A model generated the notes under the pieces. The model was not told where the DNA came from, searched no databases, and saw only the letters and a program-made list of their open reading frames with translations. A stretch of DNA of 64,000 nt from Phyllosticta citribraziliensis (Eukaryota), in the NCBI RefSeq assembly GCF_038025025.1, contig NW_027117348.1:248001-312000 (forward strand), in the 5' to 3' direction. Of the stretch, positions 1 to 64,000 are shown one piece after another. The first letter of the stretch is position 1. Every line of letters starts with the position of its first letter. The translations under genes and the position numbers were made by a program.

Positions 1-550
1 GCGACCGAACAGCAATTTCACACTGAGGATATTCAGAGGCGAGGACTTGGCGCCGAGGTAAACGATTCCTCTTCTGCTCGCGCTTTCGAACGGATTGCTG
101 ACATTGTTTCTCTTCGGCCGCAGAAGTCGACCCCTCCATTCCTGCAGCCGGGCAGCGAATCCACCCCAAGACGCGCCCCTTCGCGCAACGAACAACATCC
201 TCGCTACTCCTCAAGCAGACTGCGAATCCACCTCGAGATCCCGCAAGCCCCACGACGAATCGACCTCTAGAGGGGCCAGCGGCGAGCGACCGACGTCAGA
301 CGAGCGTCCGGTCTCCTTTTCACTCCTCCAGGCAGGTTGGCAACGTCGCTGATCTTGCATTTGTGGAAGAAACACCGTTCCCTGCAAATAAGATCGCGAA
401 CCTTCGTGGTAGGTCCTCCGCTCCTCTCCTCCAAACCGTTTCCGCTGACGACTATCTTCAAGTCCTCTCCGATCGACCCACTGCCTTTCTCCATTCTTCG
501 TCGCCACCGATGATCGACCATAATTGACCCGAGTTCGCATCCTGGACACC

Positions 551-1675
551 ATGTCGGACGTCCCGGCACGACCTTTTCGCTTCCTCGACTTGCCGCCGGA
601 ATTGCGGATGATTGTCTACGAGTTCGCTATGGGCGGACGATGTTTTCAATTCAACAAGTACCGGCCAGATCCGTCATGGCTTACTGGACGGCACAGACTT
701 GATTACAGCGTACTTCGCTTGAAACTTCCTGCGAGCCGAAATACTTTTTATCGCAGACTTGATGGTACCGCCAGAAGCATGGCCCACATGCCCAACATGC
801 AGCTTCTAATGACCTGTCGCCAAATCTACTACGAGGCAAACGCAGTTTTCAGCAAGAAAAACATATTTTCCTTCAGGAGGCCTGCATCTCTGATTGAGAT
901 TTGCACTATGCATTTCCCTTGGACCCTGGTATCCGCCTTGAAATCGATCTCATTGCGTATCCCCTTGTCACTGTCCGGGTTCGAGAGGCCGTCGGGTAGC
1001 GACACGGCACATGCAACGTACCATCGACTTTTCTTTGTCCAAGACTCCTGGCACCAGCAATTTTGGGGACGACATATGCATAGCCTTCGGCAAGTTCATG
1101 TCACCGTACGTATCACCGAAGGATCGACCGGCTCTTCAACACACGGCCCAAAAACATGTTGGGCATACGAAAGCACGGAGAAAGATTGTTCGTGGAAAGA
1201 CAATCTAGACGCCAAAAAAGTTCGACAAGTTCCTCCGTCTCTCTGCTACCTTGCCTATTCAAACCCCAGCGTTGAGATGACTATTTCTGTGGATAGCTAC
1301 GAGCTGTATTGGGCACTCGAGTACGATCCGAAGCACCAAAGTTGGCCGACGCCTTTCGGGATGGATGCGATAGCAAATTGGTTCCAAGATCTGGTTGAGC
1401 GCGGCAAGGTCGATCCCAAGGCCCGCTTTTGCTGGCCGCGCGAGGCAGGCCAGGAGGAGGGCTACGTCCACGAGACAGCAAGTTGTAGAAAGTGTGCACA
1501 GTGGTACTTCCTTCCGGCTCGGCTTCATCTGAGGGAAAAGAACAAGAATGCCTTCATAAACGAATGGCTCCGACGCTTGGAAGAGTGCAGGCGTCATGGA
1601 CCCGAATCACAGGGGCTGATTACCTGGCCGGAGTCGGATGAAAGTGAGGCGATGGAGGAAAGTGGTGACGATTAG
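551..1675 (+). CDS. F-box-like (LPxELR) / DUF7730-type hypothetical protein
   Basis: Single-exon ORF from ATG 551. N-terminal PFRFLDLPPELRMIVYEF and LLMTCRQIYYEANAVFSKKNIFSF motifs are typical of this fungal family. Confidence 0.75.
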   Translation: MSDVPARPFRFLDLPPELRMIVYEFAMGGRCFQFNKYRPDPSWLTGRHRLDYSVLRLKLPASRNTFYRRLDGTARSMAHMPNMQLLMTCRQIYYEANAVFSKKNIFSFRRPASLIEICTMHFPWTLVSALKSISLRIPLSLSGFERPSGSDTAHATYHRLFFVQDSWHQQFWGRHMHSLRQVHVTVRITEGSTGSSTHGPKTCWAYESTEKDCSWKDNLDAKKVRQVPPSLCYLAYSNPSVEMTISVDSYELYWALEYDPKHQSWPTPFGMDAIANWFQDLVERGKVDPKARFCWPREAGQEEGYVHETASCRKCAQWYFLPARLHLREKNKNAFINEWLRRLEECRRHGPESQGLITWPESDESEAMEESGDD

Positions 1676-2630
1676 GGACAGCCGACTGAGATTGCACAGC
1701 CGATAGACGAACATTTCGGAGGCGCAGAGGCAACAGATGTCGAGCTTTGACGCATACATATATGGGCATCCTTCTGGGAAATTCGAGATGTTGCCGTGGG
1801 GAGAGGTTGTTGCTGTCCGGACGGAGACAAGGGCTTGCTTTCACGTCGTCGCTGTATGGAGACCAGGTATTTCGGGGTAATATTGAGGCTTTCTTTCTGT
1901 GCTTGAGGTCTCTTGCCTTTCTATCACGTCTATCTTGCTCGGCCTTTCGATTCCTGGTTTTCTCGGGGGTTGGGTCGTGGGAGTCGATGCGGTTGCTGCA
2001 CCTTCCTCTCTGCGATTCTCGAAGCGGCTAGCGCCAAACTTTGCGTCAACCTCACTTCTGCCCTTCCACTTACCCTCAACATCTCCTCTCCACCGCACCT
2101 CTCTCCCTTGGCCTCCTCCCATCGACGGCATCGGCTCGAAACGATTGGATCTTCAAAGGGACCGCGTTCCCGTCTCTGCGCTCGCAGGTGAGTCGCTCCG
2201 CTCAAGCATCCGCGCTCCAGCGGGTCTTCGCGGTCTTCATTCACGTCGCTGACACCATTCCAGGCCTTGAACTCGCACACGCGTACGAGGGCAGCCGTCA
2301 AGCGCGTCATCGCTCAAGCGGCGAGGCTCGACGGTCTTCGACGCGACCTCTCCACGCTCCTACGAATCGACTTGCCACTCGCGCTCAAGGTCTCCGTCGC
2401 CGCAATCACCTCGGCGGGCACAATCCGCGACAGACGTCCAATGCAATGAATAACGATTGAGCCCCTGCACCTGCTCTGTCTCACAAGGTCCGCGGTGACC
2501 AAGGGTAGCACACGGAATCCCGCTCTGCAGGTGAGCTTTTTGCTTCTCGAGTTTGTGGACATGGTATTGACACGTCGTAGATTACCCTCGCCACGGCTCG
2601 CACCAGGGAGTGCGTCGCCGTCCCCCCGAA

Positions 2631-3620
2631 ATGTCTTCGTCAGAAGAAAGCAACCCGCAGAGCAACCACCCTACGGACCACGACGAGCCCCGCTCCGCTC
2701 AATCTCAAGACGAAGCAGATATCCCAAAGGATGAATTGCAGGGTGATGTCGACGAGGAATCTACCAAGCCGACCTCACCAGCCCCCGCAAATGACGGCGG
2801 AAACGGAACGTGCCATCTTCTACGCATGCCGCCGGAAATTCGACTCATGATCTTCGAGATGGTCCTCGGCCGTCGGCACATTTGGCCCATCTTACTGGAC
2901 GACGGCCGCCTTGGAATTTGGTCTTGCTACTGCCGGTTTGATATCGAAAAGGATTTCAAGTCCTGGTCTGACGATGTTAGCTGGGCTTTTACTTCCCACT
3001 ATCGACGTAAGCTGCATACTCATCTGAGACCACCTGGATACACCTCTAGCCTCAGTCTTGGACTTCTGCGCACATGCAAGGACATATACCAAGAAGCACA
3101 GAAAATTGTGTTCACAAAGAACAACTTCGTCCTCTCGCACGTGAAACATTTACGCAGCTTTCGCAACAGGCTTTCCCATGCGCAAAGGGACTTGATCAGA
3201 GAAGTGACAATAGCCTACATCATTCCTATCGTGCAAGGTCAGCCCCGCTACAAACTCGATCTTTGGGAGCCGAAGTTCACAAACTACATTTTCCCGGCCC
3301 CAAATCTTCATAAGGTCCACTTTGTTGCATACATTGGGGCCGCTAGTCTTGTGCGGTGGAGCTCGCAGCGGCTGAAAATGTTCGATCTCCGTTTGTCCAA
3401 ACTTGATGTACCAGTCAACAAGCTCATGTTCCAAGCAATCGACCACAGCAACACGGAACCCCAGTTCTCAGTCAACGTTGATTGCGATAGCTCTTTGATT
3501 CCCTGGTTCCGTCATCGATATCCGGAACGGAGCGAGGATGAGATTCGCACACGGCTGGGAGTGACTGAAGAAGACATTCGGAAGTTTATCGACAGGCTCA
3601 AGCGGAGGCTTTTGGACTGA
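2631..3620 (+). CDS. F-box-like / DUF7730-type hypothetical protein, tandem paralog of 551..1675
   Basis: ATG 2631; CHLLRMPPEIRLMIFEMVLG and LGLLRTCKDIYQEAQKIVFTKNNF motifs. Apparent leader introns at 2188-2263 and 2531-2580. Confidence 0.75.
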   Translation: MSSSEESNPQSNHPTDHDEPRSAQSQDEADIPKDELQGDVDEESTKPTSPAPANDGGNGTCHLLRMPPEIRLMIFEMVLGRRHIWPILLDDGRLGIWSCYCRFDIEKDFKSWSDDVSWAFTSHYRRKLHTHLRPPGYTSSLSLGLLRTCKDIYQEAQKIVFTKNNFVLSHVKHLRSFRNRLSHAQRDLIREVTIAYIIPIVQGQPRYKLDLWEPKFTNYIFPAPNLHKVHFVAYIGAASLVRWSSQRLKMFDLRLSKLDVPVNKLMFQAIDHSNTEPQFSVNVDCDSSLIPWFRHRYPERSEDEIRTRLGVTEEDIRKFIDRLKRRLLD

Positions 3621-4439
3621 CCGTGGACTTGCACACACGGGCTAGACGAGATGGAAATGGAGAAGCTGCGGTCGAAACCAGGCAGTGAAGGAAGACCCGA
3701 TCTATTGTCGAACAGAAAAATACGCAGCATGGGTTTCAGAGGTGGGCGACATGGGCTACGCGACATCTTCAAAGCCTGTTGCATCGTCATGCAAAATCGA
3801 CGGGAAGAAAGGGGTGATTGCTACTTGAGGATGAGGTGTTCGAATGTCAAGCATTTTCAAGGCGAACAGAAGCATGTGGGTTGCTTATGGTGAGTAGCTG
3901 GTAGCAGGCCAATCAAAACATTTTCGCATCCGACGATTATTCGCATTCCCGTTCGTCGACCGCGTTCCCGAAAGCGCCTAGCGGCAGGCCAAGGCGGGTC
4001 GGCACGACCCAGATCGTGGCATTGGTTCGATTCAGTTCTCTCGACTTGTTTTCCGTATTCGTATCGGCTGCAGGGATACCATCTCCACGCATCCAGGAAA
4101 GCTTTTTCGCGCCAAAGATTGCTATCGCAGCCACGATTTTCTCGTGTGCAGCAGACACGGAGAAACTCTCAAAAGGCCCTTTTGTTTACGGCGGACGCGT
4201 CTTTTCGTGTTGCTGCGCGGTATCGAACCCTCTTGCGGGCGCTGGTCGATCGGGCTATTTAAAGTATGCCCCCACATGCGATCGTCTCTCTGTTTAGGCT
4301 TCCATTATTCCTTCAAGAACGCTTGTTTCTCTCTGATTTTCTACTTAGCGCGCCCATCCTTTTTTCTTTTCTCGCTGCTATTCGCTGCCGTCTGCTTACC
4401 GTTCAGCCGTGCGGGCGTTTGTTTACTTGTTGACCGACC

Positions 4440-7400
4440 ATGGCGGAGAAGAGCCAACACGAATACCACGAGGCGCCGTTTGTGGATGCGCCGCTGCCTT
4501 ATACCGCGATTGAGACGACGCGCCTTGTTGATGAAAACACTGACGTGAGGGGTATGTCGTCAATGGCTTTCCTGTGCAATGCTGACCCCTCCAGACGACG
4601 GCCGCATCGATGTCGACCTCGACTCAGCACTGGGCCGGCGCCTATCAAAACTCGTCCGCGACCGCGACTCCATCTTCTCAGAACCCCCACCTCCGTACAG
4701 CGAAACCGAGCCAGCACGGCGCGAATGGCACATCAAGCTCAACATCGTCATCCAAGTCGTTGGCAGCCGCGGCGACGTGCAGCCTTTCATCGCGCTGGGC
4801 AACGCGCTGCAAAAGTATGGCCACAGAGTACGCATCGGCACGCACAACGTCTTCGAAGACTTTGTGCGTGGCTCCGGTCTCGAATTTTATCCCATCGGCG
4901 GCGACCCGGCGGACCTCATGGCGTACATGGTCAAGAACCCGGGCCTCATCCCCAGCATGAAGGCGCTGCGGGCGGGCGACATTGGCCGCAAGCGCGCCAT
5001 GGTGGCCGAGATGCTCGACGGCTGCTGGAAGAGCTGCATCGAGCCCGACCAGCGCACAAACATGCCCTTCACCGCCGACGCCATCATCGGCAACCCGCCC
5101 GCCTTTGCGCCCATCCACTGCGCCGAGGCGCTCGGCATCCCGGTGCACTTGATGTTTACGATGCCGTGGACGAGTACGCGCGCCTTTCCGCATCCCCTGG
5201 CGAATATCAAGAGCAAGGACACGGATAGGCGGCTGGCCAACTACATTTCGTACGGCATTGTCGAGTTCTTGACGTGGCAGGGCCTCGGCGATGTCATCAA
5301 CAAGTGGCGCGTGGGGATTGATTTGGAGCCGGTGCCGATTACTGAGGGCCCCAATCTGGCAAAGACGCTGCAGGTCCCGTTTACGTACTGTTGGTCGCCG
5401 GCGCTGGTGCCCAAACCAGCAGACTGGCAGCCGCACATTGGTGAGTAAACCGTGGGTGGGGCGTGCTGCACACACTGACTTTCCAGATGTCTGCGGCTTC
5501 TTCTTCCGCGACCCGCCCTCGTACACGCCGCCGTCGGATCTTGAAGACTTTCTCAGGGCCGGCCCGCCGCCCGTCTACATTGGCTTTGGCAGCATCGTCA
5601 TCGACGAGCCCGCGCGCATGACGGCGCTGCTGCTCGAGGCTGTCCACATGGCTGGCGTGCGCGCCATCATCTCCCGCGGCTGGAGTAAGCTGGGCGGCGC
5701 GAATAAGCCCAATGTCTTTTGGCTGGGCGACTGTCCGCATGAATGGCTGTTTCAGCACGTCAGTGCTGTCGTGCATCATGGCGGCGCGGGGACGACGGCG
5801 TGTGGGCTGTTGAATGGCAAGCCGACGACGATTGTGCCGTTCTTCGGAGAGTGAGTTTGCGGTCGCCCTGTAGTTTGCTCTAGACTAACATTGCAGTCAA
5901 CCGTTTTGGGGCGACATGGTTGCCGCCGCAGGCGCTGGCCCTTCCCCTATTCCGCACCGTCAACTCGACTCCCGGATTCTCGCCGAAGCCATAACGTACT
6001 GTCTGACTCCTGAAGCCTCGGATGCCGCGCAAGGAATTGCAGCGAAGATGCGCGCGGAGAATGGCGTCGAAAACGCAGTCCACTCGTTCCACGCACACCT
6101 CCCGCTCGAGCGCATTCCGTGCGACCTCATCCCCAACCGGCCCGCCTTTTGGCTGTACAAAAAGGGCAAGACGCGCATGAAGCTGAGCAAGTTGGCTGCC
6201 GGCCTCGTCGCGACGCGGCTCGACTTGAACCGCAAGCATTTCCAGACTTATGCACCGCATCAGATCGTCATTGAGAATCGGCGGTGGGATCCGGTGACGG
6301 GAACCCACTCGGCGGGCATTGGCATCATGAAGGACCTGGTCGAGGACACGGCAGGCATCTTCCTCAACCCGGTGCAGGAATACAGGCGGATTCAACGGAC
6401 CAGCTACGACGACTCGGACACGCGGTCGCAGAAGAAGGCAGAGTCGGTGGCAGCCAGGTCGACGCGGCCCCCGTCGCCCGCGTCGTCGCTGTCGTCGTTT
6501 GACGTCAAGCAAATCAAGGACATTGAGCGGTTTGAGCGGCCAGACCTCGAGCGGGCGCACACTTCGAGCTCGAGACTCTCGCAGCGCTCCAAGCCGCCGC
6601 AGTATGAGGCTGCCATGGCGAGAAAGGAGCTTCCGCGAGACTCGCCGTCTAGGATGTCGCATGCCTCACAGTTCTCGCAATACACGTCTGTCTCGAGTAT
6701 GCGCCGCTCCATCGACACGTCGCACTCTGAAATCACGTTGCAATCGCCCGACCGGCCGCAGACGTCACATACAGCGCGACCGACGCCGCCCCCGTCGCGC
6801 CCCGACTCGGCCAGCGGCGCCAGCATCTACTCGACCGCGACGGCGAAGCCCAAACGCGAGAACAAGTCGCTAGCCATGGCAAAAGCGAGTCTAAAGTCGT
6901 TCGGCAAATTCCACGGGCACTTCTTCAAAGGCACGTTGGTCGACCTGCCCTACGCAACCGCCGAAGGGCTCCTCGCGCTCCCGGGCTACGTCGGCTCGAC
7001 GCCCTCGTCCTCCTCGCGGTCCCTCGCCGCTGGCCCCTCCTCCGACGCCGCAAGCACAACCAGCAAAGCGCCCAGCGCCTTCGCCGCCTTCATCGACGGG
7101 CCCGCCACGCACGCCCCCATCACCGACTGGCGCAGCGGCGCCGTCGCCGGCGCCAAAACCTTCGCATACGGCATGACGTCCGGACTCGCCGACTTCGTCG
7201 TGCAGCCGTACCGCGGGGCCAAGGCCGAGGGCGGCTGGGGCGCCGTCAAGGGCGCGGGCCGCGGCGTCGTGAGCGGGCTCAGCAAGACGAGCGCCGGCGT
7301 GCTGGGGCTCGTCGCGTTCCCGGGCCACGGCCTGACGAAGAGTTTGCGCGCTGGCGTGTATTGCCAGCGTGCGAAGGCGGTGGTGGCGAGGCGCTGGGAG

Positions 7401-7529
7401 GAGAGCGAGTGGCTTGTTGGTGATGTGTGGGGCATGGAGGGCGTCGATGTGGATGTGGGGCGCGTGATTCGCGCGTTTGAGACGGCGCGGAGGGGCGGCG
7501 AGTGGAGTCAGTACGACGAGTTGAATTAG
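4440..7529 (+). CDS. UDP-glucose:sterol glucosyltransferase-like protein (GT1, Glyco_transf_28), no PH/GRAM domain seen
   Basis: Exons 4440-4551, 4595-5440, 5487-5850, 5897-7529 with canonical introns. Motifs [61 protein letters not shown] (last one formed across a splice). Confidence 0.92.
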
Positions 7530-7752
7530 CGTGGTGTTGAGGTGTTGGTGGAGGAGGTGGCATTGCGTTGGCGTTCTTGGTTTTGGGCATACCATCGATT
7601 GGCGTGGGTGGAGGGAGTCAACAAGTTGTCCTGCATCACTCGATTTTCACTTACCCCTGAATCCAATGCTCACATCACACAGCGCGCATCGCACGAATCT
7701 AGTCAAGCCCATTCATTGTACCAAGACAACCCAACCCTTTCCTTTGTCCAGC

Positions 7753-8454
7753 TCAAACAACCCCTTCCGTCAACTCCACCACCTCCACCTCCCCCCGAAA
7801 CCCCTGCACACTGAATTCCACCCACCCCCCCTTGCCCTCATCCATCTCCATCTCCCAATCCCTCTGCGCCGTCGACGCCGTGGCCCCGCGGCCGCTGTGC
7901 AGCGCGCTGAACGCCGTCAGCGGGTCGTCGTCGTCGTCTTGTAGCAGCGAGAAGGCGCGGGTGCTGAGGTCGTGCTGCGGCGCTGGTTCGGGGTTTGGTT
8001 GTATTTGTGGCTGGTTCGGTGCTGACGGGGCTGGTGGTGGGAGGTTGTGGTAGCTGTATGGGAGGTTGTCGTTGTGGTACTGGATGCGATACAGCAAAAC
8101 GCAGAACCCGACGACGCAGCAACTCGCGATCCAGATCCACGTCAGTCTCTCATCGCCCTTTTCTTTTTGCTTCTCCTTTTCGCTCGGTGCAGGCTCAATC
8201 TGCAGTTCGTTGGCCTCGTCTCCGCGGTTTGCGTCGTCTGTCGAGCACTCACTGTGTCAGTTTCTGCTCCCGTTCGCAGGTCTCCTTTCTGCCGCTTGTT
8301 AGATATACGCACCACCGCTTTCACTTTCACTTTGGGTCTTGCTTTTGTCTTTCTCTTTTCCTCCGGCGTTGGCTTTGGTTCTGGTTTTGCGCCGCGATGC
8401 AGCTTTGTTGGATGTGCTCGTTTGCGTCGTGTCGCGGCCGCTGCGGAGACGCAT
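7753..8454 (-). CDS. Hypothetical single-pass membrane protein (~208 aa) beginning MRLRSGR
   Basis: Exons 8454-8313 and 8237-7753. Intron 8312-8238 (GTGCGT...CTGAC...CAG) joins them in frame. Basic N-terminus and hydrophobic segment LTWIWIASCCVVGFCVLLY. Confidence 0.65.
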
Positions 8455-8848
8455 TGTAGCGTGCGGCCCTCATGGGTATGGGGGATGGGTTAGCGGCGGG
8501 GAGATGACGCCGTTTGTTTGGCTGCTGACTTTGTCGGCGGTCATTCCGACATGGCGGCAGGGCGAGATGCCTGGTTTTCGGGGGTGAGTGTGAAGGGCAG
8601 GGCAGGTGATTGATTGGAGGGTTTCTGGATGACTGCGGTTTGGTTGCCTTGGAAATTCAAGCCATGCGCCGAAACTTCTACTTCCCGCTGCTCCAACTTG
8701 GCAGATTGTCTGGATTCTTCTCGCTGTCTGGGAAAAATGCATCGATTTCGCTAGCCTGCAGTATTGACAAAACAATTGACGCCACAAGAAAACAAGAAAG
8801 CGGAAACCCGGACGGAAAATACAGAAACCCTCACCACCATTAGCCTGC

Positions 8849-11434
8849 TCACTGCGCCTTCATCAACGACCCACTCTCTCGCTCGCGATCTTCAGTAATA
8901 GCGCCCAAGTTCAGCAGCCCTTCGTTTGCACTCCGACTGCGCTTCGTCGTGAGCGCTGGCTGCTTATCACTGGCTTCAGCATGACAGCCACTACCTTCGC
9001 AGCCTCCACCCTCTTCCCGATCTCTTCTGGTCCACGGGCTCGGTGGCGCCTCAGCCCCAGCGCTAGCAGAAGACGGGGAAACGGGATTCTCAGCGAAGTT
9101 GGAGTTCAGCGTGCCAATCCCCACATCCGAAAACACCGACAACGACACCAGCGAGCGGTCTGAGACGCGGCGCTCGTTTGTGGTGCACGGGCTCGGAGCA
9201 GACACAGAAGACTGCCCCGATGTCCTGCGCTGGCCAGCTTCCGGCCATCTCTCCTGTCTTTGCTTCTCAGCGGCGGTGCGGTGCCGCTCTGCCACTTCGG
9301 TTGAGCTGGGAGAAGGCAACGACGACATGGATATTGGCGATGCACCTTGCGAGCTGGGCTCCACGCTGATTGCTTCCATTTCAAAGAGAGCTTTGCGCTG
9401 TGCTGAGTCTTCGAAGGCATTGCGCGGGTCGATGGACGAGCTGTTCGTCCGCGCGTGTCCGTTGGCTGCCGCAGAGCTGTCGCCCTGTACTTCCTGGACT
9501 GCACACTTCGGTTGGTACATTTCGTAGACGCCCGTGCTGTTGGCGTCGAGTTCGTTGCCCAGCTCCTGCTTGTCCTCCTGAGCACGGCTGCAGTCCCGAT
9601 CGCCCCATGGGTTGCGAAAAGGGAATAATGAGGCGATGAGGGAGCTGGCGCGCGACTGTCCGCCGCTGGTTGGTGATCCGATTGGACCCATCTCTGAAGG
9701 ACACATTGGTTTGAAAGAGTAGCGTCGGTTTCGGGGCCGGTGGCGATACCATTGGAGGACGATGCATGCGAGTATCAGCCCGCCGATGATGCCACCGACA
9801 ATGGTTCCTGCTAGGGCGCCCGCCGAAAGCCCATCCAGACCCTCCCTTCCCGACTCACTCACTGGATGAATGGTGTGGTAGCTCGGGGTGTAGGTCAAGT
9901 CGTCTGGCCAAGTGGCGGGAGAGATGCTGAATCTGTTGCGCTCATAGTCCGCTACAATGTACGCCTCCTGCAAGAACGCGCGTCCGAGTGTAGGAGATGT
10001 GTTGACTGCCGCCGGCTTCAGTGGGAAATACCACGACCAGCCAGAGAGCCTTGGGCTTATCTCATTCAACGACGCATTCAGGAGAAATGCGGAAACGGGA
10101 AAGACGAATGGTACAAGAGAACTGTCTTCGGACTGGGTGCTAAAGTCGCGGAGGACAAACGTCATGTTTTCGACCGACGTGCTCAGGTTGTTCTTTTGTT
10201 CTTCCGTCAGGAGGTACAGGCCGGCAGTCTTGTTCCAGGTCAGACCGAGCTTCTGGGAAAATTTGTCACAGAGATCTTGTGGGAAGTAAAAGTACGGCAA
10301 CGTCGAATCGATGACGGTGGTCGTCGGCTGAGCAGTGAGCAAGTCGAATGTCGGCGTCGTGATCGACACCAACGAAACGGTAAAGTCTTGGGCGGGATCA
10401 TCTGTGAATGCCCCCTCGACCTTGGTCGTGTTGTCGAATCGAGAGCTGTCATAGCCTCCGAGGGTGAGACTACCGTACACTTTGCTTGATTCTGCAGCAC
10501 ATCAGACCTGGACTCCATGTAGGCAGAGGAATGTCACCTCGAGGACTCACTGTAGTTGGCGCCAGCAGTGTATCCCCACGAAAGACTCGGGATTTGGCTC
10601 TGGTTCTTCAAAGTTTGCAGCAAGCTGGGATACTTGTTCGAAATAGCCGACACGGAGTTCGTCCGCGGATTCAACGGGAAAAGCCCGACCCAGTATTCAA
10701 TCTGGCCAATGTTTGCAATCGCCTGCGACACTGCATGGATGTTTTTGAGACTTTCCGGGAAAGAGACGTAGTCAGAGACGAGGCTTGCATTGATCGACGG
10801 CTCCTGAAGGGTAGAAGAGCCCATTCCAACATTTCCGAGGGGAGCTGCCGCAGTCTCTGGGTTGTAGAATTGCCCGCGCGAGTCTTGACAATCTTCTGAG
10901 CCGTTCTCGCATCCGACCGAGTTTATTGCCACGATCCAGCTGAGCGAAGTCGAGGGCAGTACGCGGATGTCGGTCGTCGAGTTGCCAATGTTGAGCCAAA
11001 AGGTGGACCTGGCATGTCAGTTGTTGAGCATTGAATCACGGTCGAGGGAAATACCAGGACTTGTCTGGGCCATCGAACAGTTGGGTCTCTCTGGAAATTT
11101 CAGCAAAGGTTTGGTGGTGGCCTCAGTGTACTCACTTGATCGGAATTGCTGGAATCTTTGATTCCTTCATGTCGCGAGCCTCGAGAGTCGGTCTACGCCT
11201 CCAAGACATTATCTCCCCAGACGCGAAGTGGTCAAGCCTCGAGATCAGCTTGGCCAATCTTGAAAACATTTTCGAGCCAAATCTCTCGCATCTCAGCGCA
11301 ATGAGTGCAGCTGAGAAGGTTTGAAAATACAGATTGGAAATGAGCCCAAGACGCCTAGACTTCAGTAAGCAAGCAAGCGACAGTGCCAGAAGGGAGGCGC
11401 TAGAATACCCGATGAGATAAAGAAATGCGCGCAT
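8849..11434 (-). CDS. Aspartic-protease-fold (A1) type I membrane protein, probably catalytically inactive
   Basis: Introns 11135-11091, 11054-11009, 10550-10492 join FDGPDKSWSTFWLNIG...VLPST...SWGYTAGANY...GSLTLGGYD...VIDSTLPY...LGRAFLQEAY. TM helix GALAGTIVGGIIGGLILACIVL and long cytosolic tail. Start uncertain (11434 or 11170). Confidence 0.85.
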
Positions 11435-12178
11435 GGCTGGAAAATATGGCACTCCGTGTGACGGCGCAAAAGTTTGTCACTCGAGGGCTCATGTTGAGAG
11501 ACGTTGAGATGGGACAAGGTTTTCCTGTCGTACCAAAATTCGCAGCCTGACCTTTGCCTCTACGCTCTGCGAACCAGCACGTGGTGGTCTCCAAGTGCCT
11601 CAGCGGACCGCTCTTCCCCGTTCGCCTTTCATGTTGGATCAGATGTTTGGCGTATTGCTGCAGGCGGTTGGCCGCGTCGTGAGGCAGAAATGCAAGTATC
11701 CGCTTTGCGAGGGCTGGGCCGAAGGCTGACACCGGCAGCACTTGTGACATGTTGACAGCAATTGAAGCAGCTAGCTTGGTGACATTTCGTTTCATCAGAC
11801 CACGATTTCCCCACATCGACCCTTTCACCACCTGCTTTGCTCCACAAGACTTGATCTCGGTCGGCCTCCGCACGGTCACACCACGGCTACGTGCGGTTTG
11901 TTGTTTCGACACTTGTGCAAAACGCCACCTCAGCAACGCGTCGAGTCGCATGGATGCGGCGTTGATTGGAGCCACTGCTGCGGCTGATTGATCATAACAG
12001 ATGGCGGCAAGTCCAAGGGTTGCAGTGGCGTAGCCTTGCGTGTCGTGCAGAATACTACGTGATTGCGCGGCTTATTTATCCCTCTGCTCTCCAGTTAATC
12101 AAAGACTCATTTGCTCGAGTTTGAATCTTCTCCATCGCTCGTTTCCGTCAGCTATCGTCTGCCAAAGCTTTTTACAGA

Positions 12179-15043
12179 ATGATAGCGCTCACTTTCGTTT
12201 TGCTCGCGGCAAGCTTTCGGTTTGTTTGCGTGAGTGGGGAAGATGCTTTTCAGAGCTACACAGATGGCTACACGGGTAAGTAAAGCCACTCCAGCCTTGC
12301 CGACTGACGATCCTGGATTTTCTGCAGCTTGAAGAGTGAAGCAATGAGACTGACTCGCAAAGAAACCACCATCACGACAACCGTTTCTACTACGGCAACC
12401 TTGAGCGACTGCTCAGCCACTCCGAGTTCTCCATCTCCCCCGCCGGGGGCACCCTTTGCCATCCCGGTCGAAGAAGAGAATTTTTGCACTACCTTGACAC
12501 ACTGCAATGGCGGAACAAAGGACTGCGGACTTGACTCGGCATCAGTGAGCACTACGACTTTCACCAGGACCAAGACTTTCACTTCAACCCCGACGTATCC
12601 GGAGCCATCGAGTGTCGTAAGCCTGCCCAATGATTCGACAACGCAATCAACGACACAACCCAATATTTTGACTTCCCTCGTTAGCTGGGCTACGACAATT
12701 ACCAGGATAATTGCGTCTACGGTCACGGAAACGATAAGTCAAAATACGACGACGACACTCACTTCTTCGAGCACCACGACGAAGACTTTGTATTCCAACA
12801 CCACAACAACACTTTCCAATTTGAACTCCACGGCCACTTTTCATTTTTTCAGCACCCTGACCAAATCAATCGATTTCAACACTACAGAAACATCACCTTT
12901 TTACACACTGACGAAGACGCTTGAAAATAACACAACGTCTACAATTGTGTCACTTTCGACGATAACACAGACGGTGGCTTGGAACGCAACACAGGTTACG
13001 ACTGCGATTTCTACCATCACAGAAAATCTAGCCAGTACCACACACGCAAGCATTTTGACTTCAAGTAGTCCGATAGATCCCCCGGCGAGTACTCCTCCTA
13101 GTGGACCACCGACGGCACCTTCAACTCTAGAAACGACCAGCGCCTTTACACCAATTACCAAACCTCCTCCATCTTGTATTGGACAGTGCACAATAGCTGC
13201 AGCGACGATAAATCTCATCGTATGGCCTGATCAGACCGCCGAAAATCGGCAGGTCGTTTCTCGCGCGCCGATTACTTCGGTCACAGCTGGATTGACTCTG
13301 TGAGTTTGCCCTGTAGAATCAAGTCGGAGCTAATCCAAACCTGCAGAACACATCCAAGCGTTTACTTCAGCCTGCAGTCGCTATCGGCGTACGAGACTTG
13401 TGGCTCAGGAACTCGAACCGTTGATCCGGTAAGCATCTGCCGTCGACTTTCCTTCAATCTAACAAATGCAGAAAACCACGCTCCCGACGTTTTTTCCCTT
13501 CGACCCGACAGACATCAGCACCATTACGTGGACGTCTTGGTCCCGCACCTTTACCAAGATAGAAAGCGGGACCACATTGCAGTGGTGGACAGCATCTTGG
13601 TCAACCGTCACAAGGTCTTTCGATTTCGCGCAACTGGCTTCGTGCAGTCAAGGCACATACGGGTACTCATTCCCCGCCATATCAGTCACCAGTGCAGCTT
13701 CTGGGACATACTTCACTGGAGCTTCGACCGGAATCAGCCCGGTCTCTTTGGCTCCTTGTTCCCCCATCTTCGCCATTCCAACCAAGATTACAAAGTTTGT
13801 GCCAGCGTGGTCTACTTGCACACCAAATGCGCCAAATGGATGGTTTGATCCTACCATTACGTGGACACCTCTAGATGGAGAGATCACGGGGCCTTATGGG
13901 TCCGCCACGACTGCGCCAGCTACGGCCGTGCCCGCTTTGGACACAGAGACCGCTACCACAAAATCGACATCTCCTGAGTCGACTACATCTTCGAGTTCCC
14001 CGAAGGCAACACCTCGGAGTTCTAAAACCTCTTCATTATCCACGGCCTTAAGTACATCGGTTGTTCTGTCCAGTTCGAGCCAAATTTCGATATCTCGCCC
14101 GTCCGGGAATGTGGAGTCCACAACCGGAACAAGCCAGACTTCTACGTCGAAGCCCAGTCCTGTGTCAACCAGTGGTACTTCCCCAAGCAGCTCGAGTACG
14201 GATCAGCACAGTTCGACTTCTATGACGCCACGCGACTCCACCTCGCAAAGTGCAACTAAATCAACTCCGGCCATCAACCCTTCGAAATCTGGCTTCACTT
14301 CTTTCACTCAAAGCTCAAAATCTTCCACCTCGCGTACTTTAAGTACAAGTCTCCTTCCATCTTCATCGGGTTCCACTTCCACCTTGTCTATCACATCTTC
14401 AGATTCTCCGTCTTCTTCCCACTCGTCTATCTCAACATCGCATTCCACGCCCCTGGCGACTTTCAATTCTACATCTGCGTCTTCCGCACCGCTTGAATCA
14501 CCAACACCGAGTTCAACTTCTGCAATATCGTCTCCCAACTCCTTTGAAACCTCGGAAATCTCCCCCACAGCTTTGCCGTCTGCATCTTCCTCGTTATCTA
14601 TTACTCCGTCCTCAGTACCACCATCAAGTTTGCCGGCATCCAATCCAGTGGTCGCCACAGAGAGTCCTTTCACAAATTCGAGCACAGCGATACCCCAATT
14701 GACGCCCTCTACTCCCACCTCTCCGACATCCTCGCCGCTGCGTTCTACTCCTCTTCCTTCTTCCTCTCCAACTTTTGCACCATCAAGCTCTTCGTCCACT
14801 TTTCCAACGACTGCCTCTCCTCAATCCTCTTCTTTCGCATTTTCACTCCCAAATCCACCATTTTCTGTCGCTCCGACTTTGAAATCACTGACCACCGCTC
14901 CTGCACCAGCCGCACCATCACAGTACACTGCTAGCAGCGGAGCTCGTCGTTTTACACCGTTACCTTTCTCTTTTGACTTTCTTTCCAACGCGATTGAATT
15001 GATCTTGTTTTGCACGCACGTTCTGCGGGTTGTTCTATGGTAA
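12179..15043 (+). CDS. Ser/Thr-rich mucin-like cell-surface protein, possibly GPI-anchored
   Basis: Long S/T/P-rich ORFs 12329-13303 and 13466-15043 linked by introns 13300-13346 and 13429-13471. Signal-like MIALTFVLLAASF at 12179 (first intron tentative, 12220-12327). Hydrophobic C-terminus after ASSG. Confidence 0.75.
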
Positions 15044-15314
15044 TGCGGCAGTGGGAACAGCAGGACTCATACATAATTTTCGGCATCACTATTCTCTTCG
15101 CTTGTCTTGCTCAATTATTTGACTCATCATTTACATCGTGGACTACTTAAACTGACTGAAAAAGCCGCGTACCTTACATGGACCGACTTTCCTTAAAAAC
15201 TGCCAACCGTGCATCCCGAACTCATCCTCCCTACCAACCACCACCCAGACGTCCTGTTAACTTGCCATGCACAGAGAGGTGTCCATCTCAACCTCCACAG
15301 CACCAGCGCAGCCA

Positions 15315-16500
15315 ATGGCCAGGATGTTTTCCTTTCCTCCAATCCTTCAAGCATTCGCCGCAGATCCGCCGCAAATCCGGGAGAGCGATCGCGGCAAGGT
15401 GTTGGCTGAGGTGCTTTACGACTTTGGTGACGTGGGCGGGGCGTTGATGATGTTGAAGTCGGGGCAGCGTCGCGAAGCTGCTCCTTGTCAACTGTGGCCT
15501 CGGTGGGACTTCGCTCCAAGAGTCTGGAGCGTCATGGGTCCAGATGATCGTGATAATATCCGTAGCGGCCGTTTCGAACGCTTGATGCCACGGGCGCAGG
15601 AATCCTTAGCAAAAGTCGACGCGGAAACGCCCTAGGACGAATCGCCGTAAATACTCGTCGCGGGCTTCAGGCTGTTGACTGCCAAAGATGGACTCTGTCT
15701 GAAGCTCCATCAGAGTTTCCATATCTTGCCATGTTGTAACATCTTCTCGATATAAAGGGCATTGTAAAGGTGACAGGTATAGAGAATACCACCTAATGTG
15801 CCAGAAAAAAGAACACAACCTCATGAGCAACAACCTGAAATCGATATATTTAGAGACCGTAGAGTACTGGGTTCCGCCGAAATAAGAGAAACTCTTCGAC
15901 TTTTGGACAACCAGGGATACGGTAGGGATCGTTTCAAAAGAACGTATCAACCTGTATCCTGAGATTCTTGATGGCTCGGTGGCAGGGCTCGCGAGGACCC
16001 CGATCTCGTGAGTCACAACATGGAATCTATACATCTAGAAGCGGAGGAGTTGGGCCAGTCCTCCTGGCGAAGATGCTTGTGGAAGCCCATTCCATAAAAG
16101 AGTTAGCAGGAGCGTTCATTCTCATAGGGAGCGCGAACACTTACAGTCTTAATGCTATACTTGGGGGCAGAGCCCTTCTGTCGTCCAGCTTTTATCTTAT
16201 CGTTCGGAAGAGAGCTATACCGGCAGTTAGACTACAAATCTATGGTAATACGTACGCTAATATGTTCAACATACCGAATATGGTCTCAACGACATTGGGG
16301 TCTTGCTTGACCGCTGTGATATAGCTCGTGACTACTAGATTAAGACCTTGCTTTCCCTATCTCTAGGATCGCTCCAAACCCAGAAAACATTCATGGGGTC
16401 GGCGGGAGCTACTCCCTGTGGTGGAGCTGGCCGTAGTCGCCTGGAACTTGAGCCAAGGTAGAACCCTATTCCTACTTCTATCCTTAGTCTCTCCAGCCAT
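15315..16500 (+). pseudogene. Degraded unidentified gene relic with RIP-like TpA enrichment
   Basis: Protein-like ORF (MARMFSFPP...VDAETP) runs into repeated in-frame TAG/TAA stops in sequence visibly rich in TA dinucleotides. Confidence 0.3.
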
Positions 16501-16539
16501 CAAGGTACAAGAAGAGCCAGATTTTCTGGATGTTTTTCC

Positions 16540-17218
16540 CTACGCGCTCCGGGGTGGCGCTTGACTGCCTCTCGTGATTAGCCATGAACAAGACTTCAAA
16601 ATTTGTGTCAGCTCTTGCCTTCGGTGCTCAGACGAGCGATTCAAGATCCGAGCGCTGCCACTGCTCGCTGCTCTCAGTCTTGTTCCAGCAAATCCTCGTG
16701 ACTCCGTTTTCGTCTTTTTACTTGTCGTTGTCCTGGGAGGGACCGCCCTTGGTCTTGTGCTCTTTGAATGCGTGTGGGGGTTGACCTCAGCATCGTAGTT
16801 CGCATGAAGCGTCTGGAATCTTCCAGCCGGCTTTTGATATACAGTCTCGACGAATATATTGACTTGCAGCACCTCTAAAAAGGTCGTATTGTGAGGGATG
16901 GCTCTGCATAATGGTTAGAACTCAGGTCTTTATTAAGCTGTGTGCAGCATACCTGATGTTTAGATCGTACTTCATTGCGCCTGCGTACGAGATTGTGTGG
17001 ACGTTCTGCCTCTTATACAAAGGAGCAACCCAGGTATCTGGGACATGAAGTCCGCCTTCTTGGATGCCGTGGAGAATGGGCCCAAGGTCGCGAGCGAACG
17101 GGATGATGTTCTCAGTGGCGAGGTAGACGCTGCGTCGAGTGACCACGTAGTACTGGTGGGCGGAAGCCGGAATGGAGGTAATCTGCGCGGGTGCCAACAA
17201 TGAAGGGTCTCGAGACAT
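16540..17218 (-). pseudogene. Possible degraded two-exon orphan gene
   Basis: Protein-like ORFs 17218-16922 and 16872-16540 separated by ~50 nt with a TTTTTAG acceptor but no clean donor. Confidence 0.3.
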
Positions 17219-17477
17219 CGTCGTGGAGTAGTAGTAGCCGGGAAAAGAGGTCGGGCGATCATAGGTCCAAGTGACTTGAATACTGCTGTAAGGCGGAGAG
17301 ACAATTCACCCAGTCTGCAAAAATTCCAACGCTATGCTAAAGACCCGACGAGAACTCCAACCCATGCCGAATGTTCGCCCAAGACCATGCGCCGACCAGA
17401 CCCACCTCCCAAAACCCAGCGCCAGGAAACCCAATTCTATCCTAGACCATCGGCTGGTGCAGAGCGACGAAGACCAG

Positions 17478-18267
17478 TCACTCCAGATCCGAGCCATCGT
17501 CCTGCTGGATCTGGAAGTATTCGACTGGGTCCCGACCGCGAAACTCGTCACTGCCACGCTGCCGCGAGCCCTTGAATCGCCAGACCTTCAGGCGAGGCGG
17601 CTCTTGCTGCTCGACATATAACGAGACGTCAGCGTGCCTGACATCGCTTGAGACGATTCCAAGGCCGGGCGTGAGTACGTTGCGAACCCAGGTGTTGCCG
17701 CTGAGAATGCGGTCGTTGCCGCGGACGTACACCTTGAGCTTGAACTCGATGGCGACGGTGCCGCGCTGGCTGCGCACGAAGTTGTATACCTTGGTCAGGT
17801 ATGCGTCTATGTCGACTCTTCGATTGTGCTCCCCTGGTGAGACTGATTAACATGAGATCGCATATGAGGGGCAGGGATGAAGTACATCTGACTTGGACTT
17901 CGACCAAGAGGCAGCAGACAGGGCGGGCGAGTCCGGCGAGGACGGCGAGGCGGTGCGAGCGCTTCTCCACTGGGTACCGAAAGTCGGTGCAAATGATGGC
18001 AAGGTCTTTGTTTGGCTTCGGTGGAGGAGCCTTCGCAGCGGAGAACGCGTCCTTTGCCCTGCGCCTCAGTTTGGCGGTCCAGCGCTCGCTCGGGGCCGGT
18101 AGGGGAGCATTGGGGCGGTCCTCGTCACGGTGGTGGTGACAGAGCTCTCGACCCAGAGCGCAGGGAGACCTCGTCTGGAGGCGGTCAGGCGTTGTGATGT
18201 TGCCTTCTTCGTCTCGGGCGTGGACGTTCTCAGTATATACGGCGAAGTTGTAATTGTCGGAAGACAT
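17478..18267 (-). CDS. Hypothetical protein (~245 aa, two exons)
   Basis: ATG 18267. Intron 17885-17834 (GTACTT...CAG) joins ...LVEVQVRW-EHNRRVDIDAYLTKVYNFVRSQRG... in frame. TATA box just upstream. Confidence 0.65.
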
Positions 18268-18290
18268 TGTGAGAGCTGGGACGCTGTCAG

Positions 18291-18299
18291 CTTTATATA
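18291..18299 (-). promoter_or_regulatory. TATA box
   Basis: TATATAAAG on the minus strand ~25-30 nt upstream of ATG 18267. Confidence 0.5.
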
Positions 18300-20639
18300 C
18301 GCAGACGGGGCTTGCAAGTCTAGGATTGGGCTTGGTTTGTACCTGATAGAAAGCCGAAGACGAAGCTTTGCTGAGAGTGGAAGCGGAGGGATTGAGGTGG
18401 AAACGTCTTGAGGATGAAAGTGTAAGGATTGGAAGCCGAACGACGTAGAGGTGGAAGCGCAAGTTGTTTGCACAATGAGATGGTGATTGCAGCCAGGCTT
18501 CAAGAGAGATGGAGTTTTGGGTGAGAGGTGGTGTGTATAGGCAGAGGTTTGGGTGGTGGATGTTGGAGCAAGCCGACGAGACGAGAGGTTGTTTTCGGGC
18601 GGTACTTGCGGATGGCATCAACACAGTAGGCATGCTTGGATTTGGTCTAGCCCGGCCAGCACAAACTCGCTACTGAGTATATAAGGACGAGGAAAGGCCG
18701 AAATCTCGCAGCATTCATCGCATCAGAAGCAGTCGGCTTTCTCGTTTCACAGCCGTCTGCAGCACAACTTTTGCGGTCTTCAGACTGCCATTCTCAGATT
18801 TTGACGGGCAATGAGCATTCAAAGGCGGCTGACAAACGCGAGAAAACTGGATTTCGTCGACAGATTTCCCACAGCCAACTTGCTTTAACACTCTATTGTG
18901 TTTATTCCGCCGCCGCCGCTCCTCCAAGCCCAATCTGCCGCTTTCCTGTTGCCGACTGACGAGTATTCCCAGGACCACACACAGCTAGTTCTACCTCATA
19001 CACTGCCTCAATACATGATCTGATCATGCCTCTGAATGCTTTTTATGACTGCATCAAGCCTTCAGTCCCTTCTTCTGCAGACCCCACTCTATCCCTTCAC
19101 TTCTTCACGATCCTTGATGGTAAGGCCGAAATGGGCATCTGCTGTTTACCATACTCCTATTACTGGTATTTGTAGCTAACACAATTGCAGAAACTTCCGC
19201 ACCTTCGAAGTACAAGCCCGAAACTTGATTCTGCCGACCGCGGTACCTTTCGCTCAGAGCCGGAAGAAGTCATGATGCTTTGACAGTCCACAAGTCTGTC
19301 TTCGTAGCTAAATCCAGTCGTTTCTGTTTCTCACTATACCGAAGGCGTTCACAAAGAGAGGGAGTGTAGGCTTTCCGGGGGTTTGGCGAGGCATGCTGCC
19401 GCGGCCTTGCTTTGGCGGCGGCCCAGGGTGTGGAAGGTGCTCCCAGACAGTGCCAATATACTCGCGTTACTTGGGCTTTCGGAACACTTTCCAAGGATTC
19501 GATTGTTTTGGAGGACTCCTGCTCTGCGTTTTTCGTTTTTGCATTGCTTGTAGACTCAGATTCTAAAAATGGGCGTGTTGTGCGTTGTACAGTGTTTATG
19601 GCATTGTCGAGGAGATGTTCCGCCGCGTTGCGACTTGCGTATTTTACTGAAAAGAAATTCTCAGATCTCGTCGTGAGTGCTGTGGCGTAGAACTGCCGCG
19701 ATTTGGTGCGCTGCCAACCGCTTTTCTGTTTCGCGTGGAAGTGACTGGCGGGCGTGTCGGCGGGCGCACCCAAAACAACAACATACCGCCAGATTGTCGC
19801 AACGGCCGTCTTTGTCACCAACCCCTGCCGCCGCACTTCTGATTGGACTCGTTCACTTTGCTCCTTTGAATTCGCTCTTGGGCAAACCACTTCCTTCCTT
19901 GGCCCGAACTTTCTCACTGTTGCGACATCGCCGTCCACTGAACGCTCGAGCGTCAAAATCCCCTGGCAACTTCCAGTCAGATTTTGACCTTTTACGTCCT
20001 GACAGATTCGAACGACAGCTACAAATCATTCGATTGCGCTCCCAAACTAGAGGCTAATCTCAACCCACCGCGTTTCCCTTCAACACAGCCCCCCTTTCGC
20101 TAAACCAAGTCCCCGCACTGCCGCAATTCTCGAGACTTTAATCGCTTTGAGAAGCTTCAAGTTACCTGCGCTGAAGCCTTGGCTTTTGCCTTGTCAGGGA
20201 CGCATTCCGAGCCCTTTCTGCTCGCCCACGAGACTCCTTCGATTCAATGTGTCCAGTCGAGCCACCGACGAACCCACGCCACCGTGCACATCCACGACAC
20301 CAAAGCACGATCAGCGATTGCGACGGAGGATGACAACTTTATGAGCGAGCGGTTGCGCGGCTTTGAGGGCGTCTTACACCATACGTTTCCCAATTTGGCT
20401 CACGACGACCTACCTGTAGCCCAGAAGGTCCCAGCCGCATTCGATCGCTTCTGGACAAGGTATGAGTCGATTCGATAAGCATCTGGTGTCAGGCAACGCC
20501 ACTCCGTGATCTGAATGAATCAAAGCGCATATAGAAAGACGCTTGGTGCTCCAGTTCTACAGTGTGTTCCTCACCCTGTGGCATGATGGAAAAGGTATGA
20601 ATCTCCTCTATGCCCGATTTCTTTTGCTTACAGCGGACA

Positions 20640-20870
20640 GTTCTGCTCAAGAATCCACGACGAGGAATAATCGAGTCGAAGCTCTATATCAACGACCCGT
20701 GTGTTGCAATCTACAGTGCGACGACGCTTTTGGAATTGCTGCGCGACACATCAAGCCAAAGCATCATGTTAGCCATCTGTGCCACAACGGTGGTTGCTTC
20801 AATCCACCGCGTTGGGGTGGAGCCAGTTTTGCAAAATGGAATCCACATCCCTTTTACTGTTTACTGTAAT
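20640..20870 (+). pseudogene. His-Cys box (zf-His_Me_endon, I-PpoI-like) endonuclease relic 1
   Basis: VSHLCHNGGCFNP at 20768-20806, continuing after a frameshift as VGVEPVLQNGIH. Confidence 0.7.
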
Positions 20871-21127
20871 ACTTGGTTTTCTAAGTTGCGGATGCTGTTC
20901 GGCTCCAAGCGCTTGCTCGATGACGACTACGACTCTTTACTAGTATATTCAGATTCCAGAGTGTACGAAATTCTTCTCAAATGCTACATTCTCGGCGACC
21001 ACCGACTCCTTGTGAGCACACGGAGACATACGGTGCGCGATTCCTTTCTACCCTCAGAGCCTGAACCTAACTCACGGCAGATCAACAGTGAAAGACGCGT
21101 TCGGCCTTGGCAGGATTTGAAGCGTGA

Positions 21128-21513
21128 TTATACACGCCGTCCGGCAAGAAACGTCAGCCATTCGCCCACTAGGATGCCGCCCCCATCAACAATCGAGAGC
21201 TTCTACCGTACGCGAGCCCCGGATCCGACAACAAGCTAGCGTGCGGCCACCTGTGCCTTAATGGCGGCGGCTTCAACCCTGACCATGTCATCATCGAGCC
21301 AGCGGTTGATAATCTGGCTAGGGAGGAGTGCAAGGGCTCTTACGTCCTTGAGATCGATGCTCAGACGGAATTCAACCCCTGCTCGCACAAGGAGGAGTTG
21401 AGGTCCCGCAAGAGATGCATCCTTCCTAGGAAGGTGCTCAAGAAGGGCCACAGCACCGGCAAGCTCTACCACGGCGACCTGGAGAAGAACGAGCCAGGCG
21501 GACATGGCCGCAG
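21128..21513 (+). pseudogene. His-Cys box endonuclease relic 2
   Basis: Frame without a start codon, absent from the ORF track: LYTPSGKKRQPFAH*...LACGHLCLNGGGFNPDHVIIEPAVDNLAREECKG...NPCSH...RCILP. In-frame TAG at 21170. Confidence 0.75.
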
Positions 21514-21543
21514 GTAAGCTATACCCACCCCCTATATTGATTG

Positions 21544-21571
21544 ACTAACTAACTAACCAACTAACTAACTA
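21544..21571. repeat. (TAAC)n microsatellite inside a putative intron
   Basis: actaactaactaaccaactaactaacta. Confidence 0.8.
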
Positions 21572-22129
21572 GGCTAGGAGATGGGAGAGAAAAGGAGGCC
21601 TACCGACAGGCAGGAGGAGGAAAATGGGCTGCAGGGAGAGGCAGCGAAAATGGTAAGCCCCTAGGATACTGCCAAAGACTTAGCTAACGCAATCCAAGGA
21701 AATAAAGAAGGCCTAAGGTCACGGATATAGGGAACGGATGCTAGTGACTTGCGTGAAGTCAACGAGTTCGCCCAACAGCTTCACGACGCGTTCATGGAAG
21801 CGCATCTCCCAAGCAATAGATTATCTCCACAATGTTTGAGAACAACATCATCGTCATGTGGACTTGGACCAAACCCCATAAGACTGTAAGACAATCTCGT
21901 CCCTTCGTAATCCCCCGGATACTACCAGGTAGGTCTCTAAATCCTTCCCCCGCGCAGCGTAGAAAGCACAAAGGTACTAAGACTTTCCTTACTTTTAGTC
22001 ACCAAAAGAAGCAGGTCAAGACAGGCCGCGCCAGGGGCAAGCCTGAATTGGCTTGTGAAGATGCACGTATAATAAGCGACAACGGCTCACATTGTATACC
22101 ATCAGCCGCTCGATAAAGTTCCGGCCTGC

Positions 22130-23000
22130 GGCTCGGAACCCCGCCCATATCATTGCTGTCAAGGACTTCATCCGTCATTGCTGCCCCATGCTCTCAGGGC
22201 ACCGGAAGGCTCAAAGGAAAGAAACGGAAGGAAGCCAAGCAAGCAGCAGCAGCAATGTCAAGCGGTGCCGCTCGGAAGCCTGCCCATGTCATTGCCGTCA
22301 AGGACTTCATCCGTCTTGCCACTTTCATTGCTGCTAAGAGAATGCCGCTGGCTAAAGTTCCGATCTACTTTGTAGAGGCCCTTGATAGAGCTATTATAGC
22401 CGGAAGAAGCACGGCACACTCGCTGCTGTGCTTGCGGATTTAAAGGAGGCCAACAATAGCCATTCACAGTTGTTTTGGTATACTGGAGCGTGTAAAGAAA
22501 CTTTTGGCGCCATCTGTGCCTGTAAAGGCGGCAAAAAAGACCAGTCACTACGACAGCTGAGTTTGCCAACTGATTCACCGCTCTTCGTGTCGTAGAGCCT
22601 ACCTGGGAGTTCCTTGGCACACCGGTCAATACTCAGCAGCTTCAGCAAAAGCCAAGCGCAGTTCCTCCGATCAATGAGTTTGAGCTTGCAAACAGATTTA
22701 CTGCTCTGGGCGGTGGAGAGCGGACCCAATAGCAAACATCTCTAAATTTCGAAGCTAAGCAGCCGGATGATCGCGAGGAGGTCTCCACTACTATTTAGTT
22801 GCGGTGTAAAGACATCCACAAGATACGCTAGGTCATCTATAATCTCTGGGTCAGTTATAAATCAGACTAATATAATCTCATCGCTATCTCATTGGTCACG
22901 AACACGGCGGTCGATTTGCAGGCGGATGATCTTGAGGAATCCTGCACTGCCTTTCAGTTGCTGTGTGAAGACGTCAATGAGGTACGCCAGGTCGTCTGCT
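22130..23000 (+). pseudogene. DUF6604-family pseudogene with internal duplications
   Basis: GRLKGKKRKEAK...HVIAVKDFIRLATFIA...KVPIYFVEALDRAI, then EFAN*FTALRVVEPTWEFL and DIHKIR*VIYNLWVSYK...LVTNTAVDL. Multiple stops and frameshifts. Confidence 0.7.
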
Positions 23001-24544
23001 GTCCCGTGTTCTAGGCGTCCTTAGTGAGCCGTTCGGTTAGCTGAGTAGCTTTTGGCGCATCCTTGGGCGCGTCCTCTCCTGGACAATACAAGAGAGATCA
23101 CTTCCAGCTTTTTTCCCTTCACCACCAAGGCATCCACCACAAGCCAACCGTCCTGAACCAAATTTCCATCTCATTCTCCGACCGCTGGTCCTGAGCGATT
23201 TGGTCTCTGTCTCTAGTAGCCTACCATTTGAACCGTACAACACCCACTCCTTCTGTATATTTTCATCAAGAAGTCCTCTCCTATCAACCGACCGCCCTGA
23301 CCCAAACTCTCAACTTAACCTCACCCAACCGCTGGTCTTGAGCGATTCGGCCACCCACCACCTCGCGACCTTCACACCTACACCTCACCTTTGTTCCTCA
23401 GGTCGCCTACGGTCGCCGGCGCTTCTCTCCAACGCTTTCTTTGATCGGGCGAGCAAAATTAGGACTGAGGGATTGGAACTTGGGGGTCTGAAGTGGGACA
23501 ACGACATCGTTGCTTTACCAAGCTCGACGCCCTACAGACTAAACATGGAAAACTCCACGACCGCTTCAACAGCCTCAATCCGGGGAGCATCGCACAGTGT
23601 CGGGCTCCAAGTCCAAGTCTAAGGCTAAAGCCATTCTCTGGATGCAACTGTGTAAGCTTGCTCGCTCATCCGTGTGAAATTGGTGCATGATCTGACCTTG
23701 AGGACGAACAGCATAGCGCCACGGCTACGTGCGAAGGCCCCGACTGGACAGCGTCTTCAGAGGACGAGAACAGCGATGTCATCACTTTCTACAAGCCAGA
23801 GGACGAACAGACTCGCGTCGCGCCTTCGCGCGAAGACTACATGTACCAGGACTAGATTGGGATTTCGGATGACTTGCAGAGCCCAACGACTGTTGCTTCG
23901 TGCGACCACCAGCACTACATCGAACTTCTGGGTGGTGAGCAGCCCTGGCATTCCGTCTCCGTCTCCTGACCGCTCGAAGCGCGTCAAGACCAGGGCCGCG
24001 AGCATTTCTGCGCATAGCCCTGGCTGTTCCGAGCCGGCCAGAACCGCCACCACCGCCATACCGCCGCCGAGCGTGTGCTTGCGTCTGACATCCGATCTTC
24101 CGAGGGATGTCCTGATGGCGACCACACTACAGCATGTTGGACGGCACCCTCGCCGTTCGATTCGACGGAGGTCACCTCTAGCTTGATAAGCAAGTCAGAC
24201 TCGGCCTCAGGACTCGTCTCATTGGATATGAGCCTGCGGGAAAATACCGAATCTGTGACGACCCGGGCCACTCAGGACGGGATTGTAAGGGATCTGACAT
24301 CAGAGGGATGGCGGCAGATAAGTGGAGGAGCGTAGGGGTGGGCAAGAAAGCCGGAGGAGGAAAGCGCTCTAGCTGGTGGATCTCTAATGAGACCTGATGG
24401 TAGCGAACTGATACGAGGGAAACTTGGTCTGTAGATAAACAAATGGAGAGAAAGCTTTGTTTAGAAATTGTGCGTTTTGTGATCTGACTGGACATGACAT
24501 TGTCCTCTTTGTTGACTTGCATTGCTTTTTGACTCTACCACCAC

Positions 24545-25629
24545 CTAACTCAACCACGCCTCGGTGATCCACTTCAGTTCGGTCTGCAACCACTCCTCCT
24601 CATAATCCACCTGCCCATCAAACCCATGCTCACCAGGCTGTAGGACCAGCTCGCACTTGGCGCCCTGTAACCGCCGCCACGCCTCGACGAACTTCCGGCT
24701 CCCCGCAGCCGGCACAATGGAATCCTGCTCGCCGTGCGCAATCAGCACGGGCGGTAGCTGCGCACCAGCGTTCGACGCGTCCTCCAGCAGCTCAAACGGA
24801 TACAGCTGCCTCGCCTCCGATCCCTGCAACTTGGCCTCCGGACTCCAGTCCTCGCCGCGCTCCAACCACTCGGCAAAGCGGCCGTTCTGGAAGACGGCAA
24901 TCATCAGGTCCAGCCGCTCCGGCGGCGCCACGTTGGTGACGACGCGCAGCGGGTCGCTTTTCGCGGCGGCCTCGAACTCGTCGACCAGGTCCTCGCCCAG
25001 GAACGGCACGCCCAGCATGGCCGCGTCCTCTGGCCGCGCCTTCTGCGAGAAGTGCGCGTCTTTGAGGTCCAGCATCGGGAACGTCAGGACGGCGGCGCGC
25101 AGGGCCTCCGGGGCGATGGAGCGCGTCAGCGAGTACATGACGTGCCAGGCGCCGGCCGACTCGCCCATCAGCAGCACGCGGGTCAGGTCGATCTCGACGG
25201 CCGCGCGCGGCGACAGCCACGCCCCCAGCGTCGTGTGGAACCAGAACCAAAAGTCGCGCACGTCGGCCAGCACGGCGGCGCCGCTGCTCTCGGGCATCAG
25301 CCGGTAGTCGGGCGCGATGATGATGGCGGAATGCTGTTTGGCGTACGCGAGCACCCACGGCGCGAACCACGGCGTGTAGAGGCGCGCGCCCGTCACCTCC
25401 GCGTGTCAGATGTGCCATCTTTCTGAAACAGGACGCAAGAGATGGCATGACATACCAGTCCGCCGCCGTGCCACCGCACAATGGTCGGGCGCGGCCCCGG
25501 CGCCGCGTCTCGGGGCACCAGAATCGACGTCTCGATGGGCTGGCCGTCGACCGTCTTGTACGCGACGTGGTGGACGTGGAAGTCGGCAAAGTGCTCGGCT
25601 TCGGGCGTGTTGTTTGCGAGGAGCGACAT
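24545..25629 (-). CDS. Alpha/beta hydrolase (HSL-like esterase)
   Basis: Exons 25629-25456 and 25396-24545. HGGGL oxyanion motif, APDYRL, GESAG nucleophile, HGEQDSIVP, EHGFD. TATATATA at ~25717-25726. Confidence 0.9.
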
Positions 25630-26803
25630 GGCGGGATCGGAGGAGGGTCCAGGGTCGTGACGAGCGTCGATGATGGTAGCTAGGACAGTAACTCGCCCGC
25701 GTCCTGGGACACCGGCTATATATATACGGTACAAATAATGTGCTCAGCGTAAGCGCAGTCGGATCCGACGCAACGAGGCCGCTGTCGACCGAGTACCGAC
25801 ACAAGGAACAATCCCCATACGTAAGCGCAAGCGATGTCGGCCGGGCGCAAAACGAGTCAGGGGGCTTGGCGCTTTGTCCGGGCGGGCCAGGGATGGGCCA
25901 GGTTGCAGGCGTTTCTGACGTCGGACTGGGACGAGGGCGAACGACTGGAGACCAGTTTGTTGGTGTTGTTGTTGGCGTGCTGTGCCTCTGGGGATCGGCC
26001 CTGGACGGATTGGCTTTTGGCTCGCGCTAGATGAAAGAGGCAGTTTATCGGTGCGTCGCTGCAACTTTATTTCGGCCCCGCATGTGTGCTGCTGGCGTTG
26101 GTCTGTCGTTGATATGGCGGCAGAGGTTGCGTAAACCAGGCGAGTCACTGGCGATACGCCGTGTTTGCATGCAAGGGCTGGCCGTGGAGATGGAGAGGGA
26201 AAAGGGGCAAACTGCGTTGAAATAGGGGCGAGACTCGAGCATCTTTTCAGCTACTCTCCTACCATCAACTCATACCATTCCCATCATTCTAAGCACATTT
26301 TTTCAGCGATGAAAAAGTCCTGAAGCATGGAACTCACCCCATTCAAATCTACCACGCCCATCCCCGCCGCCAGCAACATCCTCCCGAGGCACACCTGAAA
26401 CAGGCCGAACGCGGCCAACGCCACGGGCGCTTGGCTGCGGCCCGCAGCATGTCATGGCGGGCGGCTTGAAATTGCTTAATCTGTCTTCATATGTTGGTGC
26501 TTCACATGTCGATGTCGCGCAGATGGTGCCATGGCATTTTGATTGGCTGGTCGCGATTTGCGGTGGTCGAGGGCTGCTTTGCTTTGAAACATGTAAGTGC
26601 TGCAGTAGAAGTGATGGTTGAAAACGAAGTCATTGCTTTTGTGCTATACTCTCAAGGCTCTAGCTTCCATGCTCGACCCAAGTTTTTCAAAGACAAAACT
26701 CCACATCCACTACCCAGTCCTTGTTCCAGCAGCGCCACGCCAAAGAGCGTTCAAACCATCCTATCCACAGCCCGACAAAACCACACTCGACGCCGCAGCT
26801 CCC

Positions 26804-27934
26804 TCAAGACTTGGCCGTGCTGCTGGGGCGCGAGACTTCCATTTCCTCCGAATGCTTTGGTGACGCGGCAGTGCTGTTGCGGACGACTGCACGTCCCTGC
26901 TCCATGTCGAGGTCGATTTGGGGAGGGTCGACCGAGATCTCAGACTTTGTTGCTGAGCGGCAGCGAAGGGAACGGACAAGCTCTCGAAGGCGGCGCGCAG
27001 ACTTCAGTACGTCCGGGTAGAGCGACGGAATGTTTGTCACGATGACCGAAACATAGCTCTTCCTCGAGCGCCACATGTTGGCGGATATGTCAGTCATTGG
27101 GCCCTTCTGCAAGCGAATTTTGTCAGTTCAGGTATCGATGCGCATGGTTTGATGTTGACTTACCGTATGCAGTTTGTACAGCACAACGACCTCTAATCCG
27201 ACGACGACAAGGCCAAGCGAAAAGATGCTTGCGAGCAACATCCTGTGCTTGAACCTGACCTTCAAGTTCATGCGACGAACAAAGTCCAAAGCGACGCCGA
27301 AGAGGAGAATGTCCATTACGCTGTCCGAGACGTTGAGCAGGTACTGCGCACCGAGGGCTGCGGCCGGCTGGCAAGCGTCTTCGTCAAAGTCAGCATTAGA
27401 AACTTCAATGGAGCAAGTTGACTCACCACCAGGGTCCGGGTAGATCTGCCAGTTCCTCTGGAATGGCACGCATCTCAGATGGTGGTAGAGGAGCATTGCC
27501 ATCAAGGTGAGAGCCCAGAAGATGGTTGCCGCTTGCAGCTGGCGCCGCATGCCGTCGACCTTGCCCATCAGGCGCGCGAAGAAGAACAGGGCCGACAGCT
27601 TGAGCGTCCAGATGAAAGCGATCACGAGCTCCCATCCGACCATGACGACGATTGAGCCCAGCTTTGCCGCGTTGGCTCGCTCGCTCTCCAGGTGCAAGGC
27701 GAGGCGTTGTTCGTCTGTGAGTGCGGCGTTGGTGGTTCGAAAGTAGAACCCACCGAAGGCGAAGCAGCCGGCGGCGAGCCACCACAGGACGGTTGCTAGG
27801 ATCATGACCTTGTCGTCTACGGCGAGAGTATTCAGTGGGTTGAGAGCCAGAAGGAGGCGAAGGACGGTAGTGAGCGTGCCGATAATGAACGCGACGGTCG
27901 TCTCGATCAACACCTCAATCGGAAAGCCGTACAT
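26804..27934 (-). CDS. PTH11-like integral membrane protein (fungal rhodopsin domain, no CFEM)
   Basis: ATG 27934; introns 27426-27379 and 27163-27107. DD motif, WTLKLSALFFFARL, CVPFQRNWQIYPDPG-C, LNVSD, final helix VSVIVTNIPSLYP. Confidence 0.85.
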
Positions 27935-29465
27935 CTTGACAGCTGGAAGTAGCGACACCGGAAGAGAGGATTCTGGAAGAAGCAATGCGAGACGGCTTGA
28001 AAGCAAAGAGTGAAGGTGAAGAAAGGCGTCGGTTGGTCGTGATGGTTGTGTCGGCGGTGGAGGAGGAGAGGTGCAGAGTTGAGCAGACGCGCCGAAATAA
28101 AAGTCGCGTACTGGTGGTGGGCGGTGCGGTGCGGCCACAATATGGAAATCAGGCGCTGAATGGAACTGCTCACAGCGCATCACGTGTCCACAATGAACGG
28201 TGTTGATGCGCTGCCAAATTAACACTGCCGGAGTGTTAAGTCTGAGTTCTCGACAGTACCACCACGAGCATCTCTTCCTGATGAGCCTTGCAACGTTAAA
28301 AGGACCAGATTGGGTGAATCGCCATCTCCCCAAAAGATCAATTCCATCTACGCCTGTCTGAAGAAGTAAGATGTTAGCCATCATTGGCATGATTGAGAAT
28401 CTTGATCACCTTTTAGTCAGATTCTTGGAGTGGATCGATTGCAATCAATATACTCGAGTAGGAGTCCACGGCGTTTGTGAGGAAACAGTGACGTCTCTTT
28501 TAGTAGCCGCTAGCAGAGATTATCTGCGTGAATGGCTCTCGGTGCTGTGGAAACAGAGTCTCCCAGACTTTGAAGACAGTGCGCTGCCAACGCAAAGGCA
28601 GACGAGACGGCCTCTAGGAATTCTCAGGATATACGACCCAATCGATGCGAGCCGACGCAGGTGGTGGCGAGCGATTGCAGGTTTCGGCTTTTTCCACACA
28701 CCCAAGAGAGTGGCTTCAGTGAGTTGAATATACGATTTGGTGGTGAGCTGCCTGCGACGGAACGTCTCACACCATGTTTGAACACCATTCAGAGGTCATA
28801 CCGACAGCCTTTTGTAGGAAAGTTAGTGTTTGCTCCTGTCGACGACAAGCACTTTGGACGCCGTCTGGAAAAAGCCCTGATGGAGAGCAGAGACTGGGGC
28901 AATCCGCCTTGTTTTCAGGCAAATACTTGGACAGCTTGACCATCTAGATCCGACAATCCGAAGCAGATTTGGGGATCTCTCCAGCATCGCCATCAGTTTG
29001 AAGAAGCAAAGATCTCGCGTCCTGCTTGGAAAAGGTGTCGTCTACCGACGACGTCTACCGACGAAAAGGACTTTGACAACGTGGGATCCAGGACAGCTTC
29101 AGTACCTCGTTTCCGAAAGACAAGAACTGTCCAGGTGGACTCGAATACTGGAGAGATGAAAATAAGAGCGACTGACGTCTGTTGTTGATGCGGGGATCGG
29201 CCTTTGACCCTGGCAACCAAAGGAACGGGTCGCCCCACCCTTGGCCAAACTCAACACCAACGACCAGCCATCCATCACCATCCCCATCCAAGATAACGAC
29301 ACGCCACATCGATCTCATCTCCATGGGCCTATTCTTCCGATAGGTCTGCCCCGACTCGGCACGACCCGCGCGTCCATCACGTCAGCATGCCCTGCTCACT
29401 CCCGCCGCCCCCGCCGGTCGCGTAACTCGATCCGCCCTCCCCGACCATCTCCATCTCCGCCAGCC

Positions 29466-31794
29466 ATGAAGTCCGTCGCCATCATCGGCGCCGGTCCGTC
29501 CGGCCTCGTCGCCGCAAAGACGCTGCTCCACGCGTTCCCGAACAATGCGTTCCGCGTCACGGTGCTCGAGCGTAACAGCCGCGTCGGCGGCATGTGGGCC
29601 ATGGACAAGGGACAGCCCGGCGGCAAGGCCGACTCGCACATGCCGACCAATATCAGTCGCTTCAACGTTTGCTTCTCCGACCTCGCCTGGTCTTCTGTGT
29701 TCCCGGACGACGACGGTGACGGCGAGCTGCCCGTGTTTCCGCAGCTCTGGCGCGTGGGCAAATACTTGCAGGCGTACGCGGACAGGTATATCCCGCCGGA
29801 GGTGATACGACTGAATGCGGCTGTCAAGAGCACGGAATTGGTCCACAGCGAGGGGCGCGACAGGTGGAGGATTAGATGGGAGCAGTCGCAGCAGTTGGAC
29901 GGCACACCATCGGGGAGCTCAGGCTCGGGAGGAAGCAGTCCATCTCAAGAGTCCGTGGGCGAGGTCGAGGAAGAATTCGACTACCTCATCGCGGCCACGG
30001 GCTTCATGCATGACCCCAAGGAACACAATGTGGCGGTCCCCAGCGACATCCCACTCGCCGTCAAGCACAGCTCGACGTTTCGCGATCTGAACGACTTGGT
30101 CACCGAGAACTCGAATACAGGCAACTCGATCGTCGTGATAGGAGGCAGCATGTCCGGATGCGAAGCAGCAGCCAACGCCGCGCTCCAGATATCCAACTGC
30201 CAGAGCTCCCCGTCCTTCGCCGGCAAGGACTTCAGCGACTTCAAAGTCTACCACATCATGCCGCGGCAATTCTACATCCTCCCCTACTACCTCCCACCGC
30301 CGCCGCAGGAGGGAACTGGCTACGACCCTGCCCCGACCTTTGCTCCGTCCGACATGCGCATGTTCAACCTGTCCAAGCGGCCCCCTGGTCCCGTCTCGCC
30401 CAACACCGGATTGGACAGTCAGACGTCGGCCGCAAACAAGCACAAATGGCTCCAGGCACTGCTGGGTGGGAATCAGGCGGAGCTGGGATCACCAGCGATG
30501 ACGTTCTCCGAGTCCGACTTTGACGACTCGCCATACGTGGGCATCAGCGACAATTATGCCGAGTTTGTTCGGTCGGGACTCATCGTCCCCGTCCGCGGTA
30601 GGGCGAGGAGTGTTGAAGTGCAAGAAAAGGCTGAGGGCAGCAAGACCTACGTGATGAAGGTCGCAGGGGAAAAGGTGAGCCACCCATCCAACATCGAGAA
30701 CTTTGCTGACCGAGCAGGACATTATGATCCAAGACGTCGCCGGCGTCGTCCACGCCTCGGGCTTCTCGCCCAACGGATCCTTCTCCTGGCTCCCCAAGGA
30801 CGTCCGCGAAAAGATGGAGTGCGACGAACAATGCAACCGGCTGCCGCTGCTCCTCAACAGCCGCTGCGCGCTCCACAACGCCGTCCCCTCGCTCGGCATG
30901 ATCAGCTTCTACCAGGGCATCTTCTGGGGCGTCATGGAAATGCAGGCCTACCTCCTCGGCCGCAAGTGGGCAGACGACCAACACCCCAATCCCCCAGACC
31001 ACGCCTCCGAGGCCGAGCTCGCCGAGATGCGTGCCCTCCGCGCCGCCATCGTCAAAAACACCACCAACGTCCCGCAGTTCTGGCAGGGTGACTTTGTCGG
31101 CCTGATGGAGGAGTTTGCGCGCAACCTCGCCATCGACCGCAACGACACGGGCTTCGACGCCCGCGCCGGCCCCGTCTTCCCCGCGCGCTACACTCCCCCT
31201 GGCGCCGCCGCCGCCGAAGCCGCCAAAGCCATCGCCGACCACCACCGCATCTCACACGCCGTCGACCACGACGCGCGCTTCGTGGCGTGGGCCGCGTTCC
31301 GCGCGCTGCAGGGCCGCTGGCGCCTCACGCGCACGCTGGACTCCAAGCTCGCGGGCTTCCCCTCGGGCACCTTTTCCGGCACCGCCACCTTCCACCCGCG
31401 CTACCCCACCGACCCTGCCTTTGCGGCCGAGTACCTGTACGTCGAGGACGTGACGCTGGTCCTCGAGTCCGGCCACACGCTCGCCGCGTCGCGCCGCTAC
31501 GTGTACCGCTATGACCCCGCGCGCGACGCGCTCAGCGTGTGGTTTGTGCAGCCGGCCAACAACAAGGCGGCCGACTACCTGTTCTTTGAGATGGTGTTTG
31601 AGGCCCCTGACGAGAACGTCTCCGGCAAGAGGACCGGCTGGGTGGCCCACGGCGCGCATCCCTGCGAAGACGACTTTTACACCAGCCGTGTCGAGTTTCG
31701 CTTCCGAGGAGTTTATTTGGAGGGGTTTGGGGTGAGGTATGATGTCAAGGGTCCGCGGAAGGACTATGTTAGTGAGAATTGGTATCGGCGGTGA
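29466..31794 (+). CDS. Flavin-containing monooxygenase-like protein with C-terminal DUF6314-type domain
   Basis: MKSVAIIGAGPSGL, ERNSRVGGMW, FDYLIAATG, IVVIGGSMSG. Intron 30675-30717. C-terminal LQGRWRLTRTL...YLYVE...RRYVYRY...HPCEDDFY...VKGPRKDY. Confidence 0.9.
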
Positions 31795-31860
31795 TGCGGT
31801 GGATCTGGTCAAAGGTAGAGAGGGTTGTTGATAGAGATGGCTTTTGTGCGGTGATGGTAC

Positions 31861-32777
31861 TGTACTGCTGAATCAATCTCAAGACTGTCAATCCTTGAAT
31901 GCACGACAGACGTGCACATGATGGACGCACACATCAACTAGCAGCAAAATTTCAACATTTTTTCCGGTCTACTTTCCCCCTGAACTCCGTACCGTTGTCG
32001 AGGCGGGATCAGTGCGAATTGGTGGGAGATTCTTAGGGTCTAAAACACCCTGTGGTGCAGCTGGGACGTCTCGGATAGGGAAGATCAAATCGTAGCGGAA
32101 TTGGTCCCACCATTTGAAGGCTTTCTCTCTTGTGTCTAGTGCTCCTAAAGCGAGGAGGAGCTCATAGTACTGGTCTGGCGGGCGAGGATCCGGTGTGTCA
32201 AGCTACTCTGAGCTGTGAGTCTTTCCTAGTCTGTCTTTCCCCCTCCGCGGTGGACGTAGGCTTTGCAGTCGTACAGGCGGATGTGAGCCAAGTTTGGCTT
32301 CCTTCCAGTGGCCTTTTCGAATGGAGCCTTCCACTCGTGGCGTTGAGTTCGGCAGCGGTTGATGAGATACACTGCGGCCGCGCAGATTTCTTGCTGGAGA
32401 TTCTCTGGCAATTTGGCGTGCAAACGTAGGTACCGTGCCATCTGAACTATCACCGCCCTAGGTCTTTTAGCGCGGTCTTGGACGGACGTGTAGGGAGCTG
32501 TCATCTAGAGGTTGGTTTTGTTGTTGAGGACCATTAAACGGAACTCAAAGCCAGCCTCGCTCGGTGTGATTGATTGATTGATTGATTGGTCAGTCCAGTC
32601 GTCGCTTGGATTCAGCCATAAGCGGACCGACGCTGAAGCAGCCTCGCGCCTGATCTCAACAGGAGGTTTTGGCTTTGTCAGGGCGTCTGCAAGCGGATTT
32701 TCACTCTCGGCGTACACGTTTGTGACTCTGAGAGTGTTGTGTCCAATGTCAATCAAGGCTGTCCCGTGATACTTCAT
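31861..32777 (-). mobile_element. Ty1/copia LTR retrotransposon remnant
   Basis: Post-integrase motif LPENLQQEICAAAVYLINR...KAPFEKATGRKPNLAHIRLYDCKAYVH (32504-32226). RNase H C-terminus VYAESENPLADALTKP (~32720-32670). Polypurine tract GGGGGAAAGTAGACCGGAAAAAA directly before TGTTG at 31957. Confidence 0.8.
32567..32588. repeat. (TGAT)n microsatellite
   Basis: tgattgattgattgattgattg. Confidence 0.85.
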
Positions 32778-34419
32778 GGCCGCGGAGCCGATGGCCTAGT
32801 CGAAGTCCAGTGGGTTTTCCATCCTCTCTGGCGTCACAAATAGTCCATCGGACTTGACAAGGGTGTGTCAGGAGCCAGAGTCTCGAAGCGGTAAACGCTT
32901 GTCCGGGGAAGCAACTTTGTAAGGCTGGCGCGAAGCAGAAACTCCAGGCACTGCAGCAGGAGTCTGTTGTTTACCGCCGCGCTAAACCGTTTTCATGAGC
33001 TCCGGTTGCCAAAGGGAAGAACTCCTCTCTCGATTCGTCCGTAATACAAGCTCCACTATTTCTTTGTGTTCCTTGAGTGTGGTTGCCTTCTCTTTCCTTG
33101 CCTTTATTGAGGAATCTGCGTTGTACGAGGCGCAAGAGGCGGGAGGCAACAGGTCCAACGAGGAAGATTGCGTTTTCTTGGTCGTATATCTGAATTGGGA
33201 CAACACCATTAGCGAAAGTCCAGTTTCGAGGGAGATTGGGCATACGGGAAAGAAGAATTCTTTTGAGAAAGACCGTGTAGATATGAGGCTCCCGCGCCGG
33301 TCTTGTATTTGAGGCAGACATTTATTGCGACGGCGAAGGCGACGCCAGCGGGACGCAAATCGGCAGTGTATGTCAAGGAGCGTCGAAAAGTTCAGAAGCC
33401 CTGGCTCGACACATCATGACGACTCCTCGCTCGCATTGGCATCTTTCGAGTCGGGAGGACGGCGTGGCGTACTCGTCATCCTCGCGTCCCCGTACTGCAC
33501 TTTGTCGCTCCTCCACCGACCGCATCGACGAAAATTTGGTTCGATGTTCCGCAGCTGCTACGACTCGTCCCTCTCCGTTTCGACGTGAATGTGAATGGTA
33601 GTCAGCTCAACCACGCGTCGTGCAACAGGGAGGGGATACCACCTTCAATAGCCAGGCGCGTCGGTTTCGTGTAAACAACACTCCGAGGGCGCAGACAGAG
33701 AAGAAGCGACGGACGGCGGCTTGCAACCCCTTCATCCGCCGCCAAATCCTTGAACATGTGGCGATGAGGACAACGCGACAGCTCTCACTCCATGAAGCAT
33801 GAATAGTTGCAGAGAGCAGAGTGCACACAGAAAGGAAGTGAGTCCCGGCGAAATTCGGCCGCTTGGCGGGATGCCAAACTTTGAACACCGGCCGCTGACG
33901 CGACGCGACGCGTCCGTGACTCGCCGAAGCGTGACAGTGGCTGGGATGTTGCTTTTGAGTGCCAGAATTGTGCGGAAGATGGGGGAGTTTGGAGAACGTA
34001 GGGTGTCGGCAAAGATGGAACTCAGACCCTGCGGTGGTTTGCGATGAGGATTGCAATGAACAAACGCGATCGCTTGGACGTGTTCCTGAAGGGTCGTTTC
34101 CTTGTGACGAGAGCCAGCGAAGTGACAGGATTGCGCTGGAAATGTCAACATTGTCCCGAAGCTTCACGCGTCGCCGGCGCCGTTCTGTTGCGGCATGTCA
34201 AGCTGCCGCTCATGGTGGTTTGAAGTTGAGAAGTCAAGGGAACACGAAGACATATCTTTCCTGCGCACTACAAGTCCTCCACGACAAATTCAAATGCAGA
34301 AACGGAAACTCAAAAGGCACAGAACAGCAGCTTGGGGATCATATTGGATCTCAGTGTCTTCGGATGAATTTGAGTAAGAGCATAGCTATTGAGTAGACGG
34401 CTCCTTGAGTAGGAACATC

Positions 34420-35300
34420 GTCATGAAGTAGACAGAGCAGTGGTCCACACAGGAGCGCCAGTAAGAGGGCAGCCATTGAGTAGGCCAGTAGTTCAGAGTC
34501 CAGCGAAACCTTCGGCACTCCCACTCCTTCCGGGCGGTCAGAACGAACCTACTCAACGTAGAGAGGAGAACAGAAATCTCCGATGGGAGGCAGAGTCGGC
34601 AACGGGACAGTTTGGAGGGCGTATGGCTCTCCGTTGACCATGCCTGCACTTCCCCAGGAGACGCGTGAAGTGCGTCAGGTCGGCTTGCCGTTGTGCGATC
34701 GGTGAAGATGGCGAAGAGATCGCTTGCCGGACGGTCCCAGGAGAAGGAGGGATGGTATGGGCGGTAGGTGTAGTCCTGGCGATGGCGACAATCAATGCTT
34801 CCCCAACATTTAGTCCAATAAATCCGGTTGATTTCCCGCGTGGTCGGGTGCGGAAAAGCTCTTATGTCGACGACTACTAACACCATGCTGGGACAGAGGA
34901 CAAGGACCGGGGGGATCAGGCTTTGGCGGGTTTCGCAGTAAACCAGCCGCGTATCGCCTGATTCACGTGTGTCTTCTTTGGTGCCGTATAAAACGTGATA
35001 TGTACGAATGTGACAGAGCCAGAGGTTGGGAGAGTGATCAGGAGGGTAAGTTCATCCAAGTTTGCATGGGGAAGATCGCGGAGTGTCGGATACTCCTCCA
35101 TGAGTTCCCCATCGCTTTTTCGCCGTTGGTCACATTGAGCAGCATGGCTGCAACAATGAGACGCCACGGTTCCTGGTAGACCTCCTCCTGAATCAACCCG
35201 AAGGTTTCGGCTGTCGTTGCGCCGGTAGCAGGGCGGGCTGGTTTGACCGGCGAAAAGTGGCTGTTATGGTCCACTCCGAGTAGTCGATTCCCGCGTACAT
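34420..35300 (-). pseudogene. MBD4-like HhH-GPD DNA glycosylase pseudogene
   Basis: FGLIQEEVYQEPWRLIVAAMLLNVTNGEKA, frameshift near 35108, then ELMEEYPTLRDLPHANLDEL. Degenerate C-terminal KEW...DSELLAY...QWL split across frames. Confidence 0.75.
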
Positions 35301-36327
35301 GGAGGGCGGGTTTCGGCTTGGAATCGCAGCCGTCGTATCGGGTGCCGTGCGTGGCGTATATGAGTCCGGCTTCCTGGCACTGCAGCAGGAGTGTGCAGTA
35401 ACTTCCCAGCGGCGATTTTTTAGGCCATTGGCCCCCAAGTCGCGGGGCTTAAGTTAGTTAGCCGTCTTGCGAGCGTTGCGTGATGGAGATGGGATCAGCC
35501 CAAATCATGCCGCAACAAGGCCATCTCTACAGACGACCTGCCGCACCGGAGCGCTTTTCCACGGTTCACCAGCAGCAGCCCATGGGATTCCACCCGGCGC
35601 TCCTTACTGTGGCCGCCAATCCCGCTGCTAGGGCCTGAGGTCTCGTCTCTCCGCGTGGAGAAGGCTGAACTTAGCCCCTGCCAAGACTGACGCATATTCC
35701 GCCAATATATGAGGTACGTTGCACCTGCGGAGGCGGCTGCCGTGGTAAAGTCGGCGAGGTTTCCGCGTGCGTGATGAACGAATGGCCCAGATAGTCTGGG
35801 CGCGGTAACAAGGACGCTTTTTGATGCGTCTACAAGCATTGAAAGTGATGCTTCGGAATATATAACGGCTGGTGGAGTAAGGTTAGCATTCTTGTTGCAA
35901 AGAATGGATGGTTTTGGAGTACTCACAGTCTTCCCGCAGAAGACTACACAAAGCGCAGTATTTCAGATGCGCCAATAATACACATGGCACAGCAAAAGAC
36001 ACCGATCGAAGCGGCTCGCAAGCCAGAAATCGACGTTCGGCGTCGTTGCATGGTCTGAGGGAGAATATTAGCATCTTTTTGAGCAAGTACCAATTGCTAG
36101 ACACTCACGAGTATTCCACGCTGAGCCGATGCCAGTGCAGTGGCAAAGTTGAGCATAATTTGTTTTTGGTGTTTTGTGACTTTCCAGTCGTGGCGTCGTC
36201 ATTCGTCTGGGGATGGGCGTTAGCAGTTGGAACGAGAAGTATTGGACGTCTGAGAACTCACAAACCCCTAGACAGGACTTCCTCTCGTCCCTCTCCCACT
36301 TCTCGCCCTCCTCACCACACCCACCTC

Positions 36328-37218
36328 CTAATGCTCAGGCTCGTCCTTGATTTGAACGTCCTCGGCGCCCTGCACGCAGGGACTGAGTCGGTAAACAGGC
36401 TGCGAGGATTCGCGCTTGACGGAGACTTGAGCGGCTTCCTGAGCTTTTTCTGTACCCGCAGAGACGGTCGGCGATTTGTGTTGCTGGCGCGTCTCGTGCT
36501 GTCTGCGAGCATTGTTGTACGGATGGTGTCGCTGGTCGGTGCGGGTCGAGGCGATGCCGCCGCGGCCTCCGCGTCTGCTGGATGCGTTCCTTGGGCCGGT
36601 CGGGGTCACTGCAGTCGAGGCGATTCCGTCGCGGCGTTCGAGCTGTTCGATCTGAGCGACGAGGGCCTTGGCCGACTTGATGCCGCGCAGATTGTTGGAA
36701 GACTTGCGCAGCTTCTCCAGCAGCTCCGGCGAAAGGCGCAGCAGCCACTTGTCGATCTCCTCGCGCTCGCCGCCGTTGACGTCCCAGTCGCCGTTGATGT
36801 CGACGTAGCCCAGCTTCTTCTCGATGGCCTTGATGCCCTTCTTGAAGCTCCGGAACGACTCGCCGGGCTTCATGCGCTGGCCCCAGTAGCTCTTGGCCAG
36901 GTTGACGTGGTGCTCGAGCTGGACGCGGTGGACCTGGTCGAACAGCTGGTCGAGCGTCGTTAGACCTGTCTTCAAGTCGTTGGTCCTTTCGCCGAGGGTC
37001 GAGAGCAGCTCGGGTGGGAGACGGGAGAGCCACATGTCAATCTTTTGCTTCTCAGGCATGCTGGAGAATTTGTAGCCCAGCTTTGCTTCTAGAGCCCGGA
37101 CGCGCTCTTGAAAGTCGTCGAGCGACTCATCGTCGCCCATGCGAAGGGCCCAGTAATCATTGGAAAAAGACAGTCGAGAAGGTGCTGGGGAAATGTCCAT
37201 AAAAGGAGTCGACGACAT
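36328..37218 (-). CDS. Tandem Gag-capsid-CTD-like repeat protein, paralog A (intact, 296 aa)
   Basis: Two repeats YWALRMGDDESLDDFQERVRALEAKLGY...IDMWLSRLPPEL and YWGQRMKPGESFRSFKKGIKAIEKKLGY...IDKWLLRLSPEL. RGGRGG tail. TATAAA ~30 nt upstream of ATG 37218. Confidence 0.75.
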   Translation of the reverse strand: MSSTPFMDISPAPSRLSFSNDYWALRMGDDESLDDFQERVRALEAKLGYKFSSMPEKQKIDMWLSRLPPELLSTLGERTNDLKTGLTTLDQLFDQVHRVQLEHHVNLAKSYWGQRMKPGESFRSFKKGIKAIEKKLGYVDINGDWDVNGGEREEIDKWLLRLSPELLEKLRKSSNNLRGIKSAKALVAQIEQLERRDGIASTAVTPTGPRNASSRRGGRGGIASTRTDQRHHPYNNARRQHETRQQHKSPTVSAGTEKAQEAAQVSVKRESSQPVYRLSPCVQGAEDVQIKDEPEH

Positions 37219-38263
37219 TGTTCTGCTGGGGATGGCTCTCCTCGCCTTTATACACCACAGGACCAACCTGGAGCTGCGAGCCCTGGCGCTCGAGTGGAAA
37301 GCAATGTGACAAGTTGACGACAAGACAGCGGTGAATGTGATTTGTGACGCGTCGAAGTTTTTGGCGCGCAACCGAGCGGGCGGGTGCGTGGATCAGTCTG
37401 TCCGCGTCGAGTCAGTCGGCCGGGGTGTTCGAAAGTGGATCCAGCGCGTCCACGTCGAGAGCAGAGCCAGAGGCGGGTCGCAGCGTCGTCCGGGCGCCCC
37501 CATCACATTGCCCGATGCGGAAAAGTGTTGTCTCCCGGCGCGTTTGCGGCGCGTCTGCCGGCAGAGGCCATCGACCTGTCAGTTACGCATTTCGAGCATG
37601 GTCAGCGGCATCACGTGTCAATGGGCAATGGAAAGTGGTGGAATTGAATTCGTTCTCCAGATGCACTGCTATCGGTTTGCTGTCGTTTGCCTCACCGCCA
37701 GATTGATATCCCAGCCGGCGGAAATTGGCGTGGTGGAGAATGACCGGGGCAACCGCAGCGGCTGCCAGCATGGCGGCGTCGTCCAGCGGCTGCGGAAGCG
37801 CAATCCATGTTTCCACGACCAGAACACACTGCATTCGATTGATCTCCGCCTTGTTGAAGCCATTGATTGATGTTGGAGTTGAATTGCTTTTTTCGGATCA
37901 CGTCAGGACCTGGGTTTGAGATAGCAGTCTGCGGCTACGGAAGTCCAACCCTTGCTCCGCGGTGGCAACTCACGAAGACTGCATTTGCTTGAGGTGGTCC
38001 ACGTCGTTGAAGCAGTTGATTGGTGATGAAGTGCCTTTTCCGGAAGGCTTCCGCGTCGAGTGTCACAACGAAAGTCTCCGAGTCCCAAAAAGCACACACG
38101 ACAGACACCTTGCCGTTCCCCCATCTCCTGCCCTGCCGCAATCATCCAATTCCAAGCCTGCCATTCCTTGTCTCCCATATCGTTCTTTGTGATTGATTTA
38201 TCCTCCGTGCAGACGATCTGCGTAGGGCGCTCTCGATGAGCGTGGTCAGTCGCTTCGCTGTCT

Positions 38264-39808
38264 CTATCCGCGACGCTTTTCACGGCGCTCCGAGCGGATC
38301 TTCTTGCGCTTGCGAGGCTGCTCGTCGACGTCCGAAGAGTCGGCCTCAGCCTCGTCACTGTCGACTTCGACGTGTCTCCTCTTGCGCTTGCGCGACTTGT
38401 GCTTGATGGCCGGAGGGGAGGCGAGCTGCTCGTCCTCGTCTTCGACCTGGCGGCTCTTCTTCTTGCTCTTGCGACGCTTCTCCTTGACGACTGGAGTGGG
38501 AACGTACTCTTGCTCTTCCTCGTCGTCGTCGTCGTCGTCTTCCTTGGCTTTGCGACTCTTGTCTCCCTTGCGCGACTTCTTCTTGACGACCGTCGGAGAA
38601 ACCGCCTCTTCCTCGTCAACCTCAGCTTTGCGACTCTTCTTGCGCCGAGGCTTGTCCTTGAAGGTGGGAAGCGGGTCTTCCACCTCGTCATCATCGTCTT
38701 CGAAGTGAACCCTCTTTTTGAGCTTGCGAGGCTTGGCCTCGACGGCCGGGGGCAGAGCTACCTCCTCTTCCACCTCTTGCTTGATCTTGTGACTCTTCTT
38801 GCGCTTCCGAGTCTTTTCCTCGACGGCTGGAGGTGGAGACTCCGGCTCCTCTTCCTCATCCTCTTCCTGTGCATGGCGGCTCTTCTTGTTCCTGCGAGAC
38901 TTGTCTTTGAAGAATGGAGGCATCTGATTCGAGTAGAAGCCCATGAAACGTACTCCCTCCACGGCTCGAGGGGAAGACTTCTGCTCCTCCTCTACATCCT
39001 CTTCCTGTGCACGGCGGCTCTTCTTCTTCTTTCTCGACTTTTCCTTGACCGCCGGAACGGTGGCTTCCTGCTCTTGCTCTTCGTGTCCCTCGGCCACCAG
39101 GCTCTTCTGACGCGTGCCTTTGTTGTCGACAGATTGAGTCGCAGCCTCCTGCTCCGGAGCCATGTCATTGAGCTTGATTTCCCACCAGTATCGAGAGAGC
39201 CGAGGGTTCAGCACCAATGCCTCCCATTTTTGACCAAATTCGACCTGACGCAAGCATTCCAGCAATTCCTGCTCTGTCTTGATGCTCTCAAGACCGTTTG
39301 CGTAAAGCCGGAGCGACTCAAGCTCGGCGGGCAAGAGGCGAACAAGCCACGAGTCAATGCGACGCCTTTCCGACAGCTCTTCTGGTTCGTCAATGTCGAA
39401 GTAGCCTAGAAGCTTCTCGCGTTTATCGACTTCGGCTTCGAACAGGGCCCAGTTTTTGGCCTTGTTGAAATGGAAGCGGGACGACATCATTTGTCTCGTC
39501 TCGTTGACCCTGTCTTGGCATTCGATGCTGCAACACCTTTCGAACAGGTGATAGACGGTTTCGAATTTGAGGGTTTCCTTGGAATCAACACGAAGCTTGT
39601 GAAAAAGGTTGGCCGTCAGGCGCGAAAGCCACAACTCGATTGTCGCCTGATGATCTGCAGTGTCGGGCTGAAAGCCAAGCTTTTTCTCGAGGGTGCGAAC
39701 GCGCCAGTAGAAGTCCTTGAACTTTTCGTCCTTGTGCATGCAAATGTTCAAGTACTCCGGCGGCAGCTGGACGTTGGGCGGTGCGCTGGCGCGCTGAACG
39801 AGCGCCAT
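38264..39808 (-). CDS. Tandem Gag-capsid-CTD-like repeat protein, paralog B, with K/R-E/D block-repeat tail
   Basis: EYLNICMHKDEKFKDFYWRVRTLEKKLGF...IELWLSRL and FEAEVDKREKLLGY...IDSWLVRLLPAEL, followed by about 8-9 charged repeats. Confidence 0.75.
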   Translation of the reverse strand: MALVQRASAPPNVQLPPEYLNICMHKDEKFKDFYWRVRTLEKKLGFQPDTADHQATIELWLSRLTANLFHKLRVDSKETLKFETVYHLFERCCSIECQDRVNETRQMMSSRFHFNKAKNWALFEAEVDKREKLLGYFDIDEPEELSERRRIDSWLVRLLPAELESLRLYANGLESIKTEQELLECLRQVEFGQKWEALVLNPRLSRYWWEIKLNDMAPEQEAATQSVDNKGTRQKSLVAEGHEEQEQEATVPAVKEKSRKKKKSRRAQEEDVEEEQKSSPRAVEGVRFMGFYSNQMPPFFKDKSRRNKKSRHAQEEDEEEEPESPPPAVEEKTRKRKKSHKIKQEVEEEVALPPAVEAKPRKLKKRVHFEDDDDEVEDPLPTFKDKPRRKKSRKAEVDEEEAVSPTVVKKKSRKGDKSRKAKEDDDDDDEEEQEYVPTPVVKEKRRKSKKKSRQVEDEDEQLASPPAIKHKSRKRKRRHVEVDSDEAEADSSDVDEQPRKRKKIRSERREKRRG

Positions 39809-40123
39809 GGCGAGAGCGTGGCTCAAACTTGAGCGGAAACTATTGCCGGATGTCAGAAGAGGAGAATCAACGTCAAAAACCTCACCAACTTACCAAAACG
39901 CGTCGTTCGTAGAGCCGGCGCTCAAGGTGGAGGTGGTGGTGTTGAGAAATCGAGGTTGCGACGTGGCGACGCCAAAGTAAACAACACCGGCGGACGTGAC
40001 TGGTTTCGCCGAGAGAGGCAACGCAAATGTGCACCTGAAGCGACACCCTATGGCCTATTTGGGCTTGGCTCTTTCTGCGACGCGCCTGCACGTCTCCCTC
40101 CTCTCGGGCTTCAGGCAAAGGAG

Positions 40124-41173
40124 CTAGAAGGACGGGAACGGATACTTGGGCGCGTGTCCCAAGATGTTGTTGGCTTCAGCAAAATGATTGTGTAAGCCGG
40201 CAGCGACCTGTTCCAACGTCCTCCGCTGTTTCTTGCGTTGTCTCCACTCGCGATTCTTCTGTCTGTCCCTTTCTCGGCGGTACGGAGTCTTTTGCCTGCG
40301 CGGTCTGTTCTGGATAGGTGGAAGGGCAGTGTACAAGGGCCGCGGCTCGTGGGCTGTCTCGTGGCTGTCTTCTGCGGTGAGTTCGGGTTTCGTGTCCTCC
40401 ATTGCTTCGCCATCTTGCGCCTGCTCTTGGTTTTCTGCATGATCTTCCTCCATCAATAGCTCGTAGCCGTGAGCCTGCCTGTCGCCGTCTTCTTTCTTCA
40501 GCTCGCCACGTTCCAGCGCGCCAGCATCCACTTCACCATTGTCTTCCCGCGGACCTGGTTGGTCACCTATCTCGTCGCCCTGTGTTTCCTTCTTTTGCGC
40601 CTCAATCTCGTCGAGCTCACGCAGAGCAGCGAGAAACTCCTTCTCCGTCGAGATGTTCTTGAGACTGTTTGTATGGCGCCTAAGCCGCTCGCGATGCTCG
40701 CTCCCAATGCGCACGATCCACTGGTCGACAATTCTGTTTTCGGGGATCCAGTTTGGCTCGGGCATGACGTACTGCAGCGTCTCCTCGAAAAAGCTGATCC
40801 TGGCCTGGAAATCACCAAAGGTTTCGCCCGGCCTGACACGCAGGGCGCCGTACCTCTTTGCTCTCCTCACTCTATCATCGAACTCAATCTTCCGCGCCGT
40901 ATCAAACACGTCGCCAACAGTCTCAAACTCGAGCTGCTGGCCCGTCTCTTTCTTGAGTCTCTCGATCATGCGCGGCTGCAGACGGGCGAGCCATAGGTCG
41001 ACGAAGGGCTGCTTCTTGGGGCTTTGGGGCTCCAGGTCGTAGTCCAAGCTCTTTTCGACCTTGTAGACTCTTCGGCGGAAGTGGTCGATTCTTTCGTCCT
41101 CCTCCATCCGCATGCTCCAGTATTCTTTGGAAAGATCAAGCCGAGAGCCAGGCTGGGGCTGCTCGGCGGCCAT
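40124..41173 (-). CDS. Tandem Gag-capsid-CTD-like repeat protein, paralog C (intact)
   Basis: EYWSMRMEEDERIDHFRRRVYKVEKSLDY...VDLWLARLQPRM and YGALRVRPGETFGDFQARISFFEETLQY...VDQWIVRIGSE. Arg-rich C-terminus. Confidence 0.75.
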   Translation of the reverse strand: MAAEQPQPGSRLDLSKEYWSMRMEEDERIDHFRRRVYKVEKSLDYDLEPQSPKKQPFVDLWLARLQPRMIERLKKETGQQLEFETVGDVFDTARKIEFDDRVRRAKRYGALRVRPGETFGDFQARISFFEETLQYVMPEPNWIPENRIVDQWIVRIGSEHRERLRRHTNSLKNISTEKEFLAALRELDEIEAQKKETQGDEIGDQPGPREDNGEVDAGALERGELKKEDGDRQAHGYELLMEEDHAENQEQAQDGEAMEDTKPELTAEDSHETAHEPRPLYTALPPIQNRPRRQKTPYRRERDRQKNREWRQRKKQRRTLEQVAAGLHNHFAEANNILGHAPKYPFPSF

Positions 41174-41785
41174 GGCAGGCGTTGTCCCAGATCGACGTGG
41201 TAGATGGCGGGCGGTGTATGGAATCGGAGTGGAAGCTGTGGCGAATATGAGCTCTCCCCAATTGGCAGTTTGTATATGAAGGGCACACCGAGAGCAGTGC
41301 AGGACGAGACTGGCAATCCTTCGAGTGGTGAGGTGGTGGTGCGGGAAGACGCGTCGCGGGTCGTCAAAGTAAACGGTCCACGCGATCTGCACTAGACCCA
41401 AAGAGGCAATGTAAACGAGGCGCGTCACGGTCGCGTCTCCGTGGGACTTGACTTTGACCTACAAATCGAGTATCGAGTTCTACGTGCAAAGATGAGGTAT
41501 GAGACTCAACGGCTGACGGATTCTATAGCAGAGACAGAGACATGTGGTCCCAAAGACATGGCCGGATCTACATTACACCTCCTTTCGATGCACAAACTCC
41601 TGCATCCGTTGCATCGCCGTTTTCTCGTTGCGGCCTTTAGGTCTCCTCTCCACGGGTACCGCAGTCTCCTCTTGATCACGTCTTGATTAACAACCTTTCC
41701 CCTTGCGCCGCTTGGGCTCACCGTCGTCACTAGAGGTCGCCTTGCGTCTGCGCTTCCTCTTGCGTTTGCGAGATTTTCCCCGACT

Positions 41786-42500
41786 TTATTCTGCGAGCCG
41801 CATTAGATACTCGATCAGGCTCTTCTTTCTGCAGACAGCATCCTTACCTGGTGGTGTTCGTCCAAATTGAGACTTCAGGGCGTCTGGAAGCCGCGAAACC
41901 AGGCTTTCGCCTTCTGCTTGGTGCCCCGGTTGTCCGCACTCACGGCATTCATCATTCACTGAAGCATCTAAGCCCTTCAATTGGTCGATGTAGTCTAAAA
42001 GCCGTTCATCCGTCTCCATAATGCGTGCACAGTACTCCCGGAGCAGCCCAACTCCCATTCGCGCAAGTGTAACTGCCGTTCGTTTGCCTTCACATTCTTG
42101 CGTCGATTGCGGCGTTTTCCTCCGCGGCCACCGCACTCACGAATGGGAAGATTGGCGTTGTCGTTGGCGTTCGAGTTGTTCCCATTGGCATTCGAGCTGC
42201 CTCCAGCAGGTGGCGGCGGTCTCGTAAGTTCCACTCGCCTCAATCCCATGAAAGCCGTTGGCACCGTCATCGGCTTTGCTGTAGATGGCGGCGATCTCAC
42301 AGGCTCCACTCGACCCAATACCATGAACGCCGTTGGCACCATTGCCGGCCTTGCGGTAGATTTATTTTTTGTCGCTCCAGGGCCCTTCGCGGCAGTCCTG
42401 AAGGCGGAATCGTCTTTGGCCATCCTGCGCTTCATTTCTTGAACCAGCTCCTCTCGCTGCACGAGGCACAAAGAGACACGCAGATGGGGCCTTCGCAATC
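41786..42500 (-). pseudogene. Degenerate fragment D carrying one diverged copy of the same domain
   Basis: EYCARIMETDERLLDYIDQLKGLD...LVSRLPDALKSQF...SLIEYLMRLAE in frameshifted overlapping ORFs. Confidence 0.45.
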
Positions 42501-42964
42501 GCCGCCGTAATTATCGTGCGGGACGTGGCCGGCGCGTAATTGCACCTTGGGTATCTTCAGGCCCCTTTTCGCTTCCAGTTTGGCTTCCGACTCGACGTCG
42601 ATCTCTTCCATATGCAGCTGGAGACGACGAAAGATTTCATTTCCCGAGCATCTCTTGCGACTTCTGCCTTCTATATCTGGGCCGACATCTTTGCTTTTTT
42701 GTCCGTTTTGGCGATACGCTTCCGTGCTTCTGCTGAGTGTCCTTTTCATGTGGCACATGTAAAATTTCCTCCCATCAATTCGGCCACTTCCGCACCTATC
42801 GCTGCTGCCCTTTTCGCTGTCGTTACTTGCGCCGCTGTTTGCGTCGTGCATTGCGCAATATTCTGGACTCCCGGTCGATGCTTGTACGGCCCGTGCACAA
42901 GAATCCGAGCACCATGATAAGACCCATTCTTGTGCTAGTGCTGGTGGCTTTCCATCTCAAACTA

Positions 42965-43852
42965 CTACTCTCTGATATGCTGCCGTCGCCTGCGTCGATT
43001 GCGGCGAGCAGCATTGCGGCTCCGTGTAGAATCGCGAACGTTCGAATCATCACCAGGGGCTGGGAGTGTCGGTCCAACGGCATGCGATGCCCGTCGCGCT
43101 CGAAGTTTCTCCTGGAGGTACTCCTTGCGAGCACATTCGTCTTGCTCCGCTTTCCACTTCTCGATGAACTGGCGGGGCCTCTCGTCCTCTTTTTCAATCT
43201 CTTGCCGCGACCTACCATACGCATGATCCATCGCGCGTTCTCAGTCCGCTTCGGTGTCTGCGTCGTGTCTGCCCTCACAGTCCCGCTCGGTCACGCGGCG
43301 GAATTGCTCGAGGACGTCTTGCCAGGTGTTGACGAAGCTAAAGTTGAAGGTCCTCTCGCGGAGCATTTTGAGTTCGCGTGGTGGAATGCGTGCAAGCAGC
43401 AAGTCGGTCGAGACTTGCCCAGATGTGTTTTGGAAGAAGCAGCTTTGCTCTTTGGGGATCTCTTCGAGGTGCTGCGCGAACAGGAATGACATTCCTGGCT
43501 GCACCTCTTGCTTGGTCTCCCAGAATTGTGTGGCCCTCTCGACCCGAGAGTCGGCCGCTTCCATTCGAGTGAGGACTGCAAATCAGTCGTCCAGGGTCTT
43601 GAGATTGAACAAGTCGTTCATTCTGATTCGTAACTTGTCGAGGAGTTTGGGCGGCAGACGTCCGATCCACATGTCAATCTTTTGTTGCTCAGGGACGAGG
43701 CTGAAGTCGTATCCTAGCCGCCGCTCGTAACGCTGTACCCGTCTCTTGAACAGCTCGAAGGGTTCATCGTCTCCCATGCGCATCGTCCAGAATTCGTTGG
43801 CCAGCAAGTAATGGTACGAGCTTTTGTGTGGGAGGAATCGTGTGTCAGTCAT
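42965..43852 (-). pseudogene. Gag-capsid-CTD-like paralog E with in-frame stops
   Basis: EFWTMRMGDDEPFELFKRRVQRYERRLGY...KIDMWIGRLPP. One continuous frame interrupted by TGA at 43585-43583 and 43243-43241. Confidence 0.8.
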
Positions 43853-44088
43853 GGCGTCGAAGAGTTGGTCGTGTCCCGGATTCTGCGTGGATATGCGACC
43901 GAGCCGTACGAGATTCAAAGCGGAGGAAAAGACGGAAGGTGTTGAGAGATGAGACGTTGTCGAAACCTTGCGTGGATGCTTAGTCACAAACCCTTAACAC
44001 CTCCGTATCTTGCTTCCCTTGCGTAGATTTCCCGTGCCTTTCGAAGCTCGCTGGTCTGTCTCCATCGAATCGTGAATTTCGGCTGCTC

Positions 44089-44976
44089 CTACTGCTGCTT
44101 ATTTCGCTTCTTTCCTCGTCGTCGGCCACCTGCATTGCTCCGCGCCGAGCCACCGTTTGTCTTTGAGTTATTGTCCAAGGATAGTTTTTCAAGACGGATT
44201 TCTTCCTGCACCTCTCTCTGCGACCTCTGAAATTGCTCTCTTCTATCCACACGTTCTTCTGCTTCCACGCTCTTGACGAACCTATGACCATATTCTTCGT
44301 CCATTTCCATCCGTCTGCGCGTTTTCTCGCGAATTCTTGATATTGCAACGAGCCAGTCACGCCAAACTTCCTCCGGTTCGGTGCGAGCTCCCATGCAGTC
44401 GTCAACGATTTCGCTGAACACGAATAAGACATCTTGCCAAGTGTTCACATTGTAGAGATTGGAAGTTCTCTCGCGGAACATTTGCAGCGCGTCGGGGGGA
44501 AAGCGGGAAAGCAGGACATCAATCGCCTCCTGGCGATTTTCGGGTGCGTTCCGGAAGAAAAAGCCGTTGGTTTTCTGAAAGGTTTCGAGCGCATAGATGA
44601 AGTCGTTCATCTCCGGATAATCCATCTGGAACTCCGGCAAGGGCTCCCAGAAGTTAATAGCCTTTCGACCCTGGCATCGGCAGCCTCAATTCGGCCAATG
44701 ACTTCAAAGAGATCCTGCAGGGTCGACAGCTCAGTCAGGTCCCGCGCCCGGATCCGCACTTTGTCTATGAGCGAGGGCGGAAGACGGCCAATCCACATGT
44801 CGGTCTTGCGCTGCTCGGTGATGTGGTCGAAAGTGTAGTAGCAGTAGGCTTGATAACGCGAAGACTCGCTGTTTGAAGAACTCGAAGCTCTCGCCTTCAT
44901 TCATGCGCAGCTTCCAGAATTCCCGGGCGACCAAGTACATAGTGGGCCTGGATCCTGGTGCGGTTGGTTAGGACAT
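44089..44976 (-). pseudogene. Gag-capsid-CTD-like paralog F with frameshifts
   Basis: MS*PTAPGSRPTMYLVAREFWKLRMNEGESFEFFKQRV, +1 shift near 44860, DMWIGRLPPSL...IEAADARVER, -1 shift near 44662, AINFWE...LLSRFPPDAL...VNTWQDVL. Confidence 0.8.
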
Positions 44977-45193
44977 GGGTACTCTGGGTCCATCTTCTCT
45001 GTGGTGGAAGCCATGAACAAAGAATAGAGAGATATCGAGACGAAAGATTTTGAGTTGTCCAGTCAAGAATTGAAGCCGCCGACACACATAGATTTCGTGT
45101 ATGCGCTTAGTCATCAGCGCCGCGTCAAACCTCCGCTTCTCCGCAAAAAGTTCCAACGACGACGACACCACGACACGACACTCCAGCCCCCCA

Positions 45194-46405
45194 ATGCTCC
45201 GCCGATACATACCCCGGGCCCTGGCGGCACCGTCCCGCAGCTTCAGCACCTCCGCCGTCCTCTCCCGCCGCCAACGCCACCCCGCCGCCGCCGCCGGCCG
45301 AAAAGACACAAAAGCAAGAGATGGAAAGGAAGGAAAAGCAAAAGAGTCGGCCGCCAACCCCGACGCGCAGCGGGAAGACGTGCCTGGCCCAGACGAGAAG
45401 CCCATGCGGATGGAGGACCTGTACAAGATGCTGGACAAGCTGGAGGGGAACCACGCAGCCGAGGCGTCGGACCCGGTATCGCGAGGAGACAAACCGAAGA
45501 CGAAGCCCAAACCCAGCGACGCAACAATCGGCGACGGCACGCTGACGCCGCGCGAGTCCACGGCGCCCAACGTGCTGGACCCCAAGGACCCGCTCGGCCT
45601 CAAGGGCGCGCGCCCCGGCCCGGCCCTGTTCACCAGCAACATGGACCCCATCTTCGACTTCTACGAGCAGGACTTCGACGACGAGACGGGCGCGACGCGG
45701 CGGCGGGTGTCGCACGCGCAGATCGCGGCCGACCGGCGCACCGGCGACGACCTGGCGGCCAAGGTGGCGCGGCTGGAGCGCGACCTGCGCGACGCCAAGC
45801 GCGACGACCCGCTGCTGCGCATCCAGGAGACGCTCAAGGCGATTGCGCGCGACGAGCTGCTGACGGAGCCGATCCGGCTGCTGGGCGACGCCGACCCGGC
45901 CGAGGTCAACGCCGCCATGGACGAGCTGCGCGTCGCGGTGCCCGACGTCGTGCGCGACATGGCCGTCAGCGGCGACGAGGAGCAGGGCCGCGTCGCCATC
46001 AACGCCGCCCAGCGCCTGCTGCACCTCAACAACGCGCTGCGCCACGCGTTCCTGGCGACGGACGAGAAGCAGCGGCCCCTCCTGCGCGCCGTCCTGTGGA
46101 AGGCCTACAAGAGCGCAAAGCTGCGCGTCCCCGACTTTCTGCAGGAGATCCCGCCCGCTGCCTGGGACATGCTGTTTTACAGCCAGGCCGTGCGCTGGAA
46201 CCGCCGCCGCGACGCCTGCATGGCCGAGCTGCTGGCCGACATGCGGCGCGTGGGGATGGACGGACCGCCCACCCCGCCCCCTGATGGCAAGGCCCTGCCG
46301 GACTTTGGCGACGCGGAGGTTGAGTTTCTTGGGGGGCGCAGGAGGAGGCCGGGGAGGAGGGGGGCGCAGGGGGCGGGCAGACAAAGGCAGGGGGCAAGGG
46401 GGTAG
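45194..46405 (+). CDS. Hypothetical protein, probably mitochondrial
   Basis: Long GC3-rich ORF. Presequence-like MLRRYIPRALAAPSRSFSTSAVLSR; helical C-terminal block LWKAYKSAK...AWDMLFYSQ...LLADM. Confidence 0.75.
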   Translation: MLRRYIPRALAAPSRSFSTSAVLSRRQRHPAAAAGRKDTKARDGKEGKAKESAANPDAQREDVPGPDEKPMRMEDLYKMLDKLEGNHAAEASDPVSRGDKPKTKPKPSDATIGDGTLTPRESTAPNVLDPKDPLGLKGARPGPALFTSNMDPIFDFYEQDFDDETGATRRRVSHAQIAADRRTGDDLAAKVARLERDLRDAKRDDPLLRIQETLKAIARDELLTEPIRLLGDADPAEVNAAMDELRVAVPDVVRDMAVSGDEEQGRVAINAAQRLLHLNNALRHAFLATDEKQRPLLRAVLWKAYKSAKLRVPDFLQEIPPAAWDMLFYSQAVRWNRRRDACMAELLADMRRVGMDGPPTPPPDGKALPDFGDAEVEFLGGRRRRPGRRGAQGAGRQRQGARG

Positions 46406-46901
46406 CGGACCGGCGGTCAAACGAAAGAGACGAGTGAATCAAGCCACGACACTGAACATACCCAGGAGAGACGGGGGAGGCGATTCGACGGCCACATCCA
46501 GCGCCACATCACCGCCGGGCGTATGAGCACGGGTATGAATGTACCGCCGCACGGCAGACAGACAAGCAGGCAAGCAGACACAGCACAGTAAGTCATCCTC
46601 GAAGTCACACTCGAAGCTTCTGCGCATTCAACAGACAATGACAGATGACAGAGAACAGGCCGGGTGAGATGAGGATAAAGTATGGCAAGGAAGCTGGATG
46701 CTACAGCGAAATACCACGCCAAAAAGAACAAAGAATAAACGAAGAGAGATAAAAATACCAAACCCAACCCAACTCATCCATTTTCCCCACTCGCGCATGC
46801 AGTTCGCCGTGAGTGGGTGCTTTCCACACGTATGATACCAAGAACCATAACCATCTATCCCTCCCCACCCCGTCCCTCCATACATCCCCCAACCATCTCA
46901 C

Positions 46902-48647
46902 TCACCTACTCCCCCCAAAAACCCCCCAAATCGCCATCACAGGCGCCCTGACGCCCCACTCCCACAGCTCAACGCCCGCATCCGACCAGGCCCAGCGCTC
47001 CTCGCGCCACCGGCTCGACGCGACGCGCTCGACCAGGACGAGCAGACCGCCCGCCAGCTCGGCAGGGCCACCGCCGCAGAGCGGGTGCAGCAGGAGCGAG
47101 CGCAGCGGAGCGAGCAGGTGCGTGCGCAGGGAGAGGGGAAGGGAGTATGTTCCTTTGAGGGAGGATGCGGGATTCAGTGTTGCGGGGAGGAGGTGGTGGT
47201 GGTGAGATGTGCTGGGGTCGGCGAGCGCCGGTTTGCAGGGCCGGGTGGAGCGGCCACGCGGCGGCGAGCGCGAGGCCGAGACGGACGGCGTGTTGGGTGG
47301 TGTGAGGATGGGTGCGGCGCGGGGGGCAAGCGAGGAGAAGGACTTGTCGACGGCGGACGCGACGTCGGCGGGCTCATTGGGCGGCGTCGAGGCGCCATTG
47401 AAGCGCTGGATGCAGCGCTCGACGTGGCTGTCGGCGTCCGACTTGGCTCGCGGCGGCGAGCTTGCGGCGTAGAGATACAGCGTCGACGGGTCAATGGTCA
47501 AGTCGACGAGTGAGATGAGCGGCGGAGGGCCGGCCGAGCAGGCCATCGGGTATGCCCGGTAGGCCATGCCCGTGTCGGTGGCGGCCGCTGACAGGATAAA
47601 GTCGATATTGAGGTGGGTCAGGGGATGGTCGGGCAGCGCCGCCGCAAAGGCCTGCGTGAAGCCGAGGAGCGTCTTTTGGATGGGCGAGCCGGGGGGAACC
47701 GCAATGCGAGTCCCGTCTTCTGCCGACGAGACGGGCCGCGAGACGACGAAGCTGACGACCTGGCCGTCGCCGAGCAGGACGTGCGCTTGGTATGCTTCGC
47801 CGTGGACGAGCTCGCGCAGGAGCCAGGGCGATGTCTTGGAAATGTCGAGCTCGGCGACGCAGTTGTACGTGTCGTTGATGGTTGGCCGGGGAAGCAGAAT
47901 GCTGAAGCCGGCCTCCCCATCGCGAGGGTCCAGTCTCGACGCCAGGAACTTCTTGGTGTTTTTCCCTCCCGACAGTATCCAGTGTAGATCGTGCCGGCTC
48001 TTGACAACGTAGACCTCTGGCGCCCGCAACGCGCTGCCCAGGCCGCGCACGTAGTCGGCAAAGGCCACCTGGTCGCCGGCCAGGCGCAAGATGTCCTGGT
48101 CCGGCGCGACGACGCGGCACTTGATCAACGGCTGGGGCAGCGAGGCCTGGTGGTCCAGCACGCGCTTCAGCACGGCCAGGTCGGCGCCCCAGTCATCATC
48201 GCAGGATATCCACAGGTCTGGGCGCTCGTGCAGCACGATCGAGAGCAGACGATGGTCGCTGCTCGAGGATCGCATGACGTCGCCGTCAGCTTGGCGTCTG
48301 GCTAGCGCTGGCGCCGACGCCGACGCCGACAGCGTGTAGAAGGTGTGCACTGCGCGCGAGATGCGCGCCGACGAGGTGAAGCGAGGGCGCTCGTAGTCGA
48401 CGGCGACGACGACATGGCCGGCGGCGCAAAAGGCGCGGGCGAGGAAGAGGGCGGCGGGCGACGAGAAGCCGGTGATGAGGACCTTGGGGCGCGAGTGCGA
48501 GAGCGAGTCGCGGACGCGGCGGCGGTGCAGCGTCTGGTACGTCTTGACCAGACACACGGAGAGCAGCGTCCAGGGCAGGAAGAGGAGCGGCAGGAGACGC
48601 GGGTCGTGGAGCAGCCGGCGCTCGGCGAGGGTCGTTTGCAGCGGCAT
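46902..48647 (-). CDS. Divergent ATP-grasp-fold protein related to fungal MysC-like ligases
   Basis: 581-aa ORF. N-terminal hydrophobic segment, then KVLITGFSSPAALFLARAFCAAGHVVVAVD...RISRAVHTFY, LPRPTINDT, ISKTSPWLLRELVHGEAYQAH, HLNIDF. Confidence 0.7.
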   Translation of the reverse strand: MPLQTTLAERRLLHDPRLLPLLFLPWTLLSVCLVKTYQTLHRRRVRDSLSHSRPKVLITGFSSPAALFLARAFCAAGHVVVAVDYERPRFTSSARISRAVHTFYTLSASASAPALARRQADGDVMRSSSSDHRLLSIVLHERPDLWISCDDDWGADLAVLKRVLDHQASLPQPLIKCRVVAPDQDILRLAGDQVAFADYVRGLGSALRAPEVYVVKSRHDLHWILSGGKNTKKFLASRLDPRDGEAGFSILLPRPTINDTYNCVAELDISKTSPWLLRELVHGEAYQAHVLLGDGQVVSFVVSRPVSSAEDGTRIAVPPGSPIQKTLLGFTQAFAAALPDHPLTHLNIDFILSAAATDTGMAYRAYPMACSAGPPPLISLVDLTIDPSTLYLYAASSPPRAKSDADSHVERCIQRFNGASTPPNEPADVASAVDKSFSSLAPRAAPILTPPNTPSVSASRSPPRGRSTRPCKPALADPSTSHHHHLLPATLNPASSLKGTYSLPLSLRTHLLAPLRSLLLHPLCGGGPAELAGGLLVLVERVASSRWREERWAWSDAGVELWEWGVRAPVMAIWGVFGGSR

Positions 48648-48994
48648 GGCTACAACGAGGGAGAGGTCATGGTGGGAGAGCGGCGATGAGGTTGAAGTGT
48701 AGGACGAGAGGTGAGACTGCGAGCCGGGCGAGGCCGCTAGTCATAGGACGCCGCGTGGATGGCTGCATGGTGTGGCAGCAGGGAGTGAGACGATCAGGTC
48801 GAGTCCGGGGTAGGTCGTGTAAGACGAGATGGATGCAGCGTGTCAGGTGTCGGGTGGTGTAGCGTGGGTGGTGTGTGGTGTGTGGTGTGAGAGGTGGAGG
48901 TGAGAGGAGCGTCCAGTGAGAGGTGACGTTTGGGGAGGCTTAGTCAGGGATGAGTAATTTGGCCCAGTCAGAGCTGAGTAAGGCTGCTTAGTCA

Positions 48995-51046
48995 ATGCTG
49001 ACTCGCACCTCAACACCACACCCAGACCACCTCCACTCCACATTGACCACATTGACCACCCACTCACGACTCACGACTCTCGATTCGGCCCGTCGCGGAC
49101 GCTCCCCAGCAATGCCACCCTCTGGCTCTGCCCCTCTCCGCCGCTCCATCCGCAAACCCCACCGCACCAAGATCCCCTCCCACAGCTCCTTCGACGAGGA
49201 AATCCACCACCTGTTCCGATCCCATTGGCACCGCACATCAGACCTGCACCGCGGACTACTCAAGGCGACGCGCGCTCGAGACAATGGCCGGATCCTGCAA
49301 TACCTGAGCAAAGGCGCCCGCGACCCGGCCTTCGTCCGCGCCATCCCCGTCACCACCTTCACCGAGATACTGCGTCTGTTTGGGCCCGACCGAGAGCTCC
49401 GCCCCGTCGTCGACAGCCTGGAGCACACGTGGTGGTTTCCCGACAGTCTCCGCCACCTCCGCACGAAAAAGGTCCAAGAACACTACGACCATGCCCTCAA
49501 GGGCCTCCTCAACATGCGCCTCCAGGGCCGCGCTCCGCTCTCGCCCATGGACCTCGGGCTGGTGCTGCGCGGCGCCGGCGAGGCCTATGGCGTCGCTCTG
49601 GCGACTGATGCCATCAACGAACTCAAGGCCGCCGACCTCGAGCCCGACGTCGACGGCTTCAACGCGCTCATGCGCGCCACGCTCTACAACCGCCGCGGCG
49701 GCGGCGCCACCATGATTGGCTTCACGGTGAACCCTCTGTGGTTTCAGACGCGCCAAAAGGGCATGATGGACTGGGCACTGCCGGAGATGCAGTACGTTGA
49801 AAAGGTCAAGGACATATACAGGAACATGCTGGAGTCGGGAGGAATCGCAAACCAAGAGACCATCATCTGCCTCATCATTTGTTTTGCGCGCGAGGCCAAG
49901 CTCGACGACGTCAACCAGCTGCTCGCCAACGTCTGGGACGTCAACGTCGACGCCGTCTTGCAGGGCGACCGAGTCCCTCCACCCAAGCCCCTGCCGGCGG
50001 GATCCCCGCTGCGCCCGACCGAGGAGCTGCTCCTGGCCATCGTCGAGGCCTACGGCACAAACAGCCAGTCAATGACGGCTCTGGCCCTCGTCGACCACCT
50101 GTCGGCCTCGTACGGCATACCCATCTCGAACCGCGTGTGGTCGGCGCTGCTCGTCCAGGTCTACGTCGAATCCAACCTGATCCAGGGCAACAATCTGAAC
50201 AAGCGGCTCCACGACCACCCGCAGCTGCCCAGGGAGGCGCCGGTGCGGCTGTTAAACACTCTCCTCAGCGAGCCCTACAACGTCAAACCCACCATGGTAA
50301 TGTACTACTTTGTCATCAAGCGAGCCACGCAGGCTTTTCGCTGGATCCGTGCCGTCGACCTCGTTCGAGACGCGGCACGGCTCTATGACGAGTCGGCGCT
50401 GGACGCTTCGGACGCGGCCCACGACGTAAGAGTCGCAAAGAGGCGGGTGGCCGAGGGGGGCGTGTCGTCGGCACCCCTCTTCGAGCTCGCCCAGCGCCGT
50501 GAGACCAAGTTGCTCGAGTTTCGCCGCAACCGCGTCATGATGGAGTCCCTGTGCCACATGCTCATCAAGGGCGGAATCGTCCCGGGAGCCTTTCACGTGC
50601 TCAACGAGGCCGACGAGGCTGCATGCACCGACGAGTTGGGCTATTCAGAGGAGCACCCCAAGGGCGACTACGTCGTGCAGCCGTACTGGTCGTTTGTTGG
50701 ACTACCCAACTTCATCAAGGAATTCATCCACCTGCTGCCGCCCGCCGTGTCGTACCGAACGCAGACGGGCTACGTCCGGCTGCAAGTGCACGAGTTTTTG
50801 CGATTCGAGGAGCGTCAGGCTAAGCTCGGCGAGGTGCCCAGCATGACGCCCATGAACGCAGACATGACGCGCAGGATCGCGGACCGCAAGGGGCTCAAAG
50901 AGGAGCTGGCAGAGTATGAAAGGGCACTCAGCGATGGTGAATACGACTACAAGCGGCTACTGGACAGGAGCACCCATTTTGAGGACTCGCCGGATCTTTC
51001 GATACAAGTAGCGACGCACTATCACTATACCCCTTTGCAGCACTGA
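48995..51046 (+). CDS. AEP2: Mitochondrial ATPase expression protein 2-like (ATP13 domain, PPR-like)
   Basis: PPR-like LEPDVDGFNALM; ATP13-type VWDVNVD...SPLRPTEELLLAIVEAYGTN...ALALVDHLSASYGIPISNRVWSALL; EPYNVKPTM. Alternative start at 49112. Confidence 0.8.
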   Translation: MLTRTSTPHPDHLHSTLTTLTTHSRLTTLDSARRGRSPAMPPSGSAPLRRSIRKPHRTKIPSHSSFDEEIHHLFRSHWHRTSDLHRGLLKATRARDNGRILQYLSKGARDPAFVRAIPVTTFTEILRLFGPDRELRPVVDSLEHTWWFPDSLRHLRTKKVQEHYDHALKGLLNMRLQGRAPLSPMDLGLVLRGAGEAYGVALATDAINELKAADLEPDVDGFNALMRATLYNRRGGGATMIGFTVNPLWFQTRQKGMMDWALPEMQYVEKVKDIYRNMLESGGIANQETIICLIICFAREAKLDDVNQLLANVWDVNVDAVLQGDRVPPPKPLPAGSPLRPTEELLLAIVEAYGTNSQSMTALALVDHLSASYGIPISNRVWSALLVQVYVESNLIQGNNLNKRLHDHPQLPREAPVRLLNTLLSEPYNVKPTMVMYYFVIKRATQAFRWIRAVDLVRDAARLYDESALDASDAAHDVRVAKRRVAEGGVSSAPLFELAQRRETKLLEFRRNRVMMESLCHMLIKGGIVPGAFHVLNEADEAACTDELGYSEEHPKGDYVVQPYWSFVGLPNFIKEFIHLLPPAVSYRTQTGYVRLQVHEFLRFEERQAKLGEVPSMTPMNADMTRRIADRKGLKEELAEYERALSDGEYDYKRLLDRSTHFEDSPDLSIQVATHYHYTPLQH

Positions 51047-51824
51047 GCATGAATTCAAGTTTTTTGTTCGTTGTTGTCTTGGCCTTGGCCGTGGAGGCAG
51101 TGGAGGCATTGTTGTGCGGCCAAGATGGCACCATGTCCTATGCACGGCGCTTCTGATGTCAGCGGCTTCGTCTCGGCACTGACACTGCCAGAGCTCCTCC
51201 AGGAATCGCCGTTGCACAGCGGCCGCTCGCGATCCCCCGCTGACGTGCAGCACGTCCGGAATTGGTTGCCGTCTGGCGGTGTTTGTGCGAGGAGACAAGG
51301 AGTCGGCCGCCAAATAGACTCTCGGCAGAGGCTGAGGCCGGCAGAGCCGCAGGAGACGAGAACCAGGTACGGGGTTTAGGTTTGAGCGACAGAGGGATCC
51401 CCCTTGGAGGTCAGCAACGTCTTGGAAAACATCGAAAAACACCCTCCACCCTCTTGGCCCTGGCGCAGGGCCAAGTCTACGACGCGGGAGCGCTGCCAGA
51501 TGCAGCCGATGCATGACGGTGTCAGCCGTTGCGCCAGCGCCCGCCCGTGCTCCAGGCGTCCGTCCTCCACGGCGAGGCCATCATGTATATCTCCGTCTCT
51601 TGTCGCCTCCAGCCAGGCCGTCGTGTTTCTTTGTATTTCCACTGCTGTCGCCATCGCCGTCGCCATAGCTGTCGCCATGAGCTGAAGCCTCGCCGCCAAT
51701 TCTCTCCCAATCTCCTGCGAGCTCCTGCAAGGTGCGTTCGGCCCTCGCCGCCGCGTAAACAATGCCTGACACTCTGACAGCTACCGACATCCCTCCCCGC
51801 GCCGACGGGCGCTGAATCGGCGCA

Positions 51825-54800
51825 ATGGCGTTTGCACGCCAGACATGGACGCTGACCAAGAAGAATCTCAAGATTGTTCTCGTCAGGCAGTTTCTGTCGA
51901 CCCTGATTCGCGCCTTTTTGATGCCCATCATTTTTGTACGTACCGCACAGCCCGCCACCACACTCCCATGCTGATTGGCAGATGTTCTTCATTTCGTACG
52001 CCAAAAACTTCTTCATCCCGCCCTCTGAGTACGGCGTCGGCACGGCCCGTCCCGTCAGGTCCTTTCCGCGCGCTCTCGACGCCGCCCAGGGTGGTCGCAA
52101 CACGGTCGTCTTTGTCAACAATGGTCACGCGGGAGGGGAGATTGAACGGGTCATTTCAAATCTCTCGGATACGGTGCGCGGCGCGGGAAAGATTGCGCAG
52201 GTGGTGCAGGAGGACGTGGAGCTCTTGACGGCCTGTCGCAGTTCCCTGCGCGGAGTTTCAGCCTGCTACGGCGCGGTCAGCTTCCACTCGTCGCCGACGG
52301 AGGGCTCTGGCGGCGTGTGGAACTACACTCTGAGGGCCGACGGAGCCTTCGAGGAGCGGGTATACGTCAGTCAAGCGGACAACGATCCTCAAATCTACAT
52401 TCTGCCGTTCCAGCACGCCATCGACGCCGCCATTGCCGGCTCCTCGATCCCCGATGCCGTCGACGAGTTTCCCTACACGGACGAGACGGAGGAGCAGCGC
52501 AACGACAGGATTCGCCACCTCTACATGAACACGCTCATCAACATCCTGGGCCTGGCCTTCTTCATCGGCACCGTCGGCATCACGTACCAGCTGACCGGCC
52601 TCATGGCGGCGGAGCGCGAACTGGGCATCTCGCAGCTCATCGAGGCCATGTCGCCGAGCAGCAGGCCCTGGCACACGCAGGCCGCGCGCCTGCTGGCAAA
52701 CCACCTCGCCTTTGACATTGTCTACCTCCCCGGCTGGATCATCATGGGCATCATCGTGCGGGCCATCGTGTTTCCGTCGACCAGCTACGCCGTCCCCGTC
52801 ATCCTGCACGTCCTCACCGGCCTGGCCCTGTCCAGCTTCTCCATCATGGGCGCCGCCCTGTTCCGCCGCGCCCAACTCTCGGGCATCTCCGTCGTCCTCG
52901 TTGCCATTGTCCTGGCCATTGTCGCCCAAGTCACAAAGGCCAAGTCGTCGGCCGCCGTGGCCATTCTCAGTCTGCTGTTTACGCCCATGAATTACACGTA
53001 TTTCATAATCTATAATGCGCGCTTCGAGCGCGAGGACCAGGCCGTCAGCCTCGTCAAGGGCGCGCCGCCCCGCGAGGGCATCACCTGGCAGCTCCCCGGC
53101 ATCGTGCTGTGGGTCTTTCTCGTCGTCCAAATCTTCGCGTTCCCCATCATCGGAGCCTGGATCGAGCGGTCCCTGTACGGCACGGCGTCCAAGTCGCGGA
53201 AAATGACGCTCGAATCGTCGAGCGAGCCGCCCGAGTCTGTCCGTTTGACGGAGTTCTCCAAGCACTGGGTCCCGAGCTGGTGGCATCGCAACGTAGCCCG
53301 CAGGCTCGGTGTTGCTCCCAAGGAGACCGTCGTCGCTGTCAACAAGCTCACGCTCCGCGCTCTCAGGGGGAACATTATGGTTCTGCTTGGCGCCAACGGC
53401 TCCGGCAAGAGTACCACCCTCGACTCCATCTCCGGCCTCAACACCATCACGAGCGGATCGATCGAGATTGACGGCACCGGCGGGATGGGGCTCTGCCCGC
53501 AGAAGAATGTGCTTTGGGATGACCTGACAGTCTTTGAGCACGTCAAGCTCTTCAACGAGCTCAAGGCGGCCACCCCCGACTCCAAGGCGCAGATTGAGGA
53601 CCTAATCAGCCGGTGTGATCTCCTCCCAAAGCTCAAGGCCAAGAGCAAGACGCTGTCTGGCGGCCAGAAGCGAAAGCTGCAGCTCGCCATGATGTTCACC
53701 GGCGGCAGCAGAGTGTGCTGCGTCGACGAAGTCAGCTCCGGCATCGACCCGCTGAGCCGCCGCAAGATCTGGGACATCCTGCTGGCCGAGCGCGGCGCCA
53801 GGACCATGCTGCTGACGACGCACTTTCTCGACGAGGCCGACTTCCTGTCCGACTACATCGTCGTGCTGTCGCGGGGCAACCTCAAGGCCGAGGGCTCGGC
53901 CGTCGAGCTCAAGCACCGTCTCGGCGGCGGCTATCGCATCATCCTGGACAGCTCCAACATGCGCGACCAGCCCAAGGCCCTCGATGGCATCCCGCGCCAG
54001 GTCCTGTTTGATCAGACCGTCTACCACATTGCCAATTCGGCGCAGGCCGCGGAGCTGACGGCCAAGCTCGAGCGCGAGGGCGTGTCGCAGTACCAGGTCA
54101 ACGGCCCGACGATTGAGGACGTGTTTCTGCGGCTTGCGGAGGAGGTCGAGCTGGAGCCAGACCACGACGGGACGCGGCCGGAGTCGGTCAAGGCGGATCA
54201 AAACGCCTCGTCCTACGTCGACGTCTCGGAGCAAGCGTCGTCGATGGAGGTCAAGCCCGAGGCCGAACAGCTGGCTCTGTCCAAGGGCCGCGGGACAAGC
54301 TTCTTTGAGCAGGCGTTCGTCCTCTTCCACAAGCGCGTCCTCATCCTCGCAAATAATTGGATGCCGTATGCCGCTGCGGTTCTCATCCCCGTCATTGCGG
54401 CCGGCTTGACGACGCTCTTCCTGAGCGGCTTTGCTGGCGCGTCCTGCGACCCTGGCGACTCTGCCAGCGATCCCACCGTCGTCAGTCTGGCGCTGGATGT
54501 CTTTTCGGGAGACGACGTCCTCATTCCGGTCGGCCCGTCCAGCAGAGTGTCGGTCGAGACTCTTGCAGCCTCGTTCCCCCTGACGAACCGCAACCTCCAC
54601 TTCGTCGAGAGCATCGGCGAGTTCAACTCGTACGTCCAGGCCAACTTCGCCAACGCGACGCCCGGCGGCATCTTCCTCGACTCGACGCCGACCATGGCGT
54701 ACATTGCCAACGGCGGCGTCTACTACGCGCTCATGACGCAGAACCTGCTCGACAGCGTCCTCTCCAACACGACCATTGCCACGCAGTTCCAGAGCTTCGC

Positions 54801-56661
54801 CGTCCCCTTTGCGCCCAACGCCGGCGACACGCTGCAGCTCATCCTGTACTTTGGCCTCGCCATGTGCGCCTACACGGGCTTCTTCGCCCTGTACCCGACC
54901 GTCGAGCGCGTCAACAAGGTGCGCGCCTTGCACTACAGCAACGGCATCCGCGCCGCGCCGCTCTGGGTCGCATATCTGGCGTTTGACTTTTGCTTCGTGC
55001 TGCTCATCTCGGCCGTCGTCACCGTCATCTACGTCGGCGTGTCGGGCGTCTGGTACGCCCCCGGCTACCTGTTTGTCGTCTTCTTCCTGTACGGCCTCAC
55101 CTCCGTCCTGCTGGCCTACGTCGTGTCGCTGTTTGTCACGTCGCAGCTCGCCGCGTTTGCCTTCATGGCTGGCGGCCAGGCGTCCTTCTTCCTCATCTAC
55201 TTTGTCGCGTACATGTGCATCTTGACGTACATTGCCCCGTCGGATATCGACCGCGACGTCACCCTCGCCCACTTTACCATTGCCCTGGTCACGCCTGCTG
55301 GAAACCTCCTCCGCGCTCTGCTGCTGTCGCTGAATGAGTTTTCGCTGCTCTGCGACGGCGACGCGGTGCGCTCGTACCCGGGCGACATCATGGCGTACGG
55401 GGGCCCCATCGTGTACCTGATCGTCCAAGCCATCGTCCTCTTCGTCTTCCTCGTGTGGTGGGACAGCGGCTACAAGCCGGCCTTCCTCGTCCGGCGCACC
55501 TACACACCGCTCGACCCCGAGGAGTCCTCGCACATGAGCCCCGACGTGCTGGCCGAAGCGCGCCGCACCGAAGCGTCCGACGACCGCCTGCGCGTCCTCC
55601 ACCTGACGAAGCGCTTCGCGCGCCGCAAGCCGCCGGCGGTGCGCGACGTCACGTTCGGCGTGCCGGTGGGCCAGACGTTTGCGCTGCTGGGCCCCAACGG
55701 TGCCGGCAAGAGCACCACCATCAGCCTGATCCGCGGCGACCTGCACCCAACCTCGGGCGACGCCTTCATCTCCGGGCACAGCATCACGCGGCACCGCGCC
55801 GCGGCGCGCCTCCAGCTGGGCGTGTGCCCGCAGTTCGACGCCGTCGACACGCTGACCGTGACGCAGCACCTCACCTTCTACGCGCGCGCGCGCGGCATCC
55901 CGGCCTCGGCCATCGCGGCCAACGTGTCCGCCGCCATTCGCGCCGTCGGCTTGCCCCCCTCGATGAAGCACCGCCCTGCCCCCGCCCTCTCCGGCGGCAA
56001 CCGCCGCAAGCTGAGCCTCGCCGTCGCCCTCACCGCCGACCCCGACGTCCTGCTGCTCGACGAGCCCAGCTCCGGCATGGACGCCGCCGCCAAACGCGCC
56101 ATGTGGCGCGCGCTGCGCGCTCCCGGCGTCAGCGCCCGCCGCGCCGTGCTGCTCACCACGCACAGCATGGAGGAGGCCGAGGCCGTCGCGGGGCGCGGCC
56201 GCGTGGGCGTCGTCAGTGGCGGCTTGTTGGGCACGGGGAGTGTGGAGCAGCTGAGGGATCGCTGGGGGAGGGCGTGGGTTGTGGGTGTCAGTCTGGCCGA
56301 CGCAGAGGGAGAGGGAGAGGGTGTGCTTGGGCTGGAGCAGCGCGTCCGCCGCGTCCGCGAGTGGGTAGCTCGCGCCATCCCGTCGGCGCAGCTGGACGAG
56401 CGCGTCGGCGTGGGCGGTGGTGTGCGGTTTGTGGTGCCCATTGGCGATGGCGACCGCAGGGAGCCGGAGTCAAACGACAAAGATGGAGGTGGAGATGGTA
56501 ATGAGGGCTTGAGCATCGCCGCCCTCTTCAACCTGCTCGAGACGCGCGGACGCCGCGAGGCGGGCATCGGCATGTATAGCGTTGGCCGCACGACGCTGGA
56601 TGAGGTGTTTGTTGCCATGGTTAAGGCGCATGATGTGGAGGAGGAGGGGGAGGGGAAGTGA
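51825..56661 (+). CDS. ABC transporter, ABCA subfamily (TMD-NBD-TMD-NBD)
   Basis: Exon 1 51825-51935 (MAFARQTWTLTKKNL), intron 51936-51981. Walker A GANGSGKST and GPNGAGKST, signatures LSGGQKRKL and LSGGNRRKL, TTHFLDEAD and TTHSMEEAE. Confidence 0.95.
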
Positions 56662-57481
56662 GAGGTTGTGGAGAGAAGGGAGGGGTGGAAAGGAGGAAGA
56701 GGGTTGCGTTCATGATTGTACGATGATGGATGGCGTGTTTTTGTGGTTTCTAGGTGGGTTAAGGGGAAGGGGAATTTGCATGGCGTTCTGATGGCATTTT
56801 GAGCATTCGGGGAACGTGAGGCATGGCGTGGAATTGCGTAGCATTGTAGAGCATCACGACGCGGTACGGTATTAGTATCTCATGTTCATTTCTGATTGAA
56901 CATTTTCGACGACTCTTGTAAGCTCGCGGAGATGGGAAAGCAGAGTGTGACTGTACAAGGAGTAAGTGCTGTTGCGGGTTATACGCGACTTTACCCCCCT
57001 GTTTACCTTATCTTCATGACAATCTTTCTCGTTGTCATCCCTGGGACCTCGGATTACTATTCTTGCGTTGTCACTTCAAACATATGGTTCACTTCCCCTG
57101 CAGCCCCATTTGATTCTTTGCATTAACTACTTAAACGGTACTGTAGTGGTATAAGCGAACGCGGGTATCATGCCTGCCTGGTGCAGTGAAGGAAATAGTT
57201 GAACCGCCACTTTTGCCTTCCTGCCTGCGTGTGAAGTTTCCCTTGCCTCTGTCTTTCGAAGGGCTATTCCTTTGGTTTTTGTCGTAAGGGTTTTCGGTTC
57301 AGCTGCCTCTTTTTCTGCCGCTTTTTCCTTCACTAATGCTAGGCGTGGGATGCATGGCGAGCGAATGCAGAGCAGCCCCAAAAGGCGGATGGATGGCGCA
57401 ATGATAAACGACAATGTCGACTCGAAAGCGGGCACATGAGTTCTCGAAAGACAGAATATCGACTCCTCGAGTGACGGCCGC

Positions 57482-58053
57482 TCAACTCAACAGCGTCGTC
57501 CCGTCAGCGCACACACAGCTCCTGTACAAACCAAGTCAGCACGCAGTTCCCACGTACACTGGATGAGGAGACGCAGCACTTACCCGCTATCATCGCAGCT
57601 CCCTGCCTTCACGGCCGCGCCGTCTACTGCCTCCCCCTTCACTCGAGCACACCACGCCGCGCACAACCCGCCCGCGTCACCGCCCGCGCCCCGCCCTTTC
57701 GCCTTGCCACTCCTCCTCGCTGCGCCGCTGGCCGCCGGCCGCTTCTTGCTACCCCCGTCCCCGCCGCGCCTGCTCCCGCTGTCGCCGCCGCCCGTGGCCG
57801 CCATCGGGCACAGGATCGGGTCCAGCATGTCGCGCGTGTAGTCGATCCAGCCCTTGGGGTTCGGGCGCACGGGGAACGAGAGCGGCGCTTTCGCCGGGGC
57901 CCCGCGGAGCGGTGCTTGCTTCGCGTTTGCGCTTGCGCTTGCGGGTTGCGATAGCAGGTCCAGGGAGCTGGGGATGGGCACGGCGCTTGCTGCGGCGGCG
58001 AGGAGGAGGAGGAGCAGCAGAGAGAGCAGCGGTGTCCGTGGTGGGTAGCGCAT
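57482..58053 (-). CDS. Secreted CS-alpha-beta defensin-like protein (169 aa)
   Basis: Signal peptide MRYPPRTPLLSLLLLLLLAAAASA. Exons 58053-57584 and 57521-57482; intron GTAAGT...GCTGAC...CAG. Six Cys arranged C...CxxxC...GxC...CxC. Confidence 0.75.
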
Positions 58054-61000
58054 GGTTGCGGATAGACGTATGGTGAAGTGTGGAGTGGAATTGCCTGCGC
58101 AGTCGAGCGGGAAGCGCAAGTGATGCGGTGCCTCTCGCGGTGTGTCGAGGTCGCCCTGCCGTCTAGACCAAGCGTCGGACGGCTCAGAAACTTGGAACGG
58201 CGCTCAGCTGCTGCGGGCTGACGGCTCGAGCGTGGGAGCTCTTGGGACGGGCACTTGGCTGCGGCAGCGTAGCACAAGACGAGGGGTGAGGTGCGCTCTG
58301 TGGTTTGCTGGCTGGTCGTTGGGAGGGGTAGCACGCGGCGGTGGGTTCTTCTTGGGACGCTTCGCACGTTTCAACTTGGTCGGATCGGTCGCATCGCGCT
58401 CCTCGGTGATGGGATCCGGCAGTTTTCGATCGCGTCTGGGCCAGTTTTGGAGAAACTCGCAAGTGTGGTGAGCGCGGCCATGGGCTTATGTATAGTGCGG
58501 ACGGGAACCCCTCCACGTCGAGGCTCGCCGTGCCAACCATCGTCACGTCATGTGCCGTCGTCGTCGACTAGGCGTAGGACGTGCCACTGCGCCAGAGCGC
58601 GCTGCCACGAACCGGCCGGTCGCTGGCTGGCTAGCTAGCTCGGCTCTGCCATGACGCCGCGCTCTCTGTCTCCCCCGCTTCCTGGGCCGCCCACCGCGGT
58701 AGGGTTCCAGCGGACGTGTTTGGTTGTGGCGCGCCCGTGGTTCCGTCGCCAGGGCATGGTCATTGGCCACGCGCGAACCGGTAAGCAGGCTAACACTGGG
58801 CGGGCTTAGCTAGCCGAGTCGTGGCATCAGTTGGTGGGATGGGCCGCAGAGCTCGAGGAGCTAGCGTCGGCTTGGCCTGGTGAGAGTCTGGGGTCCTTTT
58901 TGGGGTTGCTCATGGCAGCACTTTGTCCCTGACAAGTGAATGCACGGCGAGAGGTCTTGATTGCGGATGAGCATCGCCAGGGGAACTTGGGCCACTGCGT
59001 TGGGCAGAACGAGTCCTCCTCGTACGAGAGAGAGAATTCCAGAATCAATCACCACGGACGAAGCAGCCGGTCGAGACGTCACTGCGAGCCAGCCACAAAA
59101 GGTCGACGTCTCGACTGTGTGTTTGGATCGCCGGATGCGGGCGCATGGCGGGTCCCTCGTGGCCAAAAGCCGCAGCTCCAGGCAATTCCAGTCCTCACCT
59201 CGCGTGGGCGGTCGTCGGTTTGAATGTCGTCTTGTTGACGTATTGGCCAGGGTTCATGGTCGAGAAGATGGTGCGGAGAGCGGCTGACCGGGAGCAGTGC
59301 TGTTTGGCTGTTTTAGCTCGTGGCCAGCGCGCCCGAACACCTCAGCAACCTGCTTCTGCGATGCTTCAGGTTCTCCATGACGACTGTTGGCCGCGGTGGT
59401 GGAGGCTCGATGAATGTTTCGATTCGGTTGACTGGTCGTGTTTCCACCTCGCAGCGTCAGCGGCACGTGGTGGGCGAGTTGCTGCAGCTGGCTCCTTTGC
59501 ATGCACGTCATGTACCTGGTGGGTTGCCGAAATAGTCGTGCACCAGTCCCTGTCGTCCCAAATTGGACTGCTTCTGGGGCCATTTGCTTGTGAGAGGAAC
59601 GTACGCGGCAGAGCGGAGCAGCCTCGAAACCGATGCAGACGGCACCAATAGTTCTGCCAATGGTCAGTCGCGCACAGGGCCTCTTTGACTTTGCCGAGGA
59701 GGATAGAGACGGATTCAACCATGGCCTGCAGGACTGTCACTAACATGATAGTTGAGAGGAAGTGATTACTAAGGCGGGCACTAGCGCTTCTTTGACTTTG
59801 TGCCGTCTGACATCAACACCATCGAGTCTTCTTCACTTCGCCAAAGGAAGCTCACGTTGCGGATTCATTGGCTCAGATGGCGTGGAAGAGAGTTGCGCAG
59901 CAATGAATAAGCAGAACCGAACACCCGCTACAACTCGGCTGCTGCAGACGAGCCTGGCGTTTCCAATGCTGCCGAGAATCGCATGAGCGATGAAACCTCC
60001 CCGGCTGTTTCAATCGTCGTACGAAACGCCAGCAAGTAGAATCATCACCGGAACCGAGCCCAAGCCCGGCCTGCCAAGGCATCGACGTCTGGATGAGGGC
60101 GCTGTCAAGCCATGACGACCTTTCCAAATCCCGTCGGCGATAGGGAACTACTGCATCTGCGCGTTGCGAATGAGCTATCCAGAAATCCAGTCACTGAGAA
60201 GCAGAAATAGGCGACACTGCATCCTAACCCACAAAGACGCGTTATCCAACAGCCAAACAGTCCAATCGCAATGGTGTTTGGGGTCCATACGCGCTGGCCG
60301 CTCGGTGACGCGTGCAGTCGAGAAAATCTGGGGCGCACGCGTACTCCTTTCTGGCTACTTTTCGAGCGGCTGGAACGCTTCCAGAAATTCGTGGCAACAC
60401 GCTTGGAATATTTGACTTCCCCGTTCATCGCACCACGACAAATGTGCAGTCCCAGGCTCTCGAACCAACGACATTGACATGCTCGCTGCAGCCGACTGTC
60501 TCGTGCGATTCAATATTCGGCCAGCTCCAACCGATGGGACGCAAGGGATCGCTTGTGGCTGAATTGGATCGTCCACATTCGTCGGGCCTGCCCTGCTTTT
60601 GCGGAATCTCGGAGCCCTGCCCAGGCCAAGGGCTGTCCACGGTCATGGCCGTGGTCGTTGATCGCGCCGCTTCGTCATCATCTGGTCGCACAGCCCGGCA
60701 AAGCCATCTCGGACGCAAGAAAGGCCAGTCTCCTGGTCGGTGGGTTCGGTCAGGTCAGGACGCACAGCAAAGCCAGCAAAGGCCGCAAAGGAGCAAAGGA
60801 GCAAAGGAGCGCTGGGCAATCTCAGGTCGAGGCAGGAGATGCGGATCATGGCCGTTTATCACGGCCGACGACGCAGACAAGGGGCGGCGGCGTGCAGGTC
60901 CGCATCGGGAGACATGTAGCGAGCTGCGTCCAACGTCGCCCATCCACGTATCACAAACCCCGCTCGCCCTGCGTCATTCGTCGACGGTTCCCCCAGGCTC

Positions 61001-61269
61001 TCCCGCCTCTGTCTCGCTCTGTGCCGCCCCTGAGTGGCCCGTATCGTCGTCCCCAGACCGCGAACGGCGGTGGCCTCGCTGCCGACCGTTGGATCGCATA
61101 TTGCTTCTCAGCCCTATCCATGGCCATGGGAGAGCATACAGAGCGCGCGGGCGGAGGACCAGACCGAAGCCGACGGATGGGCTGCGCTGCGCTGCGCTGT
61201 TGCTGTGCCTCGCCGGGCTTCGTAGCAGTCAGTCATTTCTCGTGCGGCCTCTGCGATGATAGGATGCGT

Positions 61270-61276
61270 TATATAA
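61270..61276 (+). promoter_or_regulatory. TATA box
   Basis: TATATAA ~125 nt upstream of ATG 61399. Confidence 0.45.
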
Positions 61277-61398
61277 CCCCCAGGCTGCGGCCCCCAACGA
61301 CGCGCCCCCGAGTTGAAAGCCTGCCGTGCTGGCAAGCCGCTGCTAAGGACTACAACACCGTGCTTTGAAACCTGCAACCCGCCAACTACCTTACCGCC

Positions 61399-63501
61399 AT
61401 GGTCGGCGTTCCCAAAAGCACGGCCTGTGCCACGTGCAAGTCGAGGAAGATCAGGGTACGTCCATCCATCCATCCATCCGTCGTGGCCTGACACGAGAGA
61501 GCTCCACGCGCCCGCCCGCGTCGTCTCACCACTCACTGCCCTATACATACTCATCCCGCGAACAGTGCGACCAAAAGTGGCCAACCTGCGAACGGTGCCA
61601 GCGGAGCGGACTCGACTGCCCGGGGCCCTCCAACCCGCACGCAAAGTTTGTCGACGAGCGGCCCAGGCACTACCGCGCGTCCATTTCCAGCGACGACGAA
61701 CCGTCCTCTCCCGCCGCGAGCCATGCCCCGTGCACCAGCCTCGAGCCCATCCGGACCCGGTACGAGCACGATGGCTCCATGTACAGCACCTTTCGCATCG
61801 TCAGGGAGGGCAGCAGCAGCAGCGAAGGCTCCCCGACCAGCGAGTCTGAAGAAGCAACCTCGCCAGCGCTCTCGACGAGGGTCCAGTCGCCTCCTCGCAG
61901 GGCGAGGCCCTCGCCGCCGCCACGGTGGGTCTACCCGCATCGACAGCTCCCATGGTCGCCCGTGGACAGAATCACGCACCGTTTCGTCAAGACGCTCCGC
62001 GAACAGGGTGCCTCGAACCAGATGACGCTGTTTGGCCCGTTCATCGCGCAGGTCCCGACGCGGCTGGGCTCGACAAGGGCGCTCCGGGACGCCGCCCAGT
62101 GCCTGATTGCTACCCACGAGGCCGTCATCCTCCGCAAGAGCGGCGACGGCATCAACCTGGAGCTCTACGTCAAGGCCTTGGGCAGTCTGCGCGCCGCCAT
62201 CATCAACCCGGTCAAGTCCGAGTTGACGTCGACCCTATGCGCGTCAGCCTTGCTGGCCATTACCGAAGCCTACGTGCGTCCCCAACACTCTTTCTAGACG
62301 CATGCTGATTGATGCAGGCGGTGGGCACCGTCGGGACGAACCGCAACTTCGTCACGCACCTGGGCGGCGCGGCCAGCATCTTGCAGAAGCTGGGCCCTGG
62401 AGTCTTTAAGAATGCCCAATCATTTGAGAGGGGCGTTCTGCGAGCCATTACGGTCGGAGTGGTAAGTCCTGGCTAGGCAAAGCAAAGGCCCAATCCTGAC
62501 TCTTTCAGGGACTCGACGCTCTGTTCGGCGACAAGGACGACATTCTCTGCAGCCCCGAGTGGGAAGAGGTCGCCTTTGACACGACCGGCCTGCAGGAGCC
62601 GCGCCTCTCCCTCAACAAGCTCATGCGCGCCATGTCCTTTCTCCCCTCGCTCAGTCACGACATGAGAGCGTGCGAAGCTGGGTCGACGGACCCACACGTC
62701 ACGCCTGCCTGCCTCTACAGGCGCGCTTTAGCTCTTCGCGTCATGGTGGATGAGGTGACGCCCTATATTTTGGAAACGCTCAAAGATCATGACCGCGTTC
62801 TGCTGCTCCCTTCAGACGCATGCTCCATCTGGAAACACGCCTTCTTCTACTCGGACTACGGGACGGCCTTTGCATGCTGGTTCTACTGGAACATGAGCAT
62901 GGTCGCTTTGAGCATCGTGATTGGCATCCACCGACGGCCGCACTGGGCGGCGCAGCTCGGCGGCGACCGCCAGCCGGACGAGACCATCGACCAGCTCGAG
63001 CGCGAGTGCGTCGAGATGGCGCAAAAGACGGCCATGAGCTGGGAGCACGCCATGCGCACCCGGCCGCTGGGCACCATGTACCACGACTTTGGGCTGATCA
63101 TGGCCTTCAACGTCTTCGGCGCGTACGGCTCGTCCGACGCGGCCACCTATTCGGCGGGGGAGCTGCAGGACTGGTGCTTTGCGGCGCTGAAGCAGCTCGC
63201 GTACAGCAACCGCTCGCCGCGCGGCTACTCGCGCAGCAGCACCCCCTTCTTCGCCGCCCCCGACCACGCCGACCCCCTTGCCACGCAGGACTCTTCCTCC
63301 GACAACATGCAGTGGAACCCGCGGCACCTCGAGTGGTTCGGCGCCTGGTGTACGGGCGGCTGCCTCGGCCGCTGCGACGTCCCCGACCCCCGCAACGACG
63401 TCTCTCGCAGCGCTGGCCGCGACGCCGACAACGCCAAGGACTTTCTCGTGCTGCCGCCCAACGGCCTCCGGATACCGTGGCCCAGCACGCGGAGAGTCTA
63501 G
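61399..63501 (+). CDS. Zn(II)2Cys6 transcription factor
   Basis: MVGVPKSTACATCKSRKIR-CDQKWPTCERCQRSGLDCPG. Exons 61399-61455, 61566-62273, 62318-62461, 62509-63501, all in frame. Confidence 0.92.
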
Positions 63502-64000
63502 GCCGGTTGAGATTCGCCGTGTCAGTGTTTGATTTGTCTTTGCATGCATGGCGCGGCGTTGGTGGTTGATGGGTTTGGACTCCCTTTCTTTCTCTTGCCG
63601 ATCTTTTTTTCTGGCTCTCCCGTCGTTTCTGTGCCACAATGGCGAGGTGTGCTTCCATTCCTGGGATTCTTTGATACTGTGTCATCTCGTTGCGGGTTTC
63701 CATTCTCTACGCCCAAAATCACACTACATAGTCGTAGCTTTGCGGATGAAACCGCGGCAAATGCTGATACGTACCTGCGTCCAACATCTGAAATAACTCG
63801 TGTTGCATAACCCCTTGCTCTGTTTCCTGCCCACGCATCGCGCCTCCGCGCAGTCGGTTCCCACGCGTCCCGGACGGTTGGTCGTTGGGTCATGCGCAAC
63901 AAAACGCATCCTGCAATCCTTCGCTGCGGATCCACACCCGTCTTCTTGGGTCTTTGTTGCTCGCCGAATCACGGTCGGTCGGTACCGTGGCGCCGGACTG

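Follow-up and report, generated by a model that had tools for sequence, protein, structure and literature searches.

An array of two-lobed capsid-like genes in Phyllosticta, probably derived from a domesticated retrotransposon Gag

Introduction

Arc and dArc1/2 are pol-less, Gag-derived genes encoding two helical lobes with the capsid (CA) fold, and in Arc these are an N-lobe and a C-lobe, an ancient pair of N-terminal and C-terminal domains (NTD and CTD). Ty1 p22/p18 and Drt2 are fungal and comprise a single CTD without an NTD, nearly identical to that of the target Gag; Drt2 is encoded in the host genome at a fixed position. SCAN is a dimerisation module that occurs singly, in vertebrates, fused to C2H2 fingers. 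This CA-fold domain was exapted from a retrotransposon (PMC6525542) and has been extensively duplicated (PMC8321522). The mammalian PEG10/PNMA/RTL genes, which retain a full NTD-CTD or a partial CA, expanded by duplication with loss of members (PMC11011659). For fungi, the main text of a eukaryote-wide survey gives three domesticated gag genes (Crtg12-14), all single copy and from other orders than the genes described here, and does not mention Phyllosticta (PMC8321522). A structural study of dArc reports no clear instance in which a single lobe occurs twice.

Here we describe a 9-kb gene array in a 64,000-nucleotide stretch of the genome of Phyllosticta citribraziliensis (the window), a fungus described as an endophyte (PMC6859488). 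The array is very probably a domesticated retrotransposon Gag fragment. As in Arc and dArc1/2, its genes lack pol and encode two helical lobes of predicted CA fold; unlike in Arc, both lobes are CTD-like and, within the family, up to 38% identical, as judged from sequence and models. With p22/p18 and Drt2 it shares the fungal host, the CTD without an NTD and, in the case of Drt2, the fixed locus, but here the CTD is doubled and multi-copy and no similar Gag was found. With SCAN it shares exaptation and duplication, and with PEG10/PNMA/RTL expansion by duplication and loss of members. A multi-gene double-CTD family at the level of a genus in a filamentous fungus is apparently an undescribed variant of gag domestication; we found no publication on this locus or on tandem CTDs in a literature made up mostly of journals outside subscription. 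With a natural CTD-CTD protein, the shell-building capacity of a recently duplicated CA domain could be tested directly, and such a test bears on the origin of the two-domain capsid. On a more tentative reading, the family would have repeated, at a far later date, the duplication believed to have given rise to the two-domain capsid of retroviruses.

Results

Gene inventory of the array

All genes of the array lie on the minus strand. We distinguish five clear paralogues (A, B, C, E and F), of which A, B and C are open and E and F are broken, and one weak remnant, D. Within ORF A (37218-36328, minus strand), the region 36630-37160 makes up the two-lobe core.

36328..37218, minus strand: gene A, open, 296 aa, with the order lobe 1, linker, lobe 2, tail
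36913..37158, minus strand: first lobe of A, spanning aa 21-102, with a predicted CA C-terminal-domain fold that opens with a short helix
36892..36912, minus strand: A linker, aa 103-109, within the long lobe-joining helix of the model
36628..36891, minus strand: A lobe 2, aa 110-197, CA C-terminal-domain fold (predicted model)
36517..36576, minus strand: patch RRGGRGG ... RHHPY in the tail of A, resembling RGG motifs and nuclear import signals of the PY type (pattern match)
38264..39808, minus strand: gene B, open, 514 aa, lobes at aa 18-99 and 108-191, then a 300-aa Lys/Glu-rich repeat tail
39840..39893, minus strand: GT-AG intron 5' of the B start codon (joint in a run X1 contig, ends checked)
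40124..41173, minus strand: gene C, open, 349 aa, lobes at aa 17-99 and 107-191, then an acidic tail that contains a basic segment (aa 299-318)
40800..40853, minus strand: in-frame 54-nt GT-AG intron of C, whose splicing drops 18 codons at the start of lobe 2 (X1 contig joint)
41786..42058, minus strand: D, tentatively one degenerate lobe, with a loop (CxxC-x4-H) resembling a zinc knuckle
41791..41847, minus strand: D intron, which cuts the last helix of the D lobe
42965..43852, minus strand: gene E, interrupted by two in-frame TGA stops, with two lobes plus an Arg-rich end
44089..44940, minus strand: gene F, two lobes and a basic end, broken by two frameshifts

The in-frame TGA stops of E are located at 43583-43585 and 43241-43243, and F falls into three reading segments. 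The tentative assignment of D rests on a family-profile match at E 0.07-0.08 among 1438 segments and on lobe 2 of the relative P0019, which matches D at E 0.007; its zf-CCHC match (E 0.002) is below the family cut-off. Both lobe-internal introns (40800-40853 and 41791-41847, minus strand) excise lobe sequence, namely the start of C lobe 2 and the last helix of D, and public models of the C relatives P0024 and P0025 also lack part of the C lobe junction. The open frame at 41995-42435 (minus strand) contains a 75-nt tandem repeat and a basic end like the E/F tails, with no detectable lobe.

Contigs that indicate splicing come from one of two runs, with gene A thinly covered and run X2 covering small parts only. 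None of the runs is recorded as RNA. Run X1, a single study that we took to be RNA by guess and that may be the window's own source, gave contigs over B, C and D-F whose GT-AG joints are oriented along the gene strand. One X1 contig runs across C and B (37654-41313) and another across F, E and D (41460-45040), with estimated outer ends; they may represent read-through or overlapping transcripts. Since contigs drop rare forms, an unspliced C transcript may exist beside the assembled spliced form. Over E, the X1 contig 41848-45040 shows 0 differences and 0 gaps relative to the window, and the breaks of F are present there too; because the match over E and F is exact, assembly errors are disfavoured as the cause of these breaks, with the limit that X1 may be the source of the window. 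Two further introns at 36055-36108 and 36207-36261 may belong either to the 3' end of A or to the next gene.

A two-lobe internal repeat

The sequence-only reading had proposed that A, B, C, E and F each consist of two consecutive repeats joined by a conserved linker. The repeat itself is real: the two lobes of A share 30 of 85 identical positions (35%, E 4e-16) with a shuffle z of 21, and a profile comparison of 19 lobe-1 against 19 lobe-2 sequences by hhalign yields a probability of 99.55 (E 2.2e-23). The claim of two-lobe copies holds as open genes for A, B and C, while E carries two stops and F is split by frameshifts. Similarly, the linkers HHVNLAKSYW, DRVNETRQ, DRVRRAKRY and SRVERATQFW are found where they had been placed, but the F linker ARVERAINFW straddles a frameshift. 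The motif LRxxxNxLxxIxT/S, proposed as the shared end of lobe 2, is exact in 3 of the 5 copies (A, B and C) and only loosely present in E and F, and a looser version recurs in the first lobe of four copies (A, B, E and F).

Predicted capsid fold

The core of A was modelled at pLDDT 84 as two helical lobes with one long continuous helix between them, and lobe 2 alone at pLDDT 78. Compared with 48,161 chains, the two-lobe model retrieved only CA-family chains (retroviral, retrotransposon and domesticated) at ranks 1-32, and lobe 2 alone only CA-family chains at ranks 1-36. Because the Z scores of 8-9 for these helical bundles are below the comparison tool's caution level of ~13, and because Foldseek with both models gave no match at E 0.001 or better, the case for a CA fold rests on this consistency of rank. 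Pfam assigned no family above cut-off to the window proteins or lobes; the best match, between lobe 1 of the relative P0019 and positions 107-181 of 198 of Ty3_capsid (E 0.008), reaches 16 bits against a cut-off of 29 and is followed by Arc_C at E 0.06. A search of PDB sequences with the lobes and proteins gave no known family (best E 0.2). Atlas features assign Retrotrans_gag at 0.91 to lobe 1, which we treat as a lead only, and Atlas searches agree with the CA origin that had been proposed from the letters of the DNA and that the structural ranks support.

Two CTD-like lobes rather than an NTD-CTD pair

Lobe 1, taken from the two-lobe model, matches isolated CTDs at Z 9.2, 8.8, 8.8, 6.8, 6.6 and 6.4, among them MLV CTD (9.2, rmsd 2.7 over 83), PEG10 CTD and dArc2 C-lobe (both 8.8), Drt2 (6.8) and Arc C-lobe (6.4, at 26% identity). 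Isolated N-domains score lower, with 5.5 for Arc N-lobe (6% identity) and 4.6 for Ty3 NTD. Lobe 2 likewise matches PEG10 CTD (Z 8.5, rmsd 2.8 over 76), Copia CTD (8.4) and MLV CTD (8.2) against 5.0 and 4.2 for N-domains, and in two-domain chains its partner is the CTD, with one exception, the rat Arc chain 7r24, in which it falls on the N-lobe. The margin of CTD over NTD is 1-4 Z units, in a comparison that holds few isolated N-domain entries. Across the described systems, dArc C-lobes score Z 7.5-8.8, p22/p18 and Drt2 Z 5.5-6.8, and PEG10 CTD ranks among the best three for each lobe, at Z 8.5-8.8, and is 25% identical to lobe 2. Each lobe also carries a short extra leading helix in the models (H2-8 in lobe 1 of the two-lobe model, H2-5 in the lobe 2 model), a feature that marks CTDs, which have five helices versus four plus an extension in NTDs (PMC6525542, PMC8121366, PMC12724554).

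The two lobes are far more similar to each other than the halves of real Gags. The lobe-lobe z is 5-19 in 7 of 7 family proteins, versus -1.1, 2.5 and -0.7 for the N/C half pairs of three real Gags of the same genome (alignments of 16-18 rows). The predicted models thus do not show the N-lobe plus C-lobe arrangement of Arc; they match a CA CTD without an NTD, as in Drt2/p18, and indicate that a CTD-CTD duplication, not Arc's ancient NTD-CTD pair, underlies the two lobes. The earlier comparison to the two-lobed Arc and Ty3 capsids is therefore retained for the CA fold, whereas the stated equivalence to N-lobe plus C-lobe finds no support, both lobes resembling CTDs and stemming from a much more recent duplication.

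This bears on the possibility that the proteins form Arc-like capsids, with lobe 1 in the NTD role, pentamer/hexamer shells and Arg-rich tails that would pack RNA. The two-lobe core matches Copia CA and dArc1/2 along its whole length and in topology (Z 7.8-8.9), and CA is itself a double fold of this kind (PMC6525542). However, the end-to-end fits have an rmsd of 6.7-8.7 Å, the lobes are joined by one continuous helix in the model, and lobe 1 resembles a CTD; in Ty1 and dArc the capsomer centres are built by NTDs (PMC12724554). We consider Arc-like capsid formation unlikely: with two rear halves and no front half, the proteins would more probably link to each other.

The internal duplication precedes the gene duplications

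In a tree of 38 lobes, lobe position requires 2 changes compared with a mean of 13 after shuffling (0 of 500 shuffles as low), the two lobes of one gene are never sisters, and the subtree of first lobes has the same layout as that of second lobes. Pairing of lobes by gene is rejected in AU tests for B (p 0.014), C (p 0.013), E (p 0.0001) and F (p 0.0003) and is not rejected for A (p 0.11). The single branch splitting all lobe 1 from all lobe 2 is weak, with support of 59/9 in a further tree and of 10% of bootstrap trees in that of 38 lobes. The phylogeny of individual lobes, proposed as a check by the sequence-only reading, thus groups them by position and never by gene, and supports its claim that the internal duplication is older than the gene duplications. 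Lobe 2 of the E/F-type copies is long-branched.

Relatives within Phyllosticta

A profile of 10 window lobes retrieved 18 matches from 1.84 billion representatives: 14 in Phyllosticta-named clusters (P. capitalensis, citriasiana, paracitricarpa and citribraziliensis), 2 from the window itself and 2 (P0022, P0023) that were rejected on inspection as unrelated repeat proteins. At E <= 0.001, these representatives contain no Gag outside the family. Orthologues of A also occur under the names P. citricarpa and P. citriasiana. Word-based searches identified relatives in 3 of 1051 candidates and 7 of 8000, all Phyllosticta-named or unnamed near relatives, and in 0 of 8000 among proteins of 787-2245 aa, which is weak evidence. 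The apparent multi-lobe proteins P0009 (6 lobes), P0010 (4 lobes) and P0025 were read as fused models of neighbouring genes; P0010, which bears the name P. citribraziliensis, reproduces stretches of E and F. Four P. capitalensis records place paralogues on neighbouring accession numbers, with an E/F-type at one end and a B-like gene at the other, as here, and this accession order, as distinct from flanking DNA, suggests an array conserved across Phyllosticta.

At the protein level, lobes are more conserved across species than tails: orthologues of A are 83-90% identical in the lobes and 58-75% in the tail (83-87% and 58-64% for those named P. citricarpa and P. citriasiana), those of B 73-76% and 47%, respectively. 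The A linker is identical at 7 of 7 positions in all three orthologues compared. Such conservation speaks against decaying relics of a nested or tandem transposon insertion without host function. E and F are broken, D is nearly unrecognisable, and the public gene models for E/F-type copies of P. citriasiana seem damaged or fused as well, all as decay would predict; yet A, B and C are open, spliceosomal introns are present, the genome holds one such locus only (three protein searches gave matches at E < 0.01 in this array alone), and the array has a GC content of 52-60% without a RIP signature, versus 24-40% GC in 10 of the 11 reverse transcriptase (RT) loci examined. We regard decay as very improbable.

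Tails

The tails of different paralogues are unrelated to each other. They had been described as basic, and the motifs RRGGRGG (in A) and RRERDRQ... are indeed present, but whole tails are near neutral or acidic, with net charges of +5 over 99 aa (A), +5 over 300 aa (B) and -7 over 157 aa (C). The Arg-rich tail of E exists in sequence, beyond the second in-frame TGA. Basic patches are kept within types, and the Arg-rich ends are conserved in E/F-type and C-type relatives, which would fit the packing of RNA in capsids; three relatives (P0017, P0019 and P0021) have no basic tail, and a CCHC knuckle was found in 0 of 15 proteins scanned, both of which weigh against it. Arg-rich tails could possibly stand in for nucleocapsid, as the sequence-only reading had suggested; the E tail gave no match to solved RNA-binding proteins. 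In the A tail, HHPY is invariant in 6 of 6 aligned A-type proteins, and RGG...RHHPY resembles a PY-type nuclear import signal, as a motif match only. The B tail (38264-39050, minus strand) consists of Lys/Glu-rich repeats of ~26 aa at a spacing of 78-81 nt and is shorter in orthologues.

A possible oligomerisation module

We favour, at a probability of roughly 40%, a domesticated Gag CTD-CTD family that acts as a SCAN-like oligomerisation module. In this scheme, the ancestor of the sampled Phyllosticta would have kept the CA CTD of a retrotransposon Gag, which would have duplicated in tandem to CTD-CTD, either in the transposon or in the host; the two-lobe gene would then have been amplified to a local array gaining and losing members. 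The core would dimerise via a helix-1/helix-3 face, mainly of lobe 1, giving homo- and hetero-oligomers among paralogues, and unrelated charged tails would carry these oligomers to the nucleus or to nucleic acid. Oligomers rather than closed shells are proposed because there is no NTD for the capsomer centres.

CTDs dimerise via helices 1 and 3 (PMC13709905, PMC8121366). Lobe 1 of A has hydrophobic residues at Y22/W23 (helix 1) and I60/M62/W63/L64 (helix 3), as read from the amino acid sequence; position 62 is hydrophobic in 16 of 16 lobe-1 rows, and the equivalent in lobe 2 lies outside the conserved columns. A homodimer prediction of the A core in which the alignment was unused scored 0.20, against a mark of 0.32. 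Two further points weigh on this reading: 2 of the 5 clear copies are broken, and the assembled C transcript is without part of lobe 2. The likeness to SCAN is one of functional analogy only, with a structural match of Z 3.3-3.8, within background, no Pfam SCAN match and no domain-swapped structure.

Transposon context

The locus has the features of a domesticated gag, namely no pol, no LTRs and a fixed position, and none of those of an active LTR retrotransposon (gag-pol, LTRs, dispersed copies). No RT was found in the 64-kb window among the genome's 78 RVT_1 and 11 RVT_2 matches, nor were LTRs or tRNAs. Nearly all RVT_1 matches of the genome are stop-riddled, and one open Copia pol is present elsewhere, within a gag-pol frame of 1516 codons (L009:960-5507, plus strand, G000:C5). 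An RVT_1 match without stops at G000:C2:1106423-1106671 (L019) lies in a region of 58% GC, unlike the mutated copies, and is possibly a cellular RT gene. At L007:1309-2970 (minus strand, G000:C9), a 553-aa frame matches Retrotran_gag_2 (Copia-type, E 2e-11) and then Retrotrans_gag (Gypsy-type, E 1e-6); it is possibly a second domesticated, chimeric gag gene.

In this setting the proteins could be bivalent retrotransposon restriction factors, whose CTDs would pair with Gag CTDs, cross-link lattices and poison particle assembly, with different paralogues covering different transposon families. We regard this view as possible but less probable than the oligomerisation module. Drt2 and p18 have the same architecture of a CTD lacking an NTD (PMC13709905) and score Z 6.6-6.8 against lobe 1; a conflict would fit the gain and loss of genes and the long-branched lobe 2 of E/F-type copies, and the genome offers many stop-riddled RT copies and one open Copia pol. 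On the other hand, Drt2 is not the best structural match, and restriction in yeast is subfamily-specific, with three residues of the interface decisive (PMC12530519), from which one would expect a target similar to the lobes. A resembling Gag is missing both among the 1.84 billion representatives searched above and in the genome itself, where lobe profiles gave no match to the open Copia Gag, to the L007 Gag-like ORF or to 10 kb on each side of the window. Against the 11 RT loci read with X at stops, the best E was 0.07, these loci being heavily mutated and the positive control also blank; a Ty3_capsid search of the genome was blank, with its control silent too. Since the yeast factors must closely match their target and the searches turned up no such Gag, we place the SCAN-like module ahead of a Drt2-like role. 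A host double-CTD family that self-assembles into an all-CTD lattice, or that serves as a bivalent, paralogue-diversified capsid trap against retrotransposons, is similarly a tentative option; in the latter case the array would be a candidate protein-level transposon defence in a fungus with RIP-like damage to its retrotransposons.

Directly downstream of the array, 35041-35250 (minus strand) encodes an exon of an MBD4-like DNA glycosylase (PDB MBD4, E 9e-6); its position beside the array in a genome with RIP-like damage is probably due to chance. Elsewhere in the window, 29241-31794 (plus strand) contains a flavin monooxygenase-like gene with a C-terminal DUF6314 domain.
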